A stretch of DNA of 64,000 nt from an uncultured candidatus Brocadiaceae bacterium (GTDB lineage: Bacteria > Planctomycetota > UBA11346), in the NCBI GenBank assembly GCA_964612995.1, contig CAZTGE010000001.1:15985-79984 (forward strand), written 5' to 3'. Position 1 is the first letter of the stretch. Every line of letters begins with the position of its first letter. Below the pieces are notes generated by a model. That model did no database searches and was not told the DNA's origin. It saw only the letters and a list, made by a program, of their open reading frames with translations. Made by a program: the position numbers and the translations under genes. Positions 1 to 64,000 of this stretch are shown piece after piece.

Positions 1-1221
1 GTCGCCCTGTGCGACAGCAACCCTCTGCGCATGGAGGCGCGCAACCGGCTCTACGCCGAGGAACATGGCGCCGACCCCATCCAGACCTACACCCCCGATC
101 GCTTCGACGCGATGATCGCCGAACAGCGGGTCGACTGCGTCATCGTCACCTCAATCGATCGCACCCATCACCGTTATATCATCCGCGCGATGGAGCTCGG
201 CTGCGACGCGATCACCGAGAAACCGATGACCGTCGACGCCGAGAAATGCCAGGCCATCCTCGACTGCCAACGCCGTACCGGCCGTCGGCTCACCGTCACC
301 TTCAATTACCGCTATTCGCCGCGCAACAGCAAGGTCAAGCAGCTGCTGATGGACGGGGCCATCGGCACAGTCAACTCGGTCCACTTCGAATGGCTGCTCG
401 ACACCCGCCACGGCGCCGACTACTTCCGGCGCTGGCACCGCGACAAGCGCAATTCCGGCGGGCTGATGGTCCACAAATCCACCCATCACTTCGATCTGGT
501 CAACTGGTGGCTGGACTCGACGCCGCGTACCGTGTTCGGTATGGGCGACCTGATGTTCTACGGCCGCGAGAACGCCGAGGCGCGCGGCGTGACCACATTC
601 TACGATCGCGGCACCGACAACCCCAACGCTGCCGGGGATCCCTTCGCCCTCGACCTCCGCTCGGCAGAGAAGCTCGAGCAGCTCTATCTCGACTGCGAAT
701 CGGCCGACGGCTATCGCCGCGACATGTCGGTGTTCGGCGACTGCATCTCGATCGAAGACGACATGGCTGTACTGGTCCGCTACGCCACCGGCGCGACCAT
801 GAGCTACCACCTCACCGCCTACTCGCCGTGGGAGGGCTACCGCGTGGCCTTCAACGGCACGGCCGGCCGACTCGAGTACGAGGTCCACGAGAAGAGTTAC
901 GTCTCCGGCGACGATCAGGACGCCAACCGACCGGACATCCGCGACAGCCGCGAAATCGACATTGAGGAACCCGCCCGGATCCTGGTGCGCCCGCACTGGG
1001 CCAAGCCGATGGAGATCGATGTCGAGATCGCCAAGGGCGGTCACGGCGGCGGCGACGTGCGCCTGCTCGAAGATGTCTTCGGCAAGCGCAAGCCCGATCC
1101 GCTCGGCCGCGCTGCCGACCACATCGATGGCGCGCGTTCGATCCTCACCGGCATCGCGGCCAACCGCAGCTTCGCCACCGGCCTGCCGGTCGAGGTCGAC
1201 AGCCTGGTCCGGCTCGACTGA
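1..1221 (+). CDS. Gfo/Idh/MocA-family NAD(P)-dependent oxidoreductase, 5' end outside window (partial)
   Basis: Reading frame is open from base 1 and stops at 1221. Translation shows the pattern typical of the Gfo/Idh/MocA dehydrogenase C-terminal domain (EKPM, NYRYSP, conserved HF and WL). The first M in the track (31) is internal. Confidence 0.8.
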   Translation, partial: VALCDSNPLRMEARNRLYAEEHGADPIQTYTPDRFDAMIAEQRVDCVIVTSIDRTHHRYIIRAMELGCDAITEKPMTVDAEKCQAILDCQRRTGRRLTVTFNYRYSPRNSKVKQLLMDGAIGTVNSVHFEWLLDTRHGADYFRRWHRDKRNSGGLMVHKSTHHFDLVNWWLDSTPRTVFGMGDLMFYGRENAEARGVTTFYDRGTDNPNAAGDPFALDLRSAEKLEQLYLDCESADGYRRDMSVFGDCISIEDDMAVLVRYATGATMSYHLTAYSPWEGYRVAFNGTAGRLEYEVHEKSYVSGDDQDANRPDIRDSREIDIEEPARILVRPHWAKPMEIDVEIAKGGHGGGDVRLLEDVFGKRKPDPLGRAADHIDGARSILTGIAANRSFATGLPVEVDSLVRLD

Positions 1222-1459
1222 CTGCAGAGGGGGCGCTGCCCCCTCGCGCCTGCGGCGCGTACCCCCACGGCCTCGGTCGTCGCTCGCCAGCTACGCTGGC
1301 GTTCTCGGCGGGCCTGAGGCCCATTTTCGCCGAGAAACGCGCCTCGGTCGGCCGGTCGCACAGCCAAGTTTGGCGGTGCTCCTTCCTGCAGAGGGGGCGC
1401 TGCCCCCTCGCGCCTGCGGCGCGTACCCCCACGGCCTCGGTCGTCGCTCGCCAGCTACG
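1222..1459. repeat. REP-like intergenic repeat family A: two identical 74-bp copies (1222-1295, 1386-1459) in tandem with 164-bp period. Each contains the hairpin GAGGGGGC-GCT-GCCCCCTC.
   Basis: Exact 74-nt duplication visible directly. The 1226-1343 segment is the reverse complement (about 85% identical) of 38706-38817. Related copies occur at 20145-20218 and 44180-44264. Confidence 0.7.
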
Positions 1460-1539
1460 GATGTGCGGCTTCGGCACTTTGCGGTCTCCGCTTCGACTGA
1501 GCCGCGGCTCGCGGCTTGCCGCCGTGGCGCCGACCACGT

Positions 1540-1854
1540 ATGGTCGGTGCCATGGCTGGCTTCCGCTACAAGGCACGCAACCAGAATGGTGAGATCGTCA
1601 CCGGCATCGTCGCTGCCGACGATCTCGAAGCCGCCCGCCTGCGGGTGATCGGGCGGGGGCTCGAGGTGATCACGATCACCCGCCCGGTGCTCAAGCAGGC
1701 CCCGCCGCCGACTGCGCCGCCACCAACGCATCACGCGCGCAACCTGGCCCTGGCGCTGTCCGTGGGGTTGCTGATCGCCGCCGTCGCGCTGCTGTGGCTC
1801 GACCCCTACGACTGGGGCTGGGGCGACGCCCTGCGCACGCGACTCGGTCTCTGA
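1540..1854 (+). CDS. small hypothetical protein: GspF/PilC N-terminal-like cytoplasmic domain plus one TM helix
   Basis: ORF 1516-1854. MAGFRYKARNQNGEIVTGIVAADDLEAARLRVIGRGLEVITI resembles the first cytoplasmic domain of type II secretion / type IV pilus platform proteins. It is followed by a Pro-rich linker and a hydrophobic helix (LALALSVGLLIAAVALLWL). Start ambiguous (GTG 1540 / ATG 1552). Flanked by repeat elements. Confidence 0.4.
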   Translation: MVGAMAGFRYKARNQNGEIVTGIVAADDLEAARLRVIGRGLEVITITRPVLKQAPPPTAPPPTHHARNLALALSVGLLIAAVALLWLDPYDWGWGDALRTRLGL

Positions 1855-1869
1855 AGGCGACCAGAAAGT

Positions 1870-2030
1870 CGTGCCCACCCAAGGGCCCCTGCGCTCCCGC
1901 GCGTCAGGGGCGCAGGGGGCAGCCAGAGGCCCAGGGCGACTCAAAGCTCGCCCCGGGAGCGCCGAGCACCAGGAGTGAAGCAGGTGGAGGCGAGGCATGG
2001 CCCTCATGTGCGAGCTTTGAGCGGCCCTGG
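1870..2030. repeat. MITE-like repeat family B copy 1 (core 1940-2021 bounded by 11-nt terminal inverted repeats CTCAAAGCTCG / CGAGCTTTGAG)
   Basis: About 80% identical to 20247-20392. Shared core GCAGGTGGAGGCGAGGCATGGCCCTCAT(G/T)TGC(G/A)AGCTTTGAG. An upstream hairpin CCCCTGCGC...GCGCAGGGG is also present. Confidence 0.6.
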
Positions 2031-2050
2031 GCCAGAGGGCAGCACACCGA

Positions 2051-3318
2051 TTGACCATGCTCTCGGGCCGGCCTAGCATGAATAGTGGTTCCATGTCGTC
2101 CTCCACGCCTGCATCAGAGTCGTCAACATCCGGCGCCTGGCTCACGCTGGGGCTGATCGCCGGGCTGTTCCTCCTCGCCGCGCTCGGGCTCATCGGCCTG
2201 AGTGCATGGAGCTATGCGCGCACCAGCGCGGCCCTCCAGCACCCGCCGACGGTGTCGGAGCGACTGACCGTGCCTTGCACCCGCGACGGCGAACCCTGGC
2301 GCCTGGGCTGCTACCAGGGCGGCCCCTGGGTGGACTACCCGCTCCACCTCCACGCCGCATTGCTCGGCCTGCGCGATCGCGGCTGGCTGACCTGCAACCC
2401 GCCGACGGGGCCCGCGAGCGTCACCGCGCTGTGGGCCTGGCTCGCCGAACACGAGCGCGGACCCTACCTGCGATTCGTGCCAGCCGCCTGCTGGTCGGCC
2501 GGCTGGCGTGACGAGCAGCGGCGCACCCTGCGTCATGATTGCCTCGAACGCCTGCGCGCCGGCGAGCTCGATCTGGTGTTGGCGCTCGGCACCTGGGCCG
2601 GAGAGGACCTGGCCGTGGACGAGCACCGCACGCCGGTGGTCCTGCTTTCCGCCAGTGATCCCATCGCCGCCGGCATCGTCTCGCGCGATCCCACCGCCGA
2701 CCTGCCCCACGTCCACGCGATCCGCGATCCGGAACGCTACTACCGTCAGGCGAGCGTTTTTCACGACCTGATCGGCTTTCAGCGCCTGGGCGTGGTCTAC
2801 GACCCTTCGGCGGCGGGTCGCGTCTGGAGCAACCTGCCGGACCTCGAGCGTCTCGCCGCCGAGCGCGGCTTCGATCTTATCACCACAGCGGTGAGCGATG
2901 TCGACGCCTCGCTACCGCAGATCATCGCGTCGACCCACGACGCGTTTGCAGAGCTCGCACCCCGGGTCGACGCGGTGTGGATGGGGGCACACCAAGGCCA
3001 GAGCCCCGAGGCCCTGCCGCAGGTCATCGCCCCCCTGCTCGCAGCCCGCCTGCCCACCTGGGCCCAACAGGGGCGATGTGCGGTGGCCCAAGGGGTTCTG
3101 CTCGGCGCCGACGAGCGCAATCTGGCCCAGACCGGGCGCATCTACGCCACCGGCATCGCCGCCATGCTCAACGGGGCGGACGCGCGCCAGCTACCGCAGA
3201 TCTACATCGACCCCTGCCGCCTGGTGATCAACCATCAGGTCGCCGAACGCATCGGCTTCACCATCCCCAGCGCTCTGGCCGCGGTCGCCGACAGCCATCC
3301 GGACCCGGAGCGCCAGCA

Positions 3319-3322
<4 letters not shown>
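2051..3322 (+). CDS. periplasmic substrate-binding-like protein (ABC_sub_bind / PF04392-like), probable sensor partner of the downstream histidine kinase
   Basis: N-terminal hydrophobic anchor (WLTLGLIAGLFLLAALGLIGL). Body has the pattern of the uncharacterised ABC periplasmic component family (DLVLALGTWAG, VVLLSASDPIAAGIV). Stop overlaps the GTG start of the kinase (GTGA). True start could be ATG 2078 or 2093. Confidence 0.6.
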
Positions 3323-5559
<2,237 letters not shown>

Positions 5560-5605
5560 GCAGGTGGGACGAGTCCGACGGCCAGCAGCGCCCCGCGTGC
5601 CGTGC

Positions 5606-8338
5606 TCAGCGGCGCCGACGCAATTGGCGCAGGGCGTCGTGCAGACCGCCGCCGAGGCCCTCAGGCGGGGCAGCGGGATCCGCCTCGCTCGCTGGAACGT
5701 GCGGCGGTGGCTCGGAACCCACCGATCGCTTGGCCGGTGCCGCCGCATCCTCAGCGACCACGGAGCGCCGCCGCAGGCGCGGCTGCAGGCGCAGCCGACG
5801 CTGGAGCACCTCGCCGACCGCGCAGGCTAGGGCGAGGGCCACCAGCAAGGGGGCGAGGTCGACGGCGCGGCCAGGGCTGGGCGGGTTGGCGAAGACGTCG
5901 AGCAGATCGCTGCGCTCGTTGCCTCCGCTGAGCGTGGCGATGTTCTCGAGCACGGCGGTCCCGGGCGGCCGGCCGTAGCGCGGACGAGCCTCCGGCGAGT
6001 AGGGCAGGACCTGGGCCGCGCCGAGCAGGGCGCTGGTGCCGTCGCCCTGCGCGAGCGCGACCGAGGGCAGGACGGGGTCGCTGCCATCGAGGCGCCAGGT
6101 TGCCGCGTAGACGCCGTCCTCGACCGGAAGCATGGCGAGGGAGCGCGCCTCGCCGCCGGCGCCGACCAGGACCAGATCCGGCGCCGCCGCCGGCCAGTGC
6201 TCGCGGCGCGCGGGATCGAGCTCGAGCGTCGTGGTGACACTGCGACCGAGGCGCTGTGACCGCAGCGAACCGATGTCCGCCTCGTCGGTGCCGGCGCACC
6301 AGCGGGTGATGCCGGCGACCAGCGGCACGTAGCCGGACCAGTCGAGCAGCTCGCCGCTCTCCGTGCCGTCGACCTCCACCGCCACCGCCGCACTGCGACC
6401 GGTGCCGATGCGCCAGCTGGCCACTGCCGGACCGGGCGGGTCGCCAGGCGCGTGGACCAGGGTATCGGCGCGCGGGCGGGCGTAGATCATGTTGTAGCCC
6501 GCCACCGCGGGCCAGCTGTGCTCCCAGGCATCGTGGCGGCCGAGCACCGCGAGCAGCCGCGGGTCGGGACGCAGACGCACCGTCTCGTCGACCCAGGCGC
6601 TACGGGCGACCAGCACCGTCTCCTGGGCGAACAGCCGCGGCAGTTCGACCGCGGTGTCGGCGAAGTGACAACGCCCACCGCCGAGCTTGGCGATCTCGCG
6701 CAACAGGCCGGCATCGCTGTCGGCGGGGGTGCCAAGGCCGATGACCGAAACGGTGATTCCCGCGGCCGCGAAATCGGCGAGCAGTCTGCGGAAAGCGCCG
6801 GGCTGCTCGGCGTCGTTGGCATCGGCGAACAGGACCAGGTGGCGTGTGCCCTTGGACGAACGCAGCAGCTGCTGACCGCCGGCCTCCAGGCCGACCTCGA
6901 CGAAGATCCCGCCGCCCATGCTCTCGATCGACCGGATCATCGCCGCCGCGCTGGCCTGGTCTCTCAGCGCGCCCATGGGGATGACCAGGTGGGGGCTGGA
7001 GTCGACCGCGATCACCGCGGCATCATCGAGCGGGGAGAGCAGTTCGAGCGCGGCGACCGCGCCCGCGTTGGCGAGATCCATCTTGGTCCGCGGACCGCCG
7101 CCGACCGGCATCGCCATCGAACCCGAACGGTCGAGCACCATGGCCAGGGCGAGCGAGAGCTTGCGATGCTCGTCGCGCAACTCGAGGGTCACTGGCAACA
7201 CCGGCTCGACCGGGCTGCGGTGATAGCCGCCACTGCCGAAACTGCGCCGGCCGCCGGTGAGCACCAGCCCCCCGCCGAGGTGTTCGACCCAGGCCGCGAG
7301 CTCCTCCATGCCCCGCCGCCCCAGCGCGGAGGCGGGCACCTGTTCGAGCACCGCCACACGACAACCGAGCAGGTCGGCGAGTCCGACCCGCCCCTCGCTC
7401 ACGCAGACCACCGCCATGCCCGCGGCGCGCAGCGCGCGGGCGAGATTGCCCGGCTCGCCGGTCCCGCCCATCACCAGCACCCGCTCGCCGGGGCGCACCC
7501 GCAGCGCGGCCCGGGCGCGGTTGTTGTCGCTGCGGGCGTCATCGACGTCCTCGAGTTCAACGGTGTAGCGGGTCAGCCCGGGGCTGGTCGGGCGATCGGC
7601 GAAATCGATCACCGCCACCCGCCCGGGTTCGAGTTCGACCGACCCGGTGGCGATCTCAGTCCGTCCGCGCAGCACCCGCCAGCTCCGGGTCTCTCGCCGG
7701 TCCGAGATCAGCCGCGCGGCGCCGATGAAACTCTCGCCCAGCCTCAACAGCTCGGGCAGCTCCACGTCGACAACTGCAGCGTCGACTTCGCCGCGCCGGG
7801 GGACGCTGAGCACGTCGACCGGAATACCGCGGTACGCCAGACCGGCGGCGGCACCGCGCGGATCGCGTCCGGTGTGCTCGCCGTCGCTATGGACCACCAC
7901 CCGCCCGCTGCGGCCGCGTCCGATCAGCGAACTGGCCGCCCGCAATCCGGCCGCGAGCGCGGTGCCATCGGGGCCGACAGGCTGCTCGGTCAGGCGCACG
8001 GAGCCCTCGGCCACCGGGGCCATCGCCACCTGGGCCTGCTCGCCCACCACCACCACCGCGAGACGGTCGCCGCTTGCACGTTGGCGCGCCACCAGTTCGA
8101 CCAGCTCCTGCTGCTCGCCGCGCTCCGGGCCCATCGATCCGGAGCGGTCGAGCACCAGGACCACGTCGCTGCCGCCGCGCAGCGCGGCCGTACGCGGACC
8201 GGCTGCGGCGAGCACCAACAGCGAGAGCACTGCCGCCTCCAGCCACCGGGCCGGTCGCGTACGGCAGCACACCCACCATACCAGAGCGGCGGGCAGGGCC
8301 AGGACCAGGGCCTCGGGATAGACCAGGATGGGGATCAT
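5606..8338 (-). CDS. large membrane-anchored protein with two von Willebrand factor A domains (BatA/BatB-like)
   Basis: Two MIDAS motifs (VVLVLDRSGSMG and LAMVLDRSGSMAMP) and an N-terminal hydrophobic segment. Last gene of the MoxR/DUF58/VWA operon. Its start overlaps the stop of the upstream gene. Confidence 0.8.
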   Translation of the reverse strand: MIPILVYPEALVLALPAALVWWVCCRTRPARWLEAAVLSLLVLAAAGPRTAALRGGSDVVLVLDRSGSMGPERGEQQELVELVARQRASGDRLAVVVVGEQAQVAMAPVAEGSVRLTEQPVGPDGTALAAGLRAASSLIGRGRSGRVVVHSDGEHTGRDPRGAAAGLAYRGIPVDVLSVPRRGEVDAAVVDVELPELLRLGESFIGAARLISDRRETRSWRVLRGRTEIATGSVELEPGRVAVIDFADRPTSPGLTRYTVELEDVDDARSDNNRARAALRVRPGERVLVMGGTGEPGNLARALRAAGMAVVCVSEGRVGLADLLGCRVAVLEQVPASALGRRGMEELAAWVEHLGGGLVLTGGRRSFGSGGYHRSPVEPVLPVTLELRDEHRKLSLALAMVLDRSGSMAMPVGGGPRTKMDLANAGAVAALELLSPLDDAAVIAVDSSPHLVIPMGALRDQASAAAMIRSIESMGGGIFVEVGLEAGGQQLLRSSKGTRHLVLFADANDAEQPGAFRRLLADFAAAGITVSVIGLGTPADSDAGLLREIAKLGGGRCHFADTAVELPRLFAQETVLVARSAWVDETVRLRPDPRLLAVLGRHDAWEHSWPAVAGYNMIYARPRADTLVHAPGDPPGPAVASWRIGTGRSAAVAVEVDGTESGELLDWSGYVPLVAGITRWCAGTDEADIGSLRSQRLGRSVTTTLELDPARREHWPAAAPDLVLVGAGGEARSLAMLPVEDGVYAATWRLDGSDPVLPSVALAQGDGTSALLGAAQVLPYSPEARPRYGRPPGTAVLENIATLSGGNERSDLLDVFANPPSPGRAVDLAPLLVALALACAVGEVLQRRLRLQPRLRRRSVVAEDAAAPAKRSVGSEPPPHVPASEADPAAPPEGLGGGLHDALRQLRRRR

Positions 8339-10122
8339 CGAGCGCCCTCCTCGCGCACGAACACCACCCAGGCGGCACTCGCGGCGCCGGCGGCGAGCAA
8401 CAGCGGCAGCAGATGGGCGAAGATCCCCCGTCGGCGTTCCACCTGCGAGCGCTCGCCGAGCTCACCGCTTGGATCGGCGCGGCGGCAGTCGCTGCAGTCG
8501 GCCAGCCGCGAATCCAGACTCAGCGCCCGGACCGTGGTCCAGGGCTGATCGGGATCATGACGCAGCTCCCAGGTGCCGGCCTGTTCGAGCCCCGGCACCG
8601 TCACCCGCCGTTCGCGGTCGGCCGGCAGGACACTGCTGCTGCCATCGGGCGCGAACAGGTGCAGCCGCCGCGCCCCGCGCGGCAGGGTCAGCGAAAAGCC
8701 CTGACCCACGAGCAGGTTGCGCCGCTCGGGTCCGGGCAGACGCGAGCGGGCCAGGCGCAGGGCGTTGTCGACCAGCGCCGGCCAGACCGGGTGGCGCACC
8801 AGTCCGGAGTGTTCGAGATCGCAGTGCAGGGCGAAGCCGCGGGGCCGTTGCGAGAGCAGCACCTGCTCGCCGGCGAGCAGCAGGCTGTCGCTCGCCGCCA
8901 CCGCGTGCGCGGGGACCCCGCCCTGCCAGATGCAGCCGGTGAAGTCGAGGTCGCGCAGCAGCGGGTGCCCCCCACGCCGCAGGAAGGGGCCGACCACCGG
9001 GGCGCCGTCACCGGGAGCGAAGCGCCACACCACCGCGTCGCTCGCCGCCGGCTCTGCCGCTCCGGCGACCACCGCCAGGTCGGCGGTGGCGGGATCGCCG
9101 ACCAGTTCGGCCCCAGACGCGGCCGCGACCGCGCGGCGCAGCGGATCGCTTGCGGACTCGGGCAACGCGACGTGAACGCGGATGTCCGCACGCACCGGCG
9201 GCAGCAGCACCACCCGGTCGTCGAGCGCGAGCGGATCGTCACCGAGCAGCACCGCCTCGAGCTGCAGATGATCACCGGGTGGTATCGGCAACACCACCAG
9301 ATCGGGTGCGGCCGGATCGAGCGCGATGCGGGCGCGAGAGAGGACCGCGCCATTGGCGTCGCGCAACTCCAGCTCACGCTGACGCGGCTGACCGCCGGCG
9401 GCGAACACCCGCAGCGCCAGGCGTTCGGGGCGCTCGCCCGCGGCCGGCAGCCAGCGCGCAGCCGCGAAGCCGTCGGTGGGCACCGCCTGGCCGCGCAGCA
9501 GCAGCGCGACGTCGAGATCGGTCTGCGTGGGCGGCGCATCGCTGGCCCACAGCACCCGGCCTGCACCGCCGCTGCCGGCGAGCAGGCGCGCGGCGAGTGT
9601 GAAGGCCGGGGCCGGGTCGTGCCGTGGCGCGCGCGCCTGCCAGTCATCCAGCGCCGCGCGGGCATCGCTCGGCGGCGCCGCCGGGCCGGCGAGCACGGTT
9701 GGCGGGGTGCCGGTGAGGATCAGGCTAACGCGGTCGTCGCGCTCGAGCCGGGCGAGCTGGGCGTCGAGCGCCTCGCGCAGGCGGACAAGCGCGCTGGGCG
9801 CCTCACCCGGTGCGGTCTGCAGACGCCAGCGGGTATCGCAGACCACTACCAGATGGCGTCGGTGTTCGCGATCGGTCAGGTGTGGATCGCTCAGATACCA
9901 GGTCAGCGCCAGGACCGCGAGCAGTTCGAGCCACAGGCTCGCGCGGTTGCGGATGGACTGCCGCTGGCGCCCGGCCGCCGGATGCGGGTCCGCTCCACCC
10001 CAGAGCCAGATGGCCGAGACCGGATGCGAGCGGAAGCGACGCCGGAACAGGTGGATCGCGAGGATCGCCGGAATCGCCAGCAAGGCGAGCAGCCCCCAGG
10101 GGTTGCCGAGGATCATCGGCAT
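8335..10122 (-). CDS. BatA N-terminal-domain membrane protein (aerotolerance-regulator-like N-domain, C-terminal TM)
   Basis: N-terminus MPMILGNPWGLLALLAIPAILAIHLFRRR is the characteristic BatA_N double-TM motif. The C-terminal hydrophobic helix is LLPLLLAAGAASAAWVVFV. The expected DxSxS MIDAS appears degenerate (VVVCDTRWR). Confidence 0.7.
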   Translation of the reverse strand: MPMILGNPWGLLALLAIPAILAIHLFRRRFRSHPVSAIWLWGGADPHPAAGRQRQSIRNRASLWLELLAVLALTWYLSDPHLTDREHRRHLVVVCDTRWRLQTAPGEAPSALVRLREALDAQLARLERDDRVSLILTGTPPTVLAGPAAPPSDARAALDDWQARAPRHDPAPAFTLAARLLAGSGGAGRVLWASDAPPTQTDLDVALLLRGQAVPTDGFAAARWLPAAGERPERLALRVFAAGGQPRQRELELRDANGAVLSRARIALDPAAPDLVVLPIPPGDHLQLEAVLLGDDPLALDDRVVLLPPVRADIRVHVALPESASDPLRRAVAAASGAELVGDPATADLAVVAGAAEPAASDAVVWRFAPGDGAPVVGPFLRRGGHPLLRDLDFTGCIWQGGVPAHAVAASDSLLLAGEQVLLSQRPRGFALHCDLEHSGLVRHPVWPALVDNALRLARSRLPGPERRNLLVGQGFSLTLPRGARRLHLFAPDGSSSVLPADRERRVTVPGLEQAGTWELRHDPDQPWTTVRALSLDSRLADCSDCRRADPSGELGERSQVERRRGIFAHLLPLLLAAGAASAAWVVFVREEGAR

Positions 10123-10174
10123 CCCCCTGCGATCCGGGGACCACCGGCCGTCACGCTGCGGCTGCGTTCATGGC

Positions 10175-11035
10175 TCATCGGCCCACCTCCGGGCGTACCA
10201 GCCCACGCCGTACCAGGGCGGCGACGGCAGCCTCGAGCCCGTCCTCGGCGCGCAGGGTCACCAGGCCGATGCCACGACCGGCCAGCGCCTGTTGCCAGCC
10301 GGCCTGGTGACGGTCGAGCCGCTCGCGATAGGCGGCGATCGCTGCGGCATCGACCACCCGGTCTGCTGCCCCGCCTTCCGGATCCTCCAGGCGCAGGAGC
10401 CCGGTAACGCTGGGGTCGCGCTCTTCGCGGCTGAGCACCTGCACCAGGCAGATGCTGCCGGCTTCGGCACCGAGCCGGCGCACCACCGCGGGGCCACCCT
10501 CACGGCACAGACCATCCGAGACCAGGATCCGCTCGCCCGCCGGCGCCAGTCGCGGCGTCGGCGCGGTGGCCAGGCCGCCGGCGCCGGCACAGGGCTGATC
10601 GCCGAGCACCGGTCGCCAGTCGCCGCGACCGCCGCCGACGAGCGGTCGCCAGGCGTCTCCCGCCGCAAACAGCCGGACGCGATCGCCGGCGCGCTGCGCG
10701 AGCGTGGTGAACAGCGCCGCGAGGGTCGCGGCGAGCTCCATCTTCTGCGGGGTCAAGGCCATGCTCGCGGAGGTGTCGAGCAGAACCTCGACCCGCGGCG
10801 CAACCTCCTGGCGATAGCGCCGCAACACCAGCTGATCGCTGCGCGCGAGGACGTTCCAGTCGAGGTGACGCAGGTCGTCGCCGGGCATGTAGGCGCGATG
10901 ATCGTGGAACTCGACCGAGGCGCCCGCGCCGGCGCCGAGGCGGTCGCCGGCGCCGTGCCGCCGCCGCCGCGGATCGAGGCACAGGCACAGGGCCGCGGCC
11001 CGGGCGTCGACTGCCGTCCGGTTCCATGCCACCAT
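10175..11035 (-). CDS. DUF58-family protein (MoxR-associated), short variant
   Basis: EFHDHRAYMPGDDLRHLDWN matches the DUF58 signature (E-F-x-x-x-R-x-Y-x-PGDD-x-R-x-IDW). It sits immediately downstream of the ABC permease in the same operon. Confidence 0.75.
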   Translation of the reverse strand: MVAWNRTAVDARAAALCLCLDPRRRRHGAGDRLGAGAGASVEFHDHRAYMPGDDLRHLDWNVLARSDQLVLRRYRQEVAPRVEVLLDTSASMALTPQKMELAATLAALFTTLAQRAGDRVRLFAAGDAWRPLVGGGRGDWRPVLGDQPCAGAGGLATAPTPRLAPAGERILVSDGLCREGGPAVVRRLGAEAGSICLVQVLSREERDPSVTGLLRLEDPEGGAADRVVDAAAIAAYRERLDRHQAGWQQALAGRGIGLVTLRAEDGLEAAVAALVRRGLVRPEVGR

Positions 11036-11042
11036 CGCGACC

Positions 11043-12590
11043 TCAGCTCTCGCGCGGATTGTCGATATCGGCGTCCGCGCGCACCCGGGTGGTCTTGATC
11101 GTCATGTGTGCAAACGCAAACACGAGCTGGGCGAAGATGGCGAAACAACCGGCGAAGGAGATCAGCACGATCGCGACGTCGGCCGTAAACGCATCGATTC
11201 CGACCGCGAGCCCGTCATCGGGCAGGTACACCGGCGCGATCAGCGGATTGAAGGCGTTGAGCACGCCGAAACTGTCCTCGAAGGCCAACGCGGGGATGCT
11301 GGTGATCAGGGCCAGCGCGATGATCGTCGGCAACAACGCGCTGCGCCGCATGCCCGGCGTCTGGATCCAGCCACTGAACGGCCCGCGGCACAACCGATCT
11401 ACGGACACCAGGATGGTCATGCCGTAGGCGATCATCAGCCAGGCGCTGAGCATCAGCTCGGACCAGTCGTCATCCGTTCTGAAGAAGATGGCGACCGCAC
11501 CGACGCCGAGGCTGGCCGCCAGCAACAACAGCGCGGCGAGCGTACCGCGGGCCGCACCGGGGCCGAGGAACCAGGCGGTGGCCTTGCGCCAACCCCGAGC
11601 CTCGCGGATCCAACGCGCCTGGCGTGGCGAGAGCGGGTAGTCCTCGGTACAGGCGAAGGCGGCCAACAGCAACCCCCAGACCGTGCCGAACACAGCGTAG
11701 ACGGCGAACATCTGCGTCACCTCCCGCGCGCGCATATCCGCTAGCGCGATCAGGCCGATGCACCACGCCAGTCCGTTGCACCACACCAGCATCCACACCA
11801 GACGGGGCATGGTCGATCGGTTGTCGGCGCGGAAGGTCAGCTGAGCCGCGCTGAGGCTGAGCAACACTACCACCGCGGCCAGCCACAGGTTGGTCATGAA
11901 GCCGAGGGCGGCGATCACCCCCCAGGGCTCGACCGCGAAGCCGCGGGCCAGACCGCGCGAGACTTCCTCGAGCCCCTCGAGCCACAGCGGCCAGCCCAGG
12001 GACCACACACCGAGTACGCACAGCAGCAGGATCAGGTTGAGCCCACCGCGTCCGCTCTTGTTCGTCTGTACCGTGCCGAGAAAGACCGCGAAACAGGACA
12101 GGGCAATCCCGCCGGCGGCGAGGAGGACCAGCGCCATCAGGATCGAGAGCAGGTCGATGCCCTTGAGCAGATAGGCCATGACCAGGAAGGGGGCGACGGC
12201 GGAGAAATACAGCATGCCCTGGACCAGGCCGGCGAGCAGATAGCCGCGCAGCAACCGGCCCGGACGCATCCCGGTCAGGTCGAGCAGGTCCCAGGTGTTC
12301 TCGTCGCGCTCGCGGATCATGCTCATGTACACGCCCATCGGCTGGATCACCCACAGCGCGAAGCCGAGCACGCCGCAGAGCACGGCGAGCAGGTCGGCTC
12401 CGGCATCCTGCTCGCCGATGGCGATGGTGGCCACGAGCATCGATGCCACTCCCGCGAACAGCAGCAGGATGTTGAACACCACCAGGAAGGTGCGGTTGCG
12501 CAGTTCCTGGCGCACATAGCGGACCAACAAGGGGTTGGCACGATCAGCAAGCCACGGCAACAGCGCAGCGGTACGGGCGAGCGCCTTCAC
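11043..12590 (-). CDS. ABC-2-type transporter permease, unusually large (516 aa, at least 10 predicted TM helices)
   Basis: Inside the 839-aa track ORF, GTG at 12590 overlaps the TGA of the upstream ATPase (GTGA). The product is hydrophobic throughout, with repeated TM segments. The upstream portion of the track ORF is the antisense frame of the ATPase gene. Confidence 0.7.
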   Translation of the reverse strand: MKALARTAALLPWLADRANPLLVRYVRQELRNRTFLVVFNILLLFAGVASMLVATIAIGEQDAGADLLAVLCGVLGFALWVIQPMGVYMSMIRERDENTWDLLDLTGMRPGRLLRGYLLAGLVQGMLYFSAVAPFLVMAYLLKGIDLLSILMALVLLAAGGIALSCFAVFLGTVQTNKSGRGGLNLILLLCVLGVWSLGWPLWLEGLEEVSRGLARGFAVEPWGVIAALGFMTNLWLAAVVVLLSLSAAQLTFRADNRSTMPRLVWMLVWCNGLAWCIGLIALADMRAREVTQMFAVYAVFGTVWGLLLAAFACTEDYPLSPRQARWIREARGWRKATAWFLGPGAARGTLAALLLLAASLGVGAVAIFFRTDDDWSELMLSAWLMIAYGMTILVSVDRLCRGPFSGWIQTPGMRRSALLPTIIALALITSIPALAFEDSFGVLNAFNPLIAPVYLPDDGLAVGIDAFTADVAIVLISFAGCFAIFAQLVFAFAHMTIKTTRVRADADIDNPRES

Positions 12591-13555
12591 TGGACCTTCC
12601 CTTCGGTCAGATGCATGAACACGTCCTCGAGATTGTCGTCGCGGGTGGCGAAGTGGCAGACCGCGAGTTCGGCCGCCAGCAGGCGGCGCAGCAAGGCGGC
12701 GAGCTCGGCGTCGCCGCCGTGGTAGCGCAGCGCGATCTGCGTCTGATCGATACGGATTTCGCTGCACCCCGGCTGCTCGGCGAGGATGGCTTCGGCGCGC
12801 GGGTGCTCTTCGGCCAGGCGCAGCTCGAGCACGTGGCCGTCGCCGTCGCCGGCGGCTACCTGTTGCTGTTTCTTCTCGCGCAGCTGCTGCTTGATCTGCT
12901 TGACCTTGCCCTCGGCCACGATCCGCCCCTGCTCGATGATCGCGACTCCGTCGCACAGCGTCTCGAGCTCGGCGAGGATGTGCGAGGAGACGAACACCGC
13001 CCGGCCCTGCTGCGCAAGCACGCGCAACAGATCGCGGAACTCGATCCGCGCCCGGGGATCGAGCCCCGCGGCCGGTTCGTCGAGGATCAGCACCTGCGGG
13101 TCGTGGATGATGCAGCGCCCGAGGCACAGCCGCTGCTTCATGCCCTTCGACAGCCCGGTGACCGCCTTCTCGCGCAGGCCTTCGAGCTGGCAGAACTCCA
13201 TCACTTCGGCGACCGCCCGGCGGCGCGCGGCCGGAGCCAGACCGTGGGCGCGGGCGAAGAAATCGAGGTACTCGAACACCGTCATGTGGGGGTAGGCACC
13301 GTAATAATCGGGCATGTAGCCGATCATTCGCCGCACCGCGTCGGCGTCGTCCACCGTGCTGCGTCCGTTGACGCGGCAATCGCCAGCGCTGGGCAGGTCG
13401 AGGGTGGCGAGGATGCGCATGGTGGTCGACTTGCCGGCACCGTTGGGGCCGATGAAGCCGTAGATCTCGCCGGCCTCGATGCCGAAGCTGACGTCGTCGA
13501 CCGCGCGGATCGCGCCGAACCGGCGTTCGAGATGATCGACCTCGACCAGGCTCAC
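12587..13555 (-). CDS. ABC transporter ATP-binding protein
   Basis: Walker A GPNGAGKST, signature LSKGMKQRL, Walker B ILILDEPAAGLD, H-loop SSHIL. The start is placed at the GTG giving VSLVEVDHLERRFG (the typical N-terminus), which overlaps the stop of the upstream gene. Confidence 0.85.
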   Translation of the reverse strand: MSLVEVDHLERRFGAIRAVDDVSFGIEAGEIYGFIGPNGAGKSTTMRILATLDLPSAGDCRVNGRSTVDDADAVRRMIGYMPDYYGAYPHMTVFEYLDFFARAHGLAPAARRRAVAEVMEFCQLEGLREKAVTGLSKGMKQRLCLGRCIIHDPQVLILDEPAAGLDPRARIEFRDLLRVLAQQGRAVFVSSHILAELETLCDGVAIIEQGRIVAEGKVKQIKQQLREKKQQQVAAGDGDGHVLELRLAEEHPRAEAILAEQPGCSEIRIDQTQIALRYHGGDAELAALLRRLLAAELAVCHFATRDDNLEDVFMHLTEGKVQ

Positions 13556-15198
13556 GATGCACCTCCGATCGCCACCAGGGGCCCAGCGAGCAGATGGCGA
13601 CCGCTGGTCACGGTCTCGCCCGCCGGTCCGGGGATGTCGGCCAGCGGGCTGGCGAGCACCGCCTGGAAGAAACCGGGCTTGTTCGCCGCGCGTTGCCACG
13701 AGGCGGCGGCGCCGGGCCCGAGCCGTGCCGCACCGCCGAGCGGTCGCGGCTCGCGCGACAACGCGACCAGCTCGATGCTCGCGCCCGGTTCCACCGCGTC
13801 GCAGGCCCAGTGGCGGCCCTTAGGATCGACGTAGTGGAGCTGCTCGATCCGCGTCCCGAGGCCATTGAGCAGCGTATAGCCTCTGGCACCGGCGCTGAGC
13901 TGCAGCCGTTCGCGCGCGGCCTCGACGGTGACGTAGTGCAGACGGGCGCTGCGCCGGGTCGGCACCAGCTGCCCGCTCAACTGCTGGGACCCGTCCCAGT
14001 CGATACGCCAGCTTCTGCCGTCGTGACCGTAGCGATGGCGACGGCGGTCATCGAAGGTGCCCGGGTCGCCCGGCAGCACCGCGGTATCGAGTCCGACCGC
14101 GACCTGGCTGTGTCCGAAGGGGGCATAGTAGCTGATCCCGGTCCAGCGGACCGCACGATGTGCCGGGGCATCGAGCCAGGTGTAGGAATCGACCGTGCGC
14201 CGGGTGTGCAGCCCCTCGGAGAACAGGTTGAACACCACCAGGGCGATGCAGGTGATCAAACTGATCACCGGAATCGAGACCAACAACAGATGCCGCGCCG
14301 CGCGACGCCAGAGCAGGTACCAGAAATTCACCGGTCCGATGAGCACGATGAAGGCGAGGGCGAGAAGGATGAAACCGCCGACCGGCACCTCGCCGACGCC
14401 GGGGATCTCGATATCGCTCGCCGAATGGCGCCGGATGGTCTGTGCCGTCTGGTTGCAGGCGCGTACCCCCTCGTGGTTGGCCCCGGACCAGCTGAGGCGA
14501 CAGACCGGGATCCCGGCGCGACTCCAGGCGTCGTCCGGAGCGGTGGTGGAGGACGGACCGAAAACCGCCAGGGTCCCGCCAGCGCGGACCCAATCGCCGA
14601 GGGCCTGGCGCTGCGCTGCGCTCAGCCGCTCGCTCATCTGCTCGCCGATCACCACCACCATCCACGGCGGAAAACCCTGCCAGCGGTCGGGCAGGTCACC
14701 CGCCTCGAACTGCAACACCCGATCGCGTGCGCTGCTCCGGCCTCGACCCCAGTAGCGACGGTCGATCAACTGGGCCAGCCTGTCGCGCTGGTCCATGTCG
14801 AGCTGACCGACGAAGACGATGTCGGCGCCAGCACCGCTCGCGGTCAGATGACTCGAGCCCCGGAGCCCGGAAGCGCTGCGCCAGCTCAGCGTGACCGGCC
14901 AGAATTCTTCCATCCCCGGCGGCAGCAGCAGCGTGCGCTGATGACTGCCCGCCGGCAGATCCCACTTCGCGCTGGCGCCGCTGAAGCGCGACGTAGCCCG
15001 CACCGTGAGCTCCAGCGGCACGGCGCTGTGGATGCGCACCATCACCGGCGTGTAGCCGACCGGATCGATCCAGAGCATCCGACCTTCGATCTGCGGCCCC
15101 TGGACCTGTGGACCGGAGACCGCGGCCACAAGCTGACCCAAGCAGACAGACGACAGCAACAGCAGGCGCAGAAGCGCGGCGAGCGGCGCGGGGCTCAT
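13552..15198 (-). CDS. ABC transporter-associated membrane protein, possibly a GldG-like auxiliary component: signal peptide, about 270-aa extracytoplasmic domain, 2 TM helices, about 215-aa C-domain
   Basis: ATG at 15198 (MSPAPLAALLRLLLLSSVCLG) overlaps the moxR stop (ATGA). TM pair GGFILLALAFIVLIGPVNFWYLLW and LLLVSIPVISLITCIALVVF. The family assignment is inference from gene context (ABC ATPase and ABC-2 permease immediately downstream). Confidence 0.55.
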   Translation of the reverse strand: MSPAPLAALLRLLLLSSVCLGQLVAAVSGPQVQGPQIEGRMLWIDPVGYTPVMVRIHSAVPLELTVRATSRFSGASAKWDLPAGSHQRTLLLPPGMEEFWPVTLSWRSASGLRGSSHLTASGAGADIVFVGQLDMDQRDRLAQLIDRRYWGRGRSSARDRVLQFEAGDLPDRWQGFPPWMVVVIGEQMSERLSAAQRQALGDWVRAGGTLAVFGPSSTTAPDDAWSRAGIPVCRLSWSGANHEGVRACNQTAQTIRRHSASDIEIPGVGEVPVGGFILLALAFIVLIGPVNFWYLLWRRAARHLLLVSIPVISLITCIALVVFNLFSEGLHTRRTVDSYTWLDAPAHRAVRWTGISYYAPFGHSQVAVGLDTAVLPGDPGTFDDRRRHRYGHDGRSWRIDWDGSQQLSGQLVPTRRSARLHYVTVEAARERLQLSAGARGYTLLNGLGTRIEQLHYVDPKGRHWACDAVEPGASIELVALSREPRPLGGAARLGPGAAASWQRAANKPGFFQAVLASPLADIPGPAGETVTSGRHLLAGPLVAIGGAS

Positions 15199-16199
15199 AC
15201 CGCGAGCTCGGGGGTTTCGGCGATCAGGGTCCGGACCACGGCCGCCGCGTCGAGATCCTCGAGCCCGGCCTCGTAGCCGAGTACCAGGCGATGGGCCAGG
15301 GTCGGCACCGCCACCGCGCGTACGTCCTCGAAGCCGACCGCCGGCCGGCCAGCGAGCAGCGCCGCAGCCCGGGCGCAAGCGGCGAGGGTCAGCGCCGCGC
15401 GCGGGCTCGCGCCCCAGCGGACGTAACGGCGCACGCACTCCGGGCTGGTCTCGCGATCGGGACGGGTGGCGTCGACGAGGTGGGCGAGGTAGCGCCCCAC
15501 CGCCTCGGGCAGGGCGACCCGACGCACGGCCGCGAGCAGCTCGGCGAGTCCGGCGGCATCGGTGACCGGCTCGGGGACCGGCGCCACCCCGCTCTGACGC
15601 TGCAACACGATCTGCGCCAGCACCGAACGCTCGACGCCGGCGACCGTGACCTTCATCGCGAAACGGTCCAGCTGGGCTTCGGGCAGCGGATAGGTCCCAT
15701 CGAGCTCGATCGGGTTCTGGGTCGCGAGGACGAAGAAGGGCTCGGGCAGGCGATGGGTGGTCTCGAGCACGGTGACGCTGTGTTCCTGCATCGCCTCGAG
15801 CAGCGCCGACTGGGTCTTGGGGCTCGCGCGGTTGATCTCGTCGGCGAGCACGATCTGGGCGAAGACCGGCCCGGGGCGGAAGACCTGTTCGCGTCCGCCG
15901 TCGGGGGTCTGCTGCAACACATGGGTCCCGGTGATGTCGCCCGGCAGCAAGTCGGGGGTGAACTGGATGCGCTTGTAGTCGCAACCGCACAGGGACCCCA
16001 GAGCCTTGACCAGCTCGGTCTTGCCCAGGCCCGGCAGCCCTTCGAGCAACACGTGGCCGCCGGCGAGCATCCCGGTCAGGGTCAGGCGGGTCATCGCCTC
16101 CTGACCGAGGAGGACCTGATCCATCCCCGCGAGGATCGCGCGCGCACGCGTGCGGCAGGTCTCGACCTCGGTTTCACTGATCATCGGCATCTGCGTCAT
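15195..16199 (-). CDS. MoxR-family AAA+ ATPase
   Basis: Walker A GLPGLGKT, Walker B VLADEINRASPKTQSALLEAMQE, and the typical MoxR C-terminal helical domain. Start at MTQMPMISETE (ATG 16199) after the RBS-like GGATGA. Confidence 0.9.
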   Translation of the reverse strand: MTQMPMISETEVETCRTRARAILAGMDQVLLGQEAMTRLTLTGMLAGGHVLLEGLPGLGKTELVKALGSLCGCDYKRIQFTPDLLPGDITGTHVLQQTPDGGREQVFRPGPVFAQIVLADEINRASPKTQSALLEAMQEHSVTVLETTHRLPEPFFVLATQNPIELDGTYPLPEAQLDRFAMKVTVAGVERSVLAQIVLQRQSGVAPVPEPVTDAAGLAELLAAVRRVALPEAVGRYLAHLVDATRPDRETSPECVRRYVRWGASPRAALTLAACARAAALLAGRPAVGFEDVRAVAVPTLAHRLVLGYEAGLEDLDAAAVVRTLIAETPELAV

Positions 16200-17589
16200 C
16201 CTGTTCGCTGGCGAAGTAGCGTTGCACCGCGGCGCGGTGGCGTGGAGCGATCCGGGCCCGACGCGCATCGGCCGCTCCAGGCCCGATGTCACGCAGGCGC
16301 GCGCGTTGCAGCGCGCGGTTGGCGGCGTCGTCGAGCTCGGGCGCCCGCCGGCTCTCGGCCAGGGTCACCGAGCCGTCGGAGTTGATGCGGGCGCCGGCCG
16401 GCAGGCCTTCCAGCTCGCCGGGTTCGGTCTCCTGCTGCTGGTGGGTCAGTTCGAGCGCGGCGGCGCCGGGCCCGCGGGCGATGCCACCGCGACCCGGCTG
16501 CCCGCCAAGGCGCTGGAGCAGACGTGCGAAATCATCGCCGCGACCGAGGCCCGAGCGTTCGCCCGCAGCCGCGAGCGCGGCGCCGAGCCGTTGTGCCAGG
16601 GCCTGTTCGGCCGCCGGATCGCGCGCGCCTTGCCTCCCGCGATCGCCCTGGCCTGCGCCTGGCAGCAACCCGCGTTCGCGCAGGCGATCCAGCGCCTCGT
16701 CATCGAGCATTCCTTGCGCCGCCGCGGCGTCGAGCACGCGCGCGAGCTCGGCGTGGCCCGGCTGACCCTGTTGCGGCAGCAGACCCGGCGCCTGCCTGGC
16801 CAGCCTGGTCAGTGCCTGCGCCAGCGCCGCTGACTCGCGTTCGCGCGCAGCCGGATCGGCAGTGGCGGTGCGCCGTGCCTGCGCCAGAGCCTCAGCCAGC
16901 CGCTGCGTGCTGCGGCGCTGTTCGGCGCCGAGGCCGGCCGCGAGACGGTCCAGTCCTTCCCACACCGCCTGATCCATGCCACGCTCGTTCGCGGCCGTGG
17001 CGATCGACTCGAGCTGCTCCAACAGCTCCTGCTTGCGTTCCTGGCTCAGCACCCCCTCCTCGGCCATCTGCTCGAGCAGCTCCCGTGGCTGTGCGAGCAG
17101 TTGATCAACCCGCCCTGCGGACGAGCTGCCGGGATCGCGCTGGGGCAGCGCCACGGCGATCAGCACCGCGAGCACGGCGACCAGCACGCGGCCGCTACCG
17201 CTCCAGTCTAAGGGCGGCAGCCGGACCCGATCGAGACAAGGGCGCAGGCGTTGCAGCCAGCCCGGATCGCGCGCTGCGGGCTCCTCGTCGGCCAGGGCCA
17301 TCGCCAGACCGCGCGACTGCGCGAGTCGATCCAACCGCGCCGCCGTGATCGCATGCGGCTCCGGAGGACCGTACCACCGGCGTGACAGCAGAATCGGCGC
17401 CACCAGTCCGACCACGGGCAGCCACACCACAGTCGACGACCATCCGGGCAATGCGAGACGGATGCACACTTGCACCAGCGCGACCGCACCGAGCGACAAC
17501 GCCCAGGCCGTCAGCAACCGCCCGAGACAGCGCTGCAGCCGCTGGCGGCGATCGACCGCGCACATGAGTTGTTCGAGCCGCTGAGCCAT
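16174..17589 (-). CDS. membrane protein (three N-terminal TM helices plus a long Ala/Arg/Gln/Leu-rich predicted helical region); first gene of the operon
   Basis: ORF 16174-17589, with hydrophobic segments in the first 150 aa. Its 3' end overlaps the moxR start by 26 nt, consistent with translational coupling. No family recognised by eye. A DUF4129/DUF4350-type MoxR partner is a possibility only. Confidence 0.5.
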   Translation of the reverse strand: MAQRLEQLMCAVDRRQRLQRCLGRLLTAWALSLGAVALVQVCIRLALPGWSSTVVWLPVVGLVAPILLSRRWYGPPEPHAITAARLDRLAQSRGLAMALADEEPAARDPGWLQRLRPCLDRVRLPPLDWSGSGRVLVAVLAVLIAVALPQRDPGSSSAGRVDQLLAQPRELLEQMAEEGVLSQERKQELLEQLESIATAANERGMDQAVWEGLDRLAAGLGAEQRRSTQRLAEALAQARRTATADPAARERESAALAQALTRLARQAPGLLPQQGQPGHAELARVLDAAAAQGMLDDEALDRLRERGLLPGAGQGDRGRQGARDPAAEQALAQRLGAALAAAGERSGLGRGDDFARLLQRLGGQPGRGGIARGPGAAALELTHQQQETEPGELEGLPAGARINSDGSVTLAESRRAPELDDAANRALQRARLRDIGPGAADARRARIAPRHRAAVQRYFASEQDDADADDQ

Positions 17590-17719
17590 TCTCGGATCCC
17601 ATCAGGTGCCGTACGGCGGCAGCATATACCACCGGGGACGTATGATCCAGGCACAGCCATCAGCGAGGGCTTCACCCCCGTCAATCGAAGGAGGTGCATC
17701 GCCAGCACGCGCTGCTATC

Positions 17720-18028
17720 ATGTGCCACATGGCTACGCGATCGACCTGCCTGCTCGTGGAAACCGAATTCCGCACCCTGCTCGAGGCCTTGCACGGCTAC
17801 CTGCTGCGTGATCGCTCTGCCGAGGATCCGGCAGCCTGCGAGGAGTGCGTACAGGGCCTCGATCGGCCTCAGTGCGAGGCACTCCATCGGCGCCTGCAGC
17901 GCTTGCATGCCGATTGTCGGTTGTTGTTGCAGGATATGCACACCCTGGAGGACGCGAGCGATACGCCGGCCAGCGATCCGGCGTTCGAACACGCCGGCGG
18001 GGCCTCTACTCCCCGAACTTCTCTTTGA
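17720..18028 (+). CDS. possible small Cys-rich hypothetical protein
   Basis: Starts at ATG 17720 inside ORF 17606-18028. It is convergent with the ACP-like gene and overlaps it by 23 nt. No recognisable family, and high GC makes chance ORFs likely. Confidence 0.2.
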   Translation: MCHMATRSTCLLVETEFRTLLEALHGYLLRDRSAEDPAACEECVQGLDRPQCEALHRRLQRLHADCRLLLQDMHTLEDASDTPASDPAFEHAGGASTPRTSL

Positions 18029-18287
18029 TCCGCCCGTCGATGAAGTCGATGGCCTCGCCGATGGTCTTCATACCCTCATCGCCGGGCAGGACCTCGTCGA
18101 AATTGATGCTGAAGGCGTCTTCGAGGTCCATGGTGATCTCGGCGATGTCGAGATGGTTGTCAGTGATCGCCGGGACCAGCTCCTGGTGCTCGTAGTCGTA
18201 ATCCGGATCTTCGCCCGGCAGAGGCAGGTTGTGCAGTTTGTTGCACAACAGCTCGATGACTTCTTCGGAAATCCGTTTGCGATCCAT
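18006..18287 (-). CDS. acyl carrier protein paralog lacking the phosphopantetheine-attachment serine (DNH-LDIAEI in place of DS-LDIAEI)
   Basis: Hand translation of the reverse complement gives PAITDNHLDIAEITMDLEDAFSINFDEV. Helix II (LDIAEIxMDLEDAF) is 14/15 identical to the acpP product at 19591-19839. The codon before L is CAT (His), which is not one substitution away from any Ser codon. ATG start, 93 aa. Confidence 0.7.
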   Translation of the reverse strand: MDRKRISEEVIELLCNKLHNLPLPGEDPDYDYEHQELVPAITDNHLDIAEITMDLEDAFSINFDEVLPGDEGMKTIGEAIDFIDGRIKEKFGE

Positions 18288-18347
18288 CGCCGGGTGCTCG
18301 ATATCGTTGCAGGGGGCGGGGGCGGCCGAAGCCGCGCAAGGCGCGGT

Positions 18348-19598
18348 TCAGCCGGTGAAGCGTTTGAATACCACGCAGGCGTTGTGCCCACCGAACCCCA
18401 GGTTGTTGGAGAGGCCGTAGTCGACTTGAAGCTCACGGGCCTCGTTGGGGATGTAATCCAGATCGCACTCCGGATCCGGGGTGGTGTAATTGGCGGTCGG
18501 CGGCAACACGCCATCGCGCAGGGCGCAGATGGTGGCGATGGCCTCGATCCCGCCAGCGGCACCGAGCGCATGCCCGGTCACGCCCTTGGTGCTGCTCACG
18601 GGCAGCGCGCGGGCGTGGTCGCCGAAGACCTTCTTGATGATCAGGGTCTCGGTCTTGTCATTCGGCGGGGTCGAGGTGCCGTGCGCGTTGAGATAACCGA
18701 GCTGCTCCGGCGCGATACCGGCGTCGGCCAGCGCGGCGCGCATGCAGGCTGCGCCCGAGATGCCCTCGGTGTCCGGCGCGGTCTCGTGGAAGGCATCGCC
18801 GTTGCAGGCGGCTCCGACCACTTCGCCGTAGATCGTGGCTCCGCGTTTGCGCGCATGCTCGAACTCCTCGAGCACCAGCACCCCCGCGCCCTCGGCCATG
18901 ACGAAGCCGTCACGGTCGCGGTCGAAGGGCCGACTGGCGGTCTCGGGCGAGTCGTTGCGCTTGGACAGTGCGCCGATGCTGTTGAAGCCGGCGAAGCCGA
19001 GATGGCTGATCGGGGCTTCGGCACCACCGCAGATCATCACGTCGCACTGGCCCGACCGGATATGGTTGAGCGCGGCGCCGATGGAGTGGGAACCGGTGGC
19101 GCAAGCGGTGGTGATACTGTAGTTGGGGCCCTTGGCGCCGTAGACGATCGAGATGTCGCCAGCAGCGCTGTCGACGATCATCTTGGGCACCAGGAAGGCG
19201 CTGACCCGGCGGGGGCCCTTTTCGACGAAGGCGGCGTGTTCCAGCTCGATGGTGCGCAGCCCGCCGATGCCGGAGCCGACCACCACCCCGATCCGGAACG
19301 GATCGGGGAGGGAGCCTTTCTCCAGCCCGGCCATGGCCATGGCCTCGGCTGCGGCCTTGATCGCCAGCAGGCTGTAACGGTCCTTGCGGCGCGCGCCACG
19401 TCGATCGCCGTCGGTCAGTTCGACGTCCTCGAGGTCGACCTCGCCGCAGAACTTGGTCGCGTGCTGTTCGGCATCGATCCGGGTGGTCGGGCCGATGCCC
19501 CCCCGCCCGGCGGTGGTCGCGGACCAGAAGGCATCGACACCGATGCCGTTGGCCGCGAGCACACCCATGCCGGTGACGACGACGCGTCGATCAGCCAT
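18348..19598 (-). CDS. fabF: beta-ketoacyl-[ACP] synthase II
   Basis: Full-length KAS II pattern: active-site TACATGSHSIG, catalytic His motifs NAHGTSTPPNDKTE and GVTGHALGAAGG, C-terminal NLGFGGHNACVVFK. Confidence 0.95.
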   Translation of the reverse strand: MADRRVVVTGMGVLAANGIGVDAFWSATTAGRGGIGPTTRIDAEQHATKFCGEVDLEDVELTDGDRRGARRKDRYSLLAIKAAAEAMAMAGLEKGSLPDPFRIGVVVGSGIGGLRTIELEHAAFVEKGPRRVSAFLVPKMIVDSAAGDISIVYGAKGPNYSITTACATGSHSIGAALNHIRSGQCDVMICGGAEAPISHLGFAGFNSIGALSKRNDSPETASRPFDRDRDGFVMAEGAGVLVLEEFEHARKRGATIYGEVVGAACNGDAFHETAPDTEGISGAACMRAALADAGIAPEQLGYLNAHGTSTPPNDKTETLIIKKVFGDHARALPVSSTKGVTGHALGAAGGIEAIATICALRDGVLPPTANYTTPDPECDLDYIPNEARELQVDYGLSNNLGFGGHNACVVFKRFTG

Positions 19599-19839
19599 TG
19601 CTCTCCGCGACCTTCTGCTCGATGAACTTGATGATGTCGCCGACGGTCTGGGGACCCTCAGCGTTGTCGTCCTCGAGCTTGACGCCGAAAGCGTCTTCCA
19701 GGTCCATCATGATCTCGGCGATGTCGAGCGAATCGGCACCGAGGTCGGCGATCACGTTGCTCTCCGGTTTGACCGCGTCCTTCTCTTTGTCGAGACGCTC
19801 GGCGATGATGTCGATGACCTTGTCTGCGATGTCGCTCAC
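19591..19839 (-). CDS. acpP: acyl carrier protein
   Basis: Canonical LGADSLDIAEIMMDLEDAFGV with the phosphopantetheine Ser. GTG start preceded by GGAGCAGCC. 82 aa. Confidence 0.9.
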   Translation of the reverse strand: MSDIADKVIDIIAERLDKEKDAVKPESNVIADLGADSLDIAEIMMDLEDAFGVKLEDDNAEGPQTVGDIIKFIEQKVAESNG

Positions 19840-20144
19840 GGCTGCTCCTGCCTTCCATCTGTCCGGTTGGAGGGCTGTCGGGAAATCGTCCGGACGGTGC
19901 CAGGGCAGCCGGGCGACAAACGCCGGGGCCGGACGGATTCCCAGGGTGAATGGAATATGGACAAGAAGCGGGATGATGAGCATCGTGCGGATGCCGTCAA
20001 GCGAAGACGCTTCCATCAGAGCCCCCGCCGGCCCTGCGGGCCGGCGACGAAGAGCCAGGAACTTGGCCGCCCCGGACGTTTGTCGCAATGACGCGACCCG
20101 GACCGTGAGCGTGTCGAATGAGCGAGATGGTGTGCGGAGTTCCT

Positions 20145-20392
20145 GGGAAGGGGGCGCTGCCCCCTCGCGCCTTCGGCGCGTCCCAGCCTCCTCGCTGTCG
20201 CTCGTCGCGCTCCGCCGGCCCCACGCGCTTCGGCAAGGCAGGGCCGCTCAAAGCTCGCCCCGGGAGCGCCGATCACCAGGTCGGCATGCCTTGTGTCGCC
20301 TCCACCTGCGTCCAACCGCCCGGCTTTCTTTGGGCTTGGGCCATGGTGACGCAGGTGGAGGCGAGGCATGGCCCTCATTTGCAAGCTTTGAG
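20145..20392. repeat. composite repeat: family A copy (20145-20218) adjacent to family B MITE-like copy 2 (20247-20392, same terminal inverted repeats as 1940-2021 plus a 64-bp insert that creates the long hairpin CGCCTCCACCTGC...GCAGGTGGAGGCG)
   Basis: Direct sequence comparison with 1222-1295 and 1940-2021. It lies in the divergent intergenic region between acpP (minus) and kdsC (plus). Confidence 0.6.
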
Positions 20393-20449
20393 TCGCCCTG
20401 TTCAGCAGGGGACCAAGCGGATGGACTCGGCCGTGGTGGCCCCTAGCGT

Positions 20450-20992
20450 GTGGCCCTGGAGACGGCGATGGTCCTGGTCCGGTGGGAGCGCATCCGGCAC
20501 ATCCTCTGCGACGTCGACGGCGTGCTGACCGAAGGCATCCTCACCTACACCGCAGACGGTGAACAGACCAAAACCTTCAGTGCTCGCGACGGGCATCTGA
20601 TCCGCGTCGCCCTGCGCGCCGGCATCGGTGTCGGGCTGGTCAGCGGCCGACGCTGCGCGGCGCTCGCCAATCGCGCCGACGACCTGGGGTTGAGCCCCTG
20701 TTTCCTGGGCGTGAGCGACAAACGCGCGGTGGTCGCCGACTGGCTGGCGCAGACCGATGGGCTCGACTGGGAACACCTCGCCTTCGTCGGCGACGACCTG
20801 CCGGATCTGCGCCTGTTCGGCGCGGTTGGTTGCGCGGTGGCGGTGGGCGACGCCGCGCCGCGGCTACGACAGTGCGCCGATCTGGTCACCGCGGCACCTG
20901 GCGGGCGCGGTGCAGTGGGCGAGTTCATCGAGCGCCTGCTGCGCCGGCGCGGCGCCTGGAGCCCCGACGAGTGGGGTCGGGTCCATGGCTAG
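20450..20992 (+). CDS. kdsC: 3-deoxy-D-manno-octulosonate 8-phosphate phosphatase (HAD superfamily, KdsC)
   Basis: HAD motif I (LCDVDGVLTEG), GRRCAALANRADDLG, and the C-terminal FVGDDLPDL pattern characteristic of KdsC. GTG 20450 or ATG 20468. Confidence 0.8.
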   Translation: MALETAMVLVRWERIRHILCDVDGVLTEGILTYTADGEQTKTFSARDGHLIRVALRAGIGVGLVSGRRCAALANRADDLGLSPCFLGVSDKRAVVADWLAQTDGLDWEHLAFVGDDLPDLRLFGAVGCAVAVGDAAPRLRQCADLVTAAPGGRGAVGEFIERLLRRRGAWSPDEWGRVHG

Positions 20993-21632
20993 CCGCGCCG
21001 CCTGCCGGTCGGGGCGCATGGTCGCCTGGGGCCTGCTGCTCGGCTGCTGGATGCTGCTCGGCTGCAGCGATCCCCCACCGCTGCCCGAACCCGGCGTCGT
21101 CGGCGGACTGCTCCACCTCTGGCGCGCTGGCGAGGCCGAACCGGTGGTGGCGAGCGCCCACCGGGTGCGTCAGCTCGGCGCTGATCTCGGGCAGCTGCGA
21201 TTCCAGGTCCTGCGCGCGTGGATCCCCCTGCGCCAGGGGCGCCTGGTCGTCGCCGCGCCAGCCGGAACGATGGACACTGCCGCCGACACCAGTGCGGAAC
21301 GCCACCGCATCGCGATTCCGGAGGAGGACGGCCCGATCCGTTTCACCGGCGTCGAACGCGGCGAACCCTTCGTTGGCGTTGCCACGCACGGCGCCATCAG
21401 CGACGGTGGCCGGGTATTGGTCCTCCATGCGGTCAAACTGATCCAGGCCGGCCGGGCCTATCGCATGGCCCGGCTCGAGGTGCCCGAGGCCCTGTCCCGC
21501 CGCGAACTGCGCTACATGGTCGGCGAAGGCGACATCGCCGATCGGCCGGCGACGGCAACGCTGTGCGTTGCGCTCGGGGCGCTGCCACGCGATCTGCAGC
21601 TCGATCCCCCCGCCCAGCCCCCCACGCCCTGA
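20985..21632 (+). CDS. lipoprotein, possibly LptC-like
   Basis: ATG 20985 overlaps the kdsC stop. Signal peptide with lipobox (LLGCWMLLGC-S). The position after kdsC suggests LptC, but no sequence-level support. Confidence 0.45.
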   Translation: MASRAACRSGRMVAWGLLLGCWMLLGCSDPPPLPEPGVVGGLLHLWRAGEAEPVVASAHRVRQLGADLGQLRFQVLRAWIPLRQGRLVVAAPAGTMDTAADTSAERHRIAIPEEDGPIRFTGVERGEPFVGVATHGAISDGGRVLVLHAVKLIQAGRAYRMARLEVPEALSRRELRYMVGEGDIADRPATATLCVALGALPRDLQLDPPAQPPTP

Positions 21633-21637
21633 GCCGA

Positions 21638-23860
21638 TCAGGGCAGGCGGTTGGCCCGGCGCAGAGCCCAATCGACGCACAGCAGCCCGACCACCAGCAG
21701 GAAGACCCAGAACCGGTCCCACAGCCGGATGAAATGGCGGCTCTGCTCGTGGTGGGAGAGATCGGGCAGGGCGGCGATCAGCCGCGCGGCCGCGTTGCCC
21801 CCCTCCGCTGCATCGGGCTCGGGCGGACCCCAGACCCCCGTGCGCCCGCCGCTGGCAGCGGAGAGCCGGGCCATGGCCTCGTGGTCGGCGCGCGGATCGC
21901 GCCGTTCGCGCTGCGAGGGCAGCACCACCAGCTCGCCAGCGCGTACGTCGGTCGCGGGCAGACCGTCGATCAATTCGAGGTGCCAGGATCCGGGTTGCCC
22001 CGGCGCCGGCACCTCGGCCGCGAAAGCCGGCTCGCCCGGCACCCGCAACAGCCGGTACTTGAGCCGGCGATCGCCAGGCCCGCGCAGCTGGACGGTGACC
22101 GCGTCGGGCAGGTCGGAGCGCTGCTCGCCCGGCGTCTGGGGGGCCACGGCAAGCTGGACGCGCTGCCCCGTCTGGGCGCGGTAGGGCGTGGCGGCGGCCC
22201 GCCAGGGGTGGGTGTCCAGACCCTTGCCCGCGCTGGCGTAGCGCAGCAGCGGGCTGTGGAAGCGGTTGAGGTAGTAGTCGCCGACGTTGCGCCGCCAGCG
22301 CCAGGTGTCGTCCACCGCGACCAGCACGCTGCGTCCGGCGCCGATGCGCCGCGCCACCACCACCGGTTCGCCGGAGCGGGCCTCCATCAGCACCTGGGCC
22401 GGCTGGCGCAGGGAGCCGATCGGCAGCAGACCACGCAGGCGCGGCAGCGCCTGCCAGGTCCCGCTGCCGGGATCGAACAATTTCAGACCCCTCGCTGCCG
22501 GAGCGCGACGGATCGCCCGGGCCTCGTTGGCGAGGTAACCGCGCTGGATCTCGGCGGTGGACGGCAGTTCGGCCGGAATCAGCTTGCTCAATGGGCCGTC
22601 GCGGAACCCGGCGATGGCGCCGCGTTCGCCGGGGATCCACACCAGGCCGAGCCCCTGCTGACGCACCGCGGTGGCGAGGTTGTTCATCTGGGTCTTGTCG
22701 AGCGTGTGCGCATCGATGTCGCCGATGATCACCGCATGGTAGTCCTCGAGCTGGACCGTGCCCAGCGGCAGCACGGTGCCGCCGTAGCGCTCGTCGCCCC
22801 AGCGCCGCCACCCGCCGTCGGCGAGATAGGAGTGGACGGTGACGGTCTGATCGCGGTCGAGCGCGTTGCGCAGATAGCGCATCTCGTAGCGTGGGTGGTG
22901 CGCGAGCATCAGCACCTGGAGGTTGCGCGGTCTGACCTCGACCGGGATCGACATGCGGTGAGACAACTCGCCAGCGGTGACCTCGGCGGTGAGCCCGGCT
23001 CGACCCTCGTCGTGGAGGGTGACATCGAGCTCGGGGCTGAAAGACTGCACCGTGACCGGGTCTGCAGCGGGATCGGGCGTGAGCGTGGTCTGTGCGAGGA
23101 CCTCGTCACCCTGGCGGATGCGCACGGTGATCGGCGCGTCGCCGAGGCTGCGCCCGCTGAAACGGACCTCGAAGGGGTTGGCCTCGCCCAGGGCGAGGTC
23201 GCGGTTGCCCTCGATCTCGTCGATGTGCAGCTCAGGGCTGACAGCCGTGCCGCCGACGCTCAGAGTCCACACGCCGTGCTCCGGGCCGCGGCCGCGAGCG
23301 AGCGAGCGCCCCACCGCGTCGAGCGCCGGACCGTCGTTGACGCGCCCGTCGCTGACCAGGATCACCAGCTCGTACTGGGGATCGCGCGCGACCTCGCCGA
23401 CCTGGCTGCCCAGCGGGCTGATCGGAGCGTCGGCCGCGAGCGCGTCGAGCTCATCATCGTCGACCCGGGCGAGCGCGTCGCCGAGCCGGTACCAGCTGAC
23501 CGTGTGCCCGTCGGTCACCGTGGCGAGCGCGGCGCGCAACGGAGCGAGCACGGCGAGCCGGTTGTCGAGGCCGGGAGCGTCGTCGCGGGCCATCGAGGCC
23601 GAGGTGTCGACCAGCACCGCGATGCGTCCGGGCTTGCTGGTGGTGATGGTCTCGCGCCAGCTCGGGTCGGCGATGCAGGCGACCAGCAACAGGATCGCGA
23701 GCACCCGACAGACCCGCGACAGCCAGCCGGCCAGCCCCGGCGGCCGCGGGCCGTAGCGACGCCAGGCCCACCAGCACAGCGCCGCGGCCCCGAGGACATA
23801 GAGGTAGAGCATCCACCCCTGGGCGTTGGCGAGCACGAATTCCAGATCGCTAGCGCCCAT
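21638..23860 (-). CDS. VWA-domain membrane protein (BatB-like), N- and C-terminal TM segments
   Basis: MIDAS motif IAVLVDTSASMARDD, N-terminal TM (LYLYVLGAAALCWWAW), C-terminal TM (FWVFLLVVGLLCV). Confidence 0.75.
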   Translation of the reverse strand: MGASDLEFVLANAQGWMLYLYVLGAAALCWWAWRRYGPRPPGLAGWLSRVCRVLAILLLVACIADPSWRETITTSKPGRIAVLVDTSASMARDDAPGLDNRLAVLAPLRAALATVTDGHTVSWYRLGDALARVDDDELDALAADAPISPLGSQVGEVARDPQYELVILVSDGRVNDGPALDAVGRSLARGRGPEHGVWTLSVGGTAVSPELHIDEIEGNRDLALGEANPFEVRFSGRSLGDAPITVRIRQGDEVLAQTTLTPDPAADPVTVQSFSPELDVTLHDEGRAGLTAEVTAGELSHRMSIPVEVRPRNLQVLMLAHHPRYEMRYLRNALDRDQTVTVHSYLADGGWRRWGDERYGGTVLPLGTVQLEDYHAVIIGDIDAHTLDKTQMNNLATAVRQQGLGLVWIPGERGAIAGFRDGPLSKLIPAELPSTAEIQRGYLANEARAIRRAPAARGLKLFDPGSGTWQALPRLRGLLPIGSLRQPAQVLMEARSGEPVVVARRIGAGRSVLVAVDDTWRWRRNVGDYYLNRFHSPLLRYASAGKGLDTHPWRAAATPYRAQTGQRVQLAVAPQTPGEQRSDLPDAVTVQLRGPGDRRLKYRLLRVPGEPAFAAEVPAPGQPGSWHLELIDGLPATDVRAGELVVLPSQRERRDPRADHEAMARLSAASGGRTGVWGPPEPDAAEGGNAAARLIAALPDLSHHEQSRHFIRLWDRFWVFLLVVGLLCVDWALRRANRLP

Positions 23861-25700
23861 AGGCCCTCCCGGCCCAGGCGGCGAACGCGCCCTCGCCCAA
23901 GGCGACCAGCAGCACCAGGATCAGCAGGGGCAGGCCCCAATCACGGCCCCGGGCCCGCGGCAGGACCGCAGCGATATCGATCGCCGAGGCCGGCGGACCG
24001 CCGGTCAGGCGGCTCTCTTCGGGATCGGCAAACACCAGCACCGGCTGGGCCTCGGCGGCATCGCTCGTCTGCGCCTGCCACAGGCCGGGAGCGACGAGCA
24101 ACGGCGCACCGAGCGGCCAGGACACACGCTCGCCCTCGCGCACCAGGGTCTGTTCGCGTTGGGCCCGCATGCCGGCCTGCAACAGGCGGGGGCGACCGGC
24201 GTCCGCGGCCAGCTGACGGACGCTACGCTGAACCCACAGGGTCGAGGCACCCAGGGCCCAGAAAGGGGAGAGGGATTCGAGCGCGACCAGCTCGCAGACC
24301 ACCCGCCCGCGGCCGGCCTGCAGCGCCACCACCAGAGGGGCCTCGCCGGCGCGCAGCAGCACCCGTGCGTGGCCGGGCAGGATGAACGCGCTCACGCCAT
24401 CTTTCTCGGATTGGCCGAGCCCGGCATGGCGCAGGTAGCTGTCGAGGATCGGCTCGCCGCTGTTGAAGACTCCGCCTGGCAGCAGCTGGTCGCGGTTGGG
24501 CTCAAGACCGGCGACCAATCCGGCGAGCTCGGAGTCGGCACGCAACATGTCGTAGCTGGCCCAGAGAATGCCGCCGGCCTCGACCCAGGCGACCAGTTCA
24601 TCGGCCGCCGCCGGGCGCTCGCGCAACAGGATCAGACCGTCGGATTCCAGCGGTCGGCTGGCCAGCTCGTCGGCGCGCAAGCGATCGACGTCGAGGTAGC
24701 GACCCGCCGCAGCCAGGGCGGTGCCAAGCATGCTGCGCCCGCTGCCGACCACCAGTGTCGGCAGCGCCTTGCGCACGCGCAGCGGCAGCTCGATGGCGTC
24801 GTCGTAGGTCAGGCCGTCGTCGTGCAGGCGTACGCGCACCCGGTGCTCGCCGACGCCCAGCGGCGGCAACGCCACCCGCGCCAGGCCATCGGTCACGCTG
24901 AGTTCCACCGGCAAGGGCGAGCCGTCGTCGACGCTCAGGCTGGCCCGGCGCGGCGTGCCGGCCACCCGCAGGGCGAGCTCGCTAACCGCTCCGGGGGCCG
25001 GTTCGGGCAGCTCGGCGATACCGGCGATGAAGGCGTTGTCGGCGGATTCGCCGACCGGCAGGCGGTTGACGCTGCGGACCCGCTCGCGCAGCACCGCTTC
25101 GAGCTGGGTGCCGTCGTCCTGACGGAAATCGGAGACCAGCAGGACATCGGTGTTGCGATCGCAGTGCGCGAGCACCGCTTCGGCCAGCTCGCCGGTCGCG
25201 GCACGATCCAGGCCACCGGGCACCGGAGTGGCATCGAGCTCCTCGAGCAGTCGCAGCGCACGACGCGGGTCAACGCTCTGACCGCCGGTAAGAGCGTTGA
25301 CCCGTCGGTCGACCGTCAACACCACCACCGCGTCGGTATCGATGCTGGCCTCGCTCATCGCGCGGCGGAAGGCCGCCAGCGCGCCGGTGCCATCACGCAG
25401 CGCGCCCATGCTCGCGGTGGTGTCGATCACCAGCAGCAGGCGACCACCCGAACCGAAACCGGCGAGGCTCGGACGGGCCAGGGCCAGGGCGAGCAGGGCG
25501 ACGATCAGACAGCGCAGCAGCAACAGCAGCAGATTGGTCAGGCGATACCGGCGCTGCGCAACCTCGAGCGCAGCCAGCAGCCAGGTCATCGCGGCCCAGG
25601 GCCGGTCCTTGGGTCGCTGGCGCAGCAGCAGGTGGATGGCGATGGGCGCGGCGATGGCCAGGCCACCCCACAGGAGCCCCATGTTGACGAAACTGAACAC
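23850..25700 (-). CDS. BatA-like protein (BatA N-terminal domain plus VWA domain)
   Basis: N-terminus MFSFVNMGLLWGGLAIAAPIAIHLLLRQR (BatA_N). MIDAS motif LLLVIDTTASMGA. C-terminal TM LPLLILVLLVALG. Overlaps the downstream VWA gene by 11 nt. Confidence 0.75.
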   Translation of the reverse strand: MFSFVNMGLLWGGLAIAAPIAIHLLLRQRPKDRPWAAMTWLLAALEVAQRRYRLTNLLLLLLRCLIVALLALALARPSLAGFGSGGRLLLVIDTTASMGALRDGTGALAAFRRAMSEASIDTDAVVVLTVDRRVNALTGGQSVDPRRALRLLEELDATPVPGGLDRAATGELAEAVLAHCDRNTDVLLVSDFRQDDGTQLEAVLRERVRSVNRLPVGESADNAFIAGIAELPEPAPGAVSELALRVAGTPRRASLSVDDGSPLPVELSVTDGLARVALPPLGVGEHRVRVRLHDDGLTYDDAIELPLRVRKALPTLVVGSGRSMLGTALAAAGRYLDVDRLRADELASRPLESDGLILLRERPAAADELVAWVEAGGILWASYDMLRADSELAGLVAGLEPNRDQLLPGGVFNSGEPILDSYLRHAGLGQSEKDGVSAFILPGHARVLLRAGEAPLVVALQAGRGRVVCELVALESLSPFWALGASTLWVQRSVRQLAADAGRPRLLQAGMRAQREQTLVREGERVSWPLGAPLLVAPGLWQAQTSDAAEAQPVLVFADPEESRLTGGPPASAIDIAAVLPRARGRDWGLPLLILVLLVALGEGAFAAWAGRAYGR

Positions 25701-25853
25701 GGCAGACCAGTGATACGGACTCGCCCGCCGACCACCAGCGCCTATTGTCCGCTGGACAGTCCCACCACCGCCATAGTCTGAACGCTGGCATCAGAACCCA
25801 CGTCGGCTTTCGCCACATGGCGGACCCGGCCCCCCCCCCACGAGGATCGCTAC

Positions 25854-28754
25854 ATGAGCGAGTCGACCACCGACATCGCACAAGCCAGTCGCAAACCCAT
25901 GCATATCGGTTCGTACCGGGTGATCGGCAAGATCGGCCAGGGCGGCATGGGCACGGTCTACAAGGCGATCCAGACCAGCATCGACCGCATCGTCGCGCTC
26001 AAGGTGCTGGCGCCGCATCTGGCCCGGGACGCCCAGTTCGTCGACCGCTTCCTGCGTGAGGCGCGCAGCGCGGCCCGACTCTCGCACCGCAACCTGGTCT
26101 GTGTCTACGACTGCGGCGAACAGGTCCTGCCGGCCAGGCGTGCCGACGGCACGGATGGAGAACGCACTGTCTACTACTTCAGCATGGAATACGTCGAAGG
26201 CTGTACGCTCGGCGAATGGGTCCAACGCCATGGGCTGCCAGACGAACACGACGGCCTCGGGCTGATGCGCAAACTCGCCGTGGTCCTCGGCTACGCCCAC
26301 GAGCGCAACCTGGTCCATCGCGACGTCAAACCCGACAACATCCTCATCGACGCCGAGGGCGAACCACGGCTGTGCGACCTCGGGCTGGCGAAGCCGATCG
26401 ACGCCCTGGTCGCGGCCGATGACGACGCGGCCACGAACCGTCATGACCCCGCGCGCATCGACGCCGGCCTGACCCAGGTCGGCACCACCCTGGGCACGCC
26501 GCGCTACATGGCCCCGGAACAGGTCACGCGCGCCCAGATCGACGGGCGGACCGACCTCTATGCGCTCGCCGCCACCTTCTTCCACGTGTTCACCGGTCGC
26601 CCGCTGTTCGTCGGCGACGACGGCCAGAGCGTGGGACGGATGCACCTGGACCGACCGCCCACGCCCATCCGCCAGCTGCGCAAGGAATTCTCGCGCGAGA
26701 CCGAGGCTCTGCTGCTGGAAATGCTGGCCAAGCGACCGGACCGGCGACCGGCCGACGCCGCAACGGTGGCCGCCCGGATCGACCGCATCCGCGCAGGCGC
26801 AGCGCGCGCTCCGGGCCGGGGTCAGCCGCGCCCCGGTGCGCGTGGGCCCGGGCGCGCGCGCCGCGAGCGCTCGCGCGGCGCCACGCCGGTGATCATCACG
26901 ATCGTCGCGGTGCTGGCCATCGGCCTGGGGGCGATCGCGCTGCTCGACAACGATGCCGCGCCACGCGCCACGAAGCCATCACCGGCGGAAGCCGCACCGG
27001 GGCCGGAGACGGAGACGGGGCCGGAGGCGCCCACCGACCAGGCCGCGGCGCTCGAACGGCTGACCGACAGCTACCGGTCGGTGCGCCGCGAACAGCCCGC
27101 CGACTTCGCCACCGCCACGCAGCGGCTCGCACGTCTCGCGGCACTCGGCGCGGCAGGGCGCGAGCGCGCGCACTCACTGCGCGCCGAGCTGGAAGCGGAT
27201 TGGGATGCCCACGCCCAGGCGCGCTGGCAGGAGCTCGAGGCCGAAGCCGCGACGCTGGTCGCCGCGGATCGCTACGACGCCGCGCTCGCGGTGCTCGCCG
27301 GAATGCCACGCAGCCTGGCCGAACGCATTCCGCAGACCATCGCCGCACGCCAGACGGCGATCCGCCAGGCCGGCGAAACGGCGTTGCTCGCCGCGCTCGA
27401 CCGGTGCGAGCACGCCCTCGCCGACGGCGATCCCACGACGGCCGCGCAGGCACTGCAGTCCAGCCGCTCGATCGCCTGCGCCGATGCACGCACCCAGCAC
27501 CAGGATCGCCTCACGACCCTGGACCGGCGCGTGAGCGAGGCCCGGAGACGCGGCGGTGATACGCCGGGCCAACCGGGCGGGGTACGGGAGACGCGACCGG
27601 AGGCGTGGACGCCAGTCGCCACACGCCTCGTCGCCGCGCTGCTGGGCCAGGGCAAGAACGACTACCGGAGCGTTCTCGACGACGAGGCCCGCCAAGCCGA
27701 ATCGGCGATCGCAGACCTGCTGACGGCAGCCGAAGCGGTGGCCGCCGCCGACACCCGGCTGCGCGAACACCTCGCCGAACGCAGCCGTTCCCAGGCCACC
27801 GGTCCGGTATCCATCGCCACCACCACCGCCGGCGAGCGCACGGGCGAATTCGCCGACGCCGGAGCCGCAGGGATCCAGCTGTCGATCCGCGTCGCCGCCG
27901 GCGAGGCCTCGGGCCACGGCGTGCTGCGGGTGGCGTGGGAGGAACTCACCCCCGCGGAGCTCGCCACGCGACTGACCGGCTGGCAGGCACGAGAGCCGGC
28001 GGCAGCGGTGGCGACGGCGGCGCTGCAGCTGCGCTGCGGTGCCATCGACGCGGCCGCGCGCTCGGCGCAGGCCTGCGCCGAGCACCCGCTCGGTGCAGCG
28101 CTGGCACAGCAGATCGCGGCGGCCGAAGCCGCCGCTCTCGGGGCGCAGGCGCAAGGCGCCTGGCAAGCGCTGCTCGAGCGCGTGCCACGCGAACCGACGC
28201 CGGCCGAGGCCACCGCGCTGCTGAGCGAACTCGCGCGCTGGCGCGCAGAACACGGCCAGAGCCCCTTCGCCGAAGCCGAAGCCAGCGCGATCGTGGCGGT
28301 CGATCAGCGCCTGCGCGACGCCCTGACCGCCAATCTGGTCGCCAACGGCGATTTCGAGGACCGTGATTCGCAGAACTGGCGCCTGGAGACCATGCGCGGC
28401 AGCGAGGTCTCCGTCACCCGCCAGGCCCAAGCCGGCGAATTCGCGCTGCGGGCGACCACCCCCAATCGCGCCCGCGCCCGGCAGCGGATCTACCAGACCG
28501 TGGCCGTGGCGCCCGACCGCCCCTGCAGCTTCTCCGCCTGGGTCTGCTGTCACACCGGCGAGACCACGGTCACCGTGCGCCTCGACGGCCCCGGCGTCCA
28601 CTGGAGCGCACGCACGAGCAAACGGGATTGGAAGCATCTCACGACCAGCTTCACCCCCACCAGCGACAAGGTCCTGCTGGTCTTCGAAGGCACCGCCCGC
28701 GGCATCGCCGATTTCACCATCGACTCGGTCGCGATCCACCCCGACGCGCCCTGA
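25854..28754 (+). CDS. transmembrane Ser/Thr protein kinase with an extracytoplasmic Ala-rich helical region and a C-terminal CBM4_9-like carbohydrate-binding domain
   Basis: Kinase motifs: GxGxxG (GKIGQGGMGTVYKA), VALK, HRDVKPDNILI, DLGLAK, APE. Single TM (PVIITIVAVLAIGLGAIALL) after the kinase domain. The last about 130 aa (NLVANGDFEDRDSQNWRLE...FTIDSVAIHP) match the CBM_4_9 pattern. Confidence 0.85.
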   Translation: MSESTTDIAQASRKPMHIGSYRVIGKIGQGGMGTVYKAIQTSIDRIVALKVLAPHLARDAQFVDRFLREARSAARLSHRNLVCVYDCGEQVLPARRADGTDGERTVYYFSMEYVEGCTLGEWVQRHGLPDEHDGLGLMRKLAVVLGYAHERNLVHRDVKPDNILIDAEGEPRLCDLGLAKPIDALVAADDDAATNRHDPARIDAGLTQVGTTLGTPRYMAPEQVTRAQIDGRTDLYALAATFFHVFTGRPLFVGDDGQSVGRMHLDRPPTPIRQLRKEFSRETEALLLEMLAKRPDRRPADAATVAARIDRIRAGAARAPGRGQPRPGARGPGRARRERSRGATPVIITIVAVLAIGLGAIALLDNDAAPRATKPSPAEAAPGPETETGPEAPTDQAAALERLTDSYRSVRREQPADFATATQRLARLAALGAAGRERAHSLRAELEADWDAHAQARWQELEAEAATLVAADRYDAALAVLAGMPRSLAERIPQTIAARQTAIRQAGETALLAALDRCEHALADGDPTTAAQALQSSRSIACADARTQHQDRLTTLDRRVSEARRRGGDTPGQPGGVRETRPEAWTPVATRLVAALLGQGKNDYRSVLDDEARQAESAIADLLTAAEAVAAADTRLREHLAERSRSQATGPVSIATTTAGERTGEFADAGAAGIQLSIRVAAGEASGHGVLRVAWEELTPAELATRLTGWQAREPAAAVATAALQLRCGAIDAAARSAQACAEHPLGAALAQQIAAAEAAALGAQAQGAWQALLERVPREPTPAEATALLSELARWRAEHGQSPFAEAEASAIVAVDQRLRDALTANLVANGDFEDRDSQNWRLETMRGSEVSVTRQAQAGEFALRATTPNRARARQRIYQTVAVAPDRPCSFSAWVCCHTGETTVTVRLDGPGVHWSARTSKRDWKHLTTSFTPTSDKVLLVFEGTARGIADFTIDSVAIHPDAP

Positions 28755-28918
28755 CCAGCAAACCGGCACCCGGGCAAACCCGTGACCAGAGCAGCGGGGG
28801 CGCGGCGAACGGCGATGCCCAGGCCGATGACGGGGCCGGCGCAATCGCTCGACCATGGCCTTCGCGGACCTGCACGCTATAAGGGCTGCGATCCCGGCCG
28901 TCGGGATGGGAGTGGATC

Positions 28919-29563
28919 ATGGCGCGCAAACCCGACACCGTCAGCCTGAGTTACCGTCGTGCGCTGCATCTGCATATCGCCATGACCTACGTGATCTTCC
29001 TCGTGGTCTACGTCGTCATGGTCCTTGCGCTGCCGACCCTGCCGCCCCTGCTGGGCTCGCATCTGGTCACCTGGGCGGTGCTCTCGATCGTCATCTTCAT
29101 CCCGTTCATCTTCCTCAGCGAGACCACGGCTCTGCGCGTCGACCCCGACACCATCCAGGTCGAACGCGCGATCCTGCGTGCGCAGGTCACCACGCGCGCG
29201 TACACGGAGCTACTGCGGGTGCGGCTGCATCCGATCAAGGGCTGCGCCCTCGACCCACGGCCGCCGCGCACGGCGCGCCACTGCGTCTCGATCGAGACCG
29301 ATCAGGACCTGGTGCCGGTGTTCGCCTTCTACAACCGCGACAAGGCCAACCGCTTCGCCAAGCTCGTCGCCAGCCGGCTGAAGCTGCCGCTGTTGCGCTC
29401 GGCCCCTGCAGCCATGGCGGAGTCTGTTGCCGACGCGAATACCGAGCCCGGGGCCGATGCCGCGCAGGCCGAAACCGACTCCAGCGCTGACAGGCCCGAC
29501 CCGGCGGCGGACACCGAAGCGCCAGCCGCGCCCGAGCCGTCCGCAGCGGAGCATCGGGCGTGA
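28919..29563 (+). CDS. hypothetical membrane protein (2 TM) with an acidic Ala/Pro-rich tail
   Basis: ORF 28919-29563 with ATG start and two clear hydrophobic helices. Stop overlaps the next gene's GTG start. Confidence 0.5.
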   Translation: MARKPDTVSLSYRRALHLHIAMTYVIFLVVYVVMVLALPTLPPLLGSHLVTWAVLSIVIFIPFIFLSETTALRVDPDTIQVERAILRAQVTTRAYTELLRVRLHPIKGCALDPRPPRTARHCVSIETDQDLVPVFAFYNRDKANRFAKLVASRLKLPLLRSAPAAMAESVADANTEPGADAAQAETDSSADRPDPAADTEAPAAPEPSAAEHRA

Positions 29564-30168
29564 GTGCGGCCATCGCCGAGATCCTCGATTTCTGGTTCGG
29601 TCGGCTCGATGACGCCGGATTCCCTCTCGACGCGCGCCAGCAGTTGTGGTTCGGCGCGGCCGCCAGCGACGACCGCGTCATCCGCGAGCGTTTCCTCCCC
29701 CTGGTGGTCCGCGCGCTCGGTGGCGGTCTGCACGACTGGTACGCCACCGAGCGCGGTCGGCTGGCCGCGATCCTCTGCTGCGACCAGTTCCCGCGCAGCT
29801 GCTGGCGCGGCCGGGCTCGGGCTTTCGCCGGCGATGCCCTCGCCTGCCGGTTGGCGCGCACGGCCTGCGAGACGGGTCTCGATCGCGCCATGGCACCGAT
29901 CGAACGCACCTTCTGTTACATGCCGTTCCAACACGCCGAATCGCTCACGGTCCAGGAGCTGGGGGTGGACTGTTTCGCTCGCCTGCACGCCGAGGCTCCG
30001 GCCTCACGTCGCGCCGAGACCGCGACCCAACTCGCCTATGCTCGCAACCATCGTGCGCTGATCGCACATTTCGGCCGCTTCCCCCATCGCAACCGCGCCC
30101 TGGGGCGCCGTTCCACCCCAGCGGAGCAACGCTATCTCGCTGGCGAACCCGAACGCTACGGCCAATGA
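29560..30168 (+). CDS. DUF924-family protein
   Basis: ILDFWFG...W and the overall length fit the DUF924 pattern. GTG start overlaps the upstream stop. Confidence 0.7.
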   Translation: MSAAIAEILDFWFGRLDDAGFPLDARQQLWFGAAASDDRVIRERFLPLVVRALGGGLHDWYATERGRLAAILCCDQFPRSCWRGRARAFAGDALACRLARTACETGLDRAMAPIERTFCYMPFQHAESLTVQELGVDCFARLHAEAPASRRAETATQLAYARNHRALIAHFGRFPHRNRALGRRSTPAEQRYLAGEPERYGQ

Positions 30169-31268
30169 AGAGCACTTCTGCGCTACGACGGATCCTGTTG
30201 ATGTGCGCCTGCGCCGTGGTGCCGGCGCAGGCGCTCGACCGTAGTCTGTTCATGCCCCGCCCCCTGCCCTATCGCTTCGGGGCGCAGACCGGCGGAGCGG
30301 CGATGGAGCGCAGCCCGGTCCGCGGCCAGGACGGCTCGTTGCAGCTGAGCGAGACCGAACTGCGCCTCCATGCACCGATCGGCGCCGGACGCCCGGATCA
30401 GCTGACCGTGGGGCTCGCGCTCGACCATCTGGTCGCCGATGGCAACGCACGTTTCCCGGCCACTGCGGAACTGCCGGACCATTTCACCCGAGTGACCGGA
30501 AGCCTGTCGTGGAAGCGCATGCTCCCCGGCGCGCGCTCGTTGACCATCTCGGCCGATTTCGGCTCTGCCAGCGACGAACCGTTCGACTCCAACGACGAAC
30601 TGCTCTATGGCCTCGCGACGGTCGCGGTCCTGCCCGCTTCGGGGCCGGAGCCGGGGCGCACCGCCTGGCTGGTGGGCGCGGTATGGCGCAACGATCTCGA
30701 GGCGCTCGACGGCTGGCCGATCCCCCTGCTGGTCTACAGCACCCGGGTCGGCGGGACGCTGGATCTCAAGCTGGGCATGCCCATGGCCTATGCCACCTGG
30801 CGCCCGCGCGACTCGGTCATTCTCGCCGGCGGATGGCGCTACGGCGCCTTCGGGATGCGGGCCGAGTACCGCCCCCAGCGCTGGCTCGGTCTCGGCGTGC
30901 GGCTGCGCCGCAACGGCTTCTCGGGCTTCCGCGCCGCACGCACAGACGAAGACCTGCGCATCTCCTACAGCGATTACGAAGCTGCGGCCTACAGCGAGGT
31001 CGCATTCGGCCCCGGACGTCAGGCCCAGGTGGCGGTCGGCTGGCGCTTCGATCGCGAGTTCACCGAAGAGCGCATCGATCCGTGGTGGGAGGACAACGAC
31101 GACAACGCGATCGAGGTCGATGGCAGCTGGTTCGCGAGCATGCGATTCGAGTGGACCTTCGGCCTGCGCGCCCGTCGCGGCGGACGTGGCGGACCGCCGC
31201 GAGCGCCGGCCGGTGGCGACGAACCCAAGCCGGTGACGCCAGGCACCGCGCCGGACGCCGAGGGCTGA
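30165..31268 (+). CDS. secreted / outer-membrane-associated hypothetical protein
   Basis: ATG 30165 overlaps the DUF924 stop. Signal peptide MKSTSALRRILLMCACAVVPAQA. Alternating Gly/aromatic beta-strand-like composition. The upstream part of track ORF 29646-31268 is an overlapping frame of the DUF924 gene. Confidence 0.55.
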   Translation: MKSTSALRRILLMCACAVVPAQALDRSLFMPRPLPYRFGAQTGGAAMERSPVRGQDGSLQLSETELRLHAPIGAGRPDQLTVGLALDHLVADGNARFPATAELPDHFTRVTGSLSWKRMLPGARSLTISADFGSASDEPFDSNDELLYGLATVAVLPASGPEPGRTAWLVGAVWRNDLEALDGWPIPLLVYSTRVGGTLDLKLGMPMAYATWRPRDSVILAGGWRYGAFGMRAEYRPQRWLGLGVRLRRNGFSGFRAARTDEDLRISYSDYEAAAYSEVAFGPGRQAQVAVGWRFDREFTEERIDPWWEDNDDNAIEVDGSWFASMRFEWTFGLRARRGGRGGPPRAPAGGDEPKPVTPGTAPDAEG

Positions 31269-31353
31269 AGGGCCGGACGTCGCCCACGGCGCGGCGATGT
31301 CCGTACCCTGTGGCCGGTCTCAAACACGGCTTCAGACTGCGCGAGCAGCGCCG

Positions 31354-31743
31354 CTACAGCGGTTCGTCCTGATCGAGCTCGCAGAGCTCGCAGCACGGCG
31401 GGCGCCGGTCCGGGCGCACGATCGCCAACCACCAGATCAGGCCGGCCGCCGGCAACCCCGCAACCAGGGCCCAGGGAGTGATCACCAGCACCGCGGCCGC
31501 GTTGCCGGCGAGCAGCACCAGCGCCAGCGTGAGGCGCAGGAACTGGCGCCGCAGGCGATGCCGGCGGAGATCCTGCTCGAGTACCGGCCACAGGATGCGG
31601 AACAGGGTGCCGGTTCCCGGGGTGGTGTCGGATTCGCTGCAGCGGTCCGACTCGCTCTCGCCGAACAGGTTGTCCCACTGCCGCTCGCGTTCATAGCGGC
31701 GTGGGCGCCCGGAGAAATACATGCGATCGGATGCCGAACTCAT
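31354..31743 (-). CDS. small hypothetical membrane protein
   Basis: ATG 31743 overlaps the ugpC stop (ATGA). One or two TM helices (LTLALVLLAGNAAAVLVITPWALVAGLPAAGLIWWLAIV). Confidence 0.4.
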   Translation of the reverse strand: MSSASDRMYFSGRPRRYERERQWDNLFGESESDRCSESDTTPGTGTLFRILWPVLEQDLRRHRLRRQFLRLTLALVLLAGNAAAVLVITPWALVAGLPAAGLIWWLAIVRPDRRPPCCELCELDQDEPL

Positions 31744-32921
31744 GACACCTCCGCCGGAACCGGAGCCGTGGCCAGCGAGCACCCGCTGTCATCGAACAGG
31801 TGCAGTTGGGCGGTGTCCACGCCGAGCTCGACCGGCTCGTCGCGGCTGACGCCGAAACGTCCGGGCAGCCGGGTCACCAAGCGCAGATCCTCGCCGGTGT
31901 GCGTATCCTCGCCCTCGAGGTCGGCGACGTGGATCCGCTGCACCGGCACGGGGGCGTAGACCATCTGCTCGTGCCCCAGCGGCTCGACGCCATCTGGAAC
32001 GATACGCAGACGTTGCTCAGCGGGCACCTGATCCGGCGGCACGAAGGCCTCCGGGCGCAGACCGCAGGATACGGTGCCGTCGCAGCGCTGGTCGAGGTCG
32101 GGGAAACGCGCGCGTGCCGATGCGGCGATGGCCACCCGCTGATCGCCGATGATCACGGCGGGGCCCCCGGCGTCGGCGACCAGCCTGGTGCGGAACAGGT
32201 TCATGCTCGGAGAGCCGATGAACGAGGCGACGAAGGTGTTCACCGGCGCGTCGTAGAGCTCCTGCGGCGGAGCCACCTGTTGCAGCAGGCCCTGGCGCAT
32301 CACCGCGACCCGGTCGCCCATGGTCATCGCCTCGATCTGGTCGTGGGTGACGTAGATGGTGGTGGTGTGCGTACGGCGCTGGAGCTGACTGATCTCAGCG
32401 CGCATGCTCACTCGCAGCTTGGCATCGAGATTGGACAGCGGCTCATCCATCAGAAAGGCGACGGGATCGCGGACCAGGGCCCGGCCCATGGCCACGCGTT
32501 GGCGCTGGCCGCCGGAAAGGGCCTTGGGCTTGCGTTCGAGCAGATCGCCGAGCTCGAGCATCTGCGCGACCTTCTCGACCTGCGCCGCGATCGCGGGCCG
32601 CTTCAGCTTGCGCATCTGCAGCGGGAAGGCGAGGTTCTTGCGCACGCTCATGTGGGGATAGAGCGCGTAGTTCTGGAACACCATCGAGACGTTGCGCTGC
32701 TGCGGCTGCAGATCGTTGACCAGCACATCGTCGATGAACAGCTCGCCGCGGGTGATCTCCTCGAGCCCGGCACACATCCGCATCGCCGTGGTCTTGCCAC
32801 AGCCGGATGGGCCGACGATGACCATGAACTCGCCGTCGGCGATCTGCAGGTCGAGATCGCGGACGGCGTGGACCCCGCCGGGATAGACCTTGTTCACGTT
32901 CCTGTATTCTATTGTCGCCAT
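31740..32921 (-). CDS. ugpC: sugar / sn-glycerol-3-phosphate ABC transporter ATP-binding protein (MalK/UgpC family)
   Basis: Walker A GPSGCGKTT, signature LSGGQRQRVAMGRAL, Walker B FLMDEPLSNLD, and the C-terminal regulatory (TOBE-like) domain. Confidence 0.9.
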   Translation of the reverse strand: MATIEYRNVNKVYPGGVHAVRDLDLQIADGEFMVIVGPSGCGKTTAMRMCAGLEEITRGELFIDDVLVNDLQPQQRNVSMVFQNYALYPHMSVRKNLAFPLQMRKLKRPAIAAQVEKVAQMLELGDLLERKPKALSGGQRQRVAMGRALVRDPVAFLMDEPLSNLDAKLRVSMRAEISQLQRRTHTTTIYVTHDQIEAMTMGDRVAVMRQGLLQQVAPPQELYDAPVNTFVASFIGSPSMNLFRTRLVADAGGPAVIIGDQRVAIAASARARFPDLDQRCDGTVSCGLRPEAFVPPDQVPAEQRLRIVPDGVEPLGHEQMVYAPVPVQRIHVADLEGEDTHTGEDLRLVTRLPGRFGVSRDEPVELGVDTAQLHLFDDSGCSLATAPVPAEVS

Positions 32922-32928
32922 CGTCGAT

Positions 32929-34191
32929 TCACCCCTTCACCGCCCCTACGGCGATAGCATTGACGATATAGCGCTGGAGCATGATGAACAGGACCACCAC
33001 AGGGATTACCATCAGCGTGGCCGCGGCGTTGATCCAGTGCCAGAACGATTCGTAGCCCGATTTGAACATGAATACCGCCAACGCCAGCGGCTGGAAGGCG
33101 GGGCGCGACTGCGCGGTGAGCAGCGGGACGAGGAAGTTGTTCCACGCCCCGAGAAAGGCCAGCAAGCCGACGGTCATCACGATCGGCCGGGCCATGGGCA
33201 GAGCGATGGCGAAGAAGGTACGGAAGGGCCCGGCGCCGTCGACAAAAGCCGCCTCCTCGACCTCCTTGGGCAGGGTGAGGAAGAAGCCCGCCATCAGGAA
33301 CGCGTTGCCGATCGAGATGCCGGCCATCCACAGCACCATGCCCCACAGGCTCTCCAGCAGGCCCGCGGCCATGATGAAGCGGAACACCGGGATGATCACC
33401 GCTTCGGTCGGTGCGACCGCGCCGAAGAGCAGCAACGAGAGGATGAGCATCTTGCCGGGGAAGCGCATCCGCGCGAGGGCGAAGCCGAGCATCGAGCTCA
33501 TCAACACCACGATGATCACCACCGCCGAGGTCACGAGGAAGCTAGTCGCGGTGTAGAGCCAGAAGCGCATGTCGCGCCAGACCACGGCGTAGTTCTCGAG
33601 CTGGAACCGGGTACCCGCGAGCAGATCGCGCGCCGCGAGGTCCGCGAGCGCGGTCCGCGCCTGCTCGTGTTTCGCTGCCTCGTCGGCACTGTCGGGGAAC
33701 AGGGTCTCGGCTGCGTCGGCGGGGGTGATGCGGTAGGGGACGAAGGTGTTGTAGATGCAACGACGCTTGATGTCGTCCTTGCGCAGCAACTGCAGGATCT
33801 CGCGCTGGACCGGGCTCAGGCTCGGGTCCGCGGCCTCGCGCTGCGAGCGCTCCGCCGCGATGGCCAGGGACGCGGCCTTGGCCCGCTCGGTCTGCTCCAG
33901 GTCGGCGATGTCGATCGGTTTGCCGCCGGGGCGGAAGGGAGCGAACAGGCTCTCGCGCCGCTGCGGGTGCAGGCCGTACTTGACCGTGGGCACCGCGGTG
34001 TGCTTCTGGGCGGTGCTCTCCTGCGCCGTCTTGGTGCTGGTGCCCATCATCCAGATGAAGGGATAGATGTTTAGCAGGGCGAGGCCCAGCAGCAGCACGT
34101 GCACTGGCAGGCTCCAGCCGCGCCGGCGGAACCAGTTGCCGAAGCGGTTGCCGGCTTCAAGACGGTCGGGGCGGCTCTCACTGCTCATCGG
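32929..34191 (-). CDS. carbohydrate ABC transporter permease (MalG/UgpE-like) with a long extracytoplasmic loop after TM1
   Basis: EAA-loop motif EEAAFVDGAGPFRTFFAIALPMARP and six TM segments. Start at MSSESRPDRLEAG (ATG 34191) inside the longer track ORF. Confidence 0.8.
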   Translation of the reverse strand, partial: PMSSESRPDRLEAGNRFGNWFRRRGWSLPVHVLLLGLALLNIYPFIWMMGTSTKTAQESTAQKHTAVPTVKYGLHPQRRESLFAPFRPGGKPIDIADLEQTERAKAASLAIAAERSQREAADPSLSPVQREILQLLRKDDIKRRCIYNTFVPYRITPADAAETLFPDSADEAAKHEQARTALADLAARDLLAGTRFQLENYAVVWRDMRFWLYTATSFLVTSAVVIIVVLMSSMLGFALARMRFPGKMLILSLLLFGAVAPTEAVIIPVFRFIMAAGLLESLWGMVLWMAGISIGNAFLMAGFFLTLPKEVEEAAFVDGAGPFRTFFAIALPMARPIVMTVGLLAFLGAWNNFLVPLLTAQSRPAFQPLALAVFMFKSGYESFWHWINAAATLMVIPVVVLFIMLQRYIVNAIAVGAVKG

Positions 34192-34766
34192 CCAGCTCCT
34201 GCAGCGGCGTAGCGGCCGCGGATCCGGCGGCCGACGTAGACCATGTTGATCACGATGAAGCCGGCGAGCAGCAGCGCGTAGAGCACGCTCAGGGTCGCGG
34301 CATAGCCGACATCCGGCAGCGCGGTCTCGTTCCACTCGAAGCCGTTCTTGAACACGTAGGTCGAGACGATCTCGGTCCCGCTGTCACCCTTGGTCAGGAT
34401 GTAGACGTTGCCGAAGTGGCGCGCCGCGCCGACGAGCGAGTTGAACAGGATGATCAGCAGGATCGGTGCCAGCTGCGGCAGGGTGATGCGGGTGAAGCGC
34501 TGCCAGGACCCGGCGCCGTCGATGCGTGCCGCCTCGTAGAGATCGCGGGGGATCGACTGCAGCCCCGCGAGGCAGAGGATGGTGTTGTAGGGCAGGCCGT
34601 GCCAGACGCCGACCCCCATCAGGGTGTAGAGCGCGACGTCGGGATCGTTGAGCCAGTTGATCGGCGCGGTGGTCTCACGCAGCCCCAGCATCGCGAGCAG
34701 GTCGTAGACGCCGATCCATTCCAATGCCTGGTTGAGCCCGCTGCCCTCGCCGCCGAGATTTTTTTT
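34185..34766 (-). pseudogene. MalF/UgpA-like permease, C-terminal part (TM3-TM6 with EAA loop). It is separated from its N-terminal part by the adapter-derived insert, so the gene as assembled is disrupted.
   Basis: EAA motif YEAARIDGAGSWQRFTRITLPQLAP. Same reading frame as ORF 34791-37169. The first about 10 codons of the track ORF (MVAVSLKKNL) are translated from the T9 and adapter sequence, not native DNA. Confidence 0.7.
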
Positions 34767-34796
34767 TAATGATACGGCGACCACCGAGATCTACAC
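34759..34796. other. non-native insert: T9 followed by the exact 29-nt Illumina P5 adapter AATGATACGGCGACCACCGAGATCTACAC (34768-34796)
   Basis: Exact match to the P5 flow-cell adapter. It introduces an in-frame TAG (from ATCTACAC) that splits the permease gene. Confidence 0.9.
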
Positions 34797-37067
34797 CACC
34801 ATCGGGATGAAGAACAGGGTGCGGTAGAAACCGATGCCGCGCAGGCCGATGTTCAACAGGCAGCCCATCCCCAGACCGACGGCGACCTCGGCTACGGCGA
34901 CGATCGTCATGTACTGCAGGGTGTTGGGCACCACCTCGCCCCAGAAGGTGTCATCGGCGAAGGCGTGCCGGTACTGGTCCAGCCCGACGAACGACAAGGC
35001 GGTCTGCCCGGTACCCGTGTGGAGCGAGAGATAGAGCTGATAGAGCGCCGGATAGAGCACGAACACGAACAGGGCCAGAACCGCGGGCGCGACGAAGACG
35101 TAGGCATGCCAGTTGCGGCGCGCCGCGCCCGCAAGCCCACGCATCCCACCAGGGGAGCGGCCGACGAAGCGGCGCCAGAGCAGGTAGATCGCGACGGTGG
35201 CCAGGATCAGGCCCGTGAGCGAGAGCAGCAACGGCCAGGCGGGGGGGCGGCTCATGCCCTGGGCCCCACGCAGTTCACCCGGCAAAGCCGCGCGCAAGCT
35301 GGTGATGCGTTCTTCGCCGGCCGGATCACCGGCGTTGATTTGACGGATGTAGAACGACCCAGCGCGCATCGGATCCCAGTCGGGGAACACGAAGCGCTGT
35401 GGATCGCGCGCACCTTGTTCCACCAGCTCGGCCAGATCGGCATTGACCGCCGCCGTGTATTCTTCCAGGCCCTGCGCGAGCCGGCGCAGCAGCCGGTCGA
35501 AGGTCGCCACGTCCTCGCGGGCAGCGGCGTCCTCACTGAAGGTGAGGAACACCTCGCGCATCTGGGTGCGGTGATCCGCGAGATCGCGGATCCGCCGGTG
35601 CGATGGCGGCGCGGGCCAGACCTGGGTCGTCTCGACGTAGTTCCAGGCCTGGATCTGGAAGGGCAGCAGCTGCTCGCGGACCGCCACCCACTGCGGGTCG
35701 TCGCTCTCGAACACCAGATAACCCAGGGTGCGGTTGTCCGGTAGATTGTAGTGCTCGAGCAGCATGGGGATCTGCTTCTGGGGGAAGCGCCAGTGGCTGT
35801 AGAGCCAGTCCCAGGCCGAATCGGGGTACTCGCTGCCGGTGGTGATGCAGGTGATCCGGCTGTTGCCGCCGCCATCGCGGATGTGAGCGCCGCGGTCGAC
35901 CGTGAAACCGAGCATCTGCTCGAGTTCCGCCGCTTCGCCCGCATCGGTGTAGGGCACGGGGATCGCGGCCGAGCCGATCTGCTCCTTGGCCGCCGGGTTC
36001 TTCTGCGCCGCGATCATCGCCGCGTGCCAGCCGTCGATCAACATCGCGGCACGGCCCTGTGACAACAAGGCCCGGCTCTCCTCGTAGTGGCGCTGGGCGG
36101 TCCCCGGGCACAGGCTGCCATCCTGGGCGATGAGCATCAGCAGCTTGAAGGCGCCGCGCATCGCCGCGCCGTGATAGTCGTACGCGCCACGGGCGAAATC
36201 GAAGCCGGTGCTCCCGGCAGTGGCGGCGAGCGGATCGACCGCCCGGGCGAAGAGGTTGGGGTCCTGCCCCTGCATGATCAGGCCGTAGGGCCGGTCCTGG
36301 CTGTCGGCGCCATAGGTCTCGATACCCCAGCGGGTGATCAGCGCGGCGAAACGGCGCATCTCGGCCCAGGTCCGCGGCGGCCGGGCGCGACCCTGGGCGT
36401 CGACCAGCTCGGCGTAGGCGCCGCCGGCGGCTGCCGCCTGCTCGAACAACCGGGCGTTGTAGGTCAGCGCCTTCGCCTTGCCGGGCGGATTGAAGCCGAT
36501 GATCTTGCCGTGCATCGCCAGCAGCCGCACCGCCTCCTCGGCGTGCTCGCCGCGCTCGACCCAGGCGCGGATGCGCGGGTCGTCGGGGTTGGCCTGGAAT
36601 CGGACGATGGCCTGTTCACCGCCATTGAGCCCGAGGATGAAGTCGGGCAGGCCGAGACGCTCGCGGATGCGGTTCTCGCGCGCAACCAGGTCGTCGAGCG
36701 GCCGGATCTGCCCCGCCGCGACCGCATCGGCCAGCTGACTCGGCCAGTAGTCGACGATGTCGGGCGGATCCCCGGCGAGGAAGGAGACGAAGATCACGTC
36801 ATCGCGCGAGGCCGACGAGGCGAAATGGAGGTTGGTCTGCACCGGCTCGATGTCCGGATCGCGCGCGGCCTCGGCGGCGAGGTCGTGGGTGAACCGCCGC
36901 GCGTGCATCAGGTCTTCCTGCGGCGAGCCGCTACTCGACCATTGCGTGACCACGCGCCCGCGAGCTTTGTCCGCGGTGGTCAGCACGCGGGTGATCCCAC
37001 CCCAGAAACTGATCATGGTCGCGATGCCGAGGCCGATGCACAGGAAGGCCCAGGCGCGAGTGGACAT
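34794..37067 (-). CDS. extracellular solute-binding protein (about 600 aa) continuing in frame, with no stop, into the N-terminal part of a MalF-like permease (TM1-TM2, RRNWHAYVFVAPAVLALFVFVLYP)
   Basis: ATG 37067 with GGAG 7 nt upstream. N-terminal anchor MSTRAWAFLCIGLGIATMISFW. Large soluble domain. Then a TM and the typical MalF N-terminus. The reading frame runs uninterrupted until the TAG contributed by the adapter. Confidence 0.55.
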
Positions 37068-37208
37068 ATTGGAGGGCTCCGTGCTGCGGGGAAACGTGCG
37101 GGGAAACGGGGACGCCAGCTTGGTACGCCCAGCGGCGGCCTTCGCTGAGGACAAAGACCGCGTGCGCACGCCAGTGGATCAGCCAGCGCGGCCGTTCGGG
37201 CGACGGCC

Positions 37209-38138
37209 TTGGCAGCGCAGCGAAGGCGGCCACGATCGCGTTGTCCGATCGCGACCCCGCGTCGCACCCCGCCACTGCCGGAGCAAGCCCTGCGACTCCC
37301 CCTCTATCAGGTCGACGCCTTCAGCGCGCGGCGTTTCTCCGGCAATCCGGCTGCGGTGGTCTTGTGCGATGGGGCATTCCCGGCTACAGCGGTGATGCAG
37401 GCGGTGGCGGCTGAGAACAACCTCAGTGAAACCGCCTTCGTGAGCGGACCGGCGGCGGCACGCACGATCCGCTGGTTCACGCCCACGCTCGAGGTCGACC
37501 TCTGCGGCCACGCCACTCTGGCCGCGGCCCACGTGCTGCTGGTCGAGCGCGGCGAACCGGGTCCCCGACTGTCCTTCGCCTCGCGCTCGGGGCCGCTGCA
37601 CGTGAGGCAGGACGGCGCGCAGCTGTGGCTGGACTTCCCCGCCGATCCGCCATTCCCTGCCGCCGACCCGGAGGCGGTCGCCCGCGTGATCGGCGCGCAG
37701 CCCACGGCGGTGCTGCGCGGGCGTGAGGACCTGCTCGCGATCCTCTCCGACGCAGACGCGGTGCGTGCGCTATCACCGGATCCGGCCGCGGTCGCCGCGC
37801 TCGATGCGCGCGGGTTGATCGTCTCCGCGCCGGGCGATGACGGCGTCGACATCGTCTCGCGCTACTTCGCGCCGCAATGCGGCATCCCCGAGGATCCCGT
37901 GACCGGATCCGCCCATACCACCCTCACACCCTACTGGACCGCCCGCCTCGGGCGAACGAACCTGGCCGCGCGCCAGCTCTCACAGCGCGGCGGATCGCTG
38001 ACCTGCCGCCAGACCGGTGAGCGGGTGCACATCGGCGGTCAGGCCGTGACCTACCTCCGCGGCGAGATCGAAACCGCTGTTGCGAGCACGGACGGCCAGG
38101 CGACGACGTCGAAGACCGAGTCGGCTCCACACAACTGA
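37209..38138 (+). CDS. PhzF-family isomerase (phenazine biosynthesis-like protein)
   Basis: LPLYQVDAFSARRFSGNPAAVV matches the PhzF N-terminus. Also has the two-domain DAP-epimerase-like pattern and a C-terminal region with conserved D and G residues. The Arg/Pro-rich first 27 codons may not be translated. Confidence 0.8.
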   Translation: MAAQRRRPRSRCPIATPRRTPPLPEQALRLPLYQVDAFSARRFSGNPAAVVLCDGAFPATAVMQAVAAENNLSETAFVSGPAAARTIRWFTPTLEVDLCGHATLAAAHVLLVERGEPGPRLSFASRSGPLHVRQDGAQLWLDFPADPPFPAADPEAVARVIGAQPTAVLRGREDLLAILSDADAVRALSPDPAAVAALDARGLIVSAPGDDGVDIVSRYFAPQCGIPEDPVTGSAHTTLTPYWTARLGRTNLAARQLSQRGGSLTCRQTGERVHIGGQAVTYLRGEIETAVASTDGQATTSKTESAPHN

Positions 38139-38157
38139 CCGAGGGGCTCACCGCACG

Positions 38158-38598
38158 ATGAACGATCCCATGGTCCGCATCGGCAGCTTCGATGACCTCA
38201 CCCGGGCCAAGATGGCGCAGAACCTGCTCGCGCTCGCGGACATCCCCACCCATCTGGCCAACGAACACGGTGCGCGCTATGCCCATGGCCTGTTGCTGCC
38301 GCAGCAGTGCAGTTACGACCTCTATATCCCCCGCGCGCAGCTGGCCGCGGCCCACGCGATACTTGCGCGCCAGGGGCCGGAGCAAGCGCTGAGGGAAGAC
38401 TGCGCCGTCGGAGAGCTGCCCGAGGACGAACGCTACGACGATGCCGAGGCGCTACGTGATCCCTGCCCCGAGTGCGGCTCGCGTTGCGTCGGCCCGCACT
38501 ATCCGCTCCGACCGCTGGTGATCCTCAGCGGCGGCCTGCTGTTCCCGCTCCTGCTCTATCGTCGGCATCGCTGCCGTGCATGCGGCCATCGGTGGTGA
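38158..38598 (+). CDS. DUF2007-like protein with a C-terminal Cys4 zinc-ribbon and a hydrophobic segment
   Basis: ATG 38158. MVRIGSFDDLTRAKMAQNLLALADIPTHLANE matches the DUF2007 (putative signal-transducing) pattern. C-terminus has CPECG...CRACG. Confidence 0.55.
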   Translation: MNDPMVRIGSFDDLTRAKMAQNLLALADIPTHLANEHGARYAHGLLLPQQCSYDLYIPRAQLAAAHAILARQGPEQALREDCAVGELPEDERYDDAEALRDPCPECGSRCVGPHYPLRPLVILSGGLLFPLLLYRRHRCRACGHRW

Positions 38599-38705
38599 TC
38601 CCGCACATCGGGATCAGCGACAGATCAGACGAGGCCCTCACAGGTCGCAGTGAAGCGCTCGCAAGGCACACATCGCGAGTAGCGGGTCGGCCGACCGAGG
38701 AACGA

Positions 38706-38817
38706 TTTTCGGCGAAAATGGCGCGTAGCGCCGCCGAAAACGCCAGCGCAGCTGGCGAGTGACAACCGAGGCCGTGGGGGTACGCGGCGAAGCCGCGAGG
38801 GGGCAGCGCCCCCTCTG
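38706..38817. repeat. REP-like repeat family A/C element (forward orientation), ending in the hairpin CGAGGGGGCAGCGCCCCCTC
   Basis: About 85% identical to the reverse complement of 1226-1343. It lies in the convergent intergenic region between the DUF2007 gene and nadE. Confidence 0.6.
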
Positions 38818-38868
38818 AGGGGAGCGGCAGATCAGCGATCTGGCAGCGTTCCATCGCGCGCGTCGATC

Positions 38869-40485
38869 TCAGTCGGAATCGATCCTGCGGGCCAGGGGCA
38901 GCCGGCGACCGACGCCGAAGGCCTTGCTGGTGACGCGGAGGGTGGGCGGCGCCTGACGACGTTTGTACTCGCTGGTTTCGACCATCCGCACCACCCGGTC
39001 GACCACGCTCTGCTCCTCGCCGGCGGCGACCAGCTCCTCGCGGCCGGCGCCGTGTTCGATGTAGGCCTCGAGGATGCGGTCGAGCACCGGATAGGGCGGC
39101 AGGCTGTCGGTGTCGACCTGGCCCGGGCGCAACTCGGCCGACGGGGGTTTGAGGATCGTGTTGCGGGGGATGCGCTCGCGTTCGTGGTTGAGGTGCCCGG
39201 CAAGGGCGAAGACCCGGGTCTTGTAGACGTCGCCGATCGGCGCCAGCCCGCCGTTCATGTCGCCGTACATGGTGCAGTAGCCGACCGCGAGCTCGCTCTT
39301 GTTCCCGGTGGCCAGCGCCATGGCGCGATGCTTGTTGGCGTAGGCCATGACCAGGGTACCGCGGATGCGGGCCTGGATGTTCTCTTCGGCCACCCCGGCG
39401 TCGGTGCCGGCGAAGGGCTCGGCGAGCGTGGCCGTGATCGCGTCGTAGGACCCGATGATCGGGCAGCGGTAGGCGCGGATGCCCAGGTTGTCGGCCAGGG
39501 CCTGGGCGTCGGTCACCGATTCGGGTGACGAGTGCATGCTCGGCATCAACAGCCCGGTGACGCCCTCTGCGCCGAGCGCATCGACCGCGAGAACGGCGCA
39601 GAGGGCGGAATCGATCCCGCCGGAGAGACCGAGGACCACGCGATCCTGTCCGGTCTTGGCGCAATAGTCGCGAAGGCCGGTGACCAGCGCCTGATGCAGA
39701 TCCGCGAGCTCGTCGATCGCAGCGGGGGGCTGACCTGGGGCGGCGGTATCGATCACCGCGAGGTCCTCACGCCACCGTTGCAGATGGCCGTACCAGGTTC
39801 CGTCCGGGCCGACCACCCCGCTGTCACCGTCGAAGAGCAGTTCGTCGTAGCCGCCGACCTGGTTGACGTAGACCACCGGGGCGCCGACCCGCTGCGCGAC
39901 GTCGGCGATCAACCGGCGGCGCAAGGCGGGTTTGTTGGCGTTGTAGGGGCTGGCCGAAACGTTGACCACCAGGTCGCAGGCACCGACGAGATCGACGACC
40001 GGATCGCGCTCGTAGGTCGCGGGAGCCAGGGCGCCGGTCCAGATGTCTTCGCAGACGCTCAACGCCACGCGCGCGCCAGCGATCTCCACCACCATCGGCT
40101 CCGCGCCGGGCTGGAAGTAGCGGACCTCGTCGAAAACGTCGTAGGAGGGCAGCAAGCGCTTGCGATAGACCTGGGCCACGCGTGTGTCGGCGAGCAGGGC
40201 GAGGGCGTTGCCGAGATCGGCCGCGTCCTCGCCGGGGTGCACGCAGCCGATCAGGGTCGGCAACTCCAGCGTGCCGGCGAGACGGTGGATCATCTCCCAC
40301 TGCGCGCGGATCAGGCTGCGGCGATGGAGCAGGTCGCGTGGCGGATACCCGAGACTGGCCAACTCTGGCAACACCAGCAACTCGGCGCCCGCCGCCAGGG
40401 CGCGGTCGTGACACAGGCGGATGTCGCGGGCGATTCCATCCAGATCGGCGACCAGGACGTTGCGTTGGGCCAGGGCGATGCGCAT
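38869..40485 (-). CDS. nadE: glutamine-dependent NAD+ synthetase (N-terminal CN-hydrolase domain plus NAD synthetase domain)
   Basis: MRIALAQRNVL start (ATG 40485). Nitrilase-family catalytic pattern in the first half. PP-loop SGGIDS in the second half. The longer 808-aa track ORF upstream of this ATG is Arg-rich and was treated as noise. Confidence 0.9.
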   Translation of the reverse strand: MRIALAQRNVLVADLDGIARDIRLCHDRALAAGAELLVLPELASLGYPPRDLLHRRSLIRAQWEMIHRLAGTLELPTLIGCVHPGEDAADLGNALALLADTRVAQVYRKRLLPSYDVFDEVRYFQPGAEPMVVEIAGARVALSVCEDIWTGALAPATYERDPVVDLVGACDLVVNVSASPYNANKPALRRRLIADVAQRVGAPVVYVNQVGGYDELLFDGDSGVVGPDGTWYGHLQRWREDLAVIDTAAPGQPPAAIDELADLHQALVTGLRDYCAKTGQDRVVLGLSGGIDSALCAVLAVDALGAEGVTGLLMPSMHSSPESVTDAQALADNLGIRAYRCPIIGSYDAITATLAEPFAGTDAGVAEENIQARIRGTLVMAYANKHRAMALATGNKSELAVGYCTMYGDMNGGLAPIGDVYKTRVFALAGHLNHERERIPRNTILKPPSAELRPGQVDTDSLPPYPVLDRILEAYIEHGAGREELVAAGEEQSVVDRVVRMVETSEYKRRQAPPTLRVTSKAFGVGRRLPLARRIDSD

Positions 40486-40595
40486 CGGGCGTCCTTCCGG
40501 CGGTGGGCGTGGGCCGAGGCGGCCTGGGGCGAGTCTCGTGCCCTCGTGAAGCGGTCCAGGAGCGATTGCTGGACCGGCCCGCCCCCCGGCAGACA

Positions 40596-41339
40596 ATGGA
40601 CGATGAGGAGATCGCCATGCGCATCCTCCCAGTCCTGCTGACGCTCGCGACGGTGGCCTCGGCGCCGGCCTTCGATCCCGGGCCGCCACCACGCTCGCTC
40701 CCCGCGCCACGCATCGCCCCCGTGGACGCCGCGACGCCGGATCCGACGCTCGCGCTACCACCGCTGACCCGTGATCAGGCGCTGGCGATCTGCCGTTCGC
40801 TGCAGCACATGCGCCAGGAGCAGCCGGCGCTCCACGCCCGGCTCGACAGCAGCGGCGATCAGCGGCTCGACGCCGACGAGCTACACGGTCTCGCCGGACA
40901 ACGCGCCGACGAACTGGTGGCGCTGATCGACAGCGACGGCGACGCCGCGCTCGACGCGACCGAGATCGATCACGCGCTCGCGGTCGCCGACGCCACGAAG
41001 GCCGAGGAGCGCGCGGCGTCGGCTGCCGCCCTGGCGACCGAACGCCCCGTCCCCCTGGCTCCGGTGGCCTCGCGCCTGACCATCGGCAGTGCCCGACGCT
41101 GCGTCGTCGATTACGACGTGGTCGACGGGCACTACGACCCGGTGGTCCGTTGGCTACCCAGCGGCAGCGGCGTGAGTGTGTCCGGCGGCAGCGTGGCCTT
41201 CTGGCACACCCCGACCTGCCGCCCGCGAGTGATCCGCCGACGGGTGGTGCCGCGAACACAGATACGCCGCCGGGTGGTGCCGCGATCGAGGCCAAGCCCC
41301 CAGGCTCCGCGTCGGGTGGTGCGACCGCTCGAACGCTGA
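40596..41339 (+). CDS. secreted protein with EF-hand-like calcium-binding loops and a C-terminal tandem RRVVPR repeat
   Basis: Signal peptide MRILPVLLTLATVASAPA (alternative start 40617). DSSGDQRLDADE and DSDGDAALDATEID resemble EF-hand loops. DNA tandem repeat at about 41231-41290. Confidence 0.5.
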   Translation: MDDEEIAMRILPVLLTLATVASAPAFDPGPPPRSLPAPRIAPVDAATPDPTLALPPLTRDQALAICRSLQHMRQEQPALHARLDSSGDQRLDADELHGLAGQRADELVALIDSDGDAALDATEIDHALAVADATKAEERAASAAALATERPVPLAPVASRLTIGSARRCVVDYDVVDGHYDPVVRWLPSGSGVSVSGGSVAFWHTPTCRPRVIRRRVVPRTQIRRRVVPRSRPSPQAPRRVVRPLER

Positions 41340-41402
41340 GCAGAGCCCGACTCCGGCTCGCTTTTCCATGGCGGCCGCAGGTCGGCTGATCAGCATGGCC
41401 GT

Positions 41403-42548
41403 ATGCCGGTGTTCGAGCGCATCCGCCTGCGCGAGGTCCATTGGTTGCCGTTGGTGCTGGCCCTGCTGCTGACTGTGTTCGGCGCCGTGTTCGTGGTCAG
41501 CTCGACCCTCGACCCGAGCACCGGGTGGGGGCGCGAGGCGCGGATGCAGCTGGCCTGGATCACGCTCAGCTGCGGCGCCTGCCTGGTGAGCATGCACATC
41601 CCGCTGATGGTCTGGCGCGACTCGGCACCGGCGACCTACATCGCGCTGCTGCTGACCCAGGCCTTCATGATGATCATGGCCGGAACCACGCTGGTGCCGA
41701 CGATCAAGGGGGCGCACAACTGGATCGCTCTCGGTTCGCTGCGGATCCAGCCCTCGGAGTTCTACAAGATCGCCACGCTGCTGATGTGCGCCCGGCTGCT
41801 GACCATTCCCGAGGCCGACCCCCGGCGATTCGCCTGGTCGTTTCTGGTCCTCGCCTGCGGTGGCCTGCCCGCCCTGTTGCTGGTGCGCGAGGACCTCGGA
41901 TCGGCGCTGACCTTCTTCCCCATGGTCCTGGGCATGCTGTTCTTCGCAGGCATGCGACTGCGCCATCTCGCCGGGATCATCCTGCTCACGGGGCTGGCAG
42001 TCGCTGCGGGAGTGGCGGTGCTGCCGCAGAACGGCTACCAGTACCGCCGGCTCCAGGCCTGGCTCGATCCGCAGGCCTACGCCCTGACCGAAGGCTATCA
42101 GACCATCCGCACGGTGCGCTCGGTCGGCTCGGGACGGTTCACCGGCAAGGGCTATGCCCTCGGCGAGCAGAACCTGCTCGGCTACGTGCCCGAAAGCCAT
42201 ACCGACTCGATCTACGCCGTGATCGGCGAGGAGACCGGCTTCGTCGGTTCCTGCCTCGCGCTGCTGCTGTTCCTCGGCTTCACACTGGTGCTGCTGCACG
42301 CCGCCGCACGCTGCCGCCAGCCCTTCGGGCGGCTGTTCGTCGGTGGATTCGCCAGCCTCGTCTTCGGCCAGATGACCATCAACGTGATGGTGGTGCTCGG
42401 TCTGATGCCGGTCACCGGCATCACCCTGCCCTTCTTCAGCTACGGCGGCTCGAGCATGCTCGCGCTCTACATCATGCTCGGGATCACCCTCGCGGCCTCG
42501 ATGGCCCGGCGCACCGGCTTCAGCCGCTCGCTCTATGCCGAGGGCTGA
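41403..42548 (+). CDS. FtsW/RodA/SpoVE-family peptidoglycan glycosyltransferase
   Basis: 10-TM SEDS pattern with conserved motifs (QPSEFYKIA, GSALTFFP, PESHTDSIYAVIGEE, LPFFSYGGSSM). Confidence 0.85.
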   Translation: MPVFERIRLREVHWLPLVLALLLTVFGAVFVVSSTLDPSTGWGREARMQLAWITLSCGACLVSMHIPLMVWRDSAPATYIALLLTQAFMMIMAGTTLVPTIKGAHNWIALGSLRIQPSEFYKIATLLMCARLLTIPEADPRRFAWSFLVLACGGLPALLLVREDLGSALTFFPMVLGMLFFAGMRLRHLAGIILLTGLAVAAGVAVLPQNGYQYRRLQAWLDPQAYALTEGYQTIRTVRSVGSGRFTGKGYALGEQNLLGYVPESHTDSIYAVIGEETGFVGSCLALLLFLGFTLVLLHAAARCRQPFGRLFVGGFASLVFGQMTINVMVVLGLMPVTGITLPFFSYGGSSMLALYIMLGITLAASMARRTGFSRSLYAEG

Positions 42549-42569
42549 GCCTGGCACCGAGCAGCGCGT

Positions 42570-42923
42570 TCACCCGCCCTGGGTGCCGAACATCCCGCCG
42601 AGCAGCGACATCATGTCCCCGTCGCCGAGCGACTTCTGCAGCTGCTCCTCGGGGCTGGCACCGTAACGTTGCTTGTAGGCATCGAGCGCATTGGCCATCG
42701 CTCCGGCGATCAGGTCTTCGAGCATGGTCGCATCGTCGTCGGCCGCCGCCGCGGCCGCCGGGGCGATGCGCACCCGCTCCACGCTCAGATCGCCCTTGAG
42801 CACCACGGTGACCGCGCCGCCGCCGGCGCTGCCTTCGATGCGTGCCTCGGCGCGGTCCGCCTCGGCTTGCTGCACCCGTTCGCGCAAGGGGCCGAGCGCC
42901 TGCATCATCTGCTGGATGTCCAC
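42570..42923 (-). CDS. YbaB/EbfC-family nucleoid-associated protein
   Basis: GTG start with GAGGAGG 6 nt upstream. Core matches the YbaB pattern (SAGGGAVTVVLKGDLSVERVRI, DDDATMLEDLIAGAMANAL). Confidence 0.8.
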   Translation of the reverse strand: MDIQQMMQALGPLRERVQQAEADRAEARIEGSAGGGAVTVVLKGDLSVERVRIAPAAAAAADDDATMLEDLIAGAMANALDAYKQRYGASPEEQLQKSLGDGDMMSLLGGMFGTQGG

Positions 42924-42924
42924 G

Positions 42925-44160
42925 TCATTCCTCCTCGGTGGGATGGATCGGCAGATCCGCCGACCGGATCAGTTCGACCCGTGACCAGGGTTCGCCCGGT
43001 GACTCGGGCCAGTCGAGGATGGCGCGGCCATCGTGGACGACGATGTGCGCACCGGGCGGTTGCTCGCGGTCACCGTAGGGCCAGCGTGCCAGGTCTTCCG
43101 GCTTGCGCAAACGCGGCCACCCGTGAGCTGCCGCACGACGGTTGAGCTGCTCCAACCAGCGATCGTAGTCGGCGTAGGCCAGGCCCCGGCTGCTGACCTG
43201 TCCGTCTTCGATGCGGTAAGGCCAGCCGTAGGGATCGCTGCGCAGGACCACGCGCTCGTCGACCACCGCGAGCGGCTCGGGGCCGAGGTCGCGGGCCCGG
43301 CTGCCGTAGACCGTGCGCAACACATCCGGATCGAGCAGATCGCTGAGCTGGGCCGGCGCACGGTCGTACCGGGCGCGGTAGGCATCAGCGAGCTCCTGCA
43401 GCCGCTTGACCCCATAGCTGGCATACTGCTCGCGCAGGGTGCGCTCGGCCAGCCGGCCCTGGGGACTCGCGGAGCTGGAGACGCGCAACACGTCACCCCA
43501 GTAGGTCAGCTGCCCGAGGCCACCGGCACGGCGTCGGGCCATGGCCTGGATCCAGGCCTGGGCCCAGGTCCGCCCCACGCGTTCGTCGCCGGCATCGGTC
43601 TCGCGATCGGCCCATTGGATCAACACGTCGAACAGCGCCTGGGGATTGTCGCGCTCGAGGTGGAAATCGTCGCTGAGCACCACGACCAGGTTGCGCCACA
43701 GCAGCAGATCGTCCGGATGCTCGAACACCCCGCGGCAGAGGAAGCGCAGCTGGGCATGGGCGTCCATCACCACCGAACCGGTGGTCATCGCACCGTAGTG
43801 GTAAAAAGGTACGAACTGCGGATCCATGGCGATCAGCGCGTCGTAGAGGCGGCGGAAACTGCCACGATGCTCGGCGAGCACGTCGGCGCGCTCGCCGAGC
43901 GGCAGATCGAGGCAGTAATTGAAGTAGCGGTAGCTGGAGATCCACCACAGGCGCGAGACGGTGTTGGTGTGGCCGAAAGCCAGCAGACGCGAGACCTGCG
44001 GACCGGGCAGATATTCCAGGCGCCGATCCTTGCTCATGCCGTAATATGGCCGATCGAGCGACAGCACGAAGCGGAACGGGGCGAGGTTGATCCAGTAGAT
44101 ACCCGCTCCGAGGCCGGCGATGAGCGCCGCCAGCACCACACTGCCGGGCCGGATCCTCAT
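42925..44160 (-). CDS. hypothetical membrane-anchored protein (411 aa)
   Basis: N-terminal TM (SVVLAALIAGLGAGIYWI), then a large Trp/Tyr-rich domain. No family recognised. Confidence 0.5.
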   Translation of the reverse strand: MRIRPGSVVLAALIAGLGAGIYWINLAPFRFVLSLDRPYYGMSKDRRLEYLPGPQVSRLLAFGHTNTVSRLWWISSYRYFNYCLDLPLGERADVLAEHRGSFRRLYDALIAMDPQFVPFYHYGAMTTGSVVMDAHAQLRFLCRGVFEHPDDLLLWRNLVVVLSDDFHLERDNPQALFDVLIQWADRETDAGDERVGRTWAQAWIQAMARRRAGGLGQLTYWGDVLRVSSSASPQGRLAERTLREQYASYGVKRLQELADAYRARYDRAPAQLSDLLDPDVLRTVYGSRARDLGPEPLAVVDERVVLRSDPYGWPYRIEDGQVSSRGLAYADYDRWLEQLNRRAAAHGWPRLRKPEDLARWPYGDREQPPGAHIVVHDGRAILDWPESPGEPWSRVELIRSADLPIHPTEEE

Positions 44161-44179
44161 CGCCGGCCCTCCCGACCGC

Positions 44180-44264
44180 CGGAAACGCCAGCACAGCTGG
44201 CGAGCGACGACAGAGGACGAGGGGGTGAAGTGACGAAGGAGCGAGGGGGCAGAGCCCCCCCTGC
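44180..44264. repeat. divergent copy of repeat family A (GCCGGAAACGCCAGCACAGCTGGCGAGCGACGA...GAGGGGGCAGAGCCCCC hairpin)
   Basis: Shares the CGCCAGC-CAGCTGGCGAG-GAC block and the terminal G5C/GC5 hairpin with 38706-38817. Confidence 0.45.
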
Positions 44265-44278
44265 AAAAAAGTCCCCCG

Positions 44279-45037
44279 TCATAACTGCCGCCGACGGAAG
44301 ATGGCCAGGGTGACGGTGAGCAACAGGGCGATCCACAGCAGCCCGTAGGCCACGGTCATCGCCGCCTCGGCCGGAGCCAGGCCCAGGCCGTGGACCGCCT
44401 GGTTGCGGTAGGCGTAACGCCCGAGATCCGGCATCAACGAGGCGAGCACGGCGATCAGCCACTGGGCGGTATCGTTCTTCACATAGGCGAGGAAACCGGG
44501 CAGCTCGTGGACCGCGTGGCCGAGGCCGTAGGTGGCCAGACTCAGCGCCGCCGCGAGCAGCGGGGTCGAGAGTGTGGTCCAGCACAGGCTCACCGCGGCC
44601 ATGATCACGACCTCCTCCGCGGTCAGCAGGCCCGCGAGCACCAGCAGCGGCGTGACCGGAGCACCGGTGACCCAGAGGTAGATCAACGACAGGGTGAGCA
44701 TCGCCAACTGACCGCAGAGCAGCGCGGCAGCCAGACCGCAGAACTTGCCGATCACGAACTGCCAGCGGGCGATGGGGCGGCTGAGCACGGTGTAGAGGGT
44801 CCGCTGCTGGATCTCCATGTGCATCAGCGCGGTGCCGGTGGCCACCGCGACCAGCAGACCGATGATGCTCTGCAGGCTGAGCACGATGTCGGTCGTGACC
44901 AGGTCGCCGTCGGTGGCGCTGATGTAGCCGATCAGCCGCGACAGGGTCATGAAGACGACGAACAACGAGAGCAGCCCGATGAAACTGCGGCTGCGCAGAC
45001 TCTCGCGCAGGGTGGCGCCGGCGACGGTGAGGATCAC
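44279..45037 (-). CDS. ABC-2-family transporter permease (6 TM)
   Basis: GTG 45037 overlaps the ATPase stop. Uniformly hydrophobic, 252 aa. The longer track ORF upstream is an antisense read-through of the ATPase gene. Confidence 0.7.
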   Translation of the reverse strand: MILTVAGATLRESLRSRSFIGLLSLFVVFMTLSRLIGYISATDGDLVTTDIVLSLQSIIGLLVAVATGTALMHMEIQQRTLYTVLSRPIARWQFVIGKFCGLAAALLCGQLAMLTLSLIYLWVTGAPVTPLLVLAGLLTAEEVVIMAAVSLCWTTLSTPLLAAALSLATYGLGHAVHELPGFLAYVKNDTAQWLIAVLASLMPDLGRYAYRNQAVHGLGLAPAEAAMTVAYGLLWIALLLTVTLAIFRRRQL

Positions 45038-45990
45038 GCTGCACCCCCCGCATCCGGTGTGCCCGCGGCGGCTTCGCCCAGGGTGTTGCCGGCGTTGTGT
45101 GAGGCGCGTACCCGCGCAACGAAATAGTCCTCCAGGGCTTTGCGCTGGCGTTCCAGCCGGACCACGCTGCCTCCGCATTCCGCGACGGTGGCCAAAGCGC
45201 GCTCACGCTCCTCTTCAGGAAAGACCCAGTGCCAGGTGCCGCCGGTACCCAACTCGGCCTCGGCCGGCGCCGGGCCGGAACCGGTGAGCTGGAGCGGCGC
45301 TTGCGCGAACAGCCCGGCGAGGCCACCGGCTTCGATCGCACGACCGTGATCGATCATCACGTAGTGGGTACACAGGTCCTCGACGTCGGCGAGAATGTGC
45401 GAGGAGAAGAACAGGGTCGCGCCGCGCGCGCGCTCGGCCTTGAGAATCTCGCGGAACCGGCTGCGCCAGAGCGGATCGAGTCCGGAAAACGGCTCGTCGA
45501 GCACGAGCAGGCGCGGGCCGGCGAAGATGGCCTGAGCCAGGCCGAAGCGCTGACGCATGCCCTTGGAGAAGGAACGCAGATGTCGCCGACGCAGATCGCC
45601 GAGGTCGAGCTCCTGATAGACGCGCTCGCGCGCCTGCCGGATCTGGGCCCGGCCCATACCGGAGAGCCGACCGAGATAGGCGAGGTACTCGCGCACGCTC
45701 AGATTCTCGTAGAAGAACGGCTGCTCGGGCAGGTAGCCGACCTCGCGTCGCAGCCCCGGTGGCCCGATGGGGCGCCCGAACAGCCGGATGGTGCCGCTAT
45801 GGCCGTGGAGCAGACCCATCAGCAGTTTGATCGCGGTCGACTTGCCGGCGCCGTTGGCGCCGAGGAAACCGCAGGCATCACCGGCGGACACCGCGAAGGA
45901 GATCTGCCGCAGCGCGACGACGCGTTGGAGCCAGTCACCGCGGTAGGTGAAGCAAACGCCTTCATACTCGAGCACGGGATCATCGGCCAT
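45034..45990 (-). CDS. ABC transporter ATP-binding protein
   Basis: Walker A GANGAGKST, signature FSKGMRQRFGLAQAI, Walker B LLVLDEPFSGLD, H-loop SSHIL. Start at MADDPVLEYEGV. Confidence 0.85.
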   Translation of the reverse strand: MADDPVLEYEGVCFTYRGDWLQRVVALRQISFAVSAGDACGFLGANGAGKSTAIKLLMGLLHGHSGTIRLFGRPIGPPGLRREVGYLPEQPFFYENLSVREYLAYLGRLSGMGRAQIRQARERVYQELDLGDLRRRHLRSFSKGMRQRFGLAQAIFAGPRLLVLDEPFSGLDPLWRSRFREILKAERARGATLFFSSHILADVEDLCTHYVMIDHGRAIEAGGLAGLFAQAPLQLTGSGPAPAEAELGTGGTWHWVFPEEERERALATVAECGGSVVRLERQRKALEDYFVARVRASHNAGNTLGEAAAGTPDAGGAA

Positions 45991-46177
45991 CGCGACAGAG
46001 TGTAGGCCCCGCTCCCGGAGGCGACAAGGCCACAATGCCCGGCGCTGGGCAAGACCGGGCTCTCACCCACCTCCCGGGCCCGGCGCGAGCAGCGCTTGAA
46101 CCCCGCCGCAGCGGCGCGCATGGTCACCCGGGCGAGGTGGCCGATCGCCGCCTCCGCAGCCCGACAAGGAGCCGACC

Positions 46178-47068
46178 ATGCTGCGCCGCATGCTTACCCT
46201 CACCGTCATCCCCCTCTGCCTGGTGATCGTCGGCTGCACCGATGACGAATCCGACTCGGACGCGGCCCTGCCCGCGCGCGACTCCACGCAGGAATCCGCC
46301 GCCTTCACCCAGGCCCACCTCGCTGCGACGGTGGCGGTGCGCGATGCCCTGACCGAAGACGGCCAGACCACCGAAGCCTTCGGAGCAACGGCTGTACCGG
46401 GCGCCCTCCCGCTCGCCCTCGGCCGCCCCGGCTGCTGCGAGGCCACCGCCACGAGCTTCGACTACCGCGACGAGGTCAGCCTCGACATCGACCTCGACAT
46501 GCTCGACGGCAACGGCAGCGACCGCTACCCCAACGCCAGCGGACAACTCCACCTCGATGCCACGGCCACCAGCAACACCAACCTCAGCGGGGCGAGCGGC
46601 GAGGTCCGCTACAGCGCCACCGTCACCGCCACGGGGCCGGTCACCGCCACCGACCCGATCTCCGGCTGGACCGCCACCTGGCCCACGGGAACCTCGCTCT
46701 CGCTCAACGTCACCATCACCTGGACCCGCAGCGCGCTCGCCGTGTGGGAGCTGACCGCCGCCACCGCCAGCAACATGTCCCCCCACGACGTGACCGTGTC
46801 CAAAGGCGACATGACACTCGATGGCCGGGTGCTCGAGTTCACCCAGCAGACCTCGATCACGCGGTCGAGCGACGGCACGGAGGTCACGCTCACCGATGTC
46901 CAGCTCGAGGCCATGCGCCAGGTCAGCTGGACCGATGCCGCCGGTGCGTCGCACATGGTGCGGTGGGATGTCCAGGGGCTGGATGCGATCTTCGTCACGC
47001 TCGACGGGACCACCTTCGGCCCATTCACCATCTTCGAGGTGATGGCACGCCTCGGCGCCACCGTCTGA
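46178..47068 (+). CDS. lipoprotein, Thr/Ser-rich, hypothetical
   Basis: Signal peptide with lipobox LVIVGC-T. No family recognised. Confidence 0.55.
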   Translation: MLRRMLTLTVIPLCLVIVGCTDDESDSDAALPARDSTQESAAFTQAHLAATVAVRDALTEDGQTTEAFGATAVPGALPLALGRPGCCEATATSFDYRDEVSLDIDLDMLDGNGSDRYPNASGQLHLDATATSNTNLSGASGEVRYSATVTATGPVTATDPISGWTATWPTGTSLSLNVTITWTRSALAVWELTAATASNMSPHDVTVSKGDMTLDGRVLEFTQQTSITRSSDGTEVTLTDVQLEAMRQVSWTDAAGASHMVRWDVQGLDAIFVTLDGTTFGPFTIFEVMARLGATV

Positions 47069-47411
47069 GGGGTCGCCCGCAGCTCACGGATGACCGCGTG
47101 CCGATGCGTCGCCGCAGGGCGCGGGTAGCGCAGGCCCATGGGCCGACCTCGCCGAGCACCGTGCGACGACGATCCCGCCGAGGCACCGAAGCCGAACGCG
47201 CGAGCGGGTGAACCCGGTTCCGCTGGAAGCCCGTCGCAACAAATGGCCGTTCTGCGGCAATTCAGGGGAAGGTGGGCCCGTGGTGTGGCACACCGTCTGC
47301 ACCAGTGGCTCAGCCAGTGGGCCTTGCCCCTCGACGCCTCTGTCGTGATCCCTAGGCTGGCTGGGTGTCGTGTCGGGCGGATGGGCCCGAATGGGATGGA
47401 AGGATGGCATC

Positions 47412-48554
47412 ATGCGGGTATCGATCACTGCGCTGCGAGCGGCCCTGAGTGGAATCGTGGCTGTTGTCGCCCTGACGACCGGCGGCTGTGGCACCGGCAG
47501 CGTCACCGGCGGAGCCATGTTCGGCGATTTCATTCCGACACCTGACGGCCCCGATTCCAAACTCACCGGGACCTATGTCATGACCGTGGTTCAACCGCTG
47601 GAGGAGCACGGGATCGACGACGACTTCTTCTTCCTCAGCGCCAACAACTGGACCGTCGGCGACACCTATATCCTCAACTTCGACGAGCAGAACAGGATGG
47701 TCGATCATATCTGGACCGGCGCCGATGTCCGAGCCACAGGCGGCCTCCCTTTCGTCATCAACAGCCCAGACGGCTCTGAGTGGCTGGCGAAGGAGCCGGC
47801 AGATGCTGAAGAGGATTTCATCTACGATATCGAAGCGCCCTATCCAGACATCCATACCAACGATATCTTCGAGGATTTCCTCGACTGGTTCCTGTTCCAT
47901 ACCTGGATCGCCACCATCGTTCCCGACACCCGGATCGATCTCGTGCTCGACGGGCTGACCACGATCTCCAACAGCACCACCGGTGGCTTCGTCATCGACC
48001 CCCTCCTGCCCAACTTCGGCATCGGGCTCGAAGATCTCGAGAATGGCTCGAGCACGCTGTATGAACTCCACCAGGAGTGCCATCCGATCCCGACCGAGAA
48101 CGAACTCGGCCCCTACGCCGGCAACTATGCCGTCACCGGCATCTACGAGGTCGAGAACGAGACTTGGGAGTCGCCGGTCGAGTTCGACTTCGCACTCAGC
48201 CCCGAGGGCGTCATCGCCAGCTCGCTGACGCAGATCCCGTTCTTCTCCTACATCAAGCAGGGGACCTTCGGCAGCGTCATCGTCGCCCAGTACTCCGGCC
48301 CATCGGTCCCCGCAAGCACTTATTACCCTTCCGTTCCCCCGGTGGCCCATGAGGCCTTCGTGGACCCGACATCTCTGGGCGAACGCGACAAGGTCACCCA
48401 GCACTGGGATCTGGTCGTCGACGCTGGCGCGGAGGCGGTCAACGGCGGCAACTTGCAGCAGTCGATCAACGCATTCCCTCGCGAAGCTGAACTCGATGGA
48501 CGGCAGAAGATCCTCGGGGCCAAGGTCTTCTTCGAGGACGTCCGCAAGAACTGA
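47412..48554 (+). CDS. lipoprotein, hypothetical, in a GC-poor gene (about 55% vs about 70% background)
   Basis: ATG 47412. Signal peptide with lipobox ALTTGGC-G. Codon usage is visibly AT-richer (TTC ATC TAC GAT ATC GAA ...). Confidence 0.55.
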   Translation: MRVSITALRAALSGIVAVVALTTGGCGTGSVTGGAMFGDFIPTPDGPDSKLTGTYVMTVVQPLEEHGIDDDFFFLSANNWTVGDTYILNFDEQNRMVDHIWTGADVRATGGLPFVINSPDGSEWLAKEPADAEEDFIYDIEAPYPDIHTNDIFEDFLDWFLFHTWIATIVPDTRIDLVLDGLTTISNSTTGGFVIDPLLPNFGIGLEDLENGSSTLYELHQECHPIPTENELGPYAGNYAVTGIYEVENETWESPVEFDFALSPEGVIASSLTQIPFFSYIKQGTFGSVIVAQYSGPSVPASTYYPSVPPVAHEAFVDPTSLGERDKVTQHWDLVVDAGAEAVNGGNLQQSINAFPREAELDGRQKILGAKVFFEDVRKN

Positions 48555-48559
48555 GGCCC

Positions 48560-49165
48560 ATGCGCATCCGCCCGCTCGACATCGCGATCATCTGCGCGGG
48601 CGTGGCCGGCGGCGTCGCGCTCGGTGCCTGGCTCGCTAGCGCCCCGGAAGCACAGTCGCTCATGGCCCCCGCGCACGCGCGGCGTGACCCCGGCGCACCA
48701 GTGACGACCAGCGAACACGGGGTGCCGAGAGCCGCGGTGCAGCCGGCACAGCACACGCCCCCCCCTACGGACCCGATCCACGTCAACGCCCCTGGCGACC
48801 CAGCCGTCCGGACCAGGTCGATCAGCCCCTGTCTCGCGCGCTCCATGGCCATTCCGCCATCGGACCTCGAACGCTGGTACGGACCCGACGCGCCCGCGTG
48901 CGCCCGTGCGTCAACGCGGCCCGACGATGGCGCGTTGTCCCGTTCCTGGGTCAGCGCAGCGCTCGCCCGCTTGCAGCGACGATCGCAGGATCCGGAGTGG
49001 TCTGTCGAGGCCCAGCCCCCCCGCCCCGAGTCCGCCCCCCCCCCTGTGCCAGGCGGTCCCGCTGCCAGTGCGGTGCGCATCCGCAATGCCTGGACGGCGG
49101 GATTCCATCGCGGCCTGACCAGCCGCCGCTGGCACCATCATCCACCGCCAGGCAGCGATGGCTGA
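48560..49165 (+). CDS. hypothetical Pro/Ala-rich protein with an N-terminal TM
   Basis: Starts 6 nt after the previous stop. Low-complexity composition, so weak support. Confidence 0.3.
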   Translation: MRIRPLDIAIICAGVAGGVALGAWLASAPEAQSLMAPAHARRDPGAPVTTSEHGVPRAAVQPAQHTPPPTDPIHVNAPGDPAVRTRSISPCLARSMAIPPSDLERWYGPDAPACARASTRPDDGALSRSWVSAALARLQRRSQDPEWSVEAQPPRPESAPPPVPGGPAASAVRIRNAWTAGFHRGLTSRRWHHHPPPGSDG

Positions 49166-49256
49166 GAGCCGTCGCCACACGACGCTGCTGACACAGCCCG
49201 TTGCGACACGTCGGACCCGGCGTTGGCCAGGCCAGCTTCATGGCATGATCCCGCCT

Positions 49257-49391
49257 ATGCGGCGGATATTGGTCCTGGTCCTGCTTGCCCTGGCCCTGCT
49301 TACTGGCCTGAGTGCGTGCGTCGACGCCGGCAGAGAGTCGGCCAACCCCTACGCATCGCCCGACCACGGCATCGGCTACCACTACCACTGA
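49257..49391 (+). CDS. possible small lipoprotein (44 aa)
   Basis: MRRILVLVLLALALLTGLSAC-V lipobox-like signal. Very short. Confidence 0.25.
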   Translation: MRRILVLVLLALALLTGLSACVDAGRESANPYASPDHGIGYHYH

Positions 49392-49581
49392 GGCTCGCCC
49401 AACCGGTGACTCAGCCGCCCTCCGACTTGATCAGCCCGTTGGTCGCTTGCTGGTGACCGGGGCATCATACGCACGCGACAGCCGATCATCTGTGCCGAGG
49501 CCGCATCTGATCGCCTCCCCTCAATCGGCTGGGTCGTGCCAGGTGCGCTGCGGAACGATCGTTGGCAGCGCGGCCAAAGGA

Positions 49582-49615
49582 AACGCCCCGTGACCTGGGC
49601 AGGTCGCGGGGCGTT
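49582..49615 (-). terminator. candidate intrinsic terminator for the minus-strand HEAT / coiled-coil / small-protein operon
   Basis: 16-bp stem AACGCCCCGTGACCTG / CAGGTCGCGGGGCGTT with a 2-nt loop (one G-U). On the minus-strand transcript it is followed by UCCUUUGG. Confidence 0.45.
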
Positions 49616-49654
49616 CATGCTGCGCGCGGCAGCCGGTAGCGGCGGAGCTCACCC

Positions 49655-49816
49655 TCAGGGCATGCCGCTGCGGAAGAAGTCCTGACTGTAGGCCTGGGTC
49701 ATGTCCTCGTCGCTGTAGCGCTCGATGCTGCGATAGAGGAAGACGATCGCGCAGACGATGGCCGCGAAGGTCACCAGGCTCAGGCCCATGTAGGTCTTGT
49801 TGTTCTCGGGTTCCAT
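49655..49816 (-). CDS. small membrane protein (53 aa), not in the ORF track
   Basis: Hand translation gives MEPENNKTYMGLSLVTFAAIVCAIVFLYRSIERYSDEDMTQAYSQDFFRSGMP. One TM. Sits 29 nt downstream of the coiled-coil gene. Confidence 0.35.
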   Translation of the reverse strand: MEPENNKTYMGLSLVTFAAIVCAIVFLYRSIERYSDEDMTQAYSQDFFRSGMP

Positions 49817-49844
49817 GTGGCGTCCTCCCCTTGCCCGACCTGCT

Positions 49845-50735
49845 TCAGAACAGACGGTTCTGGGCGTTGTCGCCCTGCTTGATCTCTGCGCCGCGGGTAT
49901 TCCAGGTGTCGCTGATCACGCGGCAGGCGACCATGTCGTCGAGCACGCGTTCGGCGCGGACCTTGACGATGTACTGGTTGTCGCGGTAGACGATGAACTC
50001 CATGCCTTCCTGGACCTCTTCCTGCTCGCCAACGGTGAGCATGACCAGATCCTGCTGTCCTTCGGGGTTCTTGCGCACGGCGGCGACGATGCCGTGCACC
50101 ACCTGACCGACGTCGACCTTGTCGGTGGTGATGTCGGTCCACACCCGCGGGTGGTTTGTGCGCACCAGGGCAAGATAGGCATCCTTGCGCTTGGCCTCCT
50201 GCTCGAGGTCCTGAATGGTCATCTCGAGTCGGTTGTTGGCGGTCTGGGCGTTGTTCAGATCGTCTTCGACCTCTGCCAGCTTGACGTTGAGCTGGAAGGC
50301 GACCGCGCGTGAGACCTGGGCGATGTGGTTGAGCTCGGCAGCCCGGTCGCGCGCGATCTTGAGCGACGATTCGAGGCTCTCGATCCGCTTCTCCTTGGCC
50401 TTGATCGTGTTTTCCTTGGACCGTAGATCCGAGGCGGCGATTGCCAGATCCTCGTCCTTGGTGGTGATGGTCTGGATGTGCTGTTCGATCTCGGCCTGGG
50501 CACCCTCGAGGTCGGCGGCGAGACGGACCTTGGCCTGTTCGGCCTGCATCCGATTGAAGCTGTGACCTTCGATCTCGCCCTTCACCGCGTTGAGCTGCTC
50601 CGCCAGCTCCTTGGAGTCTTGATGCCAGCGGCGCTTCCAGTGCTCCTGATACGCGAACGACGTCATGGCGAAGTACGCCAGCGCCAGGCTGAGCAGCATG
50701 TTGATGATGATGAAAACCTTGGTGGTGGTGTTCAT
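49845..50735 (-). CDS. membrane-anchored coiled-coil protein
   Basis: ATG 50735 preceded by GGAG. N-terminal TM (VFIIINMLLSLALAYFAM), about 200 aa of heptad-like Glu/Lys/Leu-rich sequence, then a globular C-terminus. Lower GC than surroundings. Confidence 0.55.
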   Translation of the reverse strand: MNTTTKVFIIINMLLSLALAYFAMTSFAYQEHWKRRWHQDSKELAEQLNAVKGEIEGHSFNRMQAEQAKVRLAADLEGAQAEIEQHIQTITTKDEDLAIAASDLRSKENTIKAKEKRIESLESSLKIARDRAAELNHIAQVSRAVAFQLNVKLAEVEDDLNNAQTANNRLEMTIQDLEQEAKRKDAYLALVRTNHPRVWTDITTDKVDVGQVVHGIVAAVRKNPEGQQDLVMLTVGEQEEVQEGMEFIVYRDNQYIVKVRAERVLDDMVACRVISDTWNTRGAEIKQGDNAQNRLF

Positions 50736-50766
50736 GACTCCAGAACTCCCGGATTGGATGCTATCG

Positions 50767-53103
50767 TTACTCTGCCTTGGCACCTGGGGCGCGAACGTCG
50801 AAGCGACGCAGCCGCTCGTAATCCCACAGCGTCGCGGGCTCGGTTCCGCGCCCATGGCCTACGGCCCGGGACGCGGCTTCGCGCACGATGAGCTGATCGG
50901 CTTCCAACGCGCCGGCGATGATGTCGATCGCCGACGGGGTATTGGGATTGAGCAGCCCGATGGCGTAGAGGAAGGCGGCCCGGACCTCGGGCTTGGTCGC
51001 CAGCACCTCCGCCTGCGATTCGTAGACCTCGGTGACGCGATCGATCTTCGATGCGTCGCCGGTCAGGCCGAGCGCATGCAGCGCGGCGATGCGGATGTCG
51101 TCGTCGCGCTCGGCGATGGTACCCACGAGGGCATCGGCCGCCTGGGAGATGTCGAACTGGGAGGTCACCGGGTCGATCGCGCCCAGCGCCTTGGCGGCGT
51201 TGAGGCTGACCTGTTCCCGTTGGGCCCGGTTGAGGTCGGGCAGGGTGTGGTCACCGAGGGCATTCTCGATCAGGCCCTTCATCTCGGTCCCGCTGTACGG
51301 CCGCTGGACGAAGCCCGCGACCTTGCCTTCGAAGGCGTCCTTGATCTTCGCGGCCAGCTCCTTGTTCTCCGGCACGGCGATGAAGATCGGCGTGTCGGCG
51401 GTGGCCGGGTCGTCGCTGAACAGCTCGACCAGGCCGGCTGGGGTCTGCTCCTTGACATCGATGACCACGCCGTGCTCGTCGCGCAAGGCCGGCTGCAGGG
51501 TGCCGCTGATGATGATCGCATCCTTGACCGGAGTCTTGTTGAGCTGGGCGCGGGCCTGGAAACCATCGTTGGCGGTGAAGGCGAGCATGCCCTTGTTCTG
51601 CAGCTCGGAGCGAGCGGTGTTGCGGTGACGGAAGTCCTCTTCGAGCACCAGAACGGTGATCATGCCCCATTCGCCGACCGCCTCGGAGAGCAGCGGCACC
51701 ACGCGCTCGCTGTTGAAGAAGCGGATCGCGGGATCGAGGTGGGCCAGGGTGGCCGCCGCCTGAAAGCGGATGCGCTTCTCGGGGTGTTCGAGCGCGGCGA
51801 CGAGGACGGTGCCGGACTTGTCCACCATCAACCCCTCTTCACGCGAGGGCAGGGTCTGCTCGGCATCGGCCAGATGCTCGTCGCGCAGCAGTTCCATCAG
51901 CTTGATCGCGACGTCGTAGCGTTCGGAGACGATGCTCTGGCTCACCGCGCGATAGAGCATGTCCGGCTCGACCATCCGCACGTTGAGCAGGACCTCCTGC
52001 AGCGCCTCGTCGCGCTGCTCGAGCGCGGCGACCGATTCGGCCGGCTGCTGCGGCGGGTGGACCCGCTCGCGAGCGAGCTTGAGCCGAAGTTCGACCTCCT
52101 GCTTCTGCGCAGTGAGCACCGCTGCCAGCAACGGGGTATAGGCGGCGAAATCGGCGTAGTGGCTGGCCCCGTCGAACAGCAACTGTTCGGCCATCAGTTC
52201 ATTCCAGGCGTAGTAGGGCGTCTCGGTGTACTGCAGTTCCAGCGCGCCTTCGGCCGGATCCTCGACCCAACGCCACATCAGGCTCTCGTTGGCCACCACC
52301 TCGTCGCGGACGTGGTCGCCATCGCGGAAGTAGCGCATCGCCTCCTGGAAATAGAGCTCGGATGCCTCGGGTATGGTCGCCATGCTGGAGCGGGCAGCGA
52401 TGGCCGCGATGCTGTTGCGACAGACGTTCTTGACCTCCTGGCTGTGGTCGGAGTCGTTGGCCATCTGCACCAGCTTGGGCATGGCGCGCGGGTCGCCGAT
52501 GTCGCCGAGGATGGTCGCGACCGAGGACAGCAGCGCCGGATCGTCGGACTTGAGCGCCTCCTCGAGCGGAACCACCGCTCGCGAGCCCATCCTGGAGAGG
52601 ACCATGCGGCACCAGACCTTGAAGTCCTGCTGGCGGGTCTCGTGGAGCTTGTCGACCAGCAGCGGCACCGCGATCGGGCCGATGGATACCAGCTCGTAGG
52701 TGGCGGCCAGCCGCTCCTTCTCGCTGCCACGCAGCTTGGTGATCAGCAGATCGAGATAGCGGGGATCGGTCCGCAGCTGCTTGTGGTAGATCCGGGCCTT
52801 GCGCAACACATCGCGCATGACGTCTTCGAGCTCGGCCTTCTCGGCCATGCGCAGTACCAGGGCGTCACCGGCCTTGCGGTAGAACTCGAACACCAGGCGG
52901 TTGCTCGGCTCGAGGCTCAAGGCGTCGTTGAAGCGCAGCGCGGCTTCGTCGAAGCGTCCGCTGCGATACAGCCGCAGCGCCTCGCTGAAGAGCTCGCGGA
53001 CCTGGTCCTCGGGGGCGGCGCTGGAATCGGGATCCAGCGGTTCGGCGGCAAAACCGAATCCGCACACAACCACCATCAAGGCGACCGCAAGCACTCTGCG
53101 CAT
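50767..53103 (-). CDS. secreted HEAT/PBS-lyase-like repeat protein (778 aa)
   Basis: Signal peptide MRRVLAVALMVVVCGFGFA. Multiple repeats of the type AxxLGxIGDxxAxxxL (e.g. ATILGDIGDPRAMPKLVQM, AAKALGAIDP, ALHALGLTGD). Confidence 0.7.
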   Translation of the reverse strand: MRRVLAVALMVVVCGFGFAAEPLDPDSSAAPEDQVRELFSEALRLYRSGRFDEAALRFNDALSLEPSNRLVFEFYRKAGDALVLRMAEKAELEDVMRDVLRKARIYHKQLRTDPRYLDLLITKLRGSEKERLAATYELVSIGPIAVPLLVDKLHETRQQDFKVWCRMVLSRMGSRAVVPLEEALKSDDPALLSSVATILGDIGDPRAMPKLVQMANDSDHSQEVKNVCRNSIAAIAARSSMATIPEASELYFQEAMRYFRDGDHVRDEVVANESLMWRWVEDPAEGALELQYTETPYYAWNELMAEQLLFDGASHYADFAAYTPLLAAVLTAQKQEVELRLKLARERVHPPQQPAESVAALEQRDEALQEVLLNVRMVEPDMLYRAVSQSIVSERYDVAIKLMELLRDEHLADAEQTLPSREEGLMVDKSGTVLVAALEHPEKRIRFQAAATLAHLDPAIRFFNSERVVPLLSEAVGEWGMITVLVLEEDFRHRNTARSELQNKGMLAFTANDGFQARAQLNKTPVKDAIIISGTLQPALRDEHGVVIDVKEQTPAGLVELFSDDPATADTPIFIAVPENKELAAKIKDAFEGKVAGFVQRPYSGTEMKGLIENALGDHTLPDLNRAQREQVSLNAAKALGAIDPVTSQFDISQAADALVGTIAERDDDIRIAALHALGLTGDASKIDRVTEVYESQAEVLATKPEVRAAFLYAIGLLNPNTPSAIDIIAGALEADQLIVREAASRAVGHGRGTEPATLWDYERLRRFDVRAPGAKAE

Positions 53104-53274
53104 CTCGACCTCCGTTCACCACCAGACAGGACCGGTCGACTCCGGTCGCAGGGCCCGCCTGTGAGTGTGACGAGCGACTGTCGTGTCCCGATCGAACCCC
53201 TCAACCCGCTACCGAAAGGGGTGAACAATGGTGTATGATGGACCGTGGCCACCTGCGCGGCATGCTTCCCGGCC

Positions 53275-54111
53275 ATGGAATCGATCCGTCTCGCGGCTCC
53301 CGCCAAGTGCAATCTCCACCTGGAGATCCTCGGACGTCGGAGCGATGGCTACCACGCGCTCGAGACCGTGTTCCAGACCCTGGACTGGGCCGACGCGGTC
53401 GAGGTACGGGTCAAGCCCGGATCCGGCACCAGCGTGAGCGCCAGCGATCCGACGCTCGACTGCGGGCCGTCCAATCTGGCCAGGCGCGCGGTCGATCTGC
53501 TGCGGGAGCTCTGGCCCGCGCCCGAGCGGATCCACGTCCACCTCGACAAGCACCTGCCCGCAGGCGGCGGTCTCGGCGGTGGCTCGAGCGACGCTGCCGC
53601 GGTCCTGCGCGCCGGCCATCGGCTCTGGCCCGAACGCTATCCCATCGACCGCCTGCTCGCCGCGGCCGGCCGCCTCGGCGCCGACGTCCCCTTCTTCCTG
53701 CTCGGCGGCACGGCCCACGGACTCGAACGCGGCGACCGGCTCACCCTGCTCGATGACCTGCCGCGGCACGAGCTGACGCTGTTGCTGCCGGAGCTGTCGT
53801 GCAGCACGCCGCGTGTGTTCGCCGCCCTGCGGCCCGACGAGCGCGCATCACGCGAGGCTGCCGGCGCCACCGTCCTCGCCCGAAACCTGGCCGCCGACCC
53901 GCTAAGCGGCAGCAATCGCCTCACTGCGGCCTGTGCCCGGGCCTATCCCGCGATGGGCCGACTGTTCGATTCGCTCACCGCCGCGGGCCACGCATGGCTG
54001 CTCGCAGGCTCGGGTAGCACGGTGATCCTCTTCGGGCATCACCCGGCACCGGCTGGTTGCCGCTGTGTCCACACCGCCTTCCGCCCACGCGCGCGGCTCG
54101 ACGCGACCTAG
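53275..54111 (+). CDS. ispE: 4-(cytidine 5'-diphospho)-2-C-methyl-D-erythritol kinase
   Basis: APAKCNLHLEILGRRSDGYHALETVFQ matches the IspE N-terminus. GHMP-kinase ATP motif PAGGGLGGGSSDAAA. Confidence 0.85.
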   Translation: MESIRLAAPAKCNLHLEILGRRSDGYHALETVFQTLDWADAVEVRVKPGSGTSVSASDPTLDCGPSNLARRAVDLLRELWPAPERIHVHLDKHLPAGGGLGGGSSDAAAVLRAGHRLWPERYPIDRLLAAAGRLGADVPFFLLGGTAHGLERGDRLTLLDDLPRHELTLLLPELSCSTPRVFAALRPDERASREAAGATVLARNLAADPLSGSNRLTAACARAYPAMGRLFDSLTAAGHAWLLAGSGSTVILFGHHPAPAGCRCVHTAFRPRARLDAT

Positions 54112-54183
54112 CGGCAACGTATTACTCCTATTCGATCCACTCGCCGCTTGCTCGCGCCCCGCCCGGACCACATTGGTGATGCA

Positions 54184-55383
54184 ATGGGTCTCGCCCAAGG
54201 TCTCAAACACCGCGCAGCTCTGGTAACGCTCCTCGCCACGGGGGTGATCGGTGCGGTCGGCCTGGTGTTCTTCCTGGTCGCGCTGCGACCGTGCTCGGTG
54301 GACATCGCACCGGGAACCATCGTCACCTACGAACTGCGACGAGAGGTCCAGCCGGTGGGGGCCGGCGGCGAACGCGGCGAAACGCGGGTGCACAGCCAGG
54401 AGATCACCCTCGCCTGCATCGGCGACGCCAACCGGGTGATCGTACTCTCCGGCGCCGATGCCGATCGCCGTGGCGAGGTCGCGCTGATGCAGCTGGCCGA
54501 AGACGGCGCCGCCTTCCTGTTCGACGCGGCCGAGCGTCGTCTCGATCACGGACCCTGCATCGGCTTCTCACCGCGCATCCGGCTGTTCGACTTCAACCTT
54601 CTGCGCCTGCCACGCTCCCTGACCGACAGCGGCGAGGTCGAGGTCACCTACGCCGCGCTGCCCAAGGGCCGGCGCAGCGTCCCCTGTCGCATCGACCGGA
54701 TCGAGAACGGCATGGCGCCGGTGTTCCGCCTGCGGCCGGTCCGCACCATCGAGTGGCCCCACCCCGCGCTCGATGGGCGCTACGTCAAGATCCGCGACCT
54801 GGAAGCACGCTATCGCTTCGACCGCCGGCTGGGGATGGTCGATCGGGCGGATGTCGATTTCATCCTCGCGCACGAGGGCGACGCCGAGGCGCCGATCAAG
54901 CGCTACGCCATCCGCCTCAGCCTGCGGCTGGCAGAACACGACCAGGTCGGCAACAGCGAGGTCGCCAGCCTCGGCGACCTCGCCCTGACCAGCGTGCGCG
55001 CCCAATCGCTGCTCGAGGACGGGCGCCATGCCTCCCTCGGGCCCTACGCCGAACGGTTGCGGCGGGCGACCGTCGACCACCCCCGGCTGCGCCGCTTCGT
55101 CGAGCAGCTGTTGACCGACGCCCGCATGGAACAGCTGCGGGCCAGCCACGACCGCTGGGCGGTGCGCGTTGCCAGCGTCGGCCTCGCCCGGCTCGCTGCG
55201 GCCAGACAGGTGGCGCGGGAACTGGTCGCCGACGGCTACCACGCCTTCCTCCGACGCCACGGCGAACTGGTCGCCATCTACGTCGGCCCCTATACCGACA
55301 AGCGACCCGCAGTGCTCGCGGCCATGCGTGAGCGCTTCGCCCGCAGCGACCCCTACTGGGTCCGACTGTCGTCGGACTCCTGA
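54184..55383 (+). CDS. membrane-anchored protein with a C-terminal SPOR (peptidoglycan-binding) domain
   Basis: N-terminal TM (VTLLATGVIGAVGLVFFLVAL). The last about 75 aa (WAVRVASVGLARLAAARQVARELVADGYHAFLRRHGELVAIYVGPYTDKRPA) fit the SPOR pattern. Confidence 0.65.
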   Translation: MGLAQGLKHRAALVTLLATGVIGAVGLVFFLVALRPCSVDIAPGTIVTYELRREVQPVGAGGERGETRVHSQEITLACIGDANRVIVLSGADADRRGEVALMQLAEDGAAFLFDAAERRLDHGPCIGFSPRIRLFDFNLLRLPRSLTDSGEVEVTYAALPKGRRSVPCRIDRIENGMAPVFRLRPVRTIEWPHPALDGRYVKIRDLEARYRFDRRLGMVDRADVDFILAHEGDAEAPIKRYAIRLSLRLAEHDQVGNSEVASLGDLALTSVRAQSLLEDGRHASLGPYAERLRRATVDHPRLRRFVEQLLTDARMEQLRASHDRWAVRVASVGLARLAAARQVARELVADGYHAFLRRHGELVAIYVGPYTDKRPAVLAAMRERFARSDPYWVRLSSDS

Positions 55384-55456
55384 ACGCCCGGACGGGATCG
55401 GGGCTATGGACGGCGCGCACGGGCCATAGCGTGGCCCAGCAGAGCGGAGGGACTGA

Positions 55457-56332
55457 ATGGAGATCGCAACGGTGGAAGTCGGCAAGGGCGTGGTGATCGG
55501 CGGCGAGCTGCCGGTGCTGATCATGGGGCCCTGCGTGATCGAGAGCCCGGAACACACCCTGGCCATCGCGCAGCGCCTGCGTGACCTCTGCGCCCGGCAC
55601 GCCCTGCCGCTGGTGTTCAAAGCCAGCTTCGACAAGGCCAACCGCACCAGCCATGCCAGCTATCGCGGGCCCGGCATCGCCGCCGGTCTCGCGGTGCTCG
55701 CGGCGGTGCGCGAGCAGACCGGCCTGCCGGTGACCACCGACGTGCACGAACCGCATCAGGTGGAACAGGCCGCGGACGTGGTGGATCTGCTGCAGGTACC
55801 GGCCTTCCTCTGCCGCCAGACCGACCTGCTCCAGGCCTGCGCCGCGAGCGGACGCGCGACCAGCGTCAAGAAGGGCCAGTTCCTCGCCGGCTGGGATTGC
55901 CGGCCGATCGTCGAGAAGTTCCGCGCCGCGGGTGGACGCGAGCTGGTACTGATGGAACGCGGCAACTCCTTCGGCTACAATCGCCTGGTCGCCGACCTGT
56001 GCAACCTGCCCGCGATGCGTGCGCTCGGAGTACCGGTGGTCTTCGACGGCACCCATAGCGTCCAGTCCCCCGGCGGCGGGGGCGATGTCTCGCTCGGCTC
56101 CGGCCACCTCGCCCCCGGGCTGATGCGCGCTGCGCTGGCGATGGGCTGCGAGGGGCTGTTCCTCGAAGTCCACGATGACCCCGCTGCCGCCCTGAGCGAC
56201 GGCGCCAACGTAATCCCATGCGATGAGCTCGACGGCTTCCTCGGCCAGATCCGCACTCTGCACGACGCGCTCGGTCGTCCGACCGCCCATGCCGTGGATC
56301 CCCACACCCCCGGAACGCAACGACAGCGATGA
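55457..56332 (+). CDS. kdsA: 3-deoxy-8-phosphooctulonate synthase
   Basis: Full-length KdsA pattern (GPCVIES, FKASFDKANRTS, DVHE, QVPAFLCRQTDLL, FDGTHSVQ). Confidence 0.9.
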   Translation: MEIATVEVGKGVVIGGELPVLIMGPCVIESPEHTLAIAQRLRDLCARHALPLVFKASFDKANRTSHASYRGPGIAAGLAVLAAVREQTGLPVTTDVHEPHQVEQAADVVDLLQVPAFLCRQTDLLQACAASGRATSVKKGQFLAGWDCRPIVEKFRAAGGRELVLMERGNSFGYNRLVADLCNLPAMRALGVPVVFDGTHSVQSPGGGGDVSLGSGHLAPGLMRAALAMGCEGLFLEVHDDPAAALSDGANVIPCDELDGFLGQIRTLHDALGRPTAHAVDPHTPGTQRQR

Positions 56333-56600
56333 TCGATCGGACCGTCGCCCGGCTTGCACGCGATCGGGCCCGGGCCTAGCCCGGATCCCTCATGAGCAAC
56401 GTCGCGAAAAGTCGTAGCGTGCTGTCAATGCAGGGCTTCGCGATCGAGGCGGACCGGAGCGTAGCAGCGCTACGTGAGGATCCGCCGACCGAGCGAAGTC
56501 CTGTAGTGGCGGTGCGATACGGCTTTGCAGCAGTTGTATCGTGAGGGATGCGGGCTAGATTCAGCGTCGCCCACCTGGCCCACGTCGGAGGCATTCCGCG

Positions 56601-58868
56601 ATGACCACCCGCCCCCTCGCCACCTTGCTGGCTCTGGCCGCGCTGCTCGCGCCGGCCGGCGCAGAGGATGGCGACGCGGCGCTGGAGCGCGCGGCCGACG
56701 CAGCTGAGAAACTCCACGCCATGGCCGTTCGCGTCGGGCATATCTGGACCTGTTTCCAGATCGAAGGGTGGAACGCCACCCATGGCGATCCGCCGGCGCG
56801 AGTGCGCGAGCTCATCGACGGACGCCGGATAGAGAGCCACGGCGACCCCTGGTGGGCCTTCCCTCAGGACATCCGCCGCCATTGGGTGCACAGCGACTGG
56901 ATCGGGGTCATGCTCCACGACAGCTTCTGGCGGCTGAGCCATGACGGCCGTCCGCTGCATCTGCCGGTGCCGATGGCTGTCAACTCCCAGCGCAGCGGGG
57001 TCGCGGAGAACGGCCGCATCGTGGCGGTAGCCGAGCTCGACCAGGGCCGCCTCGGCCGCGCGCCGGTGGTCCGGGTGCGCCTGCACGCGCTGCCGGACCC
57101 CGGCGAGCCCGTTCCGCGCAGGCCGGTGGTGCTGGCCTCGGTCGACCAGTCGCTGCCGCCCCTGGGGCACGAACGCCATCGCGCCCACCTCCCCGATGAG
57201 CTCGCCATCTCCATTGACGGCTCTGGCGTGGCCGTGGCCACCGATCGCAGCATCCCGCACGCGCCGGGCGTCTACCTCTACACCTTGAGCGGTGAGCTGC
57301 TACGGCTGAAGCGCCACTTCGAGACCCACGCCGATCCCCGAGCGGTGGGGCCGACCGCCAGCTGGCTCATCTGCCGCGACGTGATGCGTGAGTCGATGAT
57401 CCTCTGGACCAAGCAGGGGCAAGGCCCGGAGGAGATCGTCACCATCGAGGACTATGCCGCCGGGGGGGGCATCGCGGTGGTGCGCACGGCCGAATCAGGC
57501 CTGATGCGGGTTTGGGGCGGCAGGGCACAGCCCTGGCAGCCAGCGGGGATCACGATCAGCGAACGACCCGACTTGTGGAGCATCGGCCGCTGGCTGGTGA
57601 TCGGCACCGGCCACGGAGCCCAGGCCCCGGCGACCACCGATCTGCTCGGCAACCCGCTCCCGGCGATCGAACGCCCCTACGCCCTGGCCTTCTACCGCTG
57701 GGCCGACCTCAGCGATGACGCGGACGCGGGCCCTGTCGAGGTGATCGAGATGGATGCCGTCCGCGCCGAGGCGCATTCGCTCGCGCTGCTCCACTGGTCC
57801 GGGCCCCAACTGCAGATCCTCGACCTGCGCGGCGAGCGCCCCCGGCTCCAGCCGCTGGCCGCTTTCTCGCAGCCGATCGCCTCGGCGCGCAGCGACCACC
57901 ACCATTATCGCGTCAGCCTCGCCGACGGCGAACAGGTGATCATCGATCGCGACGCGACCGAGCTCTGGCGCGCTCCGGCCGCGGCGTGCGAGGTCCACAG
58001 CCGACGCCACGCCCTGATCCGCCGCGACGACCGCCACCTGCTGGTCCATCTCGACGCCGACCCCGCCGCACGGCGCGAGGTCCACCTCGTCGGCCTCGAC
58101 ACGATGCGGGTCGAGATCGACAGCCACCTGCGCTTCATCCGCAGCGGGCGCGGCGAGTCCCGGCGCTACTGGCGACCCGACGGCCAACCGCTCACTGACC
58201 CCGCGCGGGTCGAACAGCTCGACACCCTGCGCCGCTTCCGCGCCGACAACACCTGCGGCAGATACTACCGGCAACACGGCCGCTTGATCCCCAAGCACCG
58301 GGGAACCGAGAACGCCCCGCCGTCGGATGTCTGGCGCCCGATCGATGCCTGCCGGCTGCGACGGCAGATGCTGGTGCTCGATCATGATCAACTGGTCTAT
58401 GCCAGCGACCGCTCGCTGAAGGAATGGTCGATCCTCGGACCGGTCGATGGCGGCGACACCTTCCGTCTGTTCGAAGGAGCGGTCCACGTCGCCTTCCACC
58501 ATCGGACCCAACGCGGCCCCGAGGACTGGCCGTGTACCTGGGAACTGCGCGCCCGTCTGGCCGAGGAGGATACGCTCGAGGCGGAGTGGATCACCCTGGT
58601 CGAGCCGTCCCGCGGCGGCGGCCGCCGCGACAGCCCCTACGCCCGGGTGGGCGATCTGCCCGATCACAACTGGCGACTGCATGACCGTCGCCTGCGCTTC
58701 GTCATCCCCCCCAAGGCCGAGGAACGTCGCTGGGACCACGACACCCAGGGCTGGACCCCGCTGCGCCTGCGACCGCTGCGCGGCAGCGCCGCCCTGGCGA
58801 TCACCCCCAGCCTGGTCCTGCGCCTCGACCGCCGGGCGATGACCGTCCTGAGCGTGATGGAGGACTAG
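56601..58868 (+). CDS. large secreted hypothetical protein (755 aa), Trp/His/Arg-rich
   Basis: Signal peptide MTTRPLATLLALAALLAPAGA. No recognisable family. Confidence 0.5.
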   Translation: MTTRPLATLLALAALLAPAGAEDGDAALERAADAAEKLHAMAVRVGHIWTCFQIEGWNATHGDPPARVRELIDGRRIESHGDPWWAFPQDIRRHWVHSDWIGVMLHDSFWRLSHDGRPLHLPVPMAVNSQRSGVAENGRIVAVAELDQGRLGRAPVVRVRLHALPDPGEPVPRRPVVLASVDQSLPPLGHERHRAHLPDELAISIDGSGVAVATDRSIPHAPGVYLYTLSGELLRLKRHFETHADPRAVGPTASWLICRDVMRESMILWTKQGQGPEEIVTIEDYAAGGGIAVVRTAESGLMRVWGGRAQPWQPAGITISERPDLWSIGRWLVIGTGHGAQAPATTDLLGNPLPAIERPYALAFYRWADLSDDADAGPVEVIEMDAVRAEAHSLALLHWSGPQLQILDLRGERPRLQPLAAFSQPIASARSDHHHYRVSLADGEQVIIDRDATELWRAPAAACEVHSRRHALIRRDDRHLLVHLDADPAARREVHLVGLDTMRVEIDSHLRFIRSGRGESRRYWRPDGQPLTDPARVEQLDTLRRFRADNTCGRYYRQHGRLIPKHRGTENAPPSDVWRPIDACRLRRQMLVLDHDQLVYASDRSLKEWSILGPVDGGDTFRLFEGAVHVAFHHRTQRGPEDWPCTWELRARLAEEDTLEAEWITLVEPSRGGGRRDSPYARVGDLPDHNWRLHDRRLRFVIPPKAEERRWDHDTQGWTPLRLRPLRGSAALAITPSLVLRLDRRAMTVLSVMED

Positions 58869-58870
58869 GC

Positions 58871-59389
58871 GTGAACGTGCTGCTCGGCATCACCGGTTGC
58901 ATCGCTGCCTACAAGACGCCGGAGCTCGTCCGGCGCCTGCGCGAGCGCGGCCACAGCGTCCGCTGCATCCTCACCGCCAACGCCTCCCGGCTCGTGACCG
59001 AGCACGCGCTGGCCACGGTCAGTGGTCATCCGGTCGCCAGCGACATGTGGTCGGCCGACGCGCGCATTGCGCACATCGACCGGTCCCAGTGGTGCGACTG
59101 CCTGCTGGTGGCCCCGGCCACCGCCAACGCGCTGGCCAAGTTCGCCCTCGGCCTGGCCGACGATCTGTTGTCGACCACCTTCCTCGCGCTACCGCCGGAC
59201 AAGCGCGTGCACATCGCTCCGGCGATGAACACCGTCATGTGGCACAAACCGATCGTGCAACAGCATGTCGCCACGCTGGAAGCCGCGGGCTGCGAACGGC
59301 TCGGCCCGGTCGCTGGCGAGCTGGCCTGCGGCGACGCCGGCATCGGCGCGATGCTCGCGCCGGAGCAGATCGCCGCCGCCCTCGACTGA
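58871..59389 (+). CDS. coaC: phosphopantothenoylcysteine decarboxylase (stand-alone CoaC flavoprotein)
   Basis: GTG start. ITGCIAAYKTPELVRRL, LLVAPATANALAKFALGLADDLL, PAMNTVMW and LACGDAGIGAM match the CoaC half of Dfp. Confidence 0.8.
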   Translation: MNVLLGITGCIAAYKTPELVRRLRERGHSVRCILTANASRLVTEHALATVSGHPVASDMWSADARIAHIDRSQWCDCLLVAPATANALAKFALGLADDLLSTTFLALPPDKRVHIAPAMNTVMWHKPIVQQHVATLEAAGCERLGPVAGELACGDAGIGAMLAPEQIAAALD

Positions 59390-59395
59390 GACCGA

Positions 59396-60166
59396 TCAGC
59401 CCGGCGGCGTATCGCCCCCGGCCGCGACCCGCGCCGCGAGGCTGCGATGGCGGCCCGAAGCCGGCGCTTCGGAACGGACCTCGGCGTTGCGCCAGCGACA
59501 GGGCAGTCCGCGCGCGTCGAGCTCGCGCAGCAGACGCTCACGCTCTTCGGGGCTGTAGGGGCGGGCGCTGGCGGCGAAGACCGGATCCAAGGCAGCGTGG
59601 CTGCGAAAGTCCTGGAGCACCCATGGCAGGCGTCCGGCGACCAACTCGCCGATCGCCACCACCGCCTCGCCGGTAAGCAGCGGGTGGACCACCGTGGTCC
59701 GGCATTCGCCCGCCACGCCGGCCGCGACCACCAGTGCCAGACTGCGCCGCAGGGCCGCGGGGTCGCCGCCGCCGAGTCGCTCCGGGTAGACTTCCGGCGG
59801 GGCCTTGAGATCGAGCGCGATGTAGTCGGCCAGACCCTCGGCGAGCACCGCGGCGAGCACCGCCGGACGCAGGCCGTTGGTGTCGAGCTTGAGCGCGAAC
59901 CCCATGGCCTTGATCCGCCGGCAGACCGCGAGCAGGTCATCCTGCAACGTCGGCTCGCCCCCGCTGAGCACCACCCCGTCGAGACGGCCGCGGCGGCGCT
60001 CGAGGAAGGCCCACACAGTCTCCTCGTCCACCCGCGCGCCGCCGCGCACCAGCTCGGGATTATGGCAATAGGGACAGCGCAGGTTGCAGCCGGCGGTGAA
60101 GATCACCGCGGCGTCACGGCCGGGGAAGTCGGCCAGGGTGAAGCGCTGCAGGCCACCGATGCGCAT
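59396..60166 (-). CDS. nrdG: anaerobic ribonucleoside-triphosphate reductase activating protein (radical SAM)
   Basis: CNLRCPYCHN cluster near the N-terminus, followed by SGGEPTLQ. Immediately downstream of nrdD. Confidence 0.85.
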   Translation of the reverse strand: MRIGGLQRFTLADFPGRDAAVIFTAGCNLRCPYCHNPELVRGGARVDEETVWAFLERRRGRLDGVVLSGGEPTLQDDLLAVCRRIKAMGFALKLDTNGLRPAVLAAVLAEGLADYIALDLKAPPEVYPERLGGGDPAALRRSLALVVAAGVAGECRTTVVHPLLTGEAVVAIGELVAGRLPWVLQDFRSHAALDPVFAASARPYSPEERERLLRELDARGLPCRWRNAEVRSEAPASGRHRSLAARVAAGGDTPPG

Positions 60167-60169
60167 GGC

Positions 60170-62257
60170 TCAGCCTTCGATGCGCGCGGTGGACCGGAGG
60201 CGGAACTCCTCCTGCTTGCCCTCGTTCCATTGCTCGACCGGTCGCAGGTAGCCGACCACGCGGGCGTAGACCTCGCAGTCGCTGCCGCAGTCGGGGCAGG
60301 TCGGCTGCTGGCCGCTGCGGTAGCCGTGCTGCGGACAGATGCTGAAGGTCGGGCTGATGGTGAAATACGGCAGGCGGTAGTTGTAACACACCTTGCGCAC
60401 GAAATTCTTCACCGCCTCGCAGTCGTCGAGTTCCTCGCCGACGAAGACATGGACCACCGTCCCGCCGGTATAGCGCGTCTGGAGGTCATCCTGGTGGTCC
60501 AGCGTCTCCCACACATCGTCGGTGTGATCGACCGGCAGCTGCGAGGAATTGGTGTAGAACGGCCGCGCCTCGGGGCCGTCGCTGCCGGCGCAGAGGATGT
60601 CCGGATACCGTTCGCGGTCCTTGAGCGCGAGACGGTAACTGGTGCCCTCGGCCGGGGTCGCCTCGAGGTTGTAGAAATGCCCGGTGCGCTCCTGATACAC
60701 GCTCAGGCGCTCGCGCATGTGATCGAGCACCCGCTTGGCGAACGCGGCACCGCGCTCATCGGCGATGCCGCACCCGAGCAGATTGCGGCAGGCCTCGTTC
60801 ATGCCCACCAGCCCGATGGTCGAGAAGTGGTTGTGCCAGTAGCTGCCGTGGCGCGACTTGACCTGGCGCAGGTAGAACCGGGCATAGGGATAGAGACTGC
60901 CCTCGGTGGTGCGCTCGAGCACCTTGCGCTTGATCTCCAGGCTCTCGGCCGCGCGGTCCATCAACCGGTCGAGCCGGCGCATGAACTGCTCCTCGCTCTG
61001 GCTGGTATAGCCGAGCCGGGGCAGGTTCATCGTCACCACCCCGATCGATCCGGTGAGCGGGTTGGAACCGAACAGGCCGCCCCCGCGCGCCTCGAGCTTG
61101 CGCATGTCCAGGCGCAGCCGGCAGCACATGCTGCGGGCGTCCTCGGGCGACATGTCCGAATGGATGAAATTGGCGAAGTAGGGCACGCCGTAACGTGCGG
61201 TGACCTTCCACAGCCACTCCAACTTGGGATCGTCCCATTCGAAGTCGCGATCGATGTTGTAGGTCGGGATCGGGAAGGTGAACACGCGCCCCTTGGCATC
61301 GCCCTCGCACATGACTTCCAGGAAGGCCCGGTTGAGCATGTTCATCTCATCCTGGAAATCGGCGTAGCAGAAATCGGTGGTGGTGCCGCCGATGATCACC
61401 GGCTCTTCGGCCAGGGTCGAGGGGCAGACGAGGTCCATGGTGAGGTTGGTGAACGGCGTCTGGAACCCGACCCGGGTGGCGACGTTGAGGTTGAACACGA
61501 ACTCCTGCAACGCCTGCTTGACCGTGGTGTAGTCGAGGTTGTCGTAGCGGATGAACGGCGCGAGATAGGTGTCGAAACTGGCGAAGGCCTGCGCGCCCGA
61601 AGCCTCGCCCTGCAGGGTGTAGAAGAAGTTGACGATCTGACCGAGTACCGCACGGAAGTGCTTGGCCGGACGTGCCTCGGCCTTGCCCGGCGCGCCCTTG
61701 AAACCGGTGACCAGCAGGTCCTTGAGGTCCCAGCCGACGCAGTAGACCGAGAGCAGGCTCAGATCGTGGATGTGCATGTCCCCCGACTTGTGCGCCTCGC
61801 GCACAGCCTTGGGGTAGATCTCGTTGAGCCAGTAGGTCTTGGTGATCTCGCTGGAGATATAGTTGTTCAGGCCCTGCAACGAGAAGGCCATGTTCGAGTT
61901 CTCGTTGACCTGCCAGTCGAGCTTCTCGAGGTAGGTGTCGATCAGTTCGGTGCCGCCGCCGCCAGCCATCTCGCGCATGCGCTCGTGCTGCTCGCGGTAG
62001 AGCACGTAGGCCCGGGCAGTGCGCTTGTAGCTCGACGCCAGCAGCACGTCCTCGACCAGGTCCTGGATCCGTTCGACCGTCGGCACGCCCTGCTTGATCA
62101 CCGCCAGAGCGACCGAGAGCACCCGGGTGGTCAGGCGCTCGGCCCGCTCCCAGTCGAGTTCGCCGGTGGCAGCACCAGCCTTGGCGATGGCAGCGGTGAT
62201 CTTGTCGGCGTCGAAAGCGACGAAGCGACCGTCGCGTTTCTGGATCAGGTCGAACAT
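60170..62257 (-). CDS. nrdD: anaerobic ribonucleoside-triphosphate reductase (class III)
   Basis: N-terminal ATP-cone-like MFDLIQKRDGRFVAFDADKI, the class III pattern throughout, C-terminal CPQHG...CPDCG zinc site and the glycyl-radical region RVVGYLRPV. Confidence 0.95.
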   Translation of the reverse strand: MFDLIQKRDGRFVAFDADKITAAIAKAGAATGELDWERAERLTTRVLSVALAVIKQGVPTVERIQDLVEDVLLASSYKRTARAYVLYREQHERMREMAGGGGTELIDTYLEKLDWQVNENSNMAFSLQGLNNYISSEITKTYWLNEIYPKAVREAHKSGDMHIHDLSLLSVYCVGWDLKDLLVTGFKGAPGKAEARPAKHFRAVLGQIVNFFYTLQGEASGAQAFASFDTYLAPFIRYDNLDYTTVKQALQEFVFNLNVATRVGFQTPFTNLTMDLVCPSTLAEEPVIIGGTTTDFCYADFQDEMNMLNRAFLEVMCEGDAKGRVFTFPIPTYNIDRDFEWDDPKLEWLWKVTARYGVPYFANFIHSDMSPEDARSMCCRLRLDMRKLEARGGGLFGSNPLTGSIGVVTMNLPRLGYTSQSEEQFMRRLDRLMDRAAESLEIKRKVLERTTEGSLYPYARFYLRQVKSRHGSYWHNHFSTIGLVGMNEACRNLLGCGIADERGAAFAKRVLDHMRERLSVYQERTGHFYNLEATPAEGTSYRLALKDRERYPDILCAGSDGPEARPFYTNSSQLPVDHTDDVWETLDHQDDLQTRYTGGTVVHVFVGEELDDCEAVKNFVRKVCYNYRLPYFTISPTFSICPQHGYRSGQQPTCPDCGSDCEVYARVVGYLRPVEQWNEGKQEEFRLRSTARIEG

Positions 62258-62359
62258 GGGAGGTCCTCGGGGGGGCAGATGGGGGGTGCGGTGACCGGCC
62301 TGCGTCCCGGCAGGCGGCCGGATGGCAGAAGGGGGGCGACTGTGACGATTAATGACGGA

Positions 62360-62410
62360 CGACTATATCTGGTATTCGCCAATTCATACGCCCACCACAT
62401 CTTGTGTAAA
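62360..62410 (-). promoter_or_regulatory. predicted nrdDG promoter (-35 TTTACA 62405-62410, 16-nt spacer, -10 TATGAA 62383-62388 on the minus strand), overlapped by two NrdR-box-like 16-mers (62360-62375 and 62392-62407) whose centres are 32 bp apart
   Basis: An AT-rich island (about 45% GC) in a 70% GC background. Box 1 ATACCAGATATAGTCG and box 2 ACACAAGATGTGGTGG (minus-strand orientation) match the NrdR consensus acaCwAtATaTwGtgt at 11/16 and 12/16 positions. Confidence 0.4.
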
Positions 62411-62514
62411 GGTCTTTTCCCAACCCTCACCTAACTGCGGTCGTCAGCATGCTTTGTTTTGCCGCCAGGCAGAGACCCAGGGCTTCGCGCTTCTCCGTTG
62501 GCCGCTGGATCGGC

Positions 62515-63144
62515 TCAGAAGCGCCCGCCGAACCCGACCGCGAACACCGGGCCGTGCTGGATCACGTCGAGATCGTAGGAACCGACCACCCCCCGGGTCT
62601 CCCAGGAGCCGCGCCATCCGGCAAGCAGGTCGAGATGCAGTTCCCGATGCAAGCCCAGACGCAGGCGCACATCGCCGCCGACGGTCCACCGGGCATTGTA
62701 GACCGAGCGGTCGACATCGTCCGACTCGACCACCCCGTCGAGCTCGTCGGGCAGGTCGAGCCCGAACACCCCCATGCCCAGCCGCGCCGAGCCGATCAGC
62801 CCCACCCGACGATGCGGCCGCAGGCCGAGGTGCAGAGCACCCTGGGCATCGAGCGCGAAGTGAAGCAGATCGTCGTCGGGGGCATGGGCCCAGTCGAACC
62901 CGGCATCCAGGCCCATGCCCCAGGCCACGAGATCGTCTCCCGACCACACCACCGTCTCGATCAGCAGCCGCGCCTGCGTCGGCCAGGTCCCCGCCCAGTG
63001 GAAGCTGCGACCATCGTCGAGGGTGTAGTCGATGTCGTAGTCGCGCCGGCCACAATCGAACAGCACACTGAAGTCGACCGACTCGCTCGCAGTGCAGCAG
63101 GTGATCGTCAGCAACAACGGCCAGAGCGCACGCATCCGGTCCAT
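62515..63144 (-). CDS. small outer-membrane beta-barrel protein (OmpW/OmpA-like 8-strand type), hypothetical
   Basis: Signal peptide MDRMRALWPLLLTITCCTASES. Alternating hydrophobic and aromatic strands. C-terminal aromatic residue F after GFGGRF. Confidence 0.5.
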   Translation of the reverse strand: MDRMRALWPLLLTITCCTASESVDFSVLFDCGRRDYDIDYTLDDGRSFHWAGTWPTQARLLIETVVWSGDDLVAWGMGLDAGFDWAHAPDDDLLHFALDAQGALHLGLRPHRRVGLIGSARLGMGVFGLDLPDELDGVVESDDVDRSVYNARWTVGGDVRLRLGLHRELHLDLLAGWRGSWETRGVVGSYDLDVIQHGPVFAVGFGGRF

Positions 63145-63245
63145 CAAACCCGGTTCCGCACGCAGGACAATGCATTCCTCCACGGTCTGCAGGTCACGCC
63201 GGCGCAGCCGGTTGACTTGTTCTGCGCCGGCGGATTCTCGTAGTC

Positions 63246-64000
63246 ATGGATACCGTCCTGGCCTACGGATCGAACCTGATGCCGGCGATGTCGGTCGACG
63301 AGCTGGTCACACGTACCGTGCCGTTCTTCCACACCGTGCGCGAACGACTCGGCTGGTCGCGCCTGGGCCTCGACCTCCACCTCGACGCAGGTGTGATCAC
63401 CGCCTGCCAGGGCGATCCCGACCAGGTGGACACGATCCGCCACGCACTCGATGCAGCCGGCCTCGCCGTGGTCTCGATCAACGCCTTCCCGCTCCATGGC
63501 TTCCAGACCGGAGTGGTCAAGGACCGGGCCTACGAGCCCAGCTGGCTGCGCCGCGAACGCCTCGAGCTGACCTGCGCGGCGATGGATCTGGCCGCGGTGC
63601 TGTGCGAAGGCGCGACCATCAGCGTGAGCACCAGCCCTGGGAGCTATCGCCCCTGGGGCGAACAGGCCAACGACGTCAAGGCCATCGCCGCCGGCTTCGG
63701 CCGCGCCGCAGCCCACGCCCTCCGGCTCTCGCAGCGCTGCGGCAAGCATGTAGTCCTGTGTCCCGAACCCGAACCGCGATGCACCTTGAGCACGGTGTCC
63801 GAGACCGTCCGCTTCTGGGGCTATCCCATCCCCGCCTTCGCCCGGCCGGCGGCCAGCGAAGCGCTCGGCCACGACGAGACGGCCGCGCAGATGGCCATCG
63901 CCGACCACCTCGGGCTGTGCCTCGACACCTGCCATCTGGCGGTCGAGTTCGAGGATCCGACCACCGCCCACACCCGGCTCGCCGAAGCCGGCGCGACGCC
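63246..64000 (+). CDS. sugar phosphate isomerase/epimerase-like (xylose isomerase-like TIM barrel) protein, 3' end outside window
   Basis: ATG 63246 with an open frame to the window end. Absent from the track because there is no stop. The AP-endonuclease-2 / TIM-barrel assignment is tentative. Confidence 0.4.
   Translation, partial: MDTVLAYGSNLMPAMSVDELVTRTVPFFHTVRERLGWSRLGLDLHLDAGVITACQGDPDQVDTIRHALDAAGLAVVSINAFPLHGFQTGVVKDRAYEPSWLRRERLELTCAAMDLAAVLCEGATISVSTSPGSYRPWGEQANDVKAIAAGFGRAAAHALRLSQRCGKHVVLCPEPEPRCTLSTVSETVRFWGYPIPAFARPAASEALGHDETAAQMAIADHLGLCLDTCHLAVEFEDPTTAHTRLAEAGAT

Follow-up and report, generated by a model that had tools for sequence, protein, structure and literature searches.

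The window, by which we mean the whole 64-kb stretch of DNA analysed here (G+C content 69.3%), carries on its minus strand a transporter operon in which one sugar-transporter gene is interrupted by a stop codon (Table 1). The interrupted gene combines a periplasmic solute-binding domain (PF01547, in the N-terminal part) and a MalF-type permease domain (PF00528, 67.4 bits for a cut-off of 26.4) in a single polypeptide. Its permease part is assigned to the MalF/UgpA type on the basis of this above-threshold match and of the operon context, located downstream of the damaged gene at positions 31740..34335 on the minus strand, where a second permease and a MalK-like ATPase are encoded. Binding-protein/permease fusions are uncommon among importers. 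The best database homologue of the fusion (P0001, 44% identity) likewise exceeds the length of an ordinary permease. In the second permease, the BPD_transp_1 match covers only residues 281–461, and about 280 N-terminal residues have no Pfam match.

The interruption coincides with an exact copy of the 29-nt Illumina P5 sequence, AATGATACGGCGACCACCGAGATCTACAC, preceded directly on its 5′ side by nine Ts. P5 occurs once in the window, 34.8 kb from its start, at an internal site and not at one of the contig-end type. No match was obtained in 100 dinucleotide-preserving shuffles of the window, even with up to three mismatches tolerated, and the chance expectation is 0. No TruSeq, Nextera or index sequence was found 3′ of P5, where native sequence abuts the adapter directly, and no TruSeq or Nextera 12-mer was found near the site. 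Searches for other adapter pieces of at least 13 nt (P7, Nextera, TruSeq, 454, Ion, PacBio and ONT) detected none elsewhere in the 64-kb window. A handful of isolated 12-mer adapter matches were rejected as adapter remnants; none of them adjoins a T-run. The original prediction, which had reported an exact P5 sequence preceded by nine Ts, not followed by index or TruSeq sequence and contributing an in-frame TAG to a permease gene, is thus confirmed on all of these points.

Table 1. Coordinates of the transporter genes and of the P5 block in the window.
Feature	Position	Strand	Remarks
Damaged gene, 960-codon SBP_bac_1 + MalF/UgpA-type BPD_transp_1 fusion	34185..37067	-	Pfam; intact 960-aa ORF in L001 (175-3057)
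ORF of damaged gene matching SBP_bac_1	37169..34791	-	792 aa
ORF of damaged gene matching BPD_transp_1	34784..34185	-	199 aa
Second permease, 468 aa, undamaged	32929-34335	-	PF00528
MalK-like ATPase, 393 aa, undamaged	31740-32921	-	PF00005+PF17912
P5 grafting sequence	34768..34796	+	29/29 exact; coding (minus) strand reads GTGTAGATCTCGGTGGTCGCCGTATCATT
T9 run, apparent copy of the poly-T spacer tethering P5 to the flow-cell surface	34759..34767	+	only A/T homopolymer of at least 7 nt in the window
Base of uncertain origin, in the slot of a tenth linker T	34758	+	A here, C in L001
In-frame TAG from the reverse complement of P5	34791..34793	-	L001 codon there is TCG (Ser)

The TAG cuts the gene into two ORFs, each retaining one of the two domain matches. 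The affected codons (34758-34793) are translated as VV*ISVVAVSLKKNLGGE, the asterisk denoting the stop. When aligned with 18 homologues of its family, the protein of the window shows no indel through the corrupted stretch; for example, FFIPMVV*ISVVAVSLKKNLGGE-GSGLN matches FFIPLVTSLAIVSVIFIGLLAGP-ESGLN column by column.

A scan of genome collections provided a single close relative, L001, a contig of a Planctomycetota MAG (JBEPXK010000238.1). Its operon contains the same three genes in the same order, with ORFs of 960, 468 and 393 aa, all of the lengths found in the window operon, and its counterpart of the damaged gene is 90% identical to the window gene in amino acids and 88% in nucleotides. 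Looking for closer relatives, we obtained a best identity of 44% in the protein search and nothing close in the metagenome scan. The window from 34200 to 37000 aligns with L001 at 87.5% identity and with no gap column over 2,801 nt, P5 site included, so that the 38 foreign bases replace exactly 38 native bases. The original prediction had proposed a replacement of about 20–30 nt that keeps the downstream frame. Preservation of the frame stands, with no indel relative to the 18 homologues; the size has to be corrected to 38 for 38 nt. Neither extra length nor duplication in the flanks, as might betray a mobile element or an insertion, is visible at the site. The warning that neighbouring base calls should not be trusted does not hold either, since the 30 nt on each side are 93% and 83% identical to L001, as compared to 87.5% gene-wide, and look normal. 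The false bases appear to number about 38 (34759-34796, perhaps also 34758), making the stop and about 13 codons false and leaving the flanks sound. A conserved transmembrane helix is hit by the stop, and in the closest relative the gene is intact. The permease gene should therefore be regarded as intact and not as a pseudogene, and the native residues of the affected stretch are probably near those of L001, VVSMSVVAVIFFGLLGGE.

The native sequence that the adapter covers was judged by proxy in L001. On the coding strand, L001 reads GTGTCGATGTCGGTGGTCGCGGTGATCTT (translated FFIPMVVSMSVVAVIFFGLLGGEDSG) where the reverse complement of P5 reads GTGTAGATCTCGGTGGTCGCCGTATCATT. The native 29-mer is identical to P5 at 22 of 29 positions, in the same register and orientation, with 20 of 23 matches in the 3′ (priming) part and 10 of 12 over the last 12 nt. 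This register is the best P5-like site in L001 (the runner-up reaches 17/29), and at this base composition 14 million positions would be expected to contain only about 0.08 sites of 22/29 quality. A natural P5 look-alike lies under the adapter, and the placement of the adapter is therefore not random; most likely, the overwriting stems from a chance resemblance of the native gene to P5. In L001, counting from the 3′ end of P5, only 4 nt match perfectly until a mismatch is reached, a poorer basis for priming than the phage cases described below offer. By analogy with L001, the native coding-strand sequence of the window genome would be roughly GTGTCGAT(C/G)TCGGTGGTCGC(C/G)GTGATCTTCTTCGGCCTNCTC.

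The original prediction had looked for homology on the other side of the junction, in a native CCGAGAT upstream of the T-run that resembles the adapter's own CCGAGAT. Only CCGAG is common to L001, and the homology sits beneath the adapter. We rejected the upstream motif as the cause; under the mechanism proposed below, homology is not required there. Eight further sites of the window match the 3′ end of P5 at 10 of 12 positions and none of them is overwritten, indicating that homology is permissive, not sufficient. Two of these, at 64-92 (+) and 34624-34652 (-), match the last 6–7 nt of P5 exactly and are intact nonetheless; the latter is on the opposite strand, a mere 120 nt or so from the artefact.

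The T-run provides information on the origin of the block. Published surface oligonucleotides have the sequences 5′-T10-AATGATACGGCGACCACCGAGA(U)CTACAC and 5′-T10-CAA(8-oxoG)CAGAAGACGGCATACGAGAT, and the P5 of the window is the same as the P5 of that list (PMC13584795, Table 1). The 10-T spacer is placed at the 5′ end of surface primers against steric hindrance (PMC11123353). When T-runs preceding adapters were measured in IMG/VR contigs, a sharp mode at 10 was obtained both for P5 (27 of 97 among the matches listed, range 6–28) and for P7 (46 of 122 among the matches listed), which is consistent with a linker of fixed length. Judged by its sequence, the 38-nt block corresponds to the flow-cell-grafted oligonucleotide (about ten Ts followed by P5), and the coding strand of the window reads as would a read directed towards the surface, P5 complement first and As next. 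The P5 block carries the T-run of the surface oligonucleotide, which points to clustering and sequencing as its source, more than to the preparation of the library or to a pure assembly error. The claim that the block is an artefact and not biology is thus strongly supported, by the intact 960-aa ORF of L001, by the gapless alignment and by the correspondence with the surface-grafted oligonucleotide, whereas its attribution to assembly or library preparation is not supported. The spacer of the window, T9, is one nucleotide shorter than T10, and the A at 34758 is accounted for neither by the linker nor by L001; it could be native to the window genome, or have been miscalled where one template takes over from the other. 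Elsewhere, too, the end of the linker shifts by 1–2 nt, with T11 in Klebsiella phage Marfa and T12 in contig L094 (see below).

We then classified the sites at which a T-run precedes P5 or P7 in public sequences. Most are read-through tips, located at contig ends and continuing into TruSeq or into index plus Nextera sequence; they represent at least 76 of the 97 P5 sites among the matches listed. A second group, class A, consists of whole read-through reads inserted internally, with a duplicated flank and a net gain of 177–313 nt, as seen in the E. coli phages WFK (MK373775), G4500 (MK327945) and KAW1E185 (NC_054922). We had considered these three as further equivalents of the window site and rejected them as belonging to the insertion type. 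They (L340, L341 and L343) contain a long T-run, P5/P7, an index, the Nextera adapter with its mosaic end and a duplicated flank, and in WFK the insertion splits the gene for the long-tail-fibre proximal subunit into three CDSs. Class B corresponds to the situation of the window: a bare T~10+P5 or T~10+P7 block, internal, with non-adapter sequence on both sides. Among the matches listed in viral contigs, 10 of 97 P5 sites (about 10%) and 6 of 122 P7 sites (about 5%) are of this type. In the phage GenBank collection, approximately 27–44 records of any class match the T-run+P5/P7 string of about 40 nt at 95% identity or more, and class B was seen in three of them, Marfa, EI and Saba. Other matches in this collection include Vibrio phage JSF5, Acinetobacter phage TAC1 (internal, at about 22,630) and Roseobacter phage RD-1410W1-01, as well as Bacillus phage Tomato, where the match lies inside a gene annotated 'DNA polymerase', and phage G4507, where it lies inside 'baseplate hub subunit and tail lysozyme'.

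In a further set of sites (L055 at 4466-4505, L092, L027, L240, L261, L287 and L313; L027 is Aeribacillus phage AP45, NC_048651.1, at 113-153), the block runs on through the index and ends inside the Nextera or TruSeq part. An example of end point is TCGTCGGCA(G/C)CGTC, the 3′-terminal bases of the Nextera index primer, with native-looking sequence next. These index-bearing blocks may represent the same phenomenon, primed by a PCR primer or by a partly extended strand.

Four further class B sites, in five phage genomes or contigs, could be compared with uncorrupted relatives. All are overlays of equal length, and in all of them the native sequence agrees with the 3′-terminal bases of either P5 or P7, with 5–13 nt exact. 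In the case of L039, compared with 12 relatives, T10+P5 replaces exactly 39 nt between identical flanks, and the native sequence contains GATCTACAC, the last 9 nt of P5, for an overall match of 10–14/29. In L094, P5 is overlaid with 0 gaps relative to MT839416 (94% identity), and the native sequence reads CCAGATATACAC where the oligonucleotide reads CGAGATCTACAC (10/12 at the 3′ end). In L225, compared with L350, T10+P7 replaces 34 nt, the native AAACGAGAT standing against ATACGAGAT with 7 nt exact. Lastly, the Klebsiella phages Marfa (MN044033 / NC_048798) and EI (MN106245) carry T11 or T10 plus P7 in the portal gene, with the same 34 nt covered in both; HMGUkp2 and AmPh_EK29 have there natively CGGCATACGAGAT, the last 13 nt of P7. 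The two affected phages were isolated independently, as SNPs in their flanks show. The Marfa block (L264 / L348, NC_048798.1, about 99,165-99,199) lies where no CDS is annotated, and in EI (L346, MN106245.1) two CDSs stand in place of one portal gene. A match of at least 10/12 at a given position has a chance of about 2e-5, which makes every one of these cases significant by itself.

Two more sites illustrate the effect on coding sequences. In Proteus phage Saba (L342, MN062188.1 / NC_052978.1, 33091-33125), a bare T10+P7 block lies in frame within a CDS annotated 'distal tail protein' / 'tail assembly protein' and is translated in the deposited protein (YFFFQAEDGIRD); no close relative of Saba was found from which the native sequence could be recovered. 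In L032, 14 residues of an RmlA-like gene are replaced, a stretch for which E. coli RmlA presumably also has 14 residues. Close uncorrupted relatives of L032, L233, L244, L037 and L096 were absent from the collections searched, and those of L025 (65% and 53% amino acid identity) are too distant to show the native site.

Taken together, the sequences argue that the block is a sequencing artefact made on the flow cell by mispriming of a grafted oligonucleotide and not DNA of the organism, a reading to which we give a probability of about 0.72. It starts from four observations: the correspondence of the 38 nt with the grafted oligonucleotide, the swap of equal length, the look-alike at the same register in the orthologue and the recurrence of such sites, P7 included. 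From these sequence patterns we infer the mispriming step, base calling in a mixed cluster and the reason why the assembler chose the artefact path. The coding strand of the native gene would hold a chance near-copy of the P5 complement. During bridge amplification, the grafted 5′-T10-P5-3′ oligonucleotide would anneal to this internal site instead of the P5 complement at the strand end, and would be extended. Truncated strands would thus arise in the same cluster, with the structure T10-P5-native sequence right of the site-read-2 adapter-P7′, and, having perfect ends, would amplify well. Truncated and full-length strands keep a common sequencing-primer site, and their signals would therefore be superimposed in register. 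In read 2, which proceeds towards the surface, both templates would be called identically until the site; beyond it, the truncated templates would emit the P5 complement and then about ten As from the linker, outweighing the native signal. Once the truncated templates are exhausted at the surface, full-length templates alone would be read and native calls would resume in perfect register. In the P7 counterpart, the truncated strands would be read in read 1, those of P5 being read in read 2. Finally, the assembler would have taken the variant of the composite reads into the consensus.

Internal priming of this kind would explain the linker, the missing library adapter, the homology to the 3′ end, the recurrence in independent genomes and the symmetry between P5 and P7; the end of the truncated templates would explain the equal length and the return of native sequence in register. 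In the L094 overlay, the position 3′ of the cleavable U carries the base of P5 and not the differing native one, which suggests that the primer was the full-length grafted oligonucleotide and hence that priming occurred at the amplification stage, not at the paired-end turnaround, where the oligonucleotide is already cut. Against the mechanism, only one of four read/orientation classes would carry the artefact, and its choice by the assembler needs extra assumptions. Candidate reasons for this choice are low coverage, extra k-mers from read-through, and opposing reads that are weak or of poor quality because truncated strands prevail in their clusters.

The main alternative is a computational chimera, in which read-through reads (insert-TruSeq-P5′-polyA) were drawn in by an assembler, gap-closer or polisher and the consensus was overwritten. 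The L001 site resembles P5 at 20 of 23 positions, and the true genome may share a long exact stretch with it; read-through tips ending in P5′+A10 are very common in public assemblies, and assembler-made internal insertions do exist, as in WFK, G4500 and KAW1E185. However, this assembler-made class has a different appearance, with a full adapter, an index, a duplicated flank and 177–313 additional nt, whereas in the window the replacement is of exactly equal length and TruSeq, Nextera and index parts are absent. Furthermore, the left junction, from A9 to native sequence, has no k-mer in common with ordinary adapter reads, so that reads spanning this junction must exist. Overlays also occur at sites that share only 7–13 nt with the 3′ end of the oligonucleotide, below assembler k or mapper seed; such homologies are too short for an assembler or mapper and of the size that a primer needs. 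Recurrence in two independently assembled phages argues in the same direction, and we consider a computational origin unlikely. A variant, k-mer error correction from native to adapter sequence, was rejected: it could yield the first ~23 nt and would leave unexplained ATCATT+A9, a string that bears no relation to the native bases.

A true chimeric molecule made at the library stage, when genomic DNA in solution was misprimed by, or ligated to, a P5-bearing PCR primer or adapter, appears still less probable. The 3′-end homology rule would suit any P5-bearing primer, and the blocks of L055, L092 and L027, which stop precisely where the Nextera index primer does, suggest that primers in solution, or partly extended strands, do indeed misprime. 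However, a poly-T spacer is absent from the primers and adapters used in solution; the T-run, with 10 as its most frequent length, is that of the surface oligonucleotide (PMC13584795). A P5-native molecule would in addition lack the read-1 primer site, and its read 2 would end at the surface, with no return to native sequence in register past the T-run. The last possibility, that the organism truly carries the 38-nt stretch, as acquired synthetic DNA or by chance, has nothing further in its favour than presence in the assembly and can be practically dismissed, given that an exact 29-mer is expected 0 times, that it adjoins the only long T-run of a 69% GC window, that the stop codon which it creates disrupts a conserved transmembrane helix, the gene being intact in the closest relative, and that the very same string covers genes with no relation to this one in phages that are themselves unrelated (L039, L094).

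Mispriming by the grafted oligonucleotide, if correct, would have consequences beyond this locus. We see about an even chance that the sites described here represent a general and apparently undescribed class of Illumina error, in which at least about 7 bases that match either P5 or P7 at its 3′ end can lead to internal priming and to an in-register overwrite of 34–39 nt, reproducible, resistant to trimming and already present in reference genomes. An artefact of this kind breaks genes or changes them silently with the reading frame kept, and in Saba it reaches an annotated protein. The composite reads would contain neither AGATCGGAAGAGC nor the Nextera motif, and ordinary trimming, aimed at library adapters, therefore does not catch them. 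Since the same site was affected in independent projects, agreement between two genomes does not validate a sequence. A screen for T(≥6)+P5 or T(≥6)+P7 not followed by a library adapter would reveal such sites. In the window, the stop and about 13 codons of the permease need correction or masking. The biological interest of the site is low, and its methodological interest is modest, residing in a frame-preserving, reproducible artefact that is already in the reference genomes of phages Marfa, EI and Saba.

Contamination of microbial genome databases by adapters is documented (PMC11536531), in an account that makes no mention of flow-cell oligonucleotides, internal sites or poly-T. Our full-text literature searches found no published account of an in-register overlay produced by internal priming from a surface oligonucleotide, although one may lie beyond their reach. 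The window block shares with ordinary read-through contamination, the target of UniVec / FCS-adaptor, an exact, untrimmed, non-biological adapter string, and a screen that includes P5 would flag it. As opposed to read-through, which is found at contig ends with a library adapter between insert and P5, it is internal, has no library adapter, replaces sequence rather than adding to it, and is placed by native homology to the 3′ end of the oligonucleotide. Mixed clusters and 'grafting sequences' have also been documented (Kircher, Heyn & Kelso 2011, PMC3163567), again with no description of such an overlay. The read proposed here would likewise be a composite of two templates in one cluster, the stronger one deciding the call; the difference is that the second population would be derived from the first, in register with it until the site, and that native sequence returns afterwards. 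The whole-read insertions of WFK, G4500 and KAW1E185 resemble the window site in being internal, in containing a T-run with P5/P7 and in breaking genes. They differ from it by their full adapter (index, Nextera, mosaic end), their duplicated flank and their gain of 177–313 nt, whereas the window block adds nothing. Finally, Illumina sequencing is subject to sequence-specific systematic errors, for instance at GGC motifs or inverted repeats, which are site-, strand- and read-specific and reproducible. The overlays are similarly site-specific and reproducible between independent runs, as in Marfa and EI, but they consist of a 34–39-nt block of fixed sequence instead of a single base, and their cause would be homology to the surface primers.

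Follow-up and report, generated by a model that had tools for sequence, protein, structure and literature searches.

Genes and intergenic region

The window analysed here, a stretch of 64,000 nt (64 kb) from a Planctomycetota metagenome-assembled genome (MAG), has an overall GC content of 69% and carries on its reverse strand the genes of a class III ribonucleotide reductase (RNR), nrdD and nrdG (Table 1). The naming of these genes as nrdDG in the initial annotation was confirmed by Pfam matches and by NCBIfam matches above the respective cut-offs: the nrdD product matched the Pfam families NRDD (2e-194) and ATP-cone (2.6e-20) as well as NF006126 (1064 bits versus a cut-off of 548) and TIGR02487 (also above cut-off), and the nrdG product matched TIGR02495 (NrdG2; 182 bits versus a cut-off of 131). 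Since nrdG begins only 3 nt past the nrdD stop codon, nrdD and nrdG form one operon. The GC content of nrdD, calculated in 100-nt windows, was ~58–69%, slightly under the mean of the whole window. When 10 large ORFs of the window (643–1055 aa) were scanned against Pfam, none proved to be a further RNR gene.

The gene upstream of nrdD, which runs in the same direction, encodes a protein without any Pfam or NCBIfam match; its N-terminus is hydrophobic, and its C-terminus (...GFGGRF) recalls that of outer-membrane beta-barrel proteins. An 8-bp inverted repeat, GCGCTTCT/AGAAGCGC (62487–62524), spans the stop codon of this gene with no T-run behind it. At the other end of the operon, a convergent gene 3′ of nrdG (58871–59389, forward strand) encodes a stand-alone CoaC-like flavoprotein with a phosphopantothenoylcysteine decarboxylase domain, which matched the N-terminal half of TIGR00521 at 6e-54, under the full-length cut-off.

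The intergenic region between nrdD and the upstream gene is 257 bp long. Its central 110 bp (62340–62450) had a GC content of 47%, so that the AT-rich island noted in the initial annotation (about 45% against 70% GC) was reproduced by measurement.

Table 1. Features of the nrdDG locus and its upstream region (positions in the window; for reverse-strand elements within the intergenic region, numbers generally run in the direction of nrdD)
Feature	Position	Strand	Remarks
Upstream gene, no assigned function	62515-63135	-	206-aa protein; same direction as nrdD
-35-like hexamer TTTACA	62410..62405	-	5/6 to TTGACA; 3-nt overlap with upstream box; function inferred
Upstream box ACACAAGATGTGGTGG	62407..62392	-	12/16 to consensus; C4 = 62404, G13 = 62395
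Linker GCGTATGAATTGGCGA, 16 bp	62391..62376	-	-10-like hexamer inside
-10-like hexamer TATGAA(T)	62388..62383(2)	-	TATGAA 4/6 to TATAAT; 16-nt spacer from TTTACA
Downstream box ATACCAGATATAGTCG	62375..62360	-	11/16 to consensus; C4 = 62372, G13 = 62363
Rest of predicted leader	62258..62359	-	C-rich; predicted leader ~118 nt in all
nrdD, class III (anaerobic) ribonucleoside-triphosphate reductase	60170..62257	-	N-terminal ATP-cone
nrdG, radical-SAM activase	59396..60166	-	Pfam Radical_SAM and Fer4_12

A pair of NrdR-box-like palindromes upstream of nrdD

Every 16-mer on both strands of the 64-kb window was scored against the NrdR consensus acaCwAtATaTwGtgt. The two top-scoring 16-mers were the upstream and downstream boxes of the nrdD intergenic region, and the runners-up were two sites at 10/16; the tandem NrdR-box-like palindromes described earlier, with 11–12 of 16 positions matching, are therefore the best such sites that the window contains. 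On the nrdD strand, the whole segment reads TTTACACAAGATGTGGTGG-GCGTATGAATTGGCGA-ATACCAGATATAGTCG. The length of the linker, read directly from the sequence, places the box centres 32 bp apart, in agreement with the three-turn spacing originally proposed. The coordinates of the boxes also stood, but their numbering had to be reversed, because in the literature the promoter-distal (upstream) box is box 1. The pair lies 102–150 nt 5′ of the nrdD ATG, inside the ~500-nt distance taken as the positional criterion. Direct reading of the sequences 32 bp to either side (62424–62439 and 62328–62343) showed no match to a third, in-phase box.

The sequence rules for NrdR sites have recently been defined in a mutational and bioinformatic study (PMC13584703, 2026), in which C4, A6, A8, T9, T11 and G13 were highly conserved, C4 and G13, 8 bp apart, were critical, and A6 and T11 were important. 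Both nrdD boxes have 6/6 of these highly conserved positions, their C4-to-G13 distance is exactly 8 bp in each case, and the outer arms ACA/GT(G) match as well. Regarding the AT content between C4 and G13, natural boxes range from 0.63 to 1.0 (at least ~63%, which permits a sharp DNA bend; PMC13584703); the values here were 5/8 (62.5%) for the upstream box and 6/8 (75%) for the downstream box, with a mean of 0.69, so that the upstream box sits at the lower limit of the natural range. The canonical linker is 15–16 bp (14–17 bp tolerated), which sets the box centres about three helical turns apart, and its sequence is irrelevant (PMC13584703). Expressed as the inner distance of the published regular expression, the spacing of the nrdD pair was 22 nt (published range 20–23 nt).

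The two boxes depart from the consensus at positions 2, 5, 7, 10, 12, 15 and 16. In the published binding assays, substitutions at positions 5, 7 and 10 were tolerated, as were those at the outer positions 3 and 14, which lie near the unmutated positions 2, 15 and 16; position 12 was mutated only together with position 5 (PMC13584703). The combined substitutions A5C and A12G in both boxes decreased affinity 5–10 fold (PMC13584703). With G12 in the upstream nrdD box and C5 in the downstream one, NrdR binding at these boxes may be somewhat weaker than ideal, and the nrdDG operator may be moderate rather than maximal in strength. The upstream box shares 13 of 16 bases with the validated synthetic box ACACAACATCTAGTGG, and as many with box 1 of Streptomyces coelicolor nrdAB. 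NrdR proteins have been shown to bind boxes of other species.

Statistical distinction of the pair from chance matches

We considered whether AT-rich promoter DNA had matched two box cores at the right spacing by chance, with no NrdR acting on them. In favour of this reading, the published degenerate regular expression matched 56 times in the window, approximately the chance level, AT-rich promoter DNA raises the match rate, and an nrdR gene was not located in the ~72 kb of the MAG that could be reached (see below). On the other hand, the same expression gave exactly one correctly spaced pair in the 64 kb, and this pair is the nrdD site, exactly 5′ of the RNR operon. The strict core C.A.AT.T.G occurred 6 times in the 64 kb, and 2 of these 6 make up the nrdD pair. 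The simulated probability of a degenerate-regex pair within the 257-bp intergenic region was ~0.009, and the expected number of two sites scoring at least 11/16 with starts 30–33 bp apart was ~5e-4 when the AT island's own composition was used as the null; no such pair appeared in 100 window-sized simulations.

An independent ranking was obtained with a profile HMM trained on 20 independent box pairs 5′ of nrdD homologues, with the window left out of the training set. Its top match in the whole window was the segment 62360–62407 (E = 0.023), and beyond this it matched only the reverse complement of that site (E = 0.41) and a stretch partly overlapping the upstream box (E = 6.6). This ranking, the uniqueness of the pair and the conserved positions and matching outer arms of each box all argue against chance resemblance, which we regard as improbable. 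The 48-bp segment 62360–62407 is thus very probably an NrdR operator, predicted to lie over the candidate core promoter of nrdDG in this Planctomycetota MAG, and the initial prediction that dATP/ATP-responsive NrdR would repress the class III RNR operon is supported by features of the DNA that are typical of NrdR operators.

Candidate promoter and predicted mode of repression

The initial annotation had also placed a sigma70-like promoter at the boxes. The two hexamers, TTTACA-16-TATGAA, were recovered, and no other combination in the intergenic region comes closer to a sigma70 promoter, yet at 9/12 the match is weak, in particular in its -10 hexamer, and a stricter sigma70 consensus scan called 0 promoter sites, because TATGAA is without the conserved final T. 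The candidate promoter is therefore plausible but weak. Another -10-like hexamer, TATAGT, was found at 62367..62362, without a -35 hexamer. A perfect 8-bp palindrome, AGCATGCT, is located at 62446–62453, ~36 bp 5′ of the -35-like hexamer and at about -74 from the predicted start; it did not fit any regulator consensus tried.

The downstream box starts 6–7 nt beyond the -10-like hexamer and covers the predicted transcription start near 62375. With the upstream box over the -35 region and the downstream box over the predicted start, bound NrdR would be expected to occlude RNA polymerase, and since the alternative TATAGT lies inside the downstream box, this would hold under either promoter assignment. 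By analogy with the characterised NrdR proteins of S. coelicolor and Escherichia coli, replacement of ATP by dATP in the outer site of the ATP-cone would give rise to a tetramer, carrying both dATP and ATP, that binds the two boxes via its Zn-ribbons. The DNA would be kinked at either box, and with the -35 region and the transcription start covered, RNA polymerase would be blocked. When ATP occupies both sites, NrdR would assemble into higher oligomers unable to bind DNA, and nrdDG would be transcribed. Through the ATP-cone of NrdD and through NrdR, one nucleotide signal could act on both enzyme activity and expression.

The predicted leader

Between the downstream box and nrdD, the C-rich leader contains a Shine-Dalgarno sequence, GAGGA (62268..62264, reverse strand), 6 nt ahead of the ATG. 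A 13-nt direct repeat, CCCCCC(T/A)TCTGCC, has its two copies 50 nt apart (62336..62324 and 62286..62274), and a third C run (C7, 62275..62269) abuts the Shine-Dalgarno sequence; on the template (forward) strand these C runs correspond to runs of G6–G7. Rfam gave no match in the whole window at gathering thresholds, and, when E values up to 10 were allowed on 62150–62600, only a 13.5-bit match to sul1 at 62496–62556, outside the leader. The predicted fold of the leader was not above that of shuffled controls (z = +1.25). A riboswitch or leader RNA was accordingly rejected, as no Rfam family lies in the leader and its fold is no better than that of shuffled sequence.

There is a slim chance that the leader is an undescribed cis-regulatory element acting beyond NrdR, or that the lineage is without nrdR and the boxes are read otherwise. 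Such a leader element could be a G-quadruplex on the template strand, or a protein- or RNA-binding motif acting on nrdDG, its one positive indication being the direct repeat.

Box pairs at other nrdD loci

The comparison set consisted of 146–151 nrdD homologue loci from many phyla, for which 500 nt upstream were searched. The degenerate-regex pair was present within these 500 nt at 39 of 146 loci, compared with 5 of 141 same-length control segments inside nrdD; for the strict-core pair, the corresponding numbers were 26/146 and 0/141. The histogram of spacings at the nrdD loci peaked at 21–22 nt, which corresponds to a linker of 15–16 bp. Thus, the paired-box architecture recurs 5′ of nrdD homologues in many phyla. 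In one of the NrdD homologues (P0014, 1097 aa), the reductase is interrupted by intein/LAGLIDADG domains (Pfam PF14528 and PF14890).

As for close relatives, two contigs encoding NrdD proteins of 98% (L002) and 82% (L003) identity both end inside nrdD. No other relatives above ~70% identity were found among metagenome contigs with the N-terminal 230 aa as the query. Protein searches with the full-length sequence and with the N-terminal 140 aa gave none above 70% among the matches listed, from which the query's own cluster was also absent; among these matches, NrdD was 65–70% identical to homologues across many bacterial and archaeal phyla.

A second locus with the same phylum label was found in a MAG labelled uncultured Planctomycetia (L080), in which the pair TAACAAAATATAGTAA-15-ATACAAGATATTGTGC is located about 330–340 nt upstream of nrdD (L080 9583–9970). 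Like the window, this locus has a canonical box pair over a predicted promoter of the same gene, followed by a long leader; Rfam matched nothing in the L080 leader, and its nrdD strand has no ORF of at least 50 aa. The two loci differ in that L080 has a GC content of 48% and a perfect TTGACA-17-TATAAT promoter whose spacer is filled by the second box, whereas in the window the match to a promoter is weak, with the -35-like hexamer overlapping the upstream box and the -10-like hexamer within the linker.

Search for nrdR and the possibility of a relic operator

The organism is presumed to encode NrdR itself. The query for the search was an E. coli NrdR sequence, which was checked by its matches of 51% identity to nrdR in two metagenome contigs (L123 and L131). 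With this query, tblastn detected no nrdR in the window and 8 kb beyond it (~72 kb of the MAG), nor in the L002, L003 and L080 contigs, and a three-sequence NrdR HMM found nothing in six-frame translations of the window, the 8 kb beyond it (L001), L002 and L003. NrdR is present in 77% of bacterial genomes, ~23% being without it (PMC13584703), and its conservation throughout the PVC superphylum, Planctomycetes among them, has been reported (PMC4989314). In L123 (2550–3005), L131 (2538–2993) and a further contig, L093 (2–226), all of them low-GC metagenome contigs, nrdR lies directly 5′ of nrdD in an apparent operon; NrdR-box-like sequences 5′ of nrdR in L131 and L123 suggest autoregulation there, and L093 ends before that region.

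A lineage devoid of NrdR could nevertheless carry such boxes if nrdDG had been gained horizontally together with its control region, leaving the boxes as an unused relic. The 65–70% identity of NrdD to homologues in many phyla, suggesting frequent transfer, and the GC content of nrdD slightly under the window mean are consistent with this explanation. However, unused AT-rich palindromes should decay in a genome of 69% GC, but all 12 critical positions are intact; the reported conservation of NrdR across the PVC superphylum and the box pair kept at the second Planctomycetota-labelled locus point in the same direction. We therefore consider a relic operator decidedly improbable.

Other regulators

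The palindromes could also serve a different regulator as its operator, for example an FNR/CRP- or Rex-type sensor of oxygen or redox state that controls anaerobic genes. E. coli nrdDG is known to be under the control of FNR as well, with FNR sites, and the separate palindrome further upstream in the present intergenic region might be cited in favour of a different regulator; in contrast to E. coli nrdDG, no FNR site was detectable here. The best matches for FNR, CRP and LexA in the intergenic region reached only 5–6 of 8–10 specified positions, those for Rex, ArcA and Fur ranged from 8/14 to 10/19, all at background level, and a NarL consensus scan of the same region likewise gave background matches only. 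Moreover, half-sites oriented as aCAC...GTGt, with a C-to-G distance of 8 bp and duplicated at 32 bp, are specific to NrdR, which makes a different regulator of these boxes extremely unlikely. Even when chance resemblance, a relic operator and a different regulator are taken together, they remain unlikely compared with an operator at which NrdR would bind.

Comparison with characterised NrdR operators

With NrdR control as the preferred reading, the class III RNR operon of an uncultured, high-GC planctomycete can be annotated as a predicted target of the universal dATP/ATP-sensing repressor NrdR, and this predicted control would come on top of the allosteric ATP-cone on NrdD. The site also adds one more GC-adapted candidate to the natural NrdR operators that obey the recently defined sequence rules. 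The operator type itself has long been known, NrdR boxes 5′ of nrdDG having been described since 2005 and tens of thousands of them catalogued across GTDB; the site is a new instance of a thoroughly described control element and opens no new question.

Among the closest known counterparts are the nrdAB and nrdRJ operators of S. coelicolor (PDB 7P3F), a high-GC system that has been characterised biochemically and structurally. These operators have the same two 16-bp boxes with a linker of 15–16 bp, and the GC-adapted box sequence is shared, as seen from ACACAAGATGTGGTGG here and ACACAACATCTGGGGG and GCACAAGATGTATGCT at S. coelicolor nrdAB. The AT fractions between C4 and G13 are also similar (0.63–0.75 here, 0.63–0.71 in S. 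coelicolor). The C-to-G distance, on the other hand, is 8 bp in both boxes here but 9 bp in box 2 of S. coelicolor nrdAB, and S. coelicolor belongs to another phylum and uses these operators for RNR of class I and II, whereas the present candidate site belongs to class III.

The operon type is shared with nrdDG of E. coli, Pseudomonas aeruginosa and Listeria monocytogenes, whose boxes are AT-richer (0.75–0.94). NrdR boxes overlapping the promoter have been described for nrdDG of L. monocytogenes and others. The linker of the L. monocytogenes operator is 16 bp, as it is here; in L. monocytogenes, however, the ATG follows 13 bp beyond box 2, whereas in the present operon a C-rich leader of ~100 nt lies in between.
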